A DNA stretch of 64,000 bases from Catajapyx aquilonaris. Its lineage: Eukaryota. The first letter of the stretch is position 1. Each line of letters opens with the position of its first letter. The translations under genes were made by a program, and so were the position numbers. Shown here piece by piece: positions 1 through 64,000 of this stretch. A model generated the notes under the pieces. It was not told the origin of the DNA. It was given only the letters and a program-made list of their open reading frames with translations, and searched no databases. The DNA is taken from positions 62,001-126,000 of the forward strand of contig KZ538096.1 in NCBI GenBank assembly GCA_000934665.2, in the 5' to 3' direction.

Positions 1-1679
1 AAAAAACTAAAAAATTAAATTTAACAATTAAGTGAGCAAAATGTTGAAATAAATACACTAATTCATTCATTACATCACGGCCAGCGACGACTTATAGTGT
101 GTACACCTAATATGTACAAAACAAAGCATCACATCTTCCCACAATGTCCTTCAGTTTAGAATATTACCTCACCGTGGGAATGAGTCGAATGACCGATACA
201 TATCAAGGCGGGTTGTTTGAAAGGGTAATGGCGGTTTCATGTGACAATGTTGCAGTTGTAGGCGCGCGTGATACGCCCCCNNGCCCCCCCCCCCCCCCCG
301 ACCCCATTGCATATATGGGTTGCCCCTGGGTAAGCGCAAGAGTCGCCCTTCGTTTGAGTTTATCACGAGAGATACTTTTGCTATATGATATATGAATGGT
401 TGGGACAAAATGGGAAGCAACCTACCTGGTGGCAGGCCGGGCGAAAGTGGAGGCTGCGAAGGGGCCGGTTTGCCCGGGGCAGATAAATTATGTCGAAAAA
501 GATCGGGGGTAGCGGAGGGAGAAGGGTCAGGAGGGGACGGACACTGGCGACAGGAGAGGGAGGGAAGCGCTGCCTGGGGCCAGTTGTAAATAAAACCTGC
601 AAAGAATATTACGGGTGTTGTGTGTACCCACCGCCACTTTCCCTATAAAAAGGGACATATTCAGTGAAGAGACCCAGACCACTAAGTCAAATAATAAAAA
701 TTGGCCTAATATATTACACACATAAATGGATGACAATTTATAAAGACATTATGCCTAATCAGAAACCAACCGCAATTCTCACGCTGCAAGAACCATCTAA
801 GCGGAACACTATATTATAGCTTATTGCCACAACGGGTCAGCATTTGTAGTCAATTCTTAATCCTGTAACTTATCCGAACACACAAAAACACCACAAAATG
901 AACTAAATAAATTAAAGGAAATAACTAGGATAGAATACCATTATAATACACGATTGTCTTGTCATTATTGTTAATTAAATGCCCTTTAAAATTCGCTGTC
1001 GACTAGTCTACTCTTAAATGTATGGTATACGTAAGCTAATCCCGCCATTAAATGCAGCTACTGGTCCGCATTGACACACTGTAATTATCGGTAACTGAGC
1101 AAATACGTCTTGTAACTTATTAGCTAACAACAGTGCTAATTATAAGGTAAGTAACTACAATAATTTCTTACAACACCTTTTTTCCCCATCCAGCATGACT
1201 ATGAAGTCACCATCCCACCCGCAACCCCCCATATTGAGATAGATGAACGAATCCTCTCCCACCCGAAGACAATCCGGACTGAATGAAGGCCTCGCACGGC
1301 AGGCAATATCCTCCCAACCCTCGAGTGTGTGTGACACCCCATCGGCAGTCCCTCCGCCTATGATTTCGTTTGCGCCGTCCTGGCACGTGATTCGCTTTAT
1401 TGCACGGAGAGCATGTGCACCGCTGTCAGGTCCACCAGAGTGTAGGAGTGCGCGGCAAGCATGCTGCTTATAGGCTGTGTCCCCCCACATCCATGTCAGC
1501 AAATCGTCCCGCCCTTTCTCTTCCTCCTTCCTACCCTGTCCCCGTCCCTCCGGCTTCTGGTGGCCCCGACTGATCTGCTAGTTGGTCTCGTCACCGCGCG
1601 CGCCCTCCATTCAGTGTGTTCCCCGACCTAGGGCTGTGTCGACGCAGGTGTATAAGCAGTGGAGCCCCCAGGATCAATC

Positions 1680-2070
1680 CCACATAAATTGGCTGCGCAT
1701 GGGGCCCGGATTGTTTGTGGTTATAAATTTCCCGAAGAGAGCGGCCGCCCGCACTCACTCGGGCTTTGCCGGCCGTTAGTCTTTACCACTCCTCGTGCTC
1801 CTGGGTCCTCCACCTGGACACCCACCCCCGCACAACCCTGCTTCGGGATATGACATAACGAATGGCCTGTGTTCATAAAACTGGAACCACGGGCGAGTAT
1901 TAGTTAAACACGTCGTAAACAAGGGCCGAGCACAAGCCGTGCGCGCGCGGAGCCCAAATTACGCGATCGCAGCGAGTGGACGTTATTTATGGGCCCGTAA
2001 AGTGATTACGGTTACCTTCCGCGCGCCGCCAAGGTTGAGAACTTGTGCTCCGAGTGGGATTTACAACACC
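1680..2070. promoter_or_regulatory. Cluster of Hox/Cdx-class binding motifs in a GC-rich island upstream of Scr
   Basis: CATAAA 1683, TTCATAAAA 1872, GTCGTAAA 1912, TTTATGG 1986 and CCCGTAAA 1994 sit in otherwise CpG-rich sequence. Confidence 0.4.
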
Positions 2071-2224
2071 TTTGTCCCGAGTGACCGTCCGGGTGGTATC
2101 ATATCCGTACCGAGCTATATAGTCGAGGGCCTCAACTTTGGGGGGCTGGTGTCCCATCTAGCAGAAAAAGAGTGTGAGGCAGCGGCGGCGTCCCGAATTT
2201 GCCTCCGCCAAAAAAGGGGGAGCG

Positions 2225-2340
2225 TGGCTGGCTGGCTGGCTGGCTGGCTGGCTGCTCCCCTCCTCCTCCTCCGCCTCTTCTCCCCACCCACCCCATCCCT
2301 TCATTCTCCTCCTCCACTACCACCACCACTTCCACCCCCA
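2225..2340. repeat. (GGCT)n and (CCT/CCA)n low-complexity tract
   Basis: Directly visible tandem units. Confidence 0.8.
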
Positions 2341-2764
2341 GTAGAAGGACCCCTCGGCTGATGAGTTGAGGACTTGGCCGCCGCCACAGAGGATCACGCT
2401 CTTCGGGGGCCCTCACTCGCTACTCATTATGCGCCAAGGTAGGTAGGAAGGTAGAGTAGGTGCCCCCCGAGTCTGTGGTCATCCGAGTCATTGGCACCCA
2501 ACAGTGGACCAATGGTGCCCAGTTCCTCCTAGATCAGTGACAACCTACCCTGTGCTCATCTGACTGGGGGTCGTGCGTTTTACTAGAATTGGTTCGGTCA
2601 TCCAGGCCGGAAGAAAAGAAGGAAGGAAGGAAGGAAAGAGTCAAACTTGTCCCGGGCCGTGCGCGGCGGCGCCCATCATCGCAATGAGAAGCGATAATCA
2701 GTGTGAGACTGAACTGTAGAGGGTGTACCCGGTGATTATGTACTTAACCTTCCACTCATGCGCG

Positions 2765-2940
2765 GTAGTGATTGGCGGAGCCCGGTCACGTGGTACGAGG
2801 GGTTGTGCCATATATGGAATAATTTGCTATTAAAAGTGTGCCAGAGGTTTCCTGGAGTGCAGTACAGCCATAATTCATCAAAATTGCGTGGAATATTGGA
2901 CACAATTATTGCCTCACCACAAATCACAGCCGACAAGCAG
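2765..2940 (+). promoter_or_regulatory. Hox5-type proximal promoter / 5' leader element
   Basis: Reverse CCAAT (GATTGG 2770), E-box GTCACGTG (2785), CArG-like CCATATATGG (2808), TATTAAAA (2828), CCATAATTCATCAAAATTG (2868) and CCACAAATCA (2917) lie immediately before the ATG. Confidence 0.65.
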
Positions 2941-3757
2941 ATGAGTTCGTACCAGTTTGTCAACTCTCTCGCTTCGTGTTATAACCAGCGCGGGCAAGAC
3001 AGTGCCGGGCCCGACTACTACAGCCCCAATGTGCAGTCATACCCGAATTGCTACTCGCCGCAAGTGTCCCCGGCGCCCCAACCCTACCCATACGGGACGT
3101 CCCAGGCCCATGTCCCCCACCTTCAAAACGGGGACTACCACAGTGCCCACGCGGCGCCTCCGCCGCCGCCGCCGCCACCGCAGCGAATAGGTGCCCATCA
3201 CAGTGCCAACCAAAGCCCCAGTGCAGCATCAGCGACAAACCACTCTCTGAACGCTGTACCCAGCTGCAAGTACGCCGATACCAGCGCTAGTTCGCCGCAA
3301 GACCTGAGCACCACGGGTGCCGCCAGTGCCCCATCTCAGCAGGCCACGGCGGCGGTGGCGGCTGCAGCAGCGGCAGCGGCGGCATCGGCGGCACAGGGCA
3401 ACGCCAACACCAACCCCAACTCCCAACCCCGAAGCCCAGACCAAAGTCAAGGGAACCAGCAGCAGCCTCCATCGACGCCCCAGCAGTCCGCCGGCAACCC
3501 GCCGACCTCACCGCAGCAGTCGTCCACGGGACAACCCCAGGGCACCCCCGCATCTCAACCCAGCAACCAGGGGACAACCAGCAACCAACAACCATCCTCT
3601 CAAGGCTCGCAACAGAACCAACAAACCGGACAACAACAGCAGGCCACCGGTCAACAAAGCTCCTCCAGCCAGTCCTCCTCCAACAACACCAAGGGCCAAT
3701 TTGCCGGCAACCCGCCCCAGATCTACCCTTGGATGAAGCGAGTGCATCTCGGACAGA
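2941..3757 (+). CDS. Scr: Sex combs reduced (Hox5), coding exon 1
   Basis: Starts MSSYQFVNSLASCY (octapeptide + LASCY) and contains PSCKY, SPQDLS, poly-P/poly-A/Q-rich tracts and PQIYPWMKRVHLGQ. It ends at the donor CAGA|GTAAGT (GT at 3758). Length 817 nt, phase 1. Confidence 0.97.
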
Positions 3758-6700
3758 GTAAGTTTCTCTTCTTATTCCATCTCCACCCTATAAATCACTC
3801 CCAGTGGTAGGGGGGCCTCACCCGAAGAGCCCCCGCTAACTCTTCGCTAACCGATCGGATAATGGACCAACCCGTCTCACCGCTCCATAATAGAATCTCC
3901 GGAAGCTCAGACCACGCGCTTCTTTTCCGAACCATGTGCTCGAGCCATGCTGCCTGATATACAAAAAAAGTTGGTCTAATCCCCTATTCTTCATGAATGA
4001 CAACAAGATGAATTCATTACGTAAATTCTTGACTTTTGCTCAACAACAAGGTGTATAAAAACATCCGCACGCGACCGATTTTCCGCCCTTTGCTACACCT
4101 ATTTCCCGCGTCCACTGCGGGCAATCAATCTACAAAGACATAAAAAACGGACGTCTTCCTCGTTTTTTGCGTGACAAAAATATCGCTGATATCCGCACAC
4201 AAATGTGGACGCAGTGTTTGCAGAGCGCCGTTTCACAGGTTGCTAGTAAATCTGTCGCCCGGCAAAAGGGACGTTATGGGGGGGAAGAGGTGGGGGGTTT
4301 GAGGGGAAAGACTAGGGGGGTTGGAACTAGGGTAGAGCCGGGGGGGTTTTAGGGGGGGTCGGAAATTTACGACCAGCCAAAGTTGTAAGGTGTAGAGTAT
4401 TCAGCAGACTACAAGTAGTCAATTACCGGCCGCCGTATCACACGGCGTCCATAAATAATGACACCCGAGCCAATTGGGGGCTCCCGCTAACTCTTAAAAG
4501 AGAATAAGCACGGGGTGAAAAAAAATTAAGGAACAATTAGCTACCGTAATTTTAACACACGCGCGGTTGAAATTTGACACCGTTGAAATTTGACACCCTA
4601 CATTTTAAAATTCACCCCTAAAAAGAAGCGTGACATGTATCACTAAAATCATATTAGTCATAGGTGGTAACGCAAATTTTTGTCTGTTTCTGAACTGAGG
4701 GGGTGTTGCTCCACAGGTATCCAGTGCACAATCTCGACCTTTAGAAGGGGGAAAAGGTAGCAAATTGACAGATCATCAATAAGAGGAAGGGCAGCCATTG
4801 GCACAGGCAAAATCGATGGGCCTGGCTTTCTAGAAGGCGAATGTTCTGTAAATTCTGTGGCAGGAGGTGAGCTATTGTTGAGATTCAACCATAGTTGAAT
4901 TTATCCGTAAACACAAAATAGCATGGGGTCTTGAAAAAAAAAACTCGCGAGACTACTCTTCAATTCCTGTTTCATTGCCAACCTTCGGACACTCGCGCGA
5001 GTTACAAACTTCTCGGCTGGAAGCTCCCCACTCTCAATGATTTATAGTTTGGCAAACCTGATTCAATGCCCCAGCTAAACAAAAGCTACCGCAATGAGCC
5101 ATAACTCAAACGCAATTGGATGCTATCAGCCCCGTGTTGCTGCGTATTTATCTTAGCTCGAAGATGGCCAAAGTTGAGGCTACCTATTCACTCTCTTTAT
5201 TGTCTTACTTGTCCCTTCATGTTTGCTGTTCCCATACGAGATCTCACTTTATCTGTCATTGATGCCAAACATAAACAGCACGGTTATGATTTACTTGTGC
5301 ATTGTGCTCTGTGATTTATATTAGGGCTGACCCTGTGGGAGCCAGTTTTATATGTACGCGTAGGCTCCGAGGGTGATAATTGTTTAAAATACTGCCGGTT
5401 TTTAATTTACTTATAGCCTTTAAAATATATATTCAATTTTTATGAACACGCCCGTCACGTCGTTTATCATCCTTGTTGTGTAACTGTTACTATTTATTTT
5501 TGCGACCGTTTTTTTTTGCATTGTCTAGCTAATACAAATTAATAGGACAAGTGGTTAAAACGTAATTTCGGGGATCATGCATTTTTTAGGGCTGTCTCTT
5601 CTGATAGACCGGCTGAAGTGTGTGCGGAATATTAACTCGGCATTCGTTAGCGGCTTGCAGCCGCGGAGTAATAACAATTAGGACACTTCAGTTTATGAGC
5701 AGATCAATAGTGGCAGTACCGTTTCATGACAACCTCTAATTAACCAGGCCCGACAATTGCTTTCTCGCCACCTGATTGCCATTGTTGGCGCGCCCTCCTG
5801 CTTGCCTGGCAAAAAAAGGACAATGGGTTGTAATTTGCTAGCTACATTATTAAAAAATATAACGCTACTGGTTATATAATATTCTGCTAAAAATTGACAA
5901 GGGCATATCATCAAATCACGACATCCCAGGGTTGGCAGCAGGCGTAGTAACGGCGGCATCTATTAGGCCACGATACACTCCAAAACCCGACAAGATTATA
6001 GGTTGTTAGTCGGAGGAAGAGCCGAGCAAGCGGTTCCCCTTCAACCCTGCCATGAAGCGGCAATATTTCCATGTGAGTTATGAGGCCCACCGTATATACA
6101 CCGTACAAGAAGTCCGGAGCTTAGAAGGGGGCGCTATTATAACACTCAACAGACATTGAGAGTCGCCATTTTTATTTTTATATACGTTAGATATATATTT
6201 TATGTCAGTTATATTCGCAGCAGTTGGCAGCCTTCTTGGGCTTCCATCCTGAGGAAAGGCCGAAGAATGTGTCAGAGGAGAACATGAACTTTCAGGTGAA
6301 CCTTCATCAATCATTGCGCTGAAGGAGCGCGCATCAGAGATGGTTTTGTGCCTTCGCTTCGATTGCATTCTCTTTTGTGTAGGGGGAAGGGAGAACTTGG
6401 GGGGGAGAAGGGGAGGAAGGAGGGGGGGAAAGAAACTCTGGGAGGGTAGAGGGTGGCTCAGGAAAATTTTTGCCAATCAGGGCTTTTCACCACAGCAGAC
6501 GATGATGACGAGCCAGAGCAAAACCCACGACATGGCTTTGGCTGCTGTCCGATTGTATCTTAGGGGGGGTTCGGTCAGGACTCCATTTCGGTCTGATGTG
6601 ATATAGGCCTGGGCCAAAGAGCAGTTTCTTGGTCTCAGTTTTGTTGAATTTAATGGCAGATTGTATCGTAATACCAAACCTGATTTTAAACTTTTCATCG

Positions 6701-8577
6701 TTAGTCCGGCAGAGTAATCCTGTGTTAGAATCTGAGGTTTGGTAGTTTTTTTTATAGATGTTTCAACGTCTGGAGAAGATTTTGTGCTGATAGCATTGTG
6801 GCGGGCGTGACGCTTCTATTGACCGCTTTTTCCAGGCATTGCTTTTCACTCATTCTAATAATGAAAACACGGTGTTTGAATTGACTACGTTGATGATTAT
6901 CAAGTGTGCATCGGGGGTTGAAATTACCAGACAGAACTGTTTTACTGGTACAACCTATCGAATTTTGCATCAAATTTTTGAAAGAAAAGTATCCATATCA
7001 ATATTGGCAGAATATTACTCACATTGTACGAAAAGTTATCAATTTATTGTTAATGAAAATGCTAATTTACGACAACACTAATTTACACCGGCTATTTTAC
7101 CTACATATATTTATTAGAAGGTACTATCACGGCTAAAATAACAGAGGTGATTCATGTTTGAAGGGCTACAACGAGTTCAACGGAAAAACCGGTGATATCA
7201 CTGGTTGCTAAAATATACAGTAGTATACGACAGAGCTTATATCATCTGGTGTATATAAATTCGAGTTGTATAGCAGAAACACCACATATTTTCCAGTGAA
7301 CTCCTTGTAATCTGGCTAAACGAATAGTCTCCATCACTTTTGCAGGGACAGTACTGTACATCATATAACTTATATGCCAAAACATCAAGTAGACTATAGC
7401 TTTTGCAGGGATAAACATGGCGCCTACTAATAGACCAGGAAGATACAAACACGCCATTTTATTTTGTTTGCATTTCAGTGCAGGACCAAATTGGTAATTC
7501 AACTAACAACGGGAATTGTGCCAGTATGTCATATGGCAAGAACGCCAAAGAGGCTATACACATCCGGCCATATTGTGGCAGGCCAAGTCCGCATAATCTA
7601 CTACTCTGTAAACTACTACCAAAGCGATTACAATTCTGACTACAGAATTTAGGGTCGGGATTTACCTTCATTGTAATAAATCTCACTACATGTATAAGCA
7701 AAGAACTGCTTTCCCGCCAAAAGTAGCTGCGCACCCCGCCACATACGGCACAGTCTTTATCTTTTGGGTTTAGTAGCGTAAACACGGTTTTGGAGCAGAA
7801 CATAGTGTATTTTATGCTTAGTTATTTACTGTGTCGCTTTAGTCAACAGATAAACCAATTTTTTTTTGTTTTTAAGTTATGCTTAAATCTATATGCGAAA
7901 ACTGCAGCGAACATAGCTATACTTGTGAATGTTCGTAGAGATTTAGCATTAATATATTTGTAATAGTTTCTTGCATTCAAATAACTTTTACTTAGCATAT
8001 TTGGCCACGAGCTGCAAATTCCTTTACGTTACGCTACGTTAGCATACAACAACTACAAGGACACTTAAAACAAAATAAAGGTTAATTTGCCTTTCTAATT
8101 ACTTTCAGGCGGTTGATAGGCTAAAGGTCTCGCCCTTATTTTCAGATGATATACATGCGTAATCTCTGAGTCATTCGGTGTGGAAAACATTTTCCTACAT
8201 ATAAAATTGCGTTTGCGTCAGGAACGGTTTTAGCTAGATTATAGGCCTAGCTACAATATGCAACGTTTTAAATAATCAAAATTCAGTCCACTGCACGCCA
8301 AGCAATATGAAAGATATTTTATCAGAATATTATACCTATACCCTCTTCCTCATTGTATGCCTCCTGTTGCACAATAATTCCAATATACCACACTGATATA
8401 TTGACCCATTCCAAAGCTCCGTAATGCAGATCCATACCGTATAGTAGATATTTACTTTGGGAATTTATTTTATCATTTCCCATCAGCTGTGTCTATTCCT
8501 AAGCAGGCATAAAAAGGATGAAAATGCTGTTTTAAAAAGTTATAACAGAGAACTTTTCCGCATTAAGGTACTGGCAC

Positions 8578-8835
8578 TTTATAATTGATATTAAGGAGGT
8601 TGGCCCAGCATTGCCTTTCAACCTCCAAGGATATAGGGAAGGGTCGCTTCCGTATAATAGACCACAGCCGCTTCGGCTGTGGCCTATTATACGGAAGCGA
8701 CCCCGGAATTATCCTAGAAAGACCGTGGAAAACCACAGAAAACCACGGTCAGGGTTGCCGGCCCCGGGATTCGAACCTAGGACCTCCCGATTAGCAGTCG
8801 GACGCCCTATCCACTATGCCAACCTGCTTCGGTAT
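8578..8835 (-). mobile_element. tRNA-derived SINE, family A (copy 1)
   Basis: Minus-strand head with A box TGGCATAGTGG and B box GGTTCGAATCC; 12-bp TSD AGGTACTGGCAC (8566-8577 / 8836-8847); four more copies in the window. Confidence 0.9.
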
Positions 8836-9998
8836 AGGTACTGGCACCGTACCCGTTGTAATTAGCGATTATTTCGCACTAAGCTGCTTATTAACGCAGC
8901 TACTTTTGAATAGCTACAGAAATTGCTAATATTAAGTTAAATAAAGTAATTCATTATGTCCGTCAAAATGTAATGATTTCCCAGCTCAAGACGTTGTATA
9001 CTATGATCCATGATACCATCCATTTATTCGGGACTGCATTAATTTTTTGAAGCACATTTAATATGGAAAAGTGGAGTTGGGCTCAAATGTTAAGTTTAAG
9101 TGGTTATTTCTAAATGCAATTACGGCTGGTTGTATGAAAGCAAAATAAGAATAATGCACGATTATAAAAACATATGCACAACGTATATTGCAATATAATC
9201 ATTCCTAATTTGTTGTCTAATCAGTAATAAAGTACACCATACAGGGTCTGGTGGGGGGGGGGGGGGAACNGGGGGGAACCGAAGGCGCGCTACCCCACGC
9301 ACACTTTTCCTTTATACAGTGTAGCTTTGTATCTAATAGCAGCTTACTATGTATCTAGGTTATATGCCTAAGTGACTGCGACATTTCACTGTGCAGTCTA
9401 CGCAGGTACTATACTATAATTATGAATAGCCTTCTAAACGAAATTGTATACGTAAGGATAATTTAAAAAACTAAACAATTTTATATTAATTTACTTCCGG
9501 TTGATTTATTCACATTATTGCTGACTTCTGTTGTACGGAAGTCGCCTGCTAAACAGAGGCCACATAAATACTTCATAATTAAATAAGCTTATAATCTATG
9601 CCTTACATACCAACGATAACAACGATATGGGTGGTATAGTTTCATCTCTTCGGTAGCTTATGTTGCACAGACCTTAATTGTTATTCTAATTACATATGAG
9701 ACTTATTATCCGGTTCACAAAAGAGGGAGGCGTCACCGGGAGGGGAAGTGCAATTGCAAATTGACGGCCGGCTTTTTAATGAGTTCCCCCGGGGTAGATA
9801 ATACGTGGGGAATCCCATCCGAGACCAAGCCGGAGGTACCCAACTCAGCATGAGATGAAAAAGAAAAACCCTTAGAATCAAACCCAGGACCTTTCCATCC
9901 ATGAACGCCAGCATGCCGGAGTTGCTACATTGAAGCGCAATATAATTACGAACAAAAAGCAGTGTTTCGTTTTAATGAGCTCTTAAAACTGACAAGCG

Positions 9999-10000
<2 letters not shown>

Positions 10001-10057
<57 letters not shown>
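10001..10057. repeat. (TAA)19 microsatellite
   Basis: Perfect tandem repeat. Confidence 0.95.
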
Positions 10058-12036
10058 GGCATCATGATAGACGTGAACCTAGAGCTATAGACGATACAAG
10101 AGAAGTTCATCGATATTTGAGGGCGAAACAGGAACTTCGGAACCAAACTTGTAGCACACTTATCAAGTAGGGTCGTGATATTTAACCAGGATCAGGCTAT
10201 TTATGTGTACGCTGTAAAAAATTACAAAGGATTTCAATTGCCATTGAAATTATTCTGAAGCGGACCACTGGTTGAGAGACCGTACAATACAAAATAATAA
10301 TTTTATAATACTTGTAAATAAATATTAGAGATGTGCTTTACTCACACAAAAGCCGCATAAAATATATTTAGGCAGCTTATATAACTGATGAGGCCTTCAA
10401 CTTATTATTGCCATGTGTTCGAAAAACAGCTGGGTGTTAATCATCTCCGGCCTTGTTATAGCTATTTTTCTCATAGTAATAAGCCCATGTAACCTCCAAA
10501 TTTCATAAATAATTGAGAAGACCACAGGTGTAGGTCAAACACCAAGCTTCAGTCCACTCTATGACCCCCGCTGAAAAACCTCCGAAATCAATCCAATGTT
10601 TCTCGACCAATCCCGATACTTCACGAGGCGATTTATAACCCGCGCACTGATCGATCTCACTAACGAAATTCCAGTCAGTTGTCTAATTTGGATCCCCATC
10701 AGCGAGGACAAAAATAGCAGCAGTTGCGACCAGGAATAATCCAATAATCCCTTGTGAGAGCAACCCGCGATATGATGCAAATGAAGGTGGAATTTCCACA
10801 GGGTGGGTAATAATCCACTCATTTTGTGGTTATCCGTCAGAGGGGCAGCACCGGTTACTCAGAGGCAGCCATGATCCTCCCAGCATCCTTTGTGTTCCCC
10901 CTTGCCAATGGGCAGCTGTCCCATGTGGCTCCACCTACTGTCACCCTCTGTACAGTGTCCCAATCATGGCGGACTAGTGTCCTTGACATATTTCTTCATA
11001 TGTAATGCCACGTGCCTGCCATTGTTGCATCATTAGCCATTATGATGGATTACTCATGCACTAACATTACTGCCATATTGCAGAATCCGTACCTGAGGCA
11101 TTTATTAATTTCACTTTTTTAATTCACACCCCCTTTAGGCATCATGCTGATTCAATTAGACTTTCACCGATCTCCGCGCAACATGTTGGAACTGGGTCGT
11201 TACAAAGACTGGCGTATGTCATGCGACAGAACCCAAGTCCCAGAAGCGGCAGAAAGAAAAATCACTTGGCGGCCGGACTCACATTTTTCAAGCCCTCATC
11301 GAGTCTAAGATGCGGAATTTTCTCTTCTTCAACCTCTGTGTCCTATAAGGTCCCAACAAGAAGGGACCGGGGGTGCTGTAAATCCAGTCCACTCCACTTC
11401 AAAGCTCTCTAATCTACTCCGTCTTGTTGCCTAATGAATGTGCAAGGCCCTTTGCCGTCATTTTATTGCCCGGTCCTGCCTGGATCCCAGAGTATTCAGG
11501 TCGGGATCGGGGCTTAAGCCTCCCCAATCGTCGGAAAAGATCAGGCCTAACTCGGTCTGAAATCCAGTGCTTCCAGGGGAAGAATCCAGTGTTGATGGGA
11601 CCCTCCAAAACATCAAATCTGAGGGGCCTGCGTGTTAATGATGACACCCAAGAACACCCACTAGCTGGCTTGATGGACGAGAGCGGATAGGAATAATATA
11701 TAATATACATATAAAAAGAAAAAGGGGGGCCATGCCTGATGACTTGATGAACCGTCCCTTGTCAACAGGGAGCTTACAAAGTCTGGAATTTTTGAAATTT
11801 GGGAACCCCGCCTTATTGGCGGCAGGGGCTATTTTAATTAGGCACATGTCTATCAACATGGCACGTCCCATATAGCTGTAGAGCGCGATTTCATATCACT
11901 GTACAAATTGGACTCTTAAAACAGTGTGACGGATTGGCACCGAAAGATTTGGTGTTATTTTATAATCTATTATTTATATTAATTCATCAACGCGAGAATT
12001 CTTATCAGTTATATCACAATTAGCCCTATATACTTT

Positions 12037-12259
12037 ATAATTGATATTAGGGAGGTTGGCCCAGCATTGCCTTTCAACCTCCAAGGATAGGGAAGGAAGG
12101 AAGCGGCTGTGGCCTATTATACGGAAGCGACCACGGAATTATCCTAGAGAGACCGTGGAAAACCACAGAAAACCACGGTCCGGGTTGCCGGCCCAGGGAT
12201 TCGAACCCAGGGCCCGATTAGCAGTCGGACGCCTTATCCACTATGCCAACCTGCTTCGG
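12037..12259 (-). mobile_element. SINE family A (copy 2)
   Basis: Near-identical to copy 1; flanked by the direct repeat TTAGCCCTATATACTTT (about 12020 and 12260). Confidence 0.9.
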
Positions 12260-12276
12260 TTAGCCCTATATACTTT

Positions 12277-12495
12277 TAATTGATATTTAAGGAGGTTGGC
12301 CCAGCATTTGCCATTCAACCTCCAAGGATAGGGAAGGAAGGAAGCGGCTGTGGCCTATTATACGGAAGCGACCCCGGAATTATCCTAGAAAGACCGTGGA
12401 AAACCACAGAAAACCACGGTCAAGGTTGCCGGCCCCGGGATTCGAACCCAGGACCTCCTGATTAGCAGTCGGACTCCTTATCCACTATGCCAACC
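12277..12495 (-). mobile_element. SINE family A (copy 3, tandem with copy 2)
   Basis: Same body and head; followed by CCTATATACT (12494-12503), part of the same target sequence. Confidence 0.88.
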
Positions 12496-15400
12496 TATAT
12501 ACTGTAAAATAATAATTAAACACATAATAATCATATAAGTTATAAATAACGCCGTGTTGTACATATAGACTATTATCATTATTTACACGTAATTACGCGG
12601 CTGGATAGATATTTCGGCGTATCGCGACAATTTTTAGAACAGGTTATTCCTAATAATGTTAGATTAGACGTGGAACTCAGTTTTTCAATATCTGTTGCCT
12701 GAGTGGCGAAATTGTGGGCTTGAAATTTGCGAATTTGAAAATTTTTGCGCTTAAAATGGCCATAGAAGGTGCTGCAAACCAGTCATAATTTTAATTATGA
12801 CAATGGTAGATGATGGCCAATTTCTAGAGCTGCATATTTTTCACTAAAGGTGTTATTTAATAAAATCAAAGATGATTATACGGTGTGGTAACTGCTGAAT
12901 TGGGCATTTCAATGCTGGGGAATCATGCGCAAAAGCCCATTTTAATTGTATTGAAACTATTGTTAGTGAGCAATTCGCGACTCAAAAATGTAACCATTGC
13001 CATAAAATAATATTCAGATGTAAATTTTGGCCGGTTCCTGACCCCTCACGTGGCCATTTTGAATGTAAAAATATTTCAAATTCTCATCTTCCCGACCCAG
13101 ATATTTAAGTACTATGTTTAAATATTTTATCTAATATTATTAGAAAACCTTCCTCTTAAGTTACATTTGTACTATACACCCCAGAAAGAGTTTGCGCCGA
13201 AGTAATTCATGCTCCAAATCGGCATATATTACTAAGCAAAAGTAAGCGTCACATAGCCCGCCATTTTGGGTCCAGGTCAAGCCGGCGCTGATGTTAGTAC
13301 AAAGCTTTGTCATGACGTTTATTTGGCACTTGACCCGCCGGGTGATCCACGTCTGACATTCTCCCGAGGAAAAGTACCCGACGTAAACCTGCGCATTTTA
13401 AAGAGGCCGCAGCATTCAATAGCACACGCCCCAGCGTATTTTTTTTTTTAATCTTGCGCTTTTGTCGCTTTCTTCCCCACCCCCTCCCCCATCTCCCCTC
13501 TTAGTTCCATCGTCCCCCTTCTTCCCCGCCCTAGGACTAAGACTGTCAGCCGGCGTGAAAAATGAGGCTTCTTTCCAAAATGTGCATACAACTGGCATTT
13601 CATTAGGTTGACAGTGGATAGAAATTAGCAAGGCTACACTGTCAACGGAATTCCTAAACTTGGCCTCCAATATGGCCAAATCAAATTACAGCTTCTTCAC
13701 GTTTGACTCTTGTCAATTTGGGGGGTGTCAATGTCTGACCGGAATGCGAATGTCAAAAAAATGGAGGTACAATGGTCGACCTGGTGACAGCTGCGTTGCT
13801 TTCGTTTCACGTGACTGAATGACAAAAAAAAAATGGTCACGTGTCTATAATTTTGTATATGCATGCGACTGTTTAGAATGCTTTTTTTTTGTTGGTAAGT
13901 GTCGGGCAATGACACCATTGATACATCATTACAATAGACCGTGTTCAATTTGGCCCCCCTCATGTTCACAGTGGGCGTCAATGGTAGTAGTGGCGAATCA
14001 ATGGGAATGTATTCGGGGTATAGGCTCCGCGTGACAGTTCCATAACCGATAGCTATTGAGCGTCCCGCACTGATAGTTTAACCACCTACCGCACACATAC
14101 ACATGCACACACATATGAGGAGTCAATATTCTGGCCACACTCGCGCTCTTGTTCCGCACGACCGCGATAATAACATCTCCGATTAATACTACATTAATCT
14201 GCCCCGCATTTTGCATGCAACTCATACGTCACGACTTTCATACGATGCATGAATGCTCTCTATTTAAAAATTGTGCAGTTCGACTCTATAATTTCCCGGA
14301 ATCCAGAATTAATTTTACGGTATACCACAATTATTTTTTAAGTAGTTTTTCCTAATAATATTAGATGAAAATTTTAAGTATACGTTATAGGGAAAATCAG
14401 GGCTTGAAATATGGTTTTTTAAATGACAAAAGGCACATTTTTTGACTTTTAATTTTTTAAATACAAATTGCAGATGCTGGCAAATTTTTATTCGCGAACA
14501 ATTATAGTAAAATTTAAAATGAGCGTGTAATACTCCGTCTCATAGCACCAACCATATAATACTTGTACAAGAAAGGGGGTTGACTTTCTCTGGAACAAAT
14601 TGTCCGAGGTCAGTTGAGCCACTTATGGGACATTGAGGGTCTCCAGCTTGCACAAAAAGAGTCCCCTTTCCTAAATCAAACCCCGCAGTTTGTGGCGATT
14701 TCCATGGTCCTTTTCCCCCGGAATGGATGGAATTTGAAGTGAGGCGCCAACTCCCTGCGATCAAAATGCCGCTTCCCAACGTTTATGACGCTGTTGGGAG
14801 ATATTATGGCCGCGGGACAAGATCATAAACATCACGGAAGGGGAAGCTGTGAGCAGAGGGAAAATTTTTTGGAGAGAAGCAACAGGCTTTGATACTTTAT
14901 ATGTATGGGAATTCGGAAGGCAACAGTTGCCAACTCAAACCCCCCTTTTATAGGTCTGTAGGTATTCTTCTAAAAAGGAAGGAAGGTCGAGGGGGGGGGG
15001 AAAACTTTTATTATATGAACTTGACTCTTGCCCTTTGAAGGAATGGGCCCTGCGCTGTTAATCCTTCTAAAGCACTTTCCGAACGATTTGATGACAAGCG
15101 TGTTATTAATTCTTGTGCAGAAAAGGTATAGGCCGATTTCACAAAAAATGTACCACTTTAATAAAATTTGATGTATTTTTTATAAATAAAATGTGCAAAA
15201 ACGGGCTATTCGACTATTTCCTGAAGACAGGCGACAAAGAGTTAAAAGTTATCGAAAAGATTCGCGTCCATACCCGGATGTCTGATTGCACCAAAGAAAA
15301 CGATTCGATAGCTTCTTAACCGATCGTTGGGACATGTTAAAAGGGCTCCTAACGATCCATTAGGAGCTATCGGATCGGTAATTTCGGTTGGTGCAATCGG

Positions 15401-15841
15401 GCATAAATGTAATACTTTTTTGTTAAATTTTATCAAAATGTCTCTCTATAAGAGGGTTTGCGCCATTATAAAAACGATTGTGAATAAATAACTAAATGAA
15501 TAACTTGTCAATACCAGTAAGAGTATGGGAGTTCTCTAAAGTTTGGTCGGTAATACATCGTGTTCCAAATTTTTAATAATTGATATCGCCCGATAGTTGT
15601 TATTTTTGTAGCTTGTTATGCCCCTATCAATGTGCCCCATTCTATACCAACTGCTATATTCGACCCCCTGGGAGTATTGAGGCACCTCTCTGGTAGGGGC
15701 ATAGCAAGCTACAAAAAATAACTGTATATACTATCGGGCGATATCAGTTGTGCTGTAGCGAGGTGCCCCATTACTCCCAGGGGGTCAAATATAGCAGTTG
15801 CTAACTTGCTATAGAATGGCGCACCATGGAGTGGATCAGAA

Positions 15842-16257
15842 TGGATTCATCAAATGTCGCATAAGTCAAATTTTCGTCGTAACGGGTAGTAACCCTAGTT
15901 ACTAATAGGCCTAATATTAACTAACTATATGGTTACGACCGACCGAAGCAGGTTGGTGTAGGGGATAAGGAGCCCGCCTGATAATGGGGAGGTCATGGGT
16001 TCGAATCCCGGGGCCGGCGACCCTGACCATGGTTTCTGTGGTTTTCTGTGGTTTTCTATGGTCCCCTCCGGGGTCGTTTCCGTAAAAAAAATAGGCCACA
16101 GCCGCTTCCTTTCTTCCTTCCTTCCCTATCCCTGGTCCCATCTAATGGTGGTAATCCACCCTCCTAAGGGAGCCAAAGGCTCTAGCACGGGGTATGAAAT
16201 AAATATGGTTACGACCGGTTACGACGAAAATTTGACTTGCGACATTTGATGAATCCA
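15842..16257. mobile_element. MITE with ~40-bp TIRs nested in M1
   Basis: TGGATTCATCAAATGTCGCA(TA)AGTCAAATTTTCGTCGTAAC at 15842 and its reverse complement ending at 16257. Confidence 0.75.
15942..16202 (+). mobile_element. SINE family A (copy 4, diverged, with a different tail)
   Basis: tRNA head with GGTTCGAATCC; 15-bp TSD ATATGGTTACGACCG (15927-15941 / 16203-16217). Confidence 0.88.
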
Positions 16258-17387
16258 CCGCCTGCTGGTTAGGAGCATAACAAGCTACAAATAATAACTG
16301 TATCGGGCAATATCAGTTATATAAAAAACTACCCACGAATTTGGAACACCCTGTATATATAAGATTGCTAAGAAAAAATTTTTTAAGTTGATAAAAGTGT
16401 TCCTAAATACCCATGATCTACCGTTGACGACCTAAGTGTATTCACTCGAGAATAATTGCTTGCGGTGTCGGTCCTCCTCTCCAGCAATAAGTCCATATTC
16501 CTGACAAATCTGGCCGGTAACCCTAACAAACTCGCGCGACGTGTTGGCAGCTTGGTTTCCTAATAATATGACCTGCTATTTCACTCGCACCTCTAAATCA
16601 CGCTTCATCCCAGAGCAATTATTGCGGCAAGTGGGCGCTATTAACAGCTCACAATTCACGCTCCACATTTCCCTCGGGGGGAATAGAAAGGAGATAAATC
16701 ACCTATTTTATTGCCTAGATGCTTTCACATGCACCCAACATCAGCCATGGCTTGGCTAACCCAAAAAAAGGTGGCGTCCAACTCGTGTCCAACAGCTTTG
16801 CAGGACACATGTGCCGTTTGGAGTTTCTTAGGGAGGGGTTTTCCTGCGGGTAGAGGGGGCTTGTGAGCGGAGCTCTGGTGGCGTGGAATGCCAGGCATGT
16901 TCCAGTCTTTCCACTTGGAAATTACAAAGGCTCTTTGTGCACGTGAAGTTCGGGGAGATGGCTGCAAGACAGCTGTCCGCCGCCGACGGATGACTGATGT
17001 CGCTCCCGGAAAATCTATCGCGCACCAGCCTCTTTCCACGAGTTGCAGATCGCCAGCTTCATATGTGATCCGGAACTAGTCTAACGCACAAAGGGAATCT
17101 TGTGATGCAGCAGCCTCCCACTGACGGACTATATAAAGACGCGTTTTTTTACACTTTTTTGTATGTTTGCAAATGGCGGCGTCTGTACGACGCTTGTTCT
17201 CATCCAGAGGGTAGAGCGGCATAATCGCTGACGGCATCGCTGTTTTCAGGCGACAATGAGGTTTTGTTGCGCTTGCACATCCTGTCTGCGCATTTATCTG
17301 ATTGGCGAGAATTGACTTGGGCGGAGCTTAACAAATTCCAGATGGTTGTGGTTATCGAAAGAATAGTTGGAGCAACCAAGTGGTTGA

Positions 17388-17753
<366 letters not shown>

Positions 17754-20700
17754 ATCTTATATACCCAGCTCCAAAACAAAGAAAAAGATAAAAAGAATCT
17801 CCACACCTTTAGACTGAGTAATAATTATTAATTAACGTATTGTAAAATGAAATTAGGAACCGGCTGCTAGTTTATTATCCCATTCACACAGTTTTTCTCC
17901 TACCAAATGTTGCTCCAGCAAAACTATTTGAAGGCAAAAGCACTTAAAAACATCTACGACGTACTAACAAAAAGGAGCGTCTTTGTTTACATTTCAAACT
18001 GGCTGCCGCCCTCGTCCCAAATTTAGATGATCCCAACGAAAAGGCCCACTTGATTGCATCGCAATTGGCACTGCAGGAACGTGGAAGTAGTTGCTCAACT
18101 TGTTGATTCTTTGAAGAAAAAAAAAGCAAGGCCAAAAAATGTGTCAAAACATGCTTTTAGTCCACAATGTCAGCCACCTTTTACAAAACAAGAAAGGCTG
18201 ACTGGTGAATGCGATTCTTTGCAGTTGTACAATTATTCATCGTAAGGAACGTCCGAAAGACATTTTTAAAGCCCCCTTTGTAGGAACCTAGTAATTGTAT
18301 AATTGTAGATAAATGGAAAAACAAATTTTATTATTAAATTATTTCGCTTTTAATCAACGGCTCTCACATGCAGCTATTCGCCACTCTGCCTTTGAACATC
18401 TGACGCCTAGTCCACACGCTCCGGACCTCACCCCCGAAGAGAACAAACATTCAAGCCGAACGATTTGCTGGACACCACAATCCTTTAGCGCCAATTGTGA
18501 CAATGCTAAAAGAAGAAGACAAAAAAAATTATCCATCATAAAGAACAGGCCCCCTCCTTTTAGCTCTTATACCGACTCGGCCGTCAAGTCACACTCCCTT
18601 TAGGCTGTGAATACGCGACGTACTTGTGGCTAGACGTTTTTTGCAAGTAGAACGTCTGGATGAGCTGTCAGGTATGACAGGGCGATATAGGCGAGCAGGT
18701 AGAGGTCAAGACCCCACGTAAGGAGCGACCTCCACGTTTCTCTCCGAACTTTGTTAGGCTTACCGTTTCCAAACCACATCGCGATACAACAAAAAAGCAA
18801 AACCGGTGACTAGCTAACTTGAAAAGAAGAAAAAAAAGGTTCACAGTCTCCTGTAGAGTAGAAGGCTTGACGCTGCAGTACAGTGCTGTGACTACCCCCA
18901 TTTATCCCACCCTATCCCCTATCCCTCCTCCCCCAAAAAACGTGTGTAAGTTATTATGCCTGTTATTCTATACTATAGATGTTTGTTTGTATGGTGATGT
19001 TTTCTTCGTGTGCAAAATCCGTGTTGCACATCCTGTAATAGGCTAATTTGTACGTATACGTAGGTTTAGCGTCCTCGGGAAATAATAGCTGGCTATCAGT
19101 GTTGGTGCAGCAGAAAGCGGACTCGCCATCAGGAAAACATATACCAACACCAAAAAGCAAAAAATTTGGGGCCTAAGTATTTGCTAACAACTAGCCCAGT
19201 GACTCCTCTTACACCATCCACCTATCAGTTGAATATTTTATGGAAGGAATCGAGCTCCAGGAACGTTCTATAAGCCTACAATGCGTTGTGCAATTCAGTA
19301 ACTATTTTTTTCTAATTTTGTGTGAATGTAGTTTTACTGTTCTTTCCAGTCTATACTGATTGTTGTGAAAATGGCCATGTAAGGGAACACATTCGCGTAG
19401 TTCCGGTACAAAGTTTAATATATTTTATTTTTTGTTGGTGGTGATGTCCCCGGGATCGAACTTCAGTATTATTCTATACATCGGATACTCTGAATGCTTG
19501 AGTTTTGGAGGTCTCTTTCATCCAACAGCGCAATACAAGGGTCACAGTGTACGTTCTGGGCTGCTTTTCCTTTTGTGTTCTTCTTTGCTCTCAAACTAAA
19601 CGGAAAATGTTCCTTTATAGTCTTACGGTCAAGCTGTTTCAACTCTAAGACATTTCAGTGACAATGTCTAAGTAATGTTGATGGAGAGAATATTATGACA
19701 TTAGGCACGTTCCTTTTGCAGAATATGGGCTACATTGCTCCTGCTCTAACAAACGTCAAATTCGCCCCAAAATTTTAAAATTTGATGTACAAATAGGATA
19801 ATACGGAATGTTATCCAAATAGTCAATGTAAAAAATGAAAGCAATGTTTAAAATTTATAATGGGAGGTACTGGGTACCTCCACTAATCTCTTACGCTCCT
19901 CGCCAATTGGTGCCGTGTTTCACTAGTAACGTACTTGCCTATAATAATTAACCAATTAATTGCGTACACACCACTACGTTTGATTAAAACCCTCCAGTAC
20001 CTATATTCTCATAAGGAACCTGCTGTTAATGCTAATGTAAATGTGTTACTGTGTGGTAAATTACCCAATATGGATAGAATATTCAAAAGCTGATCCTATA
20101 TGGTTACAAATATACAGATTTTTATGATGCTCAGCTTGCACTCAAATGGTTGACTTCTTGTGACATGGGACCCACACGCCGCATTTTCATAACATGGTTG
20201 ACAGTGTCTATGTATCTACTTGTAAGTCATCCACAATAAGCCATGACAAGCCAGGAAAATGCCACGAACTGTTCCAAACGAAAATGATTTTCGGAGTCCG
20301 TTTTGGAAGTAAGAGAAACAAAACAAAATAAAACTGGTCACTAATAGCATTTAGCGCTCTCCTCAAAGCAAGTGCAAGGAAAAGGTGTAAATCAAATGGT
20401 CGCAACCTAAAGGCGTCGCAACGCACTACGTCAGAATCAGCAAACAAAGAGCAAATTCCAATTGCGCTCTCTTCCACACAAAAAATACTCAGACTATAGT
20501 AGGGAGTATTCACGTTAACCTGTAATGATAGACCTATAGGCATCGACCTTAGTCATCCAATATACCGGTAGTTCACATAGAGCGGTGTGATTGAACGCTG
20601 CTAACCCCATCAAACGAGCAAGTTACTATTAGATCTATTTATGACAGCGGTAAAGAAAGAAAAAAATAATAAACCAAGTAGTGTTTTGATTTGAATCCTT

Positions 20701-20770
20701 TGATACCTCTTTGTGCTTGTAGCCTGCATGCCAAAAAAAAATAAAAACAAAAAACGTTTTAAGTATTGAC
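17754..20770 (+). other. Scr: Putative long Scr 3' UTR
   Basis: AT-rich and free of recognisable repeats. The first canonical AATAAA hexamers I found are at 20327, 20668 and 20740. The 3' end is inferred. Confidence 0.5.
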
Positions 20771-23700
20771 CAGTGAGTATATAGGCCTATGAGACGACAA
20801 TTTGTGAAAACGGGATGTGTAATTAATGTGTGGGCCGGGGAGTTACGGAAAACAATGGAAAGCAATATCTACGAAATGCCTTTTTTTGGTTTGCCTGTAA
20901 CGATATCCTTCTTTTTGTCTGTGTCTTTGTAGAGAAGCTATGTGCGATGTGCATAATATAACTTACTAAATGTATTAGAAAGAGAAGTAATTATATTCCC
21001 AATATTGTCTCTTGTGTAGTCTAAACTGAAAGGGTCAGTGCGAAAGAGGCCGATTTCTGCAGGAAACGACAAAAAATACCTGCGCCTTGTTCTCACTTCT
21101 GGCTTTTGTTTGTCATTTGTTCGCACCTGTTTCAGATGTGCCGGTAAGGACTATAATACTATCGGGGTCTTCCATCCAAAACTTTCCCGCCCTTTTGTCA
21201 AATTTTTAAGATGACGATGTTTCCCTAGACATCGGATTCTTACGCTCAACCCTCTACTTATTTTATTCCATGGAAAATGTCCCCAAGCCACATTCTCTCA
21301 CTTTCACGTGGCCCACTGTTTTCATCCGCTGAAACAAGCAAGTTAGTAAATTCTCGTTTGTTTGCCATCAGAGCCGACTCGCGGTTCCCTAATACGACCA
21401 CACTAGCTTACGACACTTGTTTACTAACTTGTTTGTTTTATTGCGGCCCACCTTTATGCCCAAAAAAAGTCAAAAACTCCAAGCACCGGATACTTCATAT
21501 CCCTCATCGTCACATCATCAGTGATTGGTTCTGTGCTGATTTAACAATATCTCTGATTTTCATAGAATACCAAGATCAAGATTTGGTGAGTAACCTTTAA
21601 TTTTTTTGACATGTTGTGATTTTTGGGGGGGGTCTCAAATGTGTGTATGACAAAAATTTGCTTTCCAGCGATGTTCTGCATGGTATAATTCGGGGGCCAT
21701 GTTCTTCATAAATTCTTCGTTGTCACAAGCCTGTAATGCCACAACAAGGCCACTGATAAAAAAGTACAGCAGCAACTCCTGAGCTTGTGGAGGTGGGGAG
21801 ATCACGCTTAAAATAGGATTGCGAAGATCCATGCCCTTCCGTATCCAAAAATAAATCTTTGCCGTTGACAGAAATTTTTGGGATGAACTTCGAAGAATAT
21901 CTTAGTAGATGCAACAATATTCTTCTCATGCTGGTATAAAACTGCGGCACAGGTTTCCTACAATTATCTGGCCATAATCTGAAATAATTCTGATCAGGAA
22001 GTGTGGGGACAGTATTGGCTCATTCCCATCATTGGCTGAGTCTGTGGGTGCTCAAATAATTGACAAAAATTACATTATACATTGATAAAATTCACAAATT
22101 TTCGAGTACTATCACCTATACTGAACTTGTAACATATGACACCATTTTAAGTGCTAACATTACAGCTTACAAGACCCAACACACTTTTCCTCGCGTTCTA
22201 CTATAGTAACGCGGTTCGATTTCCTCATAAATAATGAATGATCGCATATTCGATACCGTAAAACACACTCAGAAATATCTCAGTGCCTATCAAATGAAGA
22301 TTGACCTGATAGCCGTTATATAACACAATGCAGGAAATTGCCGACCACAGGACGTGATGTAATCTCTTATCCCATTAGCAAGGAATCGAATTTGGCCACA
22401 CTAAGTTAGGGAGGTAGAGTCCATTTTATCTGAAATTTTTTGGGGATAGTGTTGTACTTTTTAGTAAGATAAATAAATACAGTGCCAGTTTATGCTTGCA
22501 CACCATGTTAGAATTTTAAATGTGCATTTTTCAACCCTAGCCCTAATGAAATATCACCATGTCTGCACCACCATCCACCAAATTCAAATCCGCCTATTTT
22601 CCAAATACACACAAAAAAAGGAACAAATGAGGAAAAAGTGTTTATTCTGCACAAATGAAACCCCAGCGTCGGGGTAAGGTTAGCAATTAGTCAACCGTGG
22701 CTGCATTTTCATCGAACACGGCAGTCGGTGCGAGAGAGGCCCCCAACGTTATGGAGCCCTCCCCGTATTTTCCGGGATCCCCTTTCATTGTGCACCTCTT
22801 TCAAGCAATACGTGGCTTTCAAGTTGAGGGATTTTTATTCCGCGTTTGGAAAACCGCAGCGTGTAGTGTATAACCCCCCCCCCCCCCNNNNNNNNNTGGG
22901 ATGGGTGGGGAAGGTGTGGGGGGGAAAAATATATATACAGACTTTATGCAGGCGACATTTTTTTTTTTTTTGGAGTGTCGCTTACTTACCCGTTCAATGC
23001 TGAGGGGGTACTAGATCCACAGGAAATAAATCATTTCTGTGTGGATGCTTCTTAGCAAGTGAAACACAAGCGCTCCGACGCGCGACGTTCGGTGTGTGTT
23101 TTCAGGGGGGTGTCACCCCCCCCCCCCCCCCCCCCNCCCCCTACCCCTTCCAGCCCATTCGCCGCCCTATACCACATCCAACTTTCAAATTCGAGCTTCA
23201 CCGGGGCAGAAGAAAGCCGATTTATCAATTCGGGCATTTCGCTAATTATTGTTCACCACTACCGATCCCGCATTATTAAAATCATTTCACCTGAAACTAT
23301 TTTTCCAGTTTCGTCGCGATCAAGAATTTTGAGTTTAAAAAAAATTTAATATTAATACTCATTTTTTTTGTAATACTTGGTTACACACAGGAAATTGTCG
23401 GGTCTTTGATCAGCAATTACCATTTTGAATATCAATTGAGGTGTCATTTGGCGATGAACAAGATATATTCGAAAATTCTGTAATTGCTGCATACATATCA
23501 TAGAAAACCCGTTTTCTTGTTGGATTATATTGATTATAGGCTACCGGTTGTAATCTCAGGAAAGTTGTACAATGTACATACAAGTTTGCTTGCGACAGGA
23601 TAATGGACATGTCAAATACAATGGAATAAATAAGTTGTCATAACTACTCTCTAATTCGTTTGTGGCTTTCTTCCCAATATCTTTTAAATATTTCTGCATT

Positions 23701-23793
23701 TTAAATTCTTTGAAATAGCGCCAGTTGACCGCTTCTTTACTCTGACGTACTGTGCAAATTATTGAATCAGTGCAGTAATAATTACTGTATACG

Positions 23794-24118
23794 TTCACAA
23801 AAATTTGGCGTCGATTTGTTGAAGTACTTTATTCATAACTAGCTGCCATACCCAGCGTTGCTCGGGAAGAAATGAATGGAAAGCAAGCTGAAAAGGACAG
23901 GCAAAAAAAATACATGTAATTAAGAATGTCTTATTAAAGGAAGGCCGGGTCGGAAGGACGGTAGAGGTTGGAGGTGTAGGAGGCGGACCACAGATGGCAG
24001 GCAAATGACGGTTGGCGTTCCAGGCGGACAGACAGACAGACGGATCACAAACTGCTTTATTTATATATAGATTATTATGAATAAAATATTTCAACAAATC
24101 GACGCCAAATTTTGTGAA
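23794..24118. repeat. ~45-bp inverted repeat arms interrupted centrally by the Helitron
   Basis: TTCACAAAAATTTGGCGTCGATTTGTTGAA...TTTATTCATAA (23794-23838) pairs with 24075-24118. Confidence 0.85.
23839..24071 (-). mobile_element. Non-autonomous mini-Helitron (233 bp)
   Basis: On the minus strand it reads A|TCTATATATAAATAAAG...(GTCT)n...CCCGAGCAACGCTGGG hairpin...CTAG|T, i.e. TC/CTAG termini, an AT target, a subterminal hairpin and no TSD. Confidence 0.8.
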
Positions 24119-25429
24119 ATTTACATTTTTAATTCAGTTCCGTATAGGCTACTATTTTAAGTGAAACTTGCCCATTTTCTATCCGTTTCGTTTCACTGTC
24201 TATCCCAAAAATCGACTGCAAAACCCAACGAATCCGCTTTGATCGCAGGCAATAAAACAGTCAGCTCCGATCTGATTTGTCCCTTGCAATTGACCACAGC
24301 CATCAGTACTTTTTTCCCTCGCTATAATGAGTCGGTAATGAAAGGGAGAATAAGTAGCGCTTTTGCAGTTGGGTTTGGCCCTTCCCAAAAAAAAAGAGGA
24401 ACAATGTTGGAAAGTTAGCTGCGGAAGTGTGGGAATTCCCATTGCCTGCCGTCGCTCTGCACTGCAGTAATAAAGGGGGAAATGATTGACACGCGCCCAA
24501 CTAATTGGCGTCATTATCTAGCTTTTAGACTTGCCGTGTTGCTAATTACATGTGGAACGGTTTCCCCTATATTATGTACCAGAGGCGAACGCCAAACCAA
24601 ACTCATCGGTCATTCCCCGCGGGTTCGTCATCTCGTATGGGCTTGTCATGTCGGAAACTTGGCTCATAAATCCTGGCAGATAGCAAAGATAGGTGGTGGA
24701 AGAGTCGCAAGTGAATGCTTCTGTGCGCAGGTGGGCCAAATACACCACCAGATCCTCATATATTCTCATTAGCATCAGCAGGAAGGGCCTCCCTCGGCTC
24801 ATCTTGCACTCCAATTCAACTTTGCCACGCTTTCGAATTAATAAGCCTAATAGGCAGCCAGGAAGGCAGCAGACTATCGTTTTAAAATCCATAGACTAGG
24901 CTAGGTTACTAAGATTTGTAGCCCTACAGCCAGTTTCTGAAAACATTGCGTGATTGACGCGGCAAATGCGCAGGAACGTAGGAATTTCTTGGCAGGTGAA
25001 GTCGGAATATTTTGGGTCAACACGGACCTCTCAACTCGAACTTAGGGGAGGGAATTGCTCAAGATGGCGCCCGACTCGTGTGTGTAAAATATACGAAGAG
25101 GATTCCAAGTGGTAGAAGACGGTGCATCCTTTAACCCACACCTCCGGCCCAAGCGGTGTTTCCCCTTCCTTGAAAACCTCGAGTTTATCCGGAATGGTTG
25201 CCATCTTGAATCGCCTTCTAAGCACCGTGTTTACGCTCAAAATGGCGGAACCGGTCCTTTGAAGGTGGCTATCAAGAGGTGATTCCGAATATATTATTCC
25301 TAACCAGGTGTAGTCTCTCGTCCAAATTCATCAGATTATGCCTTTTCCTTCTCCTAACACCTCCAACCTACCAACCTCAGGGGAAAAAGCCGCTGGGCAG
25401 AGCCCTCGGACCGGTGGTCTGTTATGGTG

Positions 25430-25506
25430 GCCCTCGTGGTCTAACTGGCAGGACACGGGCAGCCTTCTTGCAGCCCGAGGTCCGGGTTCGAGTCCCGGCG
25501 GGGGCG
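25430..25506 (+). pseudogene. tRNA-like sequence (Glu/Asp-type framework) with aberrant anticodon loop
   Basis: Acceptor GCCCTCG/CGGGGGC, D arm GTCT..GGAC, stem CGGGC/GCCCG around a 12-nt loop, and T arm CCGGG-TTCGAGT-CCCGG. Confidence 0.65.
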
Positions 25507-27360
25507 TAATCTGGACATGACACACCTGGTTCCCTTCTGTCTAACCACATCCTAGCCTAATGCACATTTTCTACTATACGGAATTTCTTATATTCAGTAT
25601 TTTGGTTGATCGCCACCTTGGGCACTCTTGCAAGACAAAATCAAGCTTCCATGTCGAAAGGATCCCCGCCTTTTCCTCACACCCTATATGCCTCTATCTC
25701 ATTTTTGTGCATGACATCAACAGCTTCCATTCTCCCACCCCCAAAACCCGATTTATATCACGGAATGCTAACCTTGCTACCGATTCGAAAATGGACTCGG
25801 AATTCCAGTCATGCCTATGATTTAAATTGCATTCGGAACTGGCTTCCCTTGGAAAGTACAGTAGAAGGGTCTCGAAGCTGGGCAACCGAATTTGGTGAAC
25901 GCGAAATTACCCTGTCAGCTTCTCGTCGCCGACTGATCATTCCCCCATCCAAACCTCCCCCAACCTCCCCCAACCCCTATTCTCATTGGCGCATCCTGAT
26001 ACACACAAAAAAATGTAAAAAAGTGCAATTAAGAGTTAGCACCTTATTTGTCACCACCATATTATTTACTGCCGTATGCCTTTGGTGAATTGGTGGATCG
26101 AACAAGTTTGGGGCCCATCCCATCCGGGGTTTCCTTTGATTAGTAGGAATTGGGCGTCCATGTACTTGCCGCTCAACCTACCACAGCTAGGGAAAAAAAC
26201 TGGAGTATATATAGAAGAAAATATGGCTGGTCAAAACAATAGTTGTGTAGTAATTGGGCCTCTTACTATATTTTTTTTCTTATTGAGTCACGCGACGTCA
26301 TAAATTTGTGGGCGGGTTGTCGGGAGGGATCCCTTGTCAGTGGTGTAAAATGTGTTGCAAACCGGGGCTTAAAACACTTATTATGGATAATTAGGCGAGG
26401 GAGGTTCATTGCGAGCTAAATTAATGAGTCTCGATTCCCTTTAATCTTGACGGAATTTGGTGGGCTGAACCTACTCGGAAACCGAGTGCGTGATATTCCT
26501 GCTCTACACATGCGATGTCCAGGTAGTTATCGTTCCATCATTTCCGCAGCAACCGACGTATACCCTCAGAATGTGTACAGGGTGTGGCACCTACCCGTAA
26601 TTTCATAAAAAAATCGAAATATCGATACACACTGTATCGGCTGAAAAGTCGCGGACCCCTTGCCATGGCTTAAGAAGCATAAAATTAAAAATTTTCATTG
26701 TTGAGGCACCTTCGAAGACGACATAGCCAGAGGCTATGCGTTGGTAGTCAGGAGAAAAGAAAGGGGAAAAAATAGGATGAGATACGATGATTTACAAGGC
26801 GGCTCCGGACTTTGGGGTGACACGGCGCCACAGGTGTGCCCGCCTCATTTGCATACAGGCCCGTACTGGATGCTTCCCATGCTCCCTAACCCGAGTCTTT
26901 TTTGGCTCCTGACTCACAACCGGAATTTTCAGATCAACTGTGCTTTACGCTCACTAAAAATACTGTTTATTATTACGTATAGTTTTCATTCAGGTCTTGT
27001 CGGGAGCCATTTTGAATGGTCCGATGTATTTTGGTCTGTAGTGTTGTTCAAACACAACCGGCGCATTAATTAGTATGAAGTTCTGGCAACGGTCGCGTTC
27101 CCACACAGACCTTACACTCATGTACCCATTACTTATTTCCCCATCGTTTGTCAATGTAGAGTAAACAGGTGTCGCACCGTCACTTATTACTGTAACCAAC
27201 AGTTGCGCTTTCCATTTATTTGTTGGGCCTCTCATATTAATAACTCGACTTGTTGCCACATACTAATGCACGGGGCTATGCGTTTCAAAATTATAGTACG
27301 CAAGGTGTACAGGTACATATACTGTAGAATATAATTACGCCATGTATACTACTAAAAATA

Positions 27361-27568
27361 CATGGTGTCCCAAGTATATTAGTCATTTTAGTTATAAGAA
27401 ATTTCGCTTAAAGCTGTTTTTTTGTAGCTTATTGTGCCCCTATTCTATAGCCACTGCTACATTCGACCACCTGATAGTATACCGAGGCACCTGGATCAGG
27501 GCACAACAAGCAACAAAAAATAACTATCAGCGATAACTAAAAACGACCCACGAACTTGGAACACCCTG
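27361..27568. mobile_element. Tc1/mariner-type MITE family M1
   Basis: TA|CATGGTGTCCCAAGT ... ACTTGGAACACCCTG|TA; the internal sequence is the reverse complement of 60779-61021. Confidence 0.82.
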
Positions 27569-27572
27569 TATA

Positions 27573-27766
27573 CAGGGTGGACCAACTTCAAGTGTCGTTT
27601 TATAACGACTATTAATAGAAGCGCTTTACGATTGGCGTAGCAGCGACGAAAATGTCCCACTTCGATGGCGCCGAGGTGGGACATTTTACACGTCGCTGCT
27701 ACGTCATCGCAAAATCACTGCTATTAATCGCCGTTATAAAACGACACTTGAAGTTGGTCCACCCTG
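27573..27766. mobile_element. Palindromic Tc1/mariner-type MITE (M2)
   Basis: TA|CAGGGTGGACCAACTTCAAGTGTCGTTTTATAACG ... reverse complement ...CACCCTG|TA; almost wholly palindromic; directly abuts M1. Confidence 0.9.
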
Positions 27767-29870
27767 TATATCATACAGATTCGCAACAATGCAAGGTAAT
27801 ATATAGCCAACTGTCTTATCATCCTGCCCGCTATGCAACACACCATTAATGCATTTCACCCGATTGTATAATATCTGTAAATGAATAGTCATGGCGCCAT
27901 TCCGACTTAGCAGGGCCCATTATTTCACCATTTGTACGACGGAATGCAGTGGGGCCCTGGGTGCCCATGGCAGAGGTTCAAACCTCACACAGGGGCGTAG
28001 GGGACACTTGTGCATATACAGATAAAGGTGACAAATGGCAATCTCTTCTCTCCTATAAATACTCCACAATTGCAGGTATTTATAGTCCGGAGCAGGCAAC
28101 GAGTGTAAAACAGCGGTAATAGCCATTATGAGGGATTGGCGGCGAGAGGGCCAAGCTTGTAGTTGGCAACTCATTCCTGCATAATTATATACCCGTGACC
28201 GGATAATAGAGTTGGTGGACTGTGGCCACGTATTCGGTCCAGGCAGGATTGCACACAAAACCATCTGAGTTTAGGCCAGAGGGAGACTAGGAAGTTGGAG
28301 GGGGGAGGGGGGGGGGGCTGACAAATCGCCAAGTATGAACTCCTGACGCTGAGCCATATTCTCCTAGTGTCGGAATGTCATTTATAAAGGCAGCTGGCAA
28401 AGTGGCGGCAATTCCTTTCCCATTCTTCAGGGAAAGGGGGGCAACCCCCTAGCGCCATAAGCGCACCAATGGCAATATTTTGCACGTGGCGCCGGCGCCA
28501 AAAGTACACCGCTTTGGCGCCGCGTCAAGATACAGTCAATCACCATGACTTGACACAAAACCCCAAAACCCCAGGTTCCTTTCCCTATCGGCCCCCGTCT
28601 CTTCTTCGGTTGGATGTGGAAGTTACAAGGGTGGCGGGAAAATTGCGGAGATATCGAGTTGCGTACGTTCAGATTGTGGATGTGTCCTCGAGGGGAAACT
28701 CCGGACATTATCGGGACAGATAAAGCTAGGCGGTTATCGCCATGAGACTTATTCTCGGGATGTTTCCCCAATAGCGTGTCAAAGTCACCTTGATTGACAC
28801 AATATTATCTTAATCGACTTGGAAGACGGGGACCGGAAAGTGTGTTATTTGCGTGTAGTCGATGTGAACCTGTGTCTCGTCAGTTTTGTGACATCACTCT
28901 GCTTCTGGCAAACGTTTTAAAACAATTCCTTCATCTATTCGCGGTATTGTAAGTAAATGAATCTATCTATATACGCGATCTCCAAAATTACAAAAAGAGT
29001 CTACTAATTATAAATTGTGTGGAGATAGATTTGCATATTTTATCAGAAACGTTGCAGAGGTTAGTCAAAAGTTACAGAGGATAAAAAATCAAATCGGCTA
29101 CCGAATCCCTTTAAATCGCAGGAGAATCTTTATTTGGGAATGAATAGGGCTATTTATTACGGTTGGGAAGCCACATGATGCGCACGGGTAATGAACACAA
29201 AATACTAGACTCGTGGGACCACTAAATAGCCTAGTGCATAAGAGCACATAATACGTGCTGAGCGGCGAAATGACGAAAGCGCAACCTTGACCTTGGCCCC
29301 TTGTGGTTCCCATTATACCTCCTGAGAGCTATGATCACAGGTATTCCAGGTATTGGAAGTGACACGAAAATAAATGGTCTTGCGTTCTTCTAAATTCTTA
29401 TAATAAATACAGTATGTATAGTAAGCATTTCATGGCGTATGATATGTAAATATTGGGTATAAAACTGGTTTTGTCCTCTAACAGGGTAACGTAAATAAAA
29501 TAAAAACAGGGTAAAAATAATACAGATATTAAATGCGTAAGTAATATTGATTAAAAGTTTTCAAGATTATAAAGGTCTGTCTTTCTGGAATATGTGGCCA
29601 TCTGATGCCCCTCATATTCTTTACATCCAGCATGTGCTTTTTTCACTTCAAATCTGTATAGCTGGTTTTTTTCTAGGTGAAAAAATAGTTTACGCTGAAA
29701 TTGTATATTAATGAACATATCAGTTTCATATCTAGTGTCCTTTTACTCATACCATTTACATTTATGCATTAATAATAATTCATACCCCGTTATCAGACAT
29801 CGGCTATTTAGGGGGGAAGTTTGTTTTGGCTGGAACTCTTTGCTTTTCATTTTACTGTGCTCTTTGGGAT

Positions 29871-30052
29871 AGGATAGGGACGGAAGGAAGCGGCTGTGGC
29901 CTATTAATTACGGAAGCAACTCCGGAATTTTCCAGGAAGGACCGTGGGAAACCACAGAAAACCACGGTCAGAGTTGCCGGCCCCGGGATTTGATCCCAGG
30001 ACCTCCCGATTAGCAGTCGAACACCTTATCCACTCCTCCAAACTGCTTCGGT
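29871..30052 (-). mobile_element. SINE family A (copy 5, lacking tail, diverged)
   Basis: GGAAGGAAGCGGCTGTGGCCTATT...AAACCACAGAAAACCACGGTC...GATTAGCAGTCG...CTGCTTCGG matches the other copies. Confidence 0.85.
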
Positions 30053-31251
30053 AACATTTATGCATTACAAACCACAGTGAACATTCTGATTCACCCTGTA
30101 CATGCACGTGGGCGAATTATTTGCACTTTGCTTAAGCCGCTCAGATAGAAACGGAAGTAAAATAAACACCTCCTCAAAAACCACCTTTGGGAGGAAGCAA
30201 ACTTAGAAGGTGATTAAGGAGTCGGCCCTGAGAAACTTGAGATCCCATTCGGGCCATTAAGGAGTCTACAACTCTAATCACCCGAATCCACCTAATTAAA
30301 GTGCTCTTCTGTACACCCACTTTCAAAAAATATGAACCTTTAAAAAAATACAAAAATTTTTAAAAAAATTTACCATATCTTCCCGCCATAAATTCAACCA
30401 TAGTTAGTGGCCAACCTTACACTTAATCCAAATTCGTTTCGCACAACTACTCCGTCACATCTGGTTAAAGACCCTACGGGGCTGAGGTGTGAAATTGTTT
30501 AATTACCACTTGGGAGGTGCATCACCGCCCAGAAAACCATTTGCGTTTGTAAGAAACCAGTCAAGGGCAATTTTTTACCAATTTTAATCAGGAATTATGG
30601 TCCATCCAAAAAAAGAGGGGTTGAGCCAACATATCCTTTTCTTAAGGTGTTTTAGAAGACAGGAGGTTAAACGCACATGCTGGGATTTTTTTTTCTTTTT
30701 TCTTTTTGGAAAAGAATCGGACCCATTGATTTATGCGCTCCATGTGTAATCTCTCCTATTTTTCATATGCTGTCTGGACGACTGGCCGGCCCACCACTTT
30801 TGCCACGGGCCCACGGACTTTGGAATTCTATTGGACATTTGCCTCTATTTTTCACTTGCCAAAGGGCTGATGGTAGGTATGGGGGGATAAGCTCTTCCAG
30901 TTTCTGGTCTTTGCAGGCAGCCACGTGTGTGGAGGAAGGAGAAACTGCTTTTTGTGGGTGGAGATGGTGGCAAATTGGAGTTTGGTTCTGATTTGAGATA
31001 ACTAGTTTGTCATTTGTGTGTGATTAGAGCTACTTGACACCTCATGCCGATTGTTCCAATGAGCAACTCTTAAGAATATTGCTAAAATGCGGATAGCATA
31101 ATTATGAAAAGTCCCGATTAGCGATAGAGTAGGCCTACCCACATCCTATCTTCTCAAAAAAAGGCATGTCCTAAACATTGCGACCTCTGTAGTTAAGCCA
31201 TGCATGGTAGGAATTCAAGAGAGCATTTCTTTTGTACTGCACAATACCCAC

Positions 31252-31310
31252 TGATCTGATTGGTGGAGCAGAGGCCCCCCCCCCCACCCTATGCTCCACC
31301 AATCAGATCA
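31252..31310. repeat. Perfect 19-bp inverted repeat around a poly-C spacer
   Basis: TGATCTGATTGGTGGAGCA / TGCTCCACCAATCAGATCA. Confidence 0.85.
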
Positions 31311-31357
31311 CTTAGGGTCGCCTAATCCATTTTTTGAGAAGCCGAGACAACAAAGCC

Positions 31358-31987
31358 GAGCTAACTCCAGTGAGAGGAAAAAAGGACTTGTGCACTTCTT
31401 GCAGTGACCCATCGGAAAGCATAGAAGGGACCATCACACATGCATGGAATTTTCAGGGAAGTTGCAGCCGGCGATTCAACACCAATCCACGTTGACACGA
31501 TACTTGTCGGACATGTAGGTACTGCACAGCACACGTTTGTAGGGACTCCCTCCCCACGAAGCCCTCTTGGAGTTGTTTCGGTTGTCTCTTCCAAGAGCGT
31601 GTGGAATACAAAAGTAAGCTAACTCCAATGGATTAAATCCATTGAAGTTTGCTTACTTCTCTTGTAAGTTGTAACACTCTCTTGGAAGATAAAACCGAAA
31701 CAACTCCCCTCGAAATCCATTGGAGTTAGCTTACTTTGTTCACACGCGCTTGGAAGAGAAAACCGAAACAACTCCAAGAGGGCTTCGTGGGTAGGGGGTC
31801 ACTATACAAACGTGTGCGGTGCAATACCTACATGTCCGACAAGTATAGTTTCAACGTGGATGGGTGTTGCATCGCCGGCTGCAACTGCCCTGAAAATTCC
31901 ATGTATGTGTGATGGTCCCTTCTATGCTTTCCGAGGGGTCAGTGCAAGAAGTGCACAAGTCCTTTTTTCCCTCACTGGAGTTAGCTC
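31358..31987. mobile_element. Foldback element with ~275-bp inverted arms
   Basis: 31358-31634 is the diverged reverse complement of 31714-31987; each arm is bounded by GCTAACTCCA; the spacer contains partial arm copies. Confidence 0.85.
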
Positions 31988-32910
31988 AGTTTTGTTTTCC
32001 GTGGTTCAGTTATACTGTGGGTACTGTAGATACTAATAATGATGCATATGCAATCGAATATTTAGCCAAATATCAATGAATGGTGTAACTAATTCCATTC
32101 CTTATTCCCTTTCAGAACATCGGTACCGGTACCAACCACTGACGCCGTCTGGTCAGCAGGAAACCCCGTGCAAGTCAACTTCCAAGAAAAAAAAGCACCG
32201 GTATATATTAGTTTCCTATTCACACTCAAAAAACGGCACAGTACCCATAAACAGCACGACCCAGTTTTGTCGAGGTCGTCTTAGATGTCGTAAAGGTGAC
32301 TTCCATGCCATAACCCCCCACAGTAAAAAATATAGAAAAAAATGCTATAACCTTTCCAAAGTGCCACATTTTCCACACGTCCATTCCGCACTCCCACCTC
32401 CTCTGTAAAACCCATTAATTCCCGCCAACCTAGCAGGATTGTCACACTCGTACCCCCCTCTTCAAAAAAACGGGGGGAAAAGAGCCAAAAAAAAAAACAA
32501 AAACTTGTGGACCCCCGTCCCACGCATGCAACAAAATTGATGGTGGAATGATGCAGGAGTAGTGCAAGTGACGTAGGCATGAGCCGCCCAGCAAGTGGGC
32601 CCTTCCAAGGTGTCATTGGAGCCGTCAAGGAGCCTGACAAATCTAGGGGAATCTAGTTCCATTTGTTGGGTGCCCACCAGGGGTCACGACACCGGCCCCC
32701 CTGAAGGGTCATCTTCATAAACCGTATATGTGCCATGCGGTCGGGCTACGGAAAAAAAATTGCAATTGACATACTTCACATCAAGGACACTCATTCATAT
32801 TGATAGAGGTCGAATCAGCACACGATTCATTTGAGTAAACAGGGGCGTGCGTCGGTTCCTGCCGCGCTTATTTGATCACTTGCCAATACCGTGGAATATT
32901 GCATTTGCTT

Positions 32911-33141
32911 GGTATATCCAACTGGGGTGAATCGACACAGGGTATATCCGCACATGGTATATCCACATGGAGTATATCTGCACATGGTATATCCACGTGG
33001 AGTATACCCGCACATGGTATATCCCCATGGGGTATACCCGCACATGGTATATCCACGTTGGGTATATCCACGCAGGGTATATCCATGCACGCATGGTATA
33101 TGTATTCACACAGGGTATATCTAACCGGGGTATATCCATGG
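32911..33141. repeat. 15-bp minisatellite with 30-bp higher-order alternation
   Basis: About 15 units alternating GGTATATCCACATGG-like and GGTATACCCGCACAT-like sequences. Confidence 0.9.
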
Positions 33142-35010
33142 AGCAAAAGTTGACAGTGAGTGGATATGTAAAACGGGAAAATGATTGGAAAAGTGAAAAT
33201 CCCTGGGCCTTGTCGTTGTTGCAGTTCATTCGTCTCTTCCCATTTGGATGGTCGGGGGGGTTGGTAGGGGAGAAGCGATTGTAAATTGAAAACTACCTCG
33301 CCCGCCCTTATTGCTCCATGGAGCCTGTCGTTCAATTTAAAGCCAGACTTTCGCCCACAGGGAGGAATCCCTAAATCGATTGCCGCCAGCCAACAATGCC
33401 AAACTATAAATGCATGGTGGGGGGAGGAGGTGGCGAGTTGGAGAGGGAAGGAGGGGGGGTATGAAAAGCGAAATCCCTCGTCGAGCTTTCGTCACCAGAT
33501 CGAATCGGAATTATTCAACGCTTAACACAACTTTCGGCAACTCATCCCATTTTTATTTTTTTAAAGCAAAGAAGTTGTTAAAACAATGAAATTTTCTGCT
33601 TGTTTCAGAGTGTACCGTATGGGGGCGACCTGGTCGTCCGGACCATCATGGCGGATATTTCCAAAGAGGAAGTTAACTCTATCTGCCGGTTGAGTGAAAG
33701 GACCTCTCGTCGCCCTCTCCACAGCCTCCGACTTGTCAGTCTTCATGAGTGTCAGTGATCGCCTCCTATAAGCCATCTGCTATTTCCAAGAGGATTTGCC
33801 CAGAATTCTGTGCATGACTCAACACCAGGCTCCACGCTTAAAGTGGGATTATGTCACGGCCTCGCATATTTGGCCTCCCTCAGAACCAAAGGGGGGTGAA
33901 AACCCAGTTGTATTTTTGTGCCATGAATAAATTCCACATTGTATTTCATGCATTTCCCTATAGATACATTGCTCTTCTTTTTCCGCGTGGTCAATCATTC
34001 AGGGGGGTGTTTATAGCTCGATGAGTGAAAAGCTCTCGTAAAATGTTCACCATAATCGACATATTAATACCGTTGTTTCAGTGTAATTGCTAAAATGGAT
34101 TGCGCATATGATCCTGCAAATTGGATATATCCAGCTTGTCTTCCTCAAGCTGTTTGGTGTTCCGCAACAAAAGAATCACGCCAGTTGATAAGACAGCTTG
34201 TCACTATTCGCATGTCATGATGAATGGGATGATGGGTTTGCAATGAAATTGACGTCAATGACGTGTTGGTATGCTGCCACATGTGAATAGGACTGCCCAC
34301 CTATGTCTCTCCACATGTCTCGTGCTTACACAATGGGGTTGCATTCTTAACTAAATCGGATTAGAATCGTCTTGAATGGCATTTTGGTGCCGGTGTGTCG
34401 TCTTGGCTTGAGATTTGGCCTGATACATTGAGTCGGTTAAATATTCTGAGTAGAGTGGTCACCTCCAAAGGTCACCTGTAATGGATGATGATTTTTTTGG
34501 TCCGGCTTTAATTTCGTTACAGTGTAGAAATAACTGAATATTTGACCACTCGAATTGACCTTGTGTATTACCGTGGAAGAATTGCTGATGGAGGTGTCAT
34601 TATGCATGCCGCATTACGGCAATGTGACCAGTGACCATAATACAAGTATGCAGCACTTTGTTACGTAATAACCCCTTGCTGAATGAAGTGAGTTAATATA
34701 TTTAACTATCACAATAAAAGTCTAACATTATGAAATTTTGGGAAATTATTTCTTTCTCTTATATTGATACAAGGTGCAATATAAAATATCACAGGTCTAG
34801 CGCACTGTATTGAATATTTTTAGTCCACGTCTTGCACATTTAGCAAAAGTTTCCATTTTAATAATGAAGTGTAACACTATCCGAAGTTCTATGTAATCGA
34901 AAAATTACGTACCTATCGTATTGAATTGCGGATTACAGCAAACACCACAGATGCTGCAATTAAAATGTGAATATAAAAATAATAGCGGCATGTTTAATGT
35001 GTGAAGGTCT

Positions 35011-35056
35011 TAATAATAATAATAATAATAACAATAACAATAATAATAGTAATAAT
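35011..35056. repeat. Imperfect (TAA)n microsatellite
   Basis: Directly visible. Confidence 0.85.
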
Positions 35057-36471
35057 TATTCCACATACCTGTGATGTAAGGTAGATCATTTATACGTAGA
35101 TGTAACAACATGTTATACAGGATTCTCCAACTTAATGTCAGTCTTTTAGCGATTCTTGCATTAATCTGCATATTTTAAGTAGTTAGTTTGAAATAGTTAT
35201 TTTAAGTGGTCACCAAAAATATCGGCTGCCAATATTAGGTTGCATACAGTTTACATCTCATGTAGTCAAGATTTGATGAGAAATAATAGAAGAATAGTTA
35301 TATTATTTTGAGAGTACGCCTTCAAAGAATCTCATGCTAAAGGGATGCACTTCGGCCTTTCCATTTTAACATGACAATATTTCGTCCTAATAACCCATAC
35401 TAAATAGTAAACTCATTGACCCCAACTTTTATCTCATTCTTCTTGCTTAGGCCATATAGCCTTTACATATTAACACATTCATCATACACCATGCTTTGAA
35501 GAGTTTCTAATAATTGTCTCGCATCGACTGATGAAAGCACAGGCACGTTCTGAATTCAAAATCTTCAAATGTGAACGCACTGTACGGAGACTGTTATAAA
35601 TCAATGTGCTTGAATCACTTTTGCATGAACCACATGAGGGGCCTGGGAGATGGAGTCGAGGTTGTCGTTAAGGACCGTGACATGAGGGGAGGGACGAACT
35701 GCTATGCAAAGATGAAGGGAGTTTCTCCCCCTCATGACCTCCCGTCCTACAAGCTCATATAGATAGAATTCTCTAACCTTGGTCATACGTCACGGGCGTG
35801 GGTGACATCTTTCAGAGCCCAGATAGAGGTATAAGACCAGGCTCTGACGTCACGTGAAGTCATGCCTCACTTTAAGTCACTTTAAAATTATCATGTGTAC
35901 ATTTCAGCTGAAAATTTTTAATTATTTCCTTGCTACCAACAAACATTATTTTGCAAATTAATTGCAGTTTAATATTAAGTGTGTGTAGGAGGGGAAAGAA
36001 TACGAACAAACTTTCTCAATAATTATTTTGTTTACTAATAGCATCTCTTACCAAGGGTGCCTCCCAATTAACAACGGTAGGTTAAGGGATATTTTTCCAT
36101 TTGAAGTACTTCTCAAATTTTTTGAATACGGTTAGTTGTTTTCACTTCAAACAGCTAGCATAAAAATTCCGTCTTGCCTTTCAGATCTGGGATTTTCTAC
36201 AAGTATTCATCACAGAAAGGAGACGGGTCAATCGATATTTGAAGCAAATAGGCGCAATGTTGTGCTGTAACTGGTTTAAAATTCATTCTCGGCAAATATT
36301 GAACATTAATGCTCCAGTATTAAAGTAATGCCTCTTTAAATATATTGACTACGTCGTTTTTCCCGCCAAAAGGAAATAAGGAGTCGACGAGTAGTATAGA
36401 TACATACGCAAAAGTAAGAAAAGCTATGAGTAATAATGAAGATTTCAATAATAACGATAGAATCAACAAAT

Positions 36472-36743
36472 AGTCGGAGGCATGGTGGTCTACTGGTTAC
36501 GCCACTGGCCAGCCAAGCGGGAGGCCGGGGTTCAAATCCCGTCCCCGTCACCTTTGCTTCGCCGGGTCTTTTTCCGCTTTTCACCCGACATGCCGGGGCC
36601 GAATTGCACTCCCTACTCTGCCCAGGGCCAGGAGAAAAGGCCTGGTGTTTTTAAAAATGTCAGAAATGACTATCGCACAGCGCCCTCCCTTGGGAACCTC
36701 CCTTAAGAGGGCCTCGGGCCCTACCACGGGATATTTTTAAAAA
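36472..36743 (+). mobile_element. tRNA-derived SINE, family C
   Basis: A box TGGTCTACTGG, B box GGTTCAAATCC, A-rich tail and 11-bp TSD AATCAACAAAT (36461-36471 / 36744-36754). Confidence 0.8.
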
Positions 36744-39418
36744 AATCAACAAATTGTCTTCAGATCTTAGGTATATACTGTACGTAGGGTTCAGTATTAT
36801 TCGCGACTACTTAGAACCAATTACCCGCGGATAACTGGAACTCACTGCATATTGTTGCTTCAGCTCTTATGCCCAGCTTTAACAAATAATTTATTTGTGT
36901 AACGACACATAAGAAAAATGGTGAGCTGAGCCGGCATTTCTTCCTCTCATACGAGTCCATGTATAAGCCGGCTAAAGTAGAACTGAAGCGATAGGCCCTT
37001 GCAAAGGAACATATTCAAGTAGCAAGGTCTGGGATCAGTGACAGAGAGAAAAATGGGAGTCAACCCCCTGTTTTAATGGCGACCGAAGCTACACCCTGGT
37101 ATAATGACTGGCTTTTTGTTGCTCAGAGATGAACTTTGAGCACAACAAGCTTTCCAAGTGAGCAATTAGTCACCATCGCACGTCCAAATTTTCTCTCATT
37201 AAACGTGAAAATGTGCAAAGGAGCTAGGGAGAGAAGGAAATGATGGTTTCCTGTTTAGAGATCTTTGAGGGCCCAACTGGGGGATTTCTAATTACCGCTT
37301 GTCAACTTTCCGGTTGGTCCCATGCTATAATATCGGCTAATATCAGGACGAGCCGCTGAGATGACAAAAGCTGGGTGGGGAGAGGTTGGGGTGGTGGATT
37401 TGGGGAGAAGCCTTGGGAAACCTGCAGGAAAAATTGACAGCGGAGGAGGGGGTATTTCGGAAGCCTTCTTGGCGCCGAGATTGGGAGATTAATCTTTCAG
37501 ATGTGAATCACGGATCGTCTCAGCTCAAAGGCTTGTTTTCTCAAGCATTGCCGCCGATTATTTGCCAGCCTGGATATTCCTGATATTGGGATGCATGCTT
37601 CAAATGCAGAAAAATTGGGAGCGCAATTCAGGTTTGTTGCTTAGACTATTTTTGTACCCGTATTGTACCATATTATCCAAGAATTTATAAGAGGCTGTAA
37701 ATTATCACTCCAGAAATCTCACTTGACCATCATGGATCAGTAAAAAGTGGCAAAATTCTTGACCTAGGGTCGTTTTGTCTTTCAAGTCTTCCCTTGCAAA
37801 TAGCCCTTTCAAAGCATATAACACGCATGCATTAGCTGCCGATTGGCTATTCTAAAATACATGTTGACCCTATAGCCACAGACCCTGAACTGTGTGTGTT
37901 GTATAAAAAACCAGTTTCACATTCGAATCCAGGAAAGCCGGAAAGGTTGATGCTACCTTGCAAACATATATACAGTAGAGAAGATCACACGTGTTTGTTT
38001 CTCAGTAAACCGCTTGACTTCATATTATGTTTATTCAAATTATGCAAAGCAATAAATTCGGCAATTGCAACAATTTTTTAAAGATTTGCACCCATTTGAA
38101 CCCGGCATTTCATTCTCTTTTCCACAATATATAGAATAACGTTTCTGCGCATCTTGAGAAGAGAAAGGACCCAAGTTGGAACTATGACTCCGTTTTCCAT
38201 TGCACCGCCTTGGTGATGGGCATATGCTTAATTAAATTCCATTCCTTCACGCGGAAACACCTCCGCTATTGACAGCAGCCCCGGATTATTCCCAATGAAA
38301 AGCCGAATGTTGGAAGCTCTTCCAAATTAGACGAGAGGGGAAAACCCTCAAGACGAACTTCTCAGGCCTCTCACAATTATCGATATTATCGATTATTGAT
38401 AAATTTAGTGTTAATTTTTTTCGTAAATATTTCACTTTTGTTATGTGTAGGCGTGTGTAGGTGTGGTTATAATATTCCTAGTCTTGCTATTAGTATAGCT
38501 ACTGGGTTGGTGCAGCATATAGGACCCAACAGCATCAAACAGACAGGCAGAGTGGTGAAGGAAGAAGGTGGAAGGATGATAAATATCTACAAAAACGGGG
38601 GCGGTGAGCATCAAGTATGAACGCTCCCGGACTGCCAAACAGAGTCCCGCGCATTTAAAATTGCTTTCATGAAGTGCCTTTTGTTTCGCCTCCCTAGGTT
38701 TTTCCATATACCCACATCCCCCTGCTTAACTTTTTCCCAAATCAAGAGAGATCGTTCGGAAAACGCTTACTGCTTCAGAGATTGGTTTTGTGGGTTACAT
38801 TTCCTGCCTTGGGTAAGCCCGTGCCGGCAAAACCTCCCGTCATCCATCATTCAACACTTTTTGGTGGGCGCCAAGTCTGCCTTGACGTAATATTACCCTT
38901 CTTGCGCTGCCAATGCGCCTGCTGGCCACAGACCCCTGCCTTTTCTTCCTCATGACTTGTTTCCACACCGCAACTCAGATACATTCCGGTTCAAAAATGG
39001 TGTAGCTAGCCAAAGGGAGCTTGAAAAATTTTTGTCCACAACTTAGGAGTGAATAGACGTTGAGAGGGTTACGTCCTATGGCTTCCTCTTTCCTTTTGTG
39101 CCCCGTCCGCATGGAGCCACGTTGATATTAATCTACATATCACGCCATCCACCTCGATTATGTCCAATTCGAACAAATCGCGGCTGACATTGCATTCAAT
39201 ATCGGAGCTGAGCAAAGCGGAAATAGAGGAATGAAAGTAAGCGACATGATTGCATATTCCTTTTAATATCGTGGCTTAAAAATGAAGTATTTTTGGCCAC
39301 AATCGTAAGTCACAGCAACTTATGTGGTTATTCAGGTTCAAATGAGCTGTTTAAAAAGGGATACAATTTAGAAGTAATATTACCTGACACCTACGTAATT
39401 TATTACTTGCATTATTAT

Positions 39419-39493
39419 GGTAAGTTATTTTTACCGCAGATAGTAATTTTATACGGTAAGTTATTTTTACTGCAGATAGTAATTTTATACGGT
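39419..39493. repeat. 36-bp tandem duplication
   Basis: GGTAAGTTATTTTTAC(C/T)GCAGATAGTAATTTTATAC occurs twice. Confidence 0.9.
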
Positions 39494-41201
39494 GCATATA
39501 TGTTTAGTGTAAATACTTTTAATTCCTTTTTTTTATTAAACACGCTGCGCTCGATACGCTGGCGTCGCGTCGCGTCGTGACCCAAGAACGTGAAATTCCG
39601 CCACCAGGTTTTACTGCGCATGAGCAGGAACATTTTGCATAAAAACCAGGTTTTATATATTCCGTCACGTACTTTCGTTGAAGGCAAAAATCCAGGAAGT
39701 CTTCTTGAATAACTTCGGCCACGTGCCCTGTTCCAGTCTCGACAACAACAAGTCATTGATCTATTTGATTCTATCACACCGGAGTAGAAAACCCGTTTCG
39801 ATGCCATCTCGAGTTCGCCTCGTTTCTACAAGTGCACTCATTACAATAAACTTCGCATGCATGAGTTACTCTACTGTATACATTAGGGTTGCAAATAACA
39901 ACACACGCTAAAACCTAATCGACTCGGGACACAACTGCCCATGTAAATGCAAATGTAAATAACGGAAACCTGTTCAGTATGAAAAATTCAGTAGGCAGGT
40001 GTTACTCTATTATTGTAATAATAGTACAGGTGAATATCTGGATATAACGGGAACAATTTCATTCAGTTACTGACGATGAAAAGTGATAAATCAACACATT
40101 ATTATAATGGTGATGGTTGCATACCGCCAGGATACGCCCGAAACATATTTTTGTTGCTATATTACATCAAGGTAATGGTATCATCAGGACGGATGAGTCA
40201 AAACCCATCGATTTTCACCAAACGTTCAAAAACACATGAGCTTACCCTCAAACACAACATGACCATGAGTCACAACACTACCAGAGATCCCTCCCCACAT
40301 TTTGCCTTTTCCGCCCCCTTCCCCCCCCCCCCAAAAAAAAAGCCAAAAAGTGGAGCTATTGTTAGGGTGAGAAAACAAAGGCCGTCACAATCGGACTGAT
40401 AGAAATGGATATAAATTTGTGAGGCAGGACTCGTCTTCCCTCCCTTGGGAAGACGGTGAGCACATCAAGAATAATTTTCAGGAATTTGAGATTCCTCACT
40501 GTTTGCCCAGCTAATGGAAGTTGATGGGCAGCCAACTCTAGGATTTTTTCGAAGTGTGATGGATTCCCATATCCACAATGACGGCACCCCCTCCTTCCCC
40601 ACTCCCGTCACTCTTACTCTCCCTTTTTCTCTCTTTCCTTGCAACTTTGGGGCCAGGATGGGGCTGCTGGGGGGAATGGATGTTAGCTGTGAGAGGGAGA
40701 GAGGAGATGATGTGAAAGAGGTCCACGGGAAAGTGCATCAGAGTGGAATTTTTTTGGGAACTATAATGCGGCTGCTTTCCCCCCCTCCTAACAGTAGGCT
40801 ACTCTTCTCCTTCAATGAATCTGGAATTACCATGCACAAAGATTCTCAAAAAATGTTATTCCTGAGAACGATTGCCTTCCAATAGAACATTTTTACAGAT
40901 ATCAATGTCTTTTTATACCTTACTGTACAGTGTACAGTGAGCTGGGTCGGAGTGTGAATCGTACATTTTTTCAAATTTTAAATGGCCACTGTATATATAG
41001 CCTACCTGAAATTATTTTATTTTAATTTTGTGGCATTAGTGTATGACATGAATCGCATAGTGTAGAGCTGTAGACTATTAAACTTGATTCCGCAATTATT
41101 TGCACCATCAACTCTAAAAATGCATCATCAAATTTCGATGTCATTTTTCGTACCGTATATTTGACATCAAAAATTGAGAAAGGCCTACTTGACCCTATTT
41201 A

Positions 41202-41337
41202 CAGGGGTGGGCAAACTGCGGCCCGCGGATCGGATCCAGCCCGCGAATAAAACTTGTGACAAATAAAAAATGGCACAATTTTTGTAGAAACTTTTTGGCC
41301 CTCCAAATTTTTTTGGTCTCTCTGTGGCCCACCCCTG
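41202..41337. mobile_element. hAT (Charlie-like) MITE
   Basis: CAGGGGTGGGCAAAC...GGCCCGCGG...CCCGC left end and GCCCACCCCTG right end; the flanks CCCTATTTA / CCCTATTA approximate an 8-bp TSD. Confidence 0.78.
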
Positions 41338-44300
41338 CCCTATTAGCTGATAGTGCTTGCCAGAAGGGTAGCCAACTGATAACCATATACGACCAATACA
41401 GTACAAGTCACATATCCCTGATTTCACGGACACATGGTCCAGAAAAATTCTTGTTCCACACATGCCTGTCCACATTAGTCAAACGTGGATCAGAAGGAAT
41501 GAAGGCCAAGTGGAGGTGTTCCTGTCACTGTTGCGGCAATCCGCTTATAACTCCTTCAAGCACTAATCTCCTAACGCCTCTTCTCGTCCTCTTTTATTAC
41601 AATACGCCACCTCTTTGCCTGACAAGTTCGTCACTCTACCCAAGATTAATTCCTAGCTAATTCATACCCGAGGTTAGTGTCACTCTTATGAAGATTAATC
41701 ACACCCAGTTGAGTATATGCCTCCCTCTAAACCGGGGATTGTCAAAAAAAAAGTTTTAAAAAAAGGCAGACCAGGTTTTTCTGCTTGAATAGAACAAGTC
41801 TGCGGCTTCTTTCTATTAAAATATTTGATAGGAAAAAAACTATACAATGCATGGCATTATGAGAATCCTGCCAGATTCGGGACTGTAATTAGCAAGTTTC
41901 CAGCATATACACAAACATTGGCCAATACATCAGCTCCTGTATAGGCAAACTCATCAATGCGCAGGGTCAATCGATCACACGCCCATCATCCTCTTAAATT
42001 ATTCCAAGACCCTCCCTCTACTGGCGGGAAGCCACTTCTTGTAATATCGATGACACCAGGTCAATCTAAGATTGGTGCCTAGGGACAATTCCCTAGACCT
42101 TTGACTCCATCTACATTCAGCACCAAATGACTGTCCTAGCCGACTTTAAATAATCAATCTGCGATATATATGCAAATTTTTTTCTTCTTTCCCCCGTCTT
42201 CACCCCCCCCCCCCCTCAAAGTCTGAGATAGATAAATGAAGGTCGGTAAGCAATAGGAGAGGGGTGAGTTAGCTGGAGTTAGGTTGGGTTCCCGCCACGC
42301 GAGCGGGTCTCCCCTCTTGCTTTGCCACCCTGTTTTGCGCACCATTTTTCACAGGCCTGCCAGCCTAGTCTCGGAGGAACTAATCAATAATCAATTTATC
42401 AGGGAAAATCAACTTGCGCAACACTTCTGGAATCAACACGCCTCTACTTGGCCGAGTCTAGTCGAAAGTCTGGGGGAAGTTTTGGGAGGGTGTGAGAGGG
42501 TGGTACAGGTGGTGCTGGGAGAGTCATTTCCTTAAGCGCCATATAAAATTGTATAAGAAAAATTAGGAAATGGATTTATTAACATTTAGCGGCATTTTAC
42601 GTGAATATTAGTCAAATGTATTTAGACTGTAAGTTGGCATGTAAGACCCCTGAGAGAATTGTTTTAAAAAAATGCAACTTTCATAGCCTAACCTAAAAGT
42701 TCGAAATGAGTGACTCTGATCGTTTTGCATATATTTTAGTCAGTGGAGACCTGGCTTTCTAACCTTAGTTTGTAGTAGCTATCGGTCGATAATTATTGAT
42801 GGACGAAGCAGCTTGGAGCGATTTTCTGTTCAACGTTGTCTGTCATCAGTTAGTAATAAATTATATGATGACTGCCAGAAATCCAATGTTGCCTTATGCA
42901 GGGTGGAGCACTGCCCAAGTTCTCCACAAAAGGTGATTGTGTCCCATGTTCTTATTTTTATACCGCTGCTTTAATTTATTTCTTCCCGGCGAACAGGCTC
43001 TTGGAAACAATATTCTCCTTTATAGCCTATTCCCTGGGAAATATTCTAAATATACCGTATTGCCTGTCCGATGAAATTTTTTTACATGAAAATTAAGGAC
43101 GTAATGTAAATCTCGCGGATGTGATTCTCGGATGACGACGCGAAGTCTCGGCACTCACGTAGGATGGAGTCGGTCCGACCAATCAGGAGCGAGCCTCTTC
43201 CCGCTGCCACCAATGGCGACATAAACAAGGTCGCACGTGAGTGGAAAAGAATTGGAAAGGATTCCACTTCAGATGGTTACAAACCTCGTAACTTCAACAA
43301 GTTGACCCATGGAACATTAAAAAAATTATTAATAATACAAACATAACCATCAACCACAATTATAATATTAATTAATTATTATTATAATTAGTATGTAGCC
43401 ACGAGCTTCGTGGGGGCCAGCCCTTTCATCTCACGACCTCCGGAATGGCCCGCATTTTGTAATGCTAAGCATCATTTGGAAAGCTCCTGTACATCATGCA
43501 TTTGTGTTGGCACTTGGCAGTCACATTCCAAGTATGCAAAGTGCAAGGCTTGATGGCTCTACGTTCGACTATGCTTTACCTATAACAGTGACCGGCGTAA
43601 TTACGATGAGAGTTAAATATGTACATTACTTTGAAGACAAATTCATTGGCTAAGAAATGATGTAACATTATGCAAGATTGAACTTGATTTGTAGAAGATA
43701 CGAGAGTGTTTGATGAATTTCATACTTTTGCGTGGTGATTTTGTGACATCATCAACTTTATTGCATTGAAATTTATTGTGTGTTTCCGATTGTCACCTTT
43801 ATGTTTACCTGCATATAGCCATAAAAATTATGTCATTTCCCAATCTCAATTACGTGCATATGCTACAGTGTAAGATGCTTTTGCGTGAAAACCAACCTGA
43901 AATTAGGTGCTTGTATTGCATGAATGTGATTTAGAATCTATAACTTTATCAGTTTATTTATTGTGTGATTGACCGCACTGTCCTGTTCTTTCAATGGTTC
44001 CAACTTGATCGTTTCCTTACTAATAGTTTACATTAATATATGACATGTTTTTCTTGGGGCTGCCAGTCAGTTTCCGTCCTACCGCGCCGCCATGGATTCA
44101 ATATGGCGGCCTGTAGTCAGGGAGCCATACCTATGCACATCGCGTTGGAATTCGAACATAGTTCAAGCTTAATTACGCTTTTTTCTGTTTTCTCTTATTT
44201 AGTGGTTCGTCAGATTTTCTTTATTAATTAACAATATAATAATCGTTCCAGATTCATCGACTACATACCCAGAAGATTCATATAAATTAAAATAATCGTG

Positions 44301-44498
44301 TTAGCTTATAAGCTGAATAAGTTCACCACCTCTCCACTTGGAGGCGCGACTACCCACCGCATGTATTTGTATGGGGGTGAATGCTGCCATCCATCGGCTG
44401 GAGTGATAATCTTCCGAAATGGATCGACAAAAACCTACGAAATAGCCTTTTAAATTTGGGCTGGGTCAAAAGTGACCAAAGGTGCAACAGTAGCTACC

Positions 44499-44847
44499 TT
44501 TTAGACTTTTTCGAGAGAAAAAAGTCTTATAGAACGGCTCTGTCTGTCTGTCTGTCTGTGGACAGAGCCCTGCTATAAGACTTTTTTTGCGATTTTCGGG
44601 TTCCGGGTTCATCCGCCCCTTACCCCTGGTTGTCCCCTCCCCCACCACTCCTTTCCCCCACTATCCCCTACCCCCTGACCGCCCCTTTCCCCCTGACCTC
44701 CCAGTCCCCCCCCCCACCGCCCACCTCCCCCAGATTACCCTTTCCCCCCTCCCCCCTCCTACCCCATGATACCTGATACCTGCCCACAGACGGACGGACA
44801 GAGTCGTGCTATAAGACTTTTTCCGATTTATGAAAAAAGGTCTAAAA
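44499..44847. mobile_element. Helentron/DINE-1-like element ends in inverted arrangement
   Basis: T-run, short hairpin AGACTTTTT..AAAAAGTCT, then (GTCY)n microsatellite; mirrored at 44785-44847 and partly at 44562-44588. Confidence 0.5.
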
Positions 44848-45501
44848 CATGGGTTTGCTAGGATATATTTTTTAAAGGGGGAAAGGGGCGGTCTGGGGTA
44901 GGAAAACGGAGGGGGGAAGGGGGAAGTCCACCTTTGGCCGAAAATGAGTTATGGGTGGTTTCAGTTTCAGTCCCAGCACCGTGACGGACGTTGGGGACAA
45001 TAGCAGTAAACATGAAAAGGTATACTCTAATCACGCTCACGTGATTTTCCAATCTTGCGTAAATATGCGTGAGTTTTGGAATGTGGGGCCGAATTACGGA
45101 AGTGTGTGGAATTGCATCCCTATGTGATGTGCTCCTGGATGTGCTAAAAGACATGATAATGTAAAGAAGTGGAAATGCTTCTGAGTAACTTCTATAGAAG
45201 GACTACAGAAATGGATTCCAAGAAGGGGACCTCATCGAGTCGGAAACATCATACTTGGATAGTAACATCACGTATGAGCTAACGAGTTCTGTTCATGACT
45301 GATTGTGTTGACCAGCTTTTCTATTTATGCCTTGCAACTATAATAACATTAAACTTTCAGATTTTGACATTGAGGCTATTGGATCAAGGACAACTCAGAA
45401 GGCCAGCAGTTATATGATAATTATATAAGACTGCATAATCCATATTCATTGTGACATTTCCTGGCGATGTTGCCAAAATAGTGGCATACTAAAAAAGGAG
45501 C

Positions 45502-45680
45502 ACTGAGTGGAAAATTCACTCAATTTGAGTGAAATTATCGCTCAATCTGAGTGAAAAATTTCACTCAAGTAATAGAGTGATTTTCGCTTTAAAAGGAAGG
45601 GATTCAAATCAAGTAGAAGCAAGAGTGAAAAATCATTCAAATCGAGTAGTTTTTCGCTCGAAAATGTTTAGAGTGATACT
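45502..45680. repeat. Degenerate array of GAGTGAAAA/TTCACTC inverted and direct subrepeats
   Basis: Recurrent TGAGTG(G/A)AAA(A)TT(T)CACTCAA motifs; probably a decayed foldback-type transposon end. Confidence 0.5.
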
Positions 45681-47292
45681 ATGGCAAAAGATTAACTACT
45701 CTTACCGTCTTGTAGAAGAGCAGTTTGATTTTTAAAATACTTGTCCACACGCAGAATGAATGCATTTCAACAAGAGCTTGCAGAGGGACGTGTCCGATAC
45801 CTCATCGTCGCAAAATAATCGTGCTACATTACTTACGAGTATAAATTTTTAAACGTTCCGTAATTACAGAAGGCGACAAGCAGTCTATGTGTATTGCACA
45901 TAATAATAGCCTACTTTAGGTATCCTTTTGAGTACCTTCTCATGTGCACATGTAAACTTGAGAGGTAAAGATTTGACACTAAAATTTTTGAAACATATGG
46001 TAAATATCGCAGATTAATTACCATCACACTACTGCCCCAATAAGGTCATTAAGTATTTTCCAGCAGTAGCCTACTTCGCATTATGTGAGGCGCTGCAATA
46101 TATTTGAAATTTAGGAAATTTATTTATTACTCATTTATTTATAAGTATACTTTGACAGCTACTCCAAATAAAAATATCACATCATTATTCCATTCCCCCT
46201 TTAATTTGATGTACCTGAAGATGTTTCTGTAATAAATACAACAGTGTAAAAAAATATTGATGCAATATGTTGAAACCGCGCCAATATTTCAAGTGATGGG
46301 TATTGCAGCAAAATGGAAGGTATACAGTTTCGGCATCATTTCTTCGAGTAATTTTTTTCAAAGAATTGCCTGTCTGTATCTTATTATTATTGTCCAGCTG
46401 TTAATAATTGTAGCCGCTTACTGTCATGTTAACTCCACCGATATACATTACTGGTTTTCTAATAACTGACAATAATTATGCTACCGTATACCTAATTATT
46501 CAATGATTTACAACAATTAACTAAACAGTCTCAACAATTCAAAAATGACTAGATCCTGCCCATTGAGCCTTCCCGCGGATAACGTCATACATTATAACCA
46601 CCAGGGAGCAACATTCACGCCATGAATCACACAATTCTGGAGAATCCGATTGGAATTACCCGTTACTTTGATGTTAATGGCTGCCTGTGGTCACTGTTAC
46701 AGCTTTTCAAGTGAATCTGTGGAGCATGAAATGTCCCATCAACAAATCGATGCCAATGTTTCCACAAGGCCTGCCGGAATGAAGCCCATGCTGCAGCCCC
46801 CCCTACGCCTCCCTACCCCACTCTGGTTCTGTCCCAGCTCCCTGACAAACTTTGCCTGCGAGGTGTTCAGCTCTATAGTGTAGTGCCAACTGGGCCCCCG
46901 AGTATAGCCAGGGAAGTGTTAGGCTCCTGTTGAAAAGCACCATCATAGCATTTTGGGCAGACATTTCGGGTGACTGTTGATGAAAGCCAGAACCAAATGG
47001 ACCCCCCCCTTCTTGTGCATAGCTTCAGCTACACGAAGAAAGAAAAAGACAAGGGACGACCATGAGTGATGCAGGCACGCAGCTGACGAGAGGCATATCT
47101 TTACCACTGTTTCACACTCGGTAGTGTTGGGTGAAGACTGTTTTATTCAGAGTGGCACGAAAGAGGTTCCTAACTTCTTGTTTGGGTGATGGATGGTGCC
47201 ATAATGCGACCATGATGTTGTGGTCAGAATATAGATGGTGTAGGATGCGCAACCACCTATGAGGCATTTTCCCCTACGCATCATTATATATA

Positions 47293-47613
47293 CAGGGTGT
47301 TTCACCTTTTTTGTCCGAATAGTTATCGGAAAATTGCAATAGCTGCTACTTTGTAAGCAGTGACTTGCAAACGGTGATTTGTCGGAGGAAAGGGGAATGG
47401 GGAAAAAGAGGGTACACATCCCATATGACTATTTTTTCCATGGTTGACCCTCAATTTTCAGCGGTCAGCACGTATGCCACACTTCAACCTACGATTCGCA
47501 GGGAATATTCCCCGTTCTTCCCAAAAATCACCGTTTGCAAGTCACTGCTTACAAAGTAGCAGCTACGTGCAATTTTCCGATAACTGTTCGGACAAAAAAG
47601 TTTAAACACACTG
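47293..47613. mobile_element. Tc1/mariner-type MITE (M3) with ~90-bp TIRs
   Basis: TA|CAGGGTGTTTCACCTTTTTTGTCCGAATAGTTATCGGAAAATTGCA...CGGTGATTT and its reverse complement ending ACACACTG|TA. Confidence 0.88.
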
Positions 47614-49035
47614 TATAATATTATGATATGTCATATGTAACAGCGCATTTCAACAGTCAATAGCTAAACATTCTGCGGAGATGCTTCCGCAGGACACTCA
47701 ATTTACTTTGAGGAGGCCTCCCCATCACATAACATTATCAGGCCTTGATAAATATCCACTTGTCCCAAGTCTGGGCGCCTACTGAAAAATCGAACCACAG
47801 TTTTCCAGCACTATATACCCAACATCAACGTGACTTACAAGATGTGAGGGCGTGCTATATAGGTTGAAAGGCAGATAGGCCTACAAGTAGCCCATGTTCT
47901 GCCCTGATACGCCAGCCTTCAGAAACAGAATCTATCAAATTCGAGCCACGTCTAGGCCGTAATTCTACGGTTAGCCTATAAATCTCCTCCAATGCTGGGT
48001 CTGCAGGCCAGTCTTTTTTTTTCTGTCCCCTCTGGAGAAGTAAACAGCGATTCAGTCAAGTGGTGGATAGGATGGTGGCTCATATTCCTCTCATCCACCT
48101 GTTAGAGTGCAATCTATGGACAAAATCTTACAAGTTTGTTCAAAATACATTTTTGTAGATTCATTTTCTAAACCTGAAAAAAAACTCGAACCTTTTACTT
48201 CTCTTCTAAAAGTCCATACCTTATCCAAACTCTTGATATTCTGAAGGTGTGGTGGAAAGGTAGGCAAGAGGGTGTAGTCTCCCCCTCCTTGTGGACTCCC
48301 CCACATCAGCTGAATTCCCTTGAGCTTCTAAAGCAAGGCCCTCCCGGGTCCCCATTGGCCACCATGTCCCGTGCGGTCATTTATTCCTTGGCCGAATATA
48401 AGGACAGCTGCTGGGATGGGGATTATCACGGGAACCCCTAAGCTTCCAACGGGCTGCATTCTAATGGCGTACTGCCTACTGCGTTTCCTACGTGAAAGCG
48501 ATCGGTAAAATATTCCGTTGTCTTTCAAAATACTTGTAATTGGCACGGAACATATGGGATGCGCTCTAATGCCGGATGGGTCGGATTTATGGCTGACATC
48601 TTTTGCCCTCACCTCTCGGATATTACTTTTGGATGGTTTTTTTTTTTCTCGGGCCCATAGCTTTGGGGTTCGTGTCATGGATTTCTTGCTTCTTGCGAGA
48701 TGGTTTAGATATGGGATGGTTTTAACACGCGATGTTTAAGTAGCGCCTGATTATATGTGCATATTTGATATTGGGAGGTGATGAAGTGCAAAGTAAAACG
48801 TTGAAACATCGTTATAATCGTAAAAGTACAAAATAACTTGTTACTGAGATAATTAGTATTTAATAAAAAAATATAAGAATACTGTATGCCATTTGTACCG
48901 ACAGCACATTACGTCTAATGAGCTCGTATTTAAATGAAAACTGCGCTGCAACACATATTTTAACTTAACAGGTATAAGGCTGTTCGAAAGGACTCATGCA
49001 TGATGCCAGAATATTTTTGCTCTGTGGCCATTTAT

Positions 49036-49157
49036 CCTCCTGAGACCCCTGGTACAGTATACTGTACCTTTGTTTTTTCCAGCACCTTCTGACTAACTCA
49101 AACGCGTAAAAAACAAACACAAAGGTAATTGAAAGGTGTACTAGGGGTCTCAGGAGG
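49036..49157. mobile_element. piggyBac-like MITE (122 bp)
   Basis: TIR CCTCCTGAGACCCCT / AGGGGTCTCAGGAGG with TTAT on both sides. Confidence 0.72.
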
Positions 49158-49369
49158 TTATGACGCGGTGGATCTATGGAAATTTTGTAGCATTAGGATG
49201 TATAGACGCTACTGATGCAAACATCAGGTTGCGTCACATTTCGAGAGGAAATGTGTCAGTGTCCAAAAGCACGAAACTATAAACTAATGTTGGCAGATGG
49301 GAAGGAAAACTTATTTCAGAGTTAATGTGTAGACTATAATAATGGGAGGCTCCAATTAGTAACATCACA

Positions 49370-49725
49370 TTTTTTAAATTTTTTTAAAAAGTTTACCCCG
49401 TGATGACCCTTACGGGTGCTATAGGGGGTGGCATACCACCATCAGTTTTCTGTATATATTTTCAGCTTCATTCTCCGGTGCAAGGAAACAGGGACAATGG
49501 GAAATGATAGGGATTTTTGGGGAGGGAACATGGGTGCAAGGTGCAATGTCGTAGCTACGGGTCATGTGCTGTTCCCCAGGAGGTTAGGTTGCCAGACACC
49601 TCCTTGGTGCAGGTCAGAGACCCTCCTGACGCAGGTGAAAGGAAAGTTCCCCAGGCGGGGATCGAACCTGGGGCCTTTCACTGAGCAAGCCGAGACGTTA
49701 CCATCTCGGCCATCTACACCTCCCC
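49370..49725 (-). mobile_element. tRNA-derived SINE, family B (copy 1)
   Basis: Minus-strand A box TGGCCGAGATGG and B box GGTTCGATCCC; 12-bp TSD AGTAACATCACA (49358-49369 / 49726-49737). Confidence 0.87.
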
Positions 49726-51750
49726 AGTAACATCACAATATTCACGGGATAAAGCACGTCATTGACCAACACAGTAAGCAATATTTTAATTGCCTAATGC
49801 AAAATACTGGAAAGGTAATTAGTATTCCAGTAAGTTTCTAAGTGAATTGGTGGGAATAAAGAGATAAGATGGTAAGTATATAGGGAAAGTTACTGAAAAA
49901 TGTGGCCAAATATTTGAAGTCTCATTTATTCAAGCGATAAATGACCTAAAAAGTTAATACATTTCATTTTCATTTTTAAGCTGGTAAAAAGCAGATTTTA
50001 AAAACGTATTACACTTCCATGCAAAGCCATAAAAGTAATTATCCTACGAATTCACTTTCCACTCAAAATATGCCATCACAGTATAGTCTACAGAAAATAA
50101 ATCTGCCACTGATCAGCCAGGAAAAGAGCACCAATAAGGCACGTTTCCAACCACTGACGTCACTATATTTCGAGCTTAAAGGAAGAGAAGCGCATGAAAG
50201 TGGGCCTTGGTGGATGTAACTAGGATAAATAGTTTTTAACGTCCCCTCAAGGCAGGTTATATGAAAATGAATTATCGCGTTTCTTGATTGAATTATTTGT
50301 CGCTTATTGCACCTTACATAATTTACTCGCAACTGAAAAATCGCCGGCAGCACAACGTGCTTATCCTATACGAGCATTGACTTTTACCCGGAGCCGTCTT
50401 GGCAGCACTTTGCGTCCAACCAGACCCGTCGGATCCAACAGGTGGACAAATGTGGGGCTCTCCTTGAACTTTCCCAGGAAGACAAAAAAAATCGAAAGAT
50501 CGACTAACTCCCCCCCTGGAACATTCGCGGCAAATTTGAAATCCAACATGTAACGAACTTCACGTATAGATCATGCGATATGACATCTAGTGTCATGGAG
50601 AAGAAACCTCTTTTGTCCTGTCCGACCCATCCTTGAACTGTCAACTATTTACACACAAAAAAAGGTCTCCATCTTACACCCACCCACCATCATTTTGGGC
50701 ACCCTAAGCTGAAATTTTGGCCACATGATTGCGACCCAAAACCGCCCCCTATATGACATCATTGGTCCGATTCTCCCCTCCGATTCGCCAGATGTGGACN
50801 CCCCCCAAAAAAAAAAGGCCAAGCAGGGGGCTTGTGTCGCACAATGTCTTTATCGGCTCCATGGCCCGGATGCTGCTGTCAAGCCTCTAAAACCTTTTGT
50901 TGCCACCCCTTGGAAAACCCAGTTCGAATAGGCCCGTCTAACAGCTGCCTATTGATTTAAATATTCCATTCAATTTGCCTGTTAGGCTTGGCCGCTCATT
51001 GCGATTCGGACTACGGCATTTTTTGGGGGGAGCCTTACTCAGAAGCTGGACTGGGTTGGTTTCACAAAAGGTTGCGGCCAACTTTACGGCGTTTTGCCGA
51101 CGTTTATGGAGCTGGCCTGCAATAAGCTCCATTGGGTTAGGATCAAAAGAGGCGTGGGTTCACTATGCTGAAGGATGAAATCAAAAAATGGGGGAGGTCA
51201 TGCGCAGAATTTACGCGCAACCGGCTTTTCATGGGGTTCAAGTACAAGGGGCGGCTGCTGTCCAATCAAAGCATAGGGAGTCATCACTCATCAGGTGAAT
51301 AGGGGGACAAAAAAATAGGTCCACGTGTAGTGGACATCTAGGGACATGGTGAGAGTGAAAGAGTAACGGACAAAGCAGAGAAAAACGTACAACAGAGACA
51401 TCTATGTTTAAAAATGGCAGCTAGAATACTGCCGAACACTATCGTAATTTTATATTATTTTGGAATATACTGAGCAGTATGGCACCATGTTGTGAAGCTT
51501 TGAGTGTAAATAATATTGCAGTCAAGGAGGATGAAGGGCTGGAGTGGTGATTCACAGCCCCAATGTTGCTCAACTCCAGAATGATATATTATACAAACCC
51601 CTGACTGAGTGGCAGATTATAGTAATGAAATCTCCACATTATGATATTCAGTTAGTAACTAATGCTTCTTCTGTGTTTTTCTATTAGGATGAGACATCAA
51701 TAGAGCAGAACAAAACCCATAATGTGCGAACTATCACTTACAAGACAGCC

Positions 51751-51780
51751 GTTGTTGTTGTTGTTGTTGTTGTTGTTGTT
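51751..51780. repeat. (GTT)10 microsatellite
   Basis: Perfect tandem repeat abutting the SINE B head. Confidence 0.95.
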
Positions 51781-51782
51781 AT

Positions 51783-52145
51783 GGGAGGCCGAGATGGTAA
51801 CGTCTCGGCTTGCTGAGTGAAAGGTCCCAGGCTCAAATCCCTGCCTGGGAGTTCCCTTTCACCTACGTCATGAGGGTCTCTGACCTGTATCTTGGGAGGT
51901 GTCTGGCAACTTCGCCTCCCGGGGAAAAGCACATAACCCCTTTACAGACGCTGCACTTGCACCCATGTTCCCTCCCGAAAAATCCCCATCCTTTCCCTAC
52001 ATTCTGCTTCCCCTGCATCGGTGATTGAAGAAAAACATCGAATGATACTAGAAAAATGATGGTGGTATGCCACCCCCCTATCACGGGGTAAAATAAATAA
52101 TAATAATAATAATTATTATTATTGTTATTATTATTATTATTATTA
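51783..52145 (+). mobile_element. SINE family B (copy 2) with (AAT)n/(ATT)n tail
   Basis: Colinear with the reverse complement of about 49390-49712 (GGCCGAGATGGTAACGTCTCGGCTTGCT...GGTGGTATGCCACCCC). Confidence 0.87.
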
Positions 52146-55100
52146 GGCTTATGTGTAACAAAACTTGTCAAATATTCATATATAAGACGCAGTTTATGCG
52201 ATTTTGATTGTGCCTATACTACCAATCCGCACACTTATGTTCGACCTAGTTGTAATGACCTAATATAATAGTTTTTACCCCATTGATGATGTCGCGATCC
52301 GCACCTGGCATCCCTCCCTGGGTTTTCGGTCGTTGCCAGCGTGGCCTAGAGCAGCCCCCAAACTGCCGGCTAATAGCGACAGGGGCCATTGATCATGGGG
52401 CCCAAGATAGCACCCCGCGCGCTTTATTGAAATCAAGGGATTTCACTCGTTTCCAAATTAAATACGCTTCCCATTACGCGGCTTAAGCCCGGATTAAATT
52501 CTCAATTATCACCTCGTTGACCGGAATTGTTGACGTCACTAAGCCTCATCCACATCAATCTTTTTTCGCACCAGCAGCTCTTGGTTGTCACCAAAAGATG
52601 GCAGGACAGTTGGGGAATCCCCGCAATGGTTTGTTCAGCCTGTAAGTTGTTGAGCCGTGACTTCCCTCGAGACTTTCCACAAAAGTTTGTCCCCCTAATC
52701 AAGCAATCCGATATTGCTCTTCTGCCGGAATGAGGCGACACAAAAGCCCTGGCAGGCAGGGAATGTGTAAGAAGGAGAGGGGTATAGTGGAGGGTGGGGG
52801 GATTGAAATTAATTAACCCTATTGTTATGCATAAAGCCATAGGTGGTGCGGTTGCGCATTAATTACCAGGCTGGGGAGGAAGATTGTCACCGGTTTGAGG
52901 AGATGTAAACAATGGTGATTTCGACGTAAACACTCATATTGTTGAGTCCGTAGAAGCATACGGCTCTTTGGCCATTGATCTTCCTCGATGAGAAGTATGA
53001 AGAAGACGACGTGAAGTGGGGAGGAAAGAAGAAGAAGGGGAAAAAAAGACACGCTGAAAACCTCCATCGAGCCCCGGAATCCATTATGAACGGTGACAAG
53101 GGTGTACAACATAATTCTGATGGGGATGTAGAGGAAGCTTTCTCTGGTTCCTAACAAGGGCTGACGAAGATTAATTTCACTTCTGCTCCTCGAAAATTCG
53201 TCTTCTCTCTCCGTTTCACTCTATGAATCGGCGGGGAGACTCCCTTCTATTCTATTTTGCATCACCCCCCCCCCCCNCTCCCTTCTATTCTATTTTGCAT
53301 CACCCCCCCCCCCTCCTTCCCCCTCCTCTCAACCTCCCCCCCTCCTCCCAATACAAGTATCACTAGAAACGTAAAAACATGCCAAGTTTGGTGGCCGATC
53401 AATACCTTCCCGCCTCAGTCTTTTGTGTACGTGAAACAGCCCAAAGTTTGAATAATGAATGGGGCTTTCAAAGCGACGCTTAGAATGCACAAATGTGTAA
53501 AAGCTTTAACTTTCGCCTAGTCAAATCAAGTGCAGTTGGGGGTTGCCAAACACTGGGAGAGAAAAGCCCGCAAACTACCCACTCAACCCTATTCGAGCTC
53601 TCTTGAGTGAGGTTAACACAAGAACCCTCTCAATAGAACACAATCCAGTAGAACAATAGTCGGCAAATAAATTTAAAAAAAAAGAGCGGATTGTCATAAT
53701 GCAGTAGGAATTAGAACCAGCTTTGTTGGTGAGGTACTAAGATTAGAAGGTATTATGTTGCTGATTTGCTAAAACCACCGGAGCGACCGCCAAACAGTGC
53801 ATGAATTCGCCGCTAGGGAGAGTTGGCGACACCCTCGTAAATCATTACCACGTCGTCATCAATCAATTCCGAATCATGTGCTTGGATACCACCTTGGGAG
53901 GTGGCGCCTCCAGTGCCGGAATGCTGAACAGGCAGGTTTGAAATTCTAGCAAAGAGTGGCGCTGCATCCCTGTTTTTGAGCTACCGGTACTTTTTTGAGT
54001 TCTTCAGGGGGGGGATTTTTTGTTTAATTTTTTTTGAAATATAGATGACCTGGGTTGTATTTAATGACCGGGTTTTTAGATGGACTGAAAAGGATGATGG
54101 CAAGTATTGGCAGGCAGACTGATATAATTTGAGATAGGAGCGTGGATCATTCCAGTGGTGGTGGGTCTTTTGAAAGGAAGTTTTTTGGTGGTGCCCTCTC
54201 CTCCATTTCCCAGCCGTTGAAATAATCAGTGGACCACCAGGGCCGTGTCAATCAAAGCCCATGCAAGGCCCCATTCCATTTTTCTTTAGAACCGGTAGGG
54301 CCGGTTTCTGTGGCTTCAGGCTCTTCCAGGCCAGTCTTTTCATCTCTCCGCTGCTCAATCAGGAAGGTCTCTGGCTCAACTTTGCCTTCCAAACCCAAAT
54401 CAAGGGTGGAGTCATCTAACCCTCCGGCCATTTTGACCTCCAACAGGGTAACGAAAGGCACGATGCGATGAAGTCCCAAGATGGCATCCGATTGAGGCGT
54501 GATGTATGCCGATAATGTTTCATTTGGCCAGGTGTGGATGGAACTCATTTACAGCAGGTTGAAGGCCCAGTAACGAAGCTTGTTGCATGGTTGTAATTAG
54601 TACTAAATTGTGTGAAAGGACAAACAACAACCCGATTGCAGTAATGTCAAATTCTGCCGACAGATGGCAGAGAGAAGCAAATTGTAGGGGTTGAAACTTG
54701 TGTCGGTTGTAAATCAACTCTGATTCTGCTTGGTTAATGGGGTCGTCATTGACTTTTGACCATTACAGTGAACTGTTGCAAAATAATTTTATTTGCACCA
54801 TCAATTTTGTCACGAGTACGCTTATTCAAATAGATGTGTAATTCATTCACACCAACGTTGGTATACCGCGGCGGTCAAATATTATGAATTTATGATTGTC
54901 ATATGCACAATCATATTTACATTCTAATTATGGTAGACGACATTAATAGGTCATTCCTGTTCACAGTTAGTGTTTTTATACTCAATAGGTACCTTATTAC
55001 CTGACGATGATTCGATTAGTGCACAGGACAGATAGATCACAAATTGCAAATAATCGCAAGTAATCCTACTGTATGTACTCATTTGATGTGAAACATAAGT

Positions 55101-58100
55101 TAACATACCTGTACGAGTGTACGTACTCTTATTAAGATATTCATTAGAATGTGATTCTAGCTACATCAGTCTGCCCAACAAAAAAGGAACTATACCGTTG
55201 CCCTAAAAAGAAGGCGCTGTGCAGGTGTTTGAAGGATTTGAAGCACATCGGAATGTCCCATATTCCATAAATAGTAACCTTTATAATTGATAGTTATTTA
55301 TAAATATGGAATTCTTTGGCCACATAATTATCCATCCATACTTGCATATAATGCTTCTTGCGAGGGACTATTATACCCGCATGGCTCGCAATTTAAAAAA
55401 AAAAAACCGTAACATATTAGTCTATAATATTATTACAGCCGGACTTGTTACCCTTTTCTCTGATGTTATCGTACATGCTAACCGTGCTTTATTATATGCT
55501 AACCTTTGACACAAATATTTTAGTTTAGAAAATAATATGTACAGATTTAAGGGTAATGCTTGGCTCGAAGGGAATGGTTGTAGTAGTGAGTAAATTTTTA
55601 ACTGGGAATTAAGCATTTAATTTTACAAAATTAAATTAAAATATAGGCTGAGAAGGAAAGCCTCCATCATGGTCTTCCATCTAATTTATTGGAGAGTAAA
55701 AATTACAAAAAATTATAATATTACATTGCAGCTTACACCAATGAACGTGAAATATTCCGTATACTAAGTAACCAATTTGAGCCTAAATGTGCTGCAGTGT
55801 TCTTAATCTCACAAGAGGTCACCTGTTCCTGTAAATCTGGCTATACAAAATCACAATTAAAAGTTAATTAAATGAAACATGCTTCATCAGCCAGGAAAGC
55901 AGACTGATTATTATAGCTAAGGTGATTCTATTTATCGAGGTGGCATTATCATGAATAATAACAATTTGATGCCGATTTATTTTGAGCTTCCAATTTCTAA
56001 TATAAAAATATTTGAAACATAATTCAACGATGGATATACGAATTCCTTTGAATTGTGTTCAAACAATTGAAGGAATATGAAATTGATATAACTTAGTCAT
56101 ATTTTTATAGTATGCATTTGTTTTGTTTTTGCTTCTTAAGGTCCGTCACGCCAACAAACTAATATCAAGCATAGTAAAGTTTTATACCAGACAGGCATGA
56201 AGAATACTTCAATATTTGATATTAAATTATATGAAATATTTGAATGGCCATGGAGGCAATTGAAAAATTCTTAATATTATTATCATTTTCATATGTAATA
56301 TAGTTAAGTCGATTGATTAATCATGAAAATACCGCTGCCGCAATAGCTATAGATAGTTGTTAGGATTATGTAAAAATTTAAAATCACTTCCAAACTATAG
56401 TTACATAATTATTACAATAATATATTGTGCTTGTTACACAACCAAAATATTTACACTGAGAGGAAAAATCTTTCCAGTGCAGTGGTATAAATATCTGCAA
56501 GATGAAGCGAGCACCCTCGAAATACACTGATGCGGATGTGGCGGAATAAAATTACGAAACACGTGGTACCGTAACTATGCTGCAGTTTTCCAGAAAATTG
56601 ACAAAAATTAAATTGAGCCATGCAGAAGATAAGCATATATACTGGTAAGTGTTTCATTGGTATAGAAAAACTAAAACTTATGCTTTGAAATGTGATTCTC
56701 ACATCTCGTATACAATACTGGCGAATTTTGTGAGACGATGGAAGCGGGAAAATCCTGGAAAAACTCCCTCAATTACTGAAGAATTTCTCTAAACTCTTTT
56801 AACGAAAATCCCCTGCCCGATCCAGCGTTGGAAGGAGAGTGGGTCATATTAACTACAGAACCTTTAACTTTTGAATTAACGTTAAACTTAAGTGATGGTG
56901 TATCTACGACAATATTACCCATGTGTGGCGTTGGTTTAAATCTAATTTATATAGATAAATTGGCAATGTTGCAAGGCATAATTATATTCACCATTAGGCC
57001 TATTATTAAATATTATGTGTGCGCATGCTTGCATTCTCGCCAAGCTCTTTTTCGCTGCACCCTATTGGCCCGCGCTACGAACGAGAGAGCGAATATAAGG
57101 TGCGACTCGCTGCCAAAAATCGTGGCGAGTAAATGTTTCTCGCGAGTGAACAAATCTGTGAGTAGTAAGTTATAGTATCGATGGGAAGGACACACCGTAA
57201 CCGACGCGAATTTAAAATAATGAATGGTAACGCCGCGCCGATCCATATAAATATTGTATAGAGCCGACTTTGTAAAATAGATAATGTATTAAATAAAAGT
57301 GCGGGATAAATTTTAATTTTTACTGGACATATGTTTACCGGTTAGTAGCATAATAAGCAGCACTTTCTAGCAAAATGTCTCTTTTCTGTTAACAACATGT
57401 GCATTACACCAGCGGCTATACATCACATTTTATGAGCTATTATACTTGTCATCGACTGTCACTATCATCTCTATAAGCTGTAATATTTCATGCTGTAAGC
57501 ATAATCTTCGAGGTGATAAGACAAATTACCGTATGTCACTATGACAAGTACTGTATAACAATGACTCTAGGGTCATATACTAGCATGACTACGAAAGGTG
57601 CCTTGTTAGTCAGTTTCTATGCCCCCACTTCCCCCATCCGAATTGTGCGCACCAATCAAAATGTTCGTCCACCCTCCATACCCCACCGGTTGGGTCACCC
57701 AGCTGTCTTCGCCGTCTCCATCTAATGACATATCTGCTATCTACGATCCAATTTATCCAGCCGTCACACACACAAAAGGCACACTGGCGATACGCATTTT
57801 CGTTATCACTGCAGTCAACTTCGACAATATATTTTTTTAAATAGCTCGCATATTACGACATGTCGGTAATGCAAATTAACGAAATTATGCATTATACTGT
57901 GCATTTTTCTCATAATTTGCGGTCATACACCTTGGCCCTTAGCGCAGAAAATTAATGAGTACGCAATGATGTCACGACATTGCCCAAGGCTGACATCTTA
58001 TGACTGCCCATCGCGGCTACTTCACACCTGATTTTTTTATATACATCCGAATAATTCCAGCTGCATGTCTCCTGCAATTGCACATGTTGACCGCTTCTCC

Positions 58101-59535
58101 ACCTGAAAATACCTGCGAAGGGTTGAAGGAGTGGCAGGGTGAAATGTGGGTGTCCCCTAAGGCCCCCTGGCAGCTCCACAGGTAGGTTTTCAGATGGCAG
58201 CTCTGGGATTCACTGCGTGTCCCAAAGCTCCTATAAGGCGCCGCTTCACTTCTTCCAATTGGGGACCAGCAAACTGGAAGCAAAGCGTGGCAAACCATTG
58301 CCCTCTAGGGACCAACCGGTGCCTGGAGCGGGACTCATTGCCAGGGGAACAACAAACGCTTCATTTATCATAGGTCCGACTGCCCCAAAAACTCCGTAAG
58401 GAACGTTTAAAACATCCTCAAGGGCAGGTATCTGGGGAGACAAGGTAGGTGGCCTGTTTCGTCCCAAAAATTTAGGGACTCATACTATGTGTAATGTGAC
58501 ACACACATACTCCTTTCCGTTCCCAACCAGCTTCGCCAAATAGGACGGACAAAAAAAAAATATTCGCGAGACAGGCAGTCACGTCTCGCGGCGGAGAAAA
58601 GCAACTTCCCGGAACTGTGCTGTATTTGAGTGTGACCAACAATGTGAAGGCGTCTGCTGGTGGGCCCTCGAGGGGAATTCGGTCCCGAAAAACTTGAGTG
58701 ACACATGCTTGTTATTGCAAGAGATTAATGAATTTTGGACCACTTCTGGCTCGCACCTGGCTATCCAAAAAGCGCCAGCTTTTTTTCTTCTTTTTCTTTT
58801 CTATATATTCTTTTCGTTTTTTTTTTCTTCTTCTTGTGCTTTTGTGTCGGATGGCCGTCTCAACTGGTGAGAGGCGAAGAATGGAGGGCTGTCGCATGTG
58901 ATGAAAGTCTCGTCTGGCCGCAGCCAGCCAATCCTGCCTCTGGGAAGCGGGGCTTTTCGCGTCTCCCTGACAACCTCGTGACGTCACTCCACTCATCTGC
59001 TTGATTAATATTTGCCCAAGGGAGCTTGGCATCCCGAGGTGTTTTTCCACGTTGTTCGCCAAGCTTTTTACTCCTTGTTGCCCGTGTCACACGGCGACTC
59101 GCTTTATCTTGTGCACGGCACCAGCTTAAATTTACCGGAGAGCTAGGAAACAAATAGGGGGTCAGGAGCGCACTAGGCGACCCCTGTAATCGCTTGTTGT
59201 TCAGAGTAATTAGCACCTCTGTGGGAGTCGAAAAAATGGGTGTGTCTAAAACGGGTGTCATTGTTGGGGAGGAAATCGAAGACATTTTTATGGCAATGGC
59301 ATTCTTGTAATACCTATAAATGTTTCAGTGACCATCTCTTGCTGGTAGTACAGTGCTGGACATTAATTCCGTCCAGCCCCCGGACACTACCCCTACAATC
59401 TTATCTTATCGCCTGCCGGGGAGTTTTGTAGAAGGTGCTCACCTGAGAGCGCCATGAGACCTTTCACTGCTATATTATGTGGCGACCCTAACGGACTGCG
59501 CTGAACTTTATAGGTACAAAAGGGAAGAGCTACAT

Positions 59536-59711
59536 TTGGGTACCCAAGGGGGTAATCAATTCGGTACTCCGGTGTACACCTGCGAGTGGTACTCCCTGGT
59601 ACTCCTCAGGTACCTCACTCTTTATTACTCCTGGTACTGGGTATACTCATTGAATTTGGTAGTCCAGTGTACACTTTTCAGTCGAGTGATTACCCCCTTG
59701 GGGGGACCCAA
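59536..59711. mobile_element. Small TIR element with internal GGTACTCC subrepeats
   Basis: CCCAAGGGGGTAATCA (59543) pairs with TGATTACCCCCTTGGG (59687). Confidence 0.65.
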
Positions 59712-59925
59712 CATGGTCGCCGGCGGCCATGTTTGGCCCTCATGTAACGGCTTCCCTTCTACCTTAGTTCAGCGTAGTCCGGCAGGGTCGCCACATAATA
59801 GAGCAGTGAAAAGCGGTCTCATGGAGCTCTCAAGTGAGCATCTCATGCAAAACGCCCCGGCAGGCGATAAGAGGGAGTGTCCAGACCTTAGTATTCCAAG
59901 ACCATGATTCCGTCATACTGGTAGA

Positions 59926-60593
59926 GACATTTTCCGATGCGGCAGACGTGCAAATCGAAGTGATAGAGTGCGAGCACAATTCGGAAATGGATCTATTTCA
60001 TCTATTGCCACAGACGAGCAAGTTGACAAAGTTGAACAAGCAACGGCCTAAACTGCCTAACCGGTAGACTATTCAGAGCATATATGATGATATATAATAT
60101 AATATAATAATATAATAGGGAGAATATCCCAATGGAGGTCCCGGCCAGCGACCGGTACTCTCTTACTCGAGTGGTCCTCGGACCTGGCTCGCATTTTTTC
60201 TTGGTCGGACGGGGTGCTTGGGAGAATATCCCACCCCCGTCCCCGTCCCTGGGTTGGACCCGGCATTGCAGTACAGCCGGAGCCAGCCCTCCTCTCCCCC
60301 ACCCTCCTAACCCACCCCCTACCTTGCAATCCCACACCTTCCTCTCCTACCACCGGCTGCCAAACAAAGCCATACAAGCTGGGTAACCCTTCCTACCAAC
60401 CAACCAACCAAACCAAGAGTGCAAGCCGTGCAAGTAAGAAATGGTAGCCCATGGGTGACGTCACTGGCTGGGAACAAGCCTTTTCTCCATTGCCCCCCCC
60501 AGCCGGTGACGTCACTCAAGGCCTACCTCTTCCTACTCGCACGGCTCACACTCTATCATTTCGATTTGCACGTCTGCCGCATCAGAAAATGTC
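59926..60593. mobile_element. Putative non-autonomous TIR element with ~50-bp inverted ends
   Basis: GACATTTTCCGATGCGGCAGACGTGCAAATCGAAGTGATAGAGTGCGAGC (59926-59975) pairs with 60544-60593; no clear TSD. Confidence 0.65.
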
Positions 60594-60620
60594 GCAAGCA
60601 ACCAAGGGATAGCAACTCCC

Positions 60621-60715
60621 TGGAACCGGTGTACACCCTGGCCAAGGAACCCTGTGGAACCAGCCTGGAACAGGGTGGAACCGGCTTGGAACCGGCTGGA
60701 ACCTCCCGGTTCCAG
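60621..60715. repeat. GGAACC-core ~11-bp degenerate tandem repeat
   Basis: About seven TGGAACC-type units. Confidence 0.7.
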
Positions 60716-60778
60716 GATACGATGTGCACTTTTTAAGGGAGTTGCTAACACCTTGTGTCCAACACTGTTACAGTTCCA

Positions 60779-61021
60779 CAGGGTGTTCCAAGTTCGTTGG
60801 TCGTTTTTTGTTATTACTGATATCATCCGAAGTGCTGTTGTTATTTTTGTGTAACTTGTTGTGCCCAGATCCAGGTGCCTTAGTACTATCAGGTGGTCGA
60901 ATGTAGCAGTGGCTGTAGAATAGGGGCACAACAAGCTACAAAAAAATAACAACTATGAGCAAAATTTCCTATAACAATAACTACTGTATTATAAAAGGGC
61001 CCACAAACTTGGAACACCCTG
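60779..61021. mobile_element. Tc1/mariner-type MITE family M1
   Basis: CAGGGTGTTCCAAGTT ... AACTTGGAACACCCTG; homologous to 27361-27568. Confidence 0.85.
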
Positions 61022-61772
61022 ATATATGGGACAATTTTAACACTGCAGATGTTTAGTAAACTGATTTTACTGTATACACAGCCTAAGTAACGATGCAGAA
61101 ACTTACAAATCCCATAAAAAATTCTCCTCACCCTACATCTTCCACAATTTCGCAAAATTCGCCCCCACTTTTCCCTCCATCCACCTGAACTCAGGTCACG
61201 GTTCCAACGAGCAAGAACCACATTATTATTATTTTTTCTTTTTCCATTTTCCCTAAGAAACAAGCCCGGTAATTGTAATCTCGCCATGGTGCAAATGAGG
61301 GAAAATGCCCAGCTGTGATTTTCATCCGTTCCAAAAAGAGGCCCACGAAGTTTTCTCTTCAGGTCTGGGAAAAAGGAATGGCGAACACGCGCCTTCTTCT
61401 TCCGACCCCCCAACACGGAAAGGTTGCATTAGAGGTGGTAAATTAATGGGCCAGCATTGGCCCATCAAGAACAACCGGGGGTCCTAAAAATGAGAAATCA
61501 AAAAATCCCCCCCCCCCCTCTAATCGCAGTTTTATACCAAGCTGACGACATTAGTATGGAGCATGTTGCCAACGTAGCCAAACACTTGTCAGGGTGTCCT
61601 TTAAAAGGCCATCAGTCAAGCGGGAAGCACTCAATCTAGCGGCCGTGAATCACGGGGGCCATCCAGTTTAGTTCTTCGAAGGGGAGATGGAGGTCGCGCA
61701 TGGTTCCCCCAAAAAACGCTTCTAAGGCAAAGGATGTGGACTGGGTGTAGAGGGGGGGGGGGGGGGGGGGAG

Positions 61773-61865
61773 NNNNNNNNNNNNNNNNNNNNNNNNNNNN
61801 NNNNNNNNNNNNNNNNNNNNNNNNNNNNNNNNNNNNNNNNNNNNNNNNNNNNNNNNNNNNNNNNN
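61773..61865. other. Assembly gap (93 N) between poly-G tracts
   Basis: N run visible in the sequence. Confidence 0.99.
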
Positions 61866-64000
61866 GGGGGGGGGGGGGGTGGGGAGGAGAAAACCCAAAG
61901 TTGGCGACCTGAAGGAAGTTACAAATTACGACAACCTGTTGCGCCACGATAATTCCCTGCAATCGATTTCTGTCCAAACCCCCCCAGAGCCGCCTGATAC
62001 ATGCTTCTCTCCACGACTCTACATAAATCATACTGACTCAACCATTCAACGCCACATACCCACGGGCACACTTCTGGTGGACTCTCACCTTCAGGACTCA
62101 AAACAACTCACTATTCGCACTTACTCAGCTAATTAGCTTTCAGTTTATCAGTTGGCTATTTCAATTATTGGTTACTGGTAGTGACAAATCGGATCGTTTT
62201 TTTCGGGGGGGGGGGGGGATATACAAAGAGCTAAGTGATTTTTATCTGAAGGACTTGCTGTTTCCTGGTAGAAAAAAAAACGGTTCTGTGGAGGCGAAAA
62301 GCAGCTTATGCTCTCTTTTGTGAACACCATTGTCCGTCCTTTTATCATGGCATTTGTCCGTCCGGGTGGATGATAAATGGCGGGCCTGCTGTCAATAGCG
62401 CCTATAAAAACATCAAGTGTGGAGACGACGGCAGCGGATCCCCTTTTCCGCTCTTATGATCTGTTTGCGTGAGAACCGAGCGGGATGTTCGCCTGCACAA
62501 GCTTTTGCTTCTTCGGGGAGGGAAAAGCACAGTCCCCATCCCTCCCCCACACTCCCTGGATCTCCCCCTTACCCCCCACACACCCCACCCAACTCTCCCT
62601 TAGGCATCCGTCATTGCCAAATGTATTGCACACTTTCCATGCTGAAGAACTGGTGTGATTACCACTCATTTATGCAGAGTATGTGGCAAGTGGAGAAATA
62701 TGAAGTCATTATCATTCATTTTGGTGGAAGATTATTGAGATATGACAGCTTCGTAAGCTTTCTGAAAAATATCTCGATTTGTGCCTAATTGGACCTCATT
62801 CCGCAATACTGCAGTTCACCGGATTTCTCCTAAATGCATTCACATTTAGGTCAAAATTCAAATAGGCGTTGTTAAAAATAAGTATAAATAGCTACTTATA
62901 TAAAAATTGAAAAATATCATACAAAGAATAATGCATTCTTCAAACTCCAACATATCGCAAAACCAGTCCATTTAAAGTCCTCACCTGATTCCCGTGTAGA
63001 TGAAATATCCTCTCTATACAAACATTCTTGCAACATTTTGACACTTACAATATTTCACTTTTAACAAAACGCACATAATTATTCTTGTTATGTAAGTTTA
63101 ACGATAACGACCAAGAATGTTGTGACAGTCACACACCCGTGCTCTCGAGGAGGACAGACCGAGTCCCCGATTTTGTGGTCACTCGGCTATATCTCCCCTT
63201 CTTTCTGACATATTAAAGCAACTCTCTTGCACAATATAATACGGTACGTGTTTAAGAAACAGTTGTAGAAAATGTGTGTGAGAAGTTTCATACAATATCC
63301 AATTAAGAAATGGTACTATTTCCACCCTGAAATATTGCATTATAAACTAATGCTGACATTACGTGCCAGATAGCACATTATTTTTGGGCCCGAATCAACA
63401 CAGTAGCAAGTCATTATCTGATTCCCCTTTGTCTTTGGCATGATGACATGAAACAGTGAGTAATTCGGTCTAAATAGATGTGGCAACATGGGATTCCCTC
63501 CTACTCCACTTCGTCCCCCTCCTCTCTAGTCCTCCTTTTCTGCTTCCTTCACCACCGAATGAGAGAGTGGAAGAGAGTGACGGCTACTTGCGAAAGATCG
63601 TTAATATTGATCATATTACTGTCTCTCCTTGCTGCCGCTGGTTGGCGCTTCAATCTTCTAGAGGAAGGGCTTCAAACTTACCCCCCACCCCTTTTTGCTC
63701 CATTTTTTTCTCCATGATTCTTGTGTCAAACCAGTCTGACACTCCTATAATGTTTTTCTTCCACATCCAATTTTTGGAAAACTCGCAATTTCTGAACTTA
63801 CGTCTGTAACAATTTATTTATATATAAAATATTTGACAAAATTCATTTTGCACGTAGTCGCCATATTTTGATAGGGGTGATATCTGGCGGCCACCCTGGG
63901 AGTTTGTAACAGACAAAAGGGGCGGCCATTGGACGCATGGCAGCTGCAAGAGGCGGCCGCCACTCACCAGACTGGACCCACCTCTAGCCTTTGTTATAAA

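Follow-up and report, generated by a model that had tools for sequence, protein, structure and literature searches.

The window (the whole 64,000-nucleotide stretch of Catajapyx aquilonaris DNA analysed here) carries a Scr/Hox5 gene on the forward strand. Its coding exon 1 (2941..3757) runs from the ATG to a phase 1 splice donor with the GT at 3758, and its homeobox exon (17452..17753) is entered through an acceptor AG at 17450-17451 and ends with a TAA stop at 17751-17753. The exon 1 translation opens with MSSYQFVNSLASCY, continues as ...QIYPWMKRVHLGQ and is 54% identical to centipede Scr over 125 aa. The gene was identified by its Scr-type homeodomain, YPWM motif, MSSY(Q)FVNSL N-terminus and two exons, and in a spliced RNA contig from a close relative position 3757/3760 is joined to exon-2 sequence. 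No second Hox start was found in the 64-kb window. Directly 5' of the Scr/Hox5 ATG (2941) lies a block of about 170 non-coding bases. A preliminary description of this DNA had placed the block at 2765-2943, a range that is correct and ends on the G of the start codon. All six of the ordered motifs that it listed were present in the window, displaced by at most 5 bases: GATTGG (2770-2775), GTCACGTG (2785-2792), CCATATATGG (2808-2817), CCATAATTCATCAAAATTG (2868-2886), CCACAAATCA (2917-2926) and ATGAGTTCGTAC (2941-2952).

Leaders for comparison were obtained from a coding-anchored metagenome scan, which supplied teleost Hox-A5a and Hox-B5b starts and bivalve, mite and insect Hox5/Scr starts. In all, 39 loci entered the comparison, and motif patterns were counted in 267 kb (133.5 kb on each of two strands), the window included. 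Factor assignments to the elements described below (NF-Y, USF/TFE and homeodomain types) are putative, being taken from the motifs.

The first element, all being on the forward strand, is ATTGG (2771..2775), an inverted CCAAT box of NF-Y type located 11 nt upstream of the E-box. It is invariant in the window and three mites, and is also found in two bivalves, 10-12 nt from CACGTG. When both strands of the 64-kb window were searched for ATTGG-N6-18-CACGTG, this was the single pair. The teleost leaders are without the CCAAT box and have GACTGG in its place. The class-B E-box TCACGTG (2786..2792; USF/TFE type) follows, its CACGTG core invariant in all eight aligned leaders; its distance to the ATG is 145-165 nt for the window, the mites, the bivalves and teleost Hox-B5b, and 227 nt for teleost Hox-A5a. 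The CArG-type box CCATATATGG (CC[A/T]6GG; 2808..2817) begins, in the window, 21 nt past the start of the E-box. Teleost Hox-A5a and Hox-B5b have CCATATTTGG 21-22 nt past the start of theirs, and the CArG box of the window is absent from the mites. A TATA-like or MADS-like A/T box with its flank, GCTATTAAAAGTGTGCCAGAGGTTTCCTGGAG (2826..2857), is missing from the list in the preliminary description and is the best-conserved arthropod block, near-invariant in the window and the three mites. Its GCTATTAAAAGTGTGCC portion also survives in L007, a springtail-like locus, where its distance to the ATG is greater by about 400 nt. MAFFT pairs this arthropod A/T box with the teleost CCATATTTGG(G)TGCC, and box-to-box homology is therefore ambiguous.

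The 3' part of the block opens with a run of TAAT/ATTA-core sites of homeodomain type, GCCATAATTCATC-AAAATTGCG-TGGAATAT-TGGACAC-AATTA (2867..2908). About 20 of 22 positions of its CCATAATTCATCA(T)AAATTG(T/C)G stretch are identical in teleost Hox-A5a, and the homeodomain-type block is also visible, in translated form, in the leader of ORF P0244 from a trombidiform-like mite. The last element, CCACAAATCA (2917..2926), is identical at 10 of 10 positions in teleost Hox-A5a (L032 and L034). Teleost Hox-B5b and mite L030 have CAAATC, whereas mite L005 has CGAATCA; a motif of CCACAAATCA type is missing from mite L001 and the bivalve leaders.

The window and the leaders of three oribatid mites are 73-76% identical over positions -177 to -20 (about 150 nt), compared with 56-59% for the same pairs in the first 150 nt of coding sequence and 36-38%, no better than unrelated sequence, in the leader farther upstream. 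Local alignment of the window with the three oribatid leaders gave z = 33-44, and none of 500 dinucleotide shuffles scored as high. A partial block was found in three more arthropod loci: L014 (E = 5.5e-6), the springtail-like L007 (5.7e-5) and the astigmatid-mite-like L039 (7.2e-5). No block was found in 15 of the 21 arthropod-type loci, in which 318-1000 nt upstream of the ATG were examined. These 15 are mostly insects, in which the block was not found near the ATG, together with two springtail-like and two unplaced loci.

The block is transcribed in arthropods. An 813-nt contig from an RNA library of the close relative covers 2652-3176 and a further 288 bases 5' of a masked repeat, so that read-through begins at least about 577 nt upstream of the ATG; the unconserved upstream part of the transcribed leader accordingly spans 2364..2770 on the forward strand, with an approximate 5' limit drawn from this contig. 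Conservation stops abruptly beyond about -180 inside the same transcript. Mean depth was 46.7 for the block-spanning contig and 45.8 for the spliced coding contig, and with depths so nearly equal a dominant internal start is unlikely in that sample. Three mite contigs contain the full coding sequence without the intron, and are for this reason probably cDNA; their leaders of 487, 528 and 596 nt all include the block. Presence in mature mRNA is therefore observed in the RNA contig of the close relative and in these three intron-less mite contigs, insofar as the latter are cDNA. All of this RNA evidence consists of contigs, from which transcription starts are not readable, and for the window it is confined to the parts of 1500-4000 that the contigs cover; the main arthropod mRNA appears to begin some 500-600 nt upstream, so that the block is read through. 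The three mite leaders contain nine upstream ATGs, where 25.1 were expected (Poisson P = 2e-4), a depletion that gives them the appearance of a scanned 5' UTR. Two mini-uORFs are common to the three mites, one of seven codons at about -205 to -211 and one, ATG CGC TAT TAA, within the block.

Outside the arthropods the likeness takes the form of short blocks in order, with no continuous alignment. The vertebrate motifs that the preliminary description had listed (CACGTG, CCATATTTGG, CCATAATTCATCATAAATTG, CCACAAATCA and ATGAGCTC) were found letter for letter and in the same order in L032 and L034, two loci that encode an exon-1 protein with 97-99% identity to teleost Hox-A5a. The teleost Hox-B5b locus (L010) has CACGTG, CCATATTTGG, TAATTCAT and CAAATC in order, and two bivalve loci (L003 and L035) have ATTGG, TCACGTG and CATAATTCAT spaced from the ATG almost as they are in the window. 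Relative to the ATG, the window places ATTGG at -170, CACGTG at -154, the CArG box at -133, TAATTCAT at -70 and CAAATC at -21. The corresponding positions for CACGTG, CArG, TAATTCAT and CAAATC are -159, -137, -88 and -28 in teleost Hox-B5b and -227, -206, -151 and -95 in teleost Hox-A5a, and the bivalves have ATTGG at -160, CACGTG at -145 and TAATTCAT at -68. Since ordered motifs occur in teleost Hox-A5a and Hox-B5b and in bivalve leaders, the earlier proposal that arthropods and vertebrates have a colinear non-coding block in common at the Hox5 start is borne out, for vertebrates represented by teleosts, and extends to molluscs. Both the A5a and B5b paralogues carry the blocks, which are therefore older than the vertebrate genome duplications.

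The arrangement is specific to these leaders. The composite CACGTG-N50-110-TAATTCAT had nine matches in the 267 kb scanned, all nine in sense-strand Hox5/Scr leaders. CATAATTCAT had eight matches in 133.5 kb x 2 strands, again all in sense-strand Hox5/Scr leaders, namely those of the window, mites, bivalves and teleost Hox-A5a. In arthropods, molluscs and vertebrates alike the block is in sense orientation and is located 20-230 nt 5' of the Hox5/Scr ATG.

Statistical support across phyla differed between loci and between methods. Against shuffled sequence, the comparison put forward in the preliminary description, Smith-Waterman alignment with the teleost Hox-A5a leader exceeded expectation (z = 6.2; 1/500 shuffles); the same alignment was not significant for the Hox-B5b and L035 leaders. 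Tile-rank tests used real sequence as background. In a cheap-gap tile test with Hox-A5a, none of the 1242 other 200-nt tiles of the window matched the score of the Scr leader. One of 1242 did so with Hox-B5b, one with bivalve L003 and 22 with bivalve L035, compared with 92 to 760 for the controls (three chance loci, the unclassified L016 and the insect L006). When the window leader was used as the query on 1286 tiles from the 39 loci, Hox5/Scr leader tiles took ranks 1-16; the ranks bearing on vertebrate-protostome significance were 8 and 16, the Hox-B5b leader was 24th and L035 fell outside the top 40. In a chain test restricted to arthropod-invariant blocks, the counts were 2 and 9 of 1582 for the bivalves and 71 of 1582 for Hox-A5a, and Hox-B5b was not significant (573 of 1582). 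Generic profile searches did not reach significance: an arthropod nhmmer profile gave E = 0.11 on the teleost Hox-A5a leader, and profiles made with the vertebrate leaders, the bivalve leaders or the two together did not recover the window leader. The best window match of the reciprocal profiles, at 47761-47890 (E = 0.06), is without any Hox feature and was discarded as a chance match. An exact-6-mer chain statistic was set aside as noisy, the chance locus L009 having reached 4/200. The evidence for the block at Hox-B5b is, by these sequence comparisons, borderline.

The block is conserved in order, orientation and spacing, sits at the orthologous ATG and, in arthropods, is transcribed. Its best explanation is a promoter-proximal cis-regulatory module of Hox5/Scr that goes back to the protostome-deuterostome ancestor and works chiefly as DNA, a reading to which a probability of roughly 0.6 is given. 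We infer the promoter role by analogy with mouse Hoxa genes, whose equivalent E-box adds to promoter activity. At its 5' end the module would present an NF-Y-type inverted CCAAT box and, at a distance of 10-12 nt, the USF/TFE-type E-box TCACGTG, in its middle an A/T-rich CArG/TATA-like box, and toward its 3' end a run of TAAT/ATTA-core sites (ATAATTCAT, AAATTG, AATTA and CAAATCA) of the kind recognized by homeodomain proteins; these last sites may feed Hox/TALE or other homeodomain input near the gene start. A CCAAT box and a palindromic E-box at fixed spacing is, judged as a motif pattern, a promoter signature. If the A at 2861 of a CAGT is numbered +1, ATTGG (2771) falls at -90, CACGTG (2787) at -74 and TATTAAAA (2828) at -33. 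These spacings in the window fit a classical promoter and therefore suggest a putative internal or alternative start about 80 nt upstream of the ATG; canonical promoter spacing is also seen, at the motif level only, in mites L005 and L030. In the available text of published work, mutation of the Hoxa5 E-box in mouse lowers promoter activity and the region termed the Hoxa5 IRES overlaps the promoter and transcription start (PMC9456764), USF activates the HOXB4 promoter (PMC2193192), and, of the 25 segments known to be conserved across bilaterians, 12 are promoters, which contain CCAAT, E-box and CArG boxes (PMC10735318).

A credible though unlikely alternative is that the block works as RNA, that is, as a 5' UTR element of the Hox5/Scr mRNA that steers translation or stability through sequence-specific RNA-binding proteins, short uORFs or a form of ribosome recruitment like that suggested for Hoxa leaders in vertebrates. 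The block does lie inside a contig at the mature-mRNA level in the close relative, three probable mite cDNAs contain it, the mite leaders are depleted of upstream ATGs and share mini-uORFs, and conservation ends sharply upstream of about -180 within one transcript. The distance from block to ATG is also kept in the window, mites, bivalves and teleost Hox-B5b, and such constancy across phyla is more simply explained by a role in RNA; however, the block lies about 400 nt from the ATG in the springtail-like locus and about 70 nt farther out in Hox-A5a, so the distance is not strictly required. Against an RNA role, no conserved structure was found in the block: RNAalifold gave -10.8 kcal/mol (covariation term +0.19) and a double change in one of 27 pairs, the single-sequence minimum free energy had a z-score of 0.30, with 124 of 200 shuffles folding as well, and an Rfam search matched no family. 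The best cross-phylum pieces are, moreover, textbook DNA motifs (the palindromic CACGTG, and CCAAT at helical-turn spacing), and the equivalent mouse Hoxa5 region behaves as a promoter overlapping the transcription start in the portions of that report available (PMC9456764).

The two roles could also be combined, the CCAAT/E-box pair acting at the DNA level and the part from TAATTCAT to the ATG in RNA. In a specific and rather doubtful version, the block would be a dual-use element more than 500 million years old, with promoter DNA in its 5' half (CCAAT/E-box) and a sequence-specific site of Hox5 translational control in its 3' half, read in the mRNA as ATAATTCAT...AAATTGCG...CAAATCA. This 3' half, which is transcribed in arthropods, keeps a constant spacing to the ATG.

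It is improbable that the likeness across phyla arose by convergence or chance, with generic promoter motifs recurring under similar Hox regulators and true homology confined to arthropods. The generic cross-phylum profile searches were not significant, Hox-B5b and L035 were borderline in several tests, and the motif list was picked after the fact in the preliminary description. Pairs of CCAAT and E-box are common to several Hox promoters in the published text seen (PMC9456764), and such a pair also precedes the unclassified Hox-like loci L016 and L033. Yet order, orientation and spacing agree at the orthologous ATG in four lineages, the homeodomain-type block and CCACAAATCA match Hox-A5a at about 20/22 and 10/10 positions, and the composite patterns (9/9 and 8/8) are confined to Hox5/Scr leaders in the 267 kb scanned. 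The rank tests against real background sequence and the presence of the blocks in both the A5a and B5b paralogues likewise argue for shared descent.

An N-terminal Scr extension from an in-frame ATG at 2758 has next to no chance of being correct: the ORF 2758-3810 is stop-free and in frame with the Scr ATG, but its 61 codons from 2758 to 2941 would be stop-free with a likelihood of about 5% in random sequence, in-frame stops occur at most 80 codons upstream in mites L001 and L030, the bivalves and both teleost leaders, and indels between species shift the frame inside the conserved block, so that the reading frame is not conserved, the extension was rejected and the block is non-coding. A word-index protein search with the translated leader matched two proteins among 30 candidates.

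Read as a promoter-proximal module, the block is a candidate member of the small set of regulatory sequences that have persisted since arthropods and vertebrates last had an ancestor in common; recognizable non-coding DNA is very rarely shared by the two groups. The most sensitive published screen, as far as its available text reports, lists 25 segments, none of them at a Hox gene (PMC10735318); the block would add the first Hox-cluster example to the bilaterian-conserved promoter elements. Its occurrence in the window arthropod, in acariform mites, partly in a springtail, in bivalves and in the two teleost Hox5 paralogues would point to NF-Y/USF-type and homeodomain-type input connected to Hox5 as early as the bilaterian ancestor. 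The block is relevant, too, to the dispute, set out in the available text of PMC9456764, over whether Hox leaders are promoters or translational elements. If dual use were true, arthropods would offer a natural system for this promoter-versus-IRES dispute, with the whole block inside the main mRNA; DNA-versus-RNA reporter tests would be clean there because the conserved sequence lies well inside that mRNA. Elements made of 6-20-nt blocks with free spacers can escape genome screens based on E-values.

No earlier account of conservation in the Hox5/Scr leader was found in the text of the literature, where alignments printed in figures could be missed. The original proposal of a Hoxa5 IRES is reportedly that of Xue et al. 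2015. The mouse/human Hoxa5 proximal promoter, or 'IRES-like' leader (Akirtava, May and McManus 2022, PMC9456764), resembles the block in the text available, lying directly 5' of the Hox5 ATG with a conserved CACGTG. As in the arthropod read-through, the mouse Hoxa5 proximal promoter lies within longer transcripts from distal promoters, according to the accessible part of PMC2868907. The Hoxa5 work covers vertebrates only and stresses the E-box, and the portions available describe neither the ATAATTCAT/AAATTG/CAAATCA blocks nor a presence in arthropods or molluscs (PMC9456764). In arthropods, unlike mouse Hoxa5, the main transcript appears to start far upstream.

NF-Y is said to have been placed at the HOXB4 promoter by Zhu et al. 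2003 and Gilthorpe et al. 2002, which would give that promoter, like the block, an NF-Y-type CCAAT box next to a USF-type E-box. The same promoter, with USF-1/2 (Giannola et al. 2000, PMC2193192, in the text available), has a USF-type E-box upstream of a Hox gene, as in the block, and Hoxa9 has an E-box and CAAT box, the same type of pairing (PMC9456764, likewise in part). HOXB4 and Hoxa9 are members of different paralogue groups, and the descriptions available for them do not include the Hox5-specific blocks farther downstream. Paralogous conserved non-coding sequences of HOXA5/HOXB5 (Matsunami and Saitou 2012, PMC3595034) show the same A5/B5 sharing as L032 versus L010; the available text does not state where within the loci its two A5/B5 pairs lie, and reports that vertebrate paralogous loci share no conservation with amphioxus non-coding DNA.

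The segments of Frith and Ni 2023 (PMC10735318), at the Nr2f, Tbx2/3, Sp5, Ptch and Rfx1/3 promoters, contain near-perfect CCAAT boxes (including the reverse ATTGG), E-boxes and one CArG box in the text available, which also raises a possible RNA function. Unlike those segments as described there, the Hox5 block fails a generic cross-phylum E-value test with nhmmer. This failure may explain why such screens miss the Hox5 block. HB1, reportedly described by Haerry and Gehring in 1996/1997, is said to be a cluster of homeodomain sites in Hox introns of Drosophila Dfd and mouse Hoxa4/Hoxa7. HB1 differs from the block in being intronic, in belonging to other paralogue groups and in having no CCAAT/E-box part, and sets a precedent for it in the arthropod-vertebrate similarity of a TAAT-core cluster inside a Hox gene.

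The Scr/Hox5 start codon lies at 2941 on the forward strand, and reading of the sequence over 2400-3900 together with a motif scan placed upstream of it, on the same strand and in the order stated by the preliminary description, GATTGG (2770-2775), GTCACGTG (2785-2792), CCATATATGG (2808-2817), CCATAATTCATCAAAATTG (2868-2886) and CCACAAATCA (2917-2926). This leader block is a real feature. The exon opened by the ATG encodes MSSYQFVNSLASCY...QIYPWMKRVHLGQ and ends at a GTAAGT donor at 3758; a homeobox exon with a Scr-type homeodomain is found at 17452-17753, 13.7 kb downstream of exon 1. The closest named protein was a centipede Scr (54% identity over the first 125 residues, 82% around YPWM), and by this match the animal was read as an arthropod, probably of the myriapods. 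GC content of exon 1 and the leader is 0.58, compared with 0.36-0.50 elsewhere in the window. The leader also contains (TGGC)n and (GGAA)n microsatellites (2225-2254 and 2605-2646), and an alanine run in exon 1 is encoded by a GCGGCGGCA repeat (3349-3393). A tRNA-Ser(GCU)-like sequence occurs in the Scr intron (8756-8827, reverse strand; 33 bits in Rfam, where the gathering score is 29, with ARAGORN in agreement), and a second, odd one at 25430-25506 (forward strand) was called by ARAGORN only; both may be tRNA-derived repeats instead of genes. Downstream of Scr, the 64-kb window contains no match to mir-10 or any other Rfam family that reaches the gathering score.

Comparison DNA was drawn from one metagenome scan whose pattern, a back-translated MSSY(Q)FVNS, was restricted to the coding start, so that leaders were sampled independently of the hypothesis. 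Ten of the 39 loci obtained were chance matches (ORFs of 6-58 codons), and each of the remaining 29 is the start of a Hox-type exon 1 (21 arthropod Scr type, three vertebrate, two marine invertebrate and three unclassified). Loci were named from two protein searches and BLAST against the named matches. L010 is a teleost Hox-B5b (96% identity), L032 and L034 represent one teleost Hox-A5a gene (97-99%), and L003 and L035 are bivalves, with 79% and 94% identity to a Mercenaria protein automatically named Hox-B4-like, yet whose homeodomain reads [16 protein letters not shown]. Oribatid mites are represented by L001, L005 and L030 (87% Oppia, 96% Oppiella); L039 resembles astigmatid mites, L002, L007 and L008 resemble springtails, and the remainder are mostly insects (Blattodea-, Hymenoptera-, louse-, mayfly-like and others). 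The unclassified loci L016 (1012-1373, reverse strand), L033 and L021 share a Hox-like exon 1 (MSSYFVNSLMQRYCNHG...YPIYPWMTRMH) to which none of the named proteins compared is closely related. An ATTGG-N12-CACGTG pair also stands 318 nt before the ATG in L016 and L033, so the pairing of CCAAT box and E-box may predate Hox5 or extend beyond it.

Among arthropods, the window and the three oribatid leaders are colinear from ATTGG through the ATG. Identity is 73-76% over -177..-20 relative to the ATG, 56-59% in the initial 150 nt of the coding region and 36-38% further upstream, where the leader is unconserved even between mites; local alignments gave z = 33-44. The strongest arthropod block, GCTATTAAAAGTGTGCC(A/G)GAGGTTTCCTGGAG at 2826-2857, was absent from the preliminary description. 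An arthropod profile matched parts of the element in locus L014 (E = 5.5e-6) and in the astigmatid-mite-like locus (E = 7.2e-5), and the translated block is present in a trombidiform-like mite ORF (P0244). In springtail-like L007 (E = 5.7e-5) the match is displaced to -474..-383; the GCTATTAAAAGTGTGCC and ATAATTCAT blocks survive there, at some 400 nt greater distance from the ATG and with no CCAAT box or CACGTG nearby, so the element's parts are separable in evolution. In 15 of the arthropod-type loci (21 in all), most of them from insects but including two springtail-like and two unplaced ones, the block was not found in the 318-1000 nt upstream of the ATG; it may have been lost there, or may lie next to a remote first exon. 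Short-range constraint finds support in contigs of three other runs: 2774-3026 is unchanged in same-species contigs, organism B has nine differences and three indels in 2652-2941 versus 29 and nine in 2917-3393 (the coding differences listed being third codon positions), and organism C has one difference in 2772-2913.

The order of motifs extends beyond arthropods. Relative to the ATG, the window carries ATTGG at -170, CACGTG at -154, a CArG box (CCATATATGG) at -133, TAATTCAT at -70, AATTG (AATTGCG) at -59 and CAAATC at -21. Teleost A5a has CACGTG at -227, the CArG box (CCATATTTGG) at -206, TAATTCAT at -151, AATTG (AATTGTG) at -139 and CAAATC at -95; B5b has CACGTG at -159, CCATATTTGG at -137, TAATTCAT at -88 and CAAATC at -28, with no AATTG. 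Both teleost leaders lack ATTGG and have GACTGG in its place. Bivalves have ATTGG at -160, CACGTG at -145 and TAATTCAT at -68, and none of the CArG box, AATTG or CAAATC; the CArG box is also missing from mites. A5a reads CCATAATTCATCATAAATTGTG where the window reads CCATAATTCATCAAAATTGCG, and CCACAAATCA is exact in A5a; the vertebrate leader motifs given in the preliminary description were therefore accurate to the letter in a teleost Hox-A5a. What the leaders have in common is a series of 6-20-nt blocks joined by free spacers.

Both CACGTG-N50-110-TAATTCAT (nine matches) and CATAATTCAT (eight matches) hit only sense-strand Hox5/Scr leaders when 133.5 kb was searched on both strands. In a comparison with real background sequence, the Scr leader came first or second among about 1243 window tiles for A5a, B5b and L003, and with the window leader as query the first 16 of 1286 tiles from all loci were Hox5/Scr leaders (A5a 8th, L003 16th; B5b ranked 24th, and the L035 leader was not in the top 40). 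With blocks defined solely by arthropod invariants, the values were 2/1582 and 9/1582 for the bivalves, 71/1582 for A5a and 573/1582 for B5b. Smith-Waterman alignments of the window leader with B5b and L035 were not significant. Nhmmer reached only E = 0.11 on A5a, and profiles from vertebrate or bivalve leaders did not find the window's leader. Together with the low ranks of B5b and L035, the A5a and B5b values for arthropod-invariant blocks, GACTGG in the teleosts and the missing CArG box of the mites, these results weaken the case across phyla. We estimate a probability of about 0.85-0.9 that the window leader is homologous with its bivalve and teleost counterparts. A 15-mer, AAGACAGTTTTATAG, is common to hymenopteran-like L024 (about -420) and bivalve L003 (about -45); the matching place reads ACAGGTTTATG and ACAGGATTATAG in teleost leaders and GGACACAATTATTG in the window, and may be a further colinear block (a TTTAT-core site).

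The leader is transcribed. In X5, an RNA library of a close relative (98% identical), an 813-nt contig covers 2652-3176 at mean depth 46.7 and extends 288 bases more, 5' of a masked repeat; in a second contig (depth 45.8), 3757/3760 is spliced to exon-2 sequence. Depth was 2.5 for an intron piece and 5-27 for contigs further upstream. RNA contigs do not reveal transcript starts; the equal mean depths argue that the main mRNA of this sample includes the whole leader over at least ~577 nt. Three oribatid contigs carry the full coding sequence without the intron present in the window, L014 and P0244, and are thus probably cDNAs, intron loss in oribatids being a possible alternative; their leaders measure 487, 528 and 596 nt. 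Upstream ATGs are depleted in these leaders (nine observed, 25.1 expected, P = 2e-4), and L001, L005 and L030 share two mini-uORFs (at -205 to -211 and -114 to -126), one of seven codons and one, ATG CGC TAT TAA, that falls within the conserved TATAATGCGCTATTAAAAG block; the window carries ATG GAA TAA (2814) instead. Long leaders, depletion and shared mini-uORFs fit a genuine scanned 5' UTR. An element acting at the RNA level, which these observations would suit, is nevertheless the less likely reading; against it, conserved RNA structure, covariation and Rfam searches of the leader block were all negative. The boldest reading is that the block may have a dual role. A coding leader was rejected, its frame not being coding: from an ATG at 2758, 61 stop-free codons (2758-2940) run in frame into the Scr start, and this frame looks accidental as it is not kept in relatives. 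It could give an N-terminally extended Scr in this species if the long leader is scanned.

On balance we lean towards a promoter-proximal module acting at the DNA level. The furthest-conserved pieces are classical DNA sites, and relative to CAGT (2861, +1) the window has a promoter-type spacing, with ATTGG at -90, CACGTG at -74 and TATTAAAA at -33, identical in mites L005 and L030. In mouse Hoxa5, the 'IRES' region overlaps a promoter and TSS, its E-box adds to promoter activity (PMC9456764), and distal-promoter transcripts run through the proximal promoter (PMC2868907). The arthropod arrangement looks alike, with long transcripts through the proximal region, which favours the DNA-level module over an RNA-level element; the block would act as promoter-proximal DNA traversed by longer transcripts.

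No account of a Hox5/Scr leader block common to arthropods, molluscs and vertebrates was found in the literature; figures, bioRxiv supplements and non-open journals lay outside the scope, and an earlier description is possible. Published work describes conserved E-boxes in vertebrate Hoxa leaders, with a CAAT box at Hoxa9 (PMC9456764), USF acting at HOXB4 (PMC2193192), and paralogous non-coding sequences common to HOXA5 and HOXB5, in a study that found none in common with amphioxus (PMC3595034). Frith and Ni report 25 bilaterian-conserved segments, none at a Hox gene, and 12 of the 25 are promoters bearing CCAAT boxes, E-boxes and CArG boxes (PMC10735318), kinds of site that also occur in the Hox5/Scr block.
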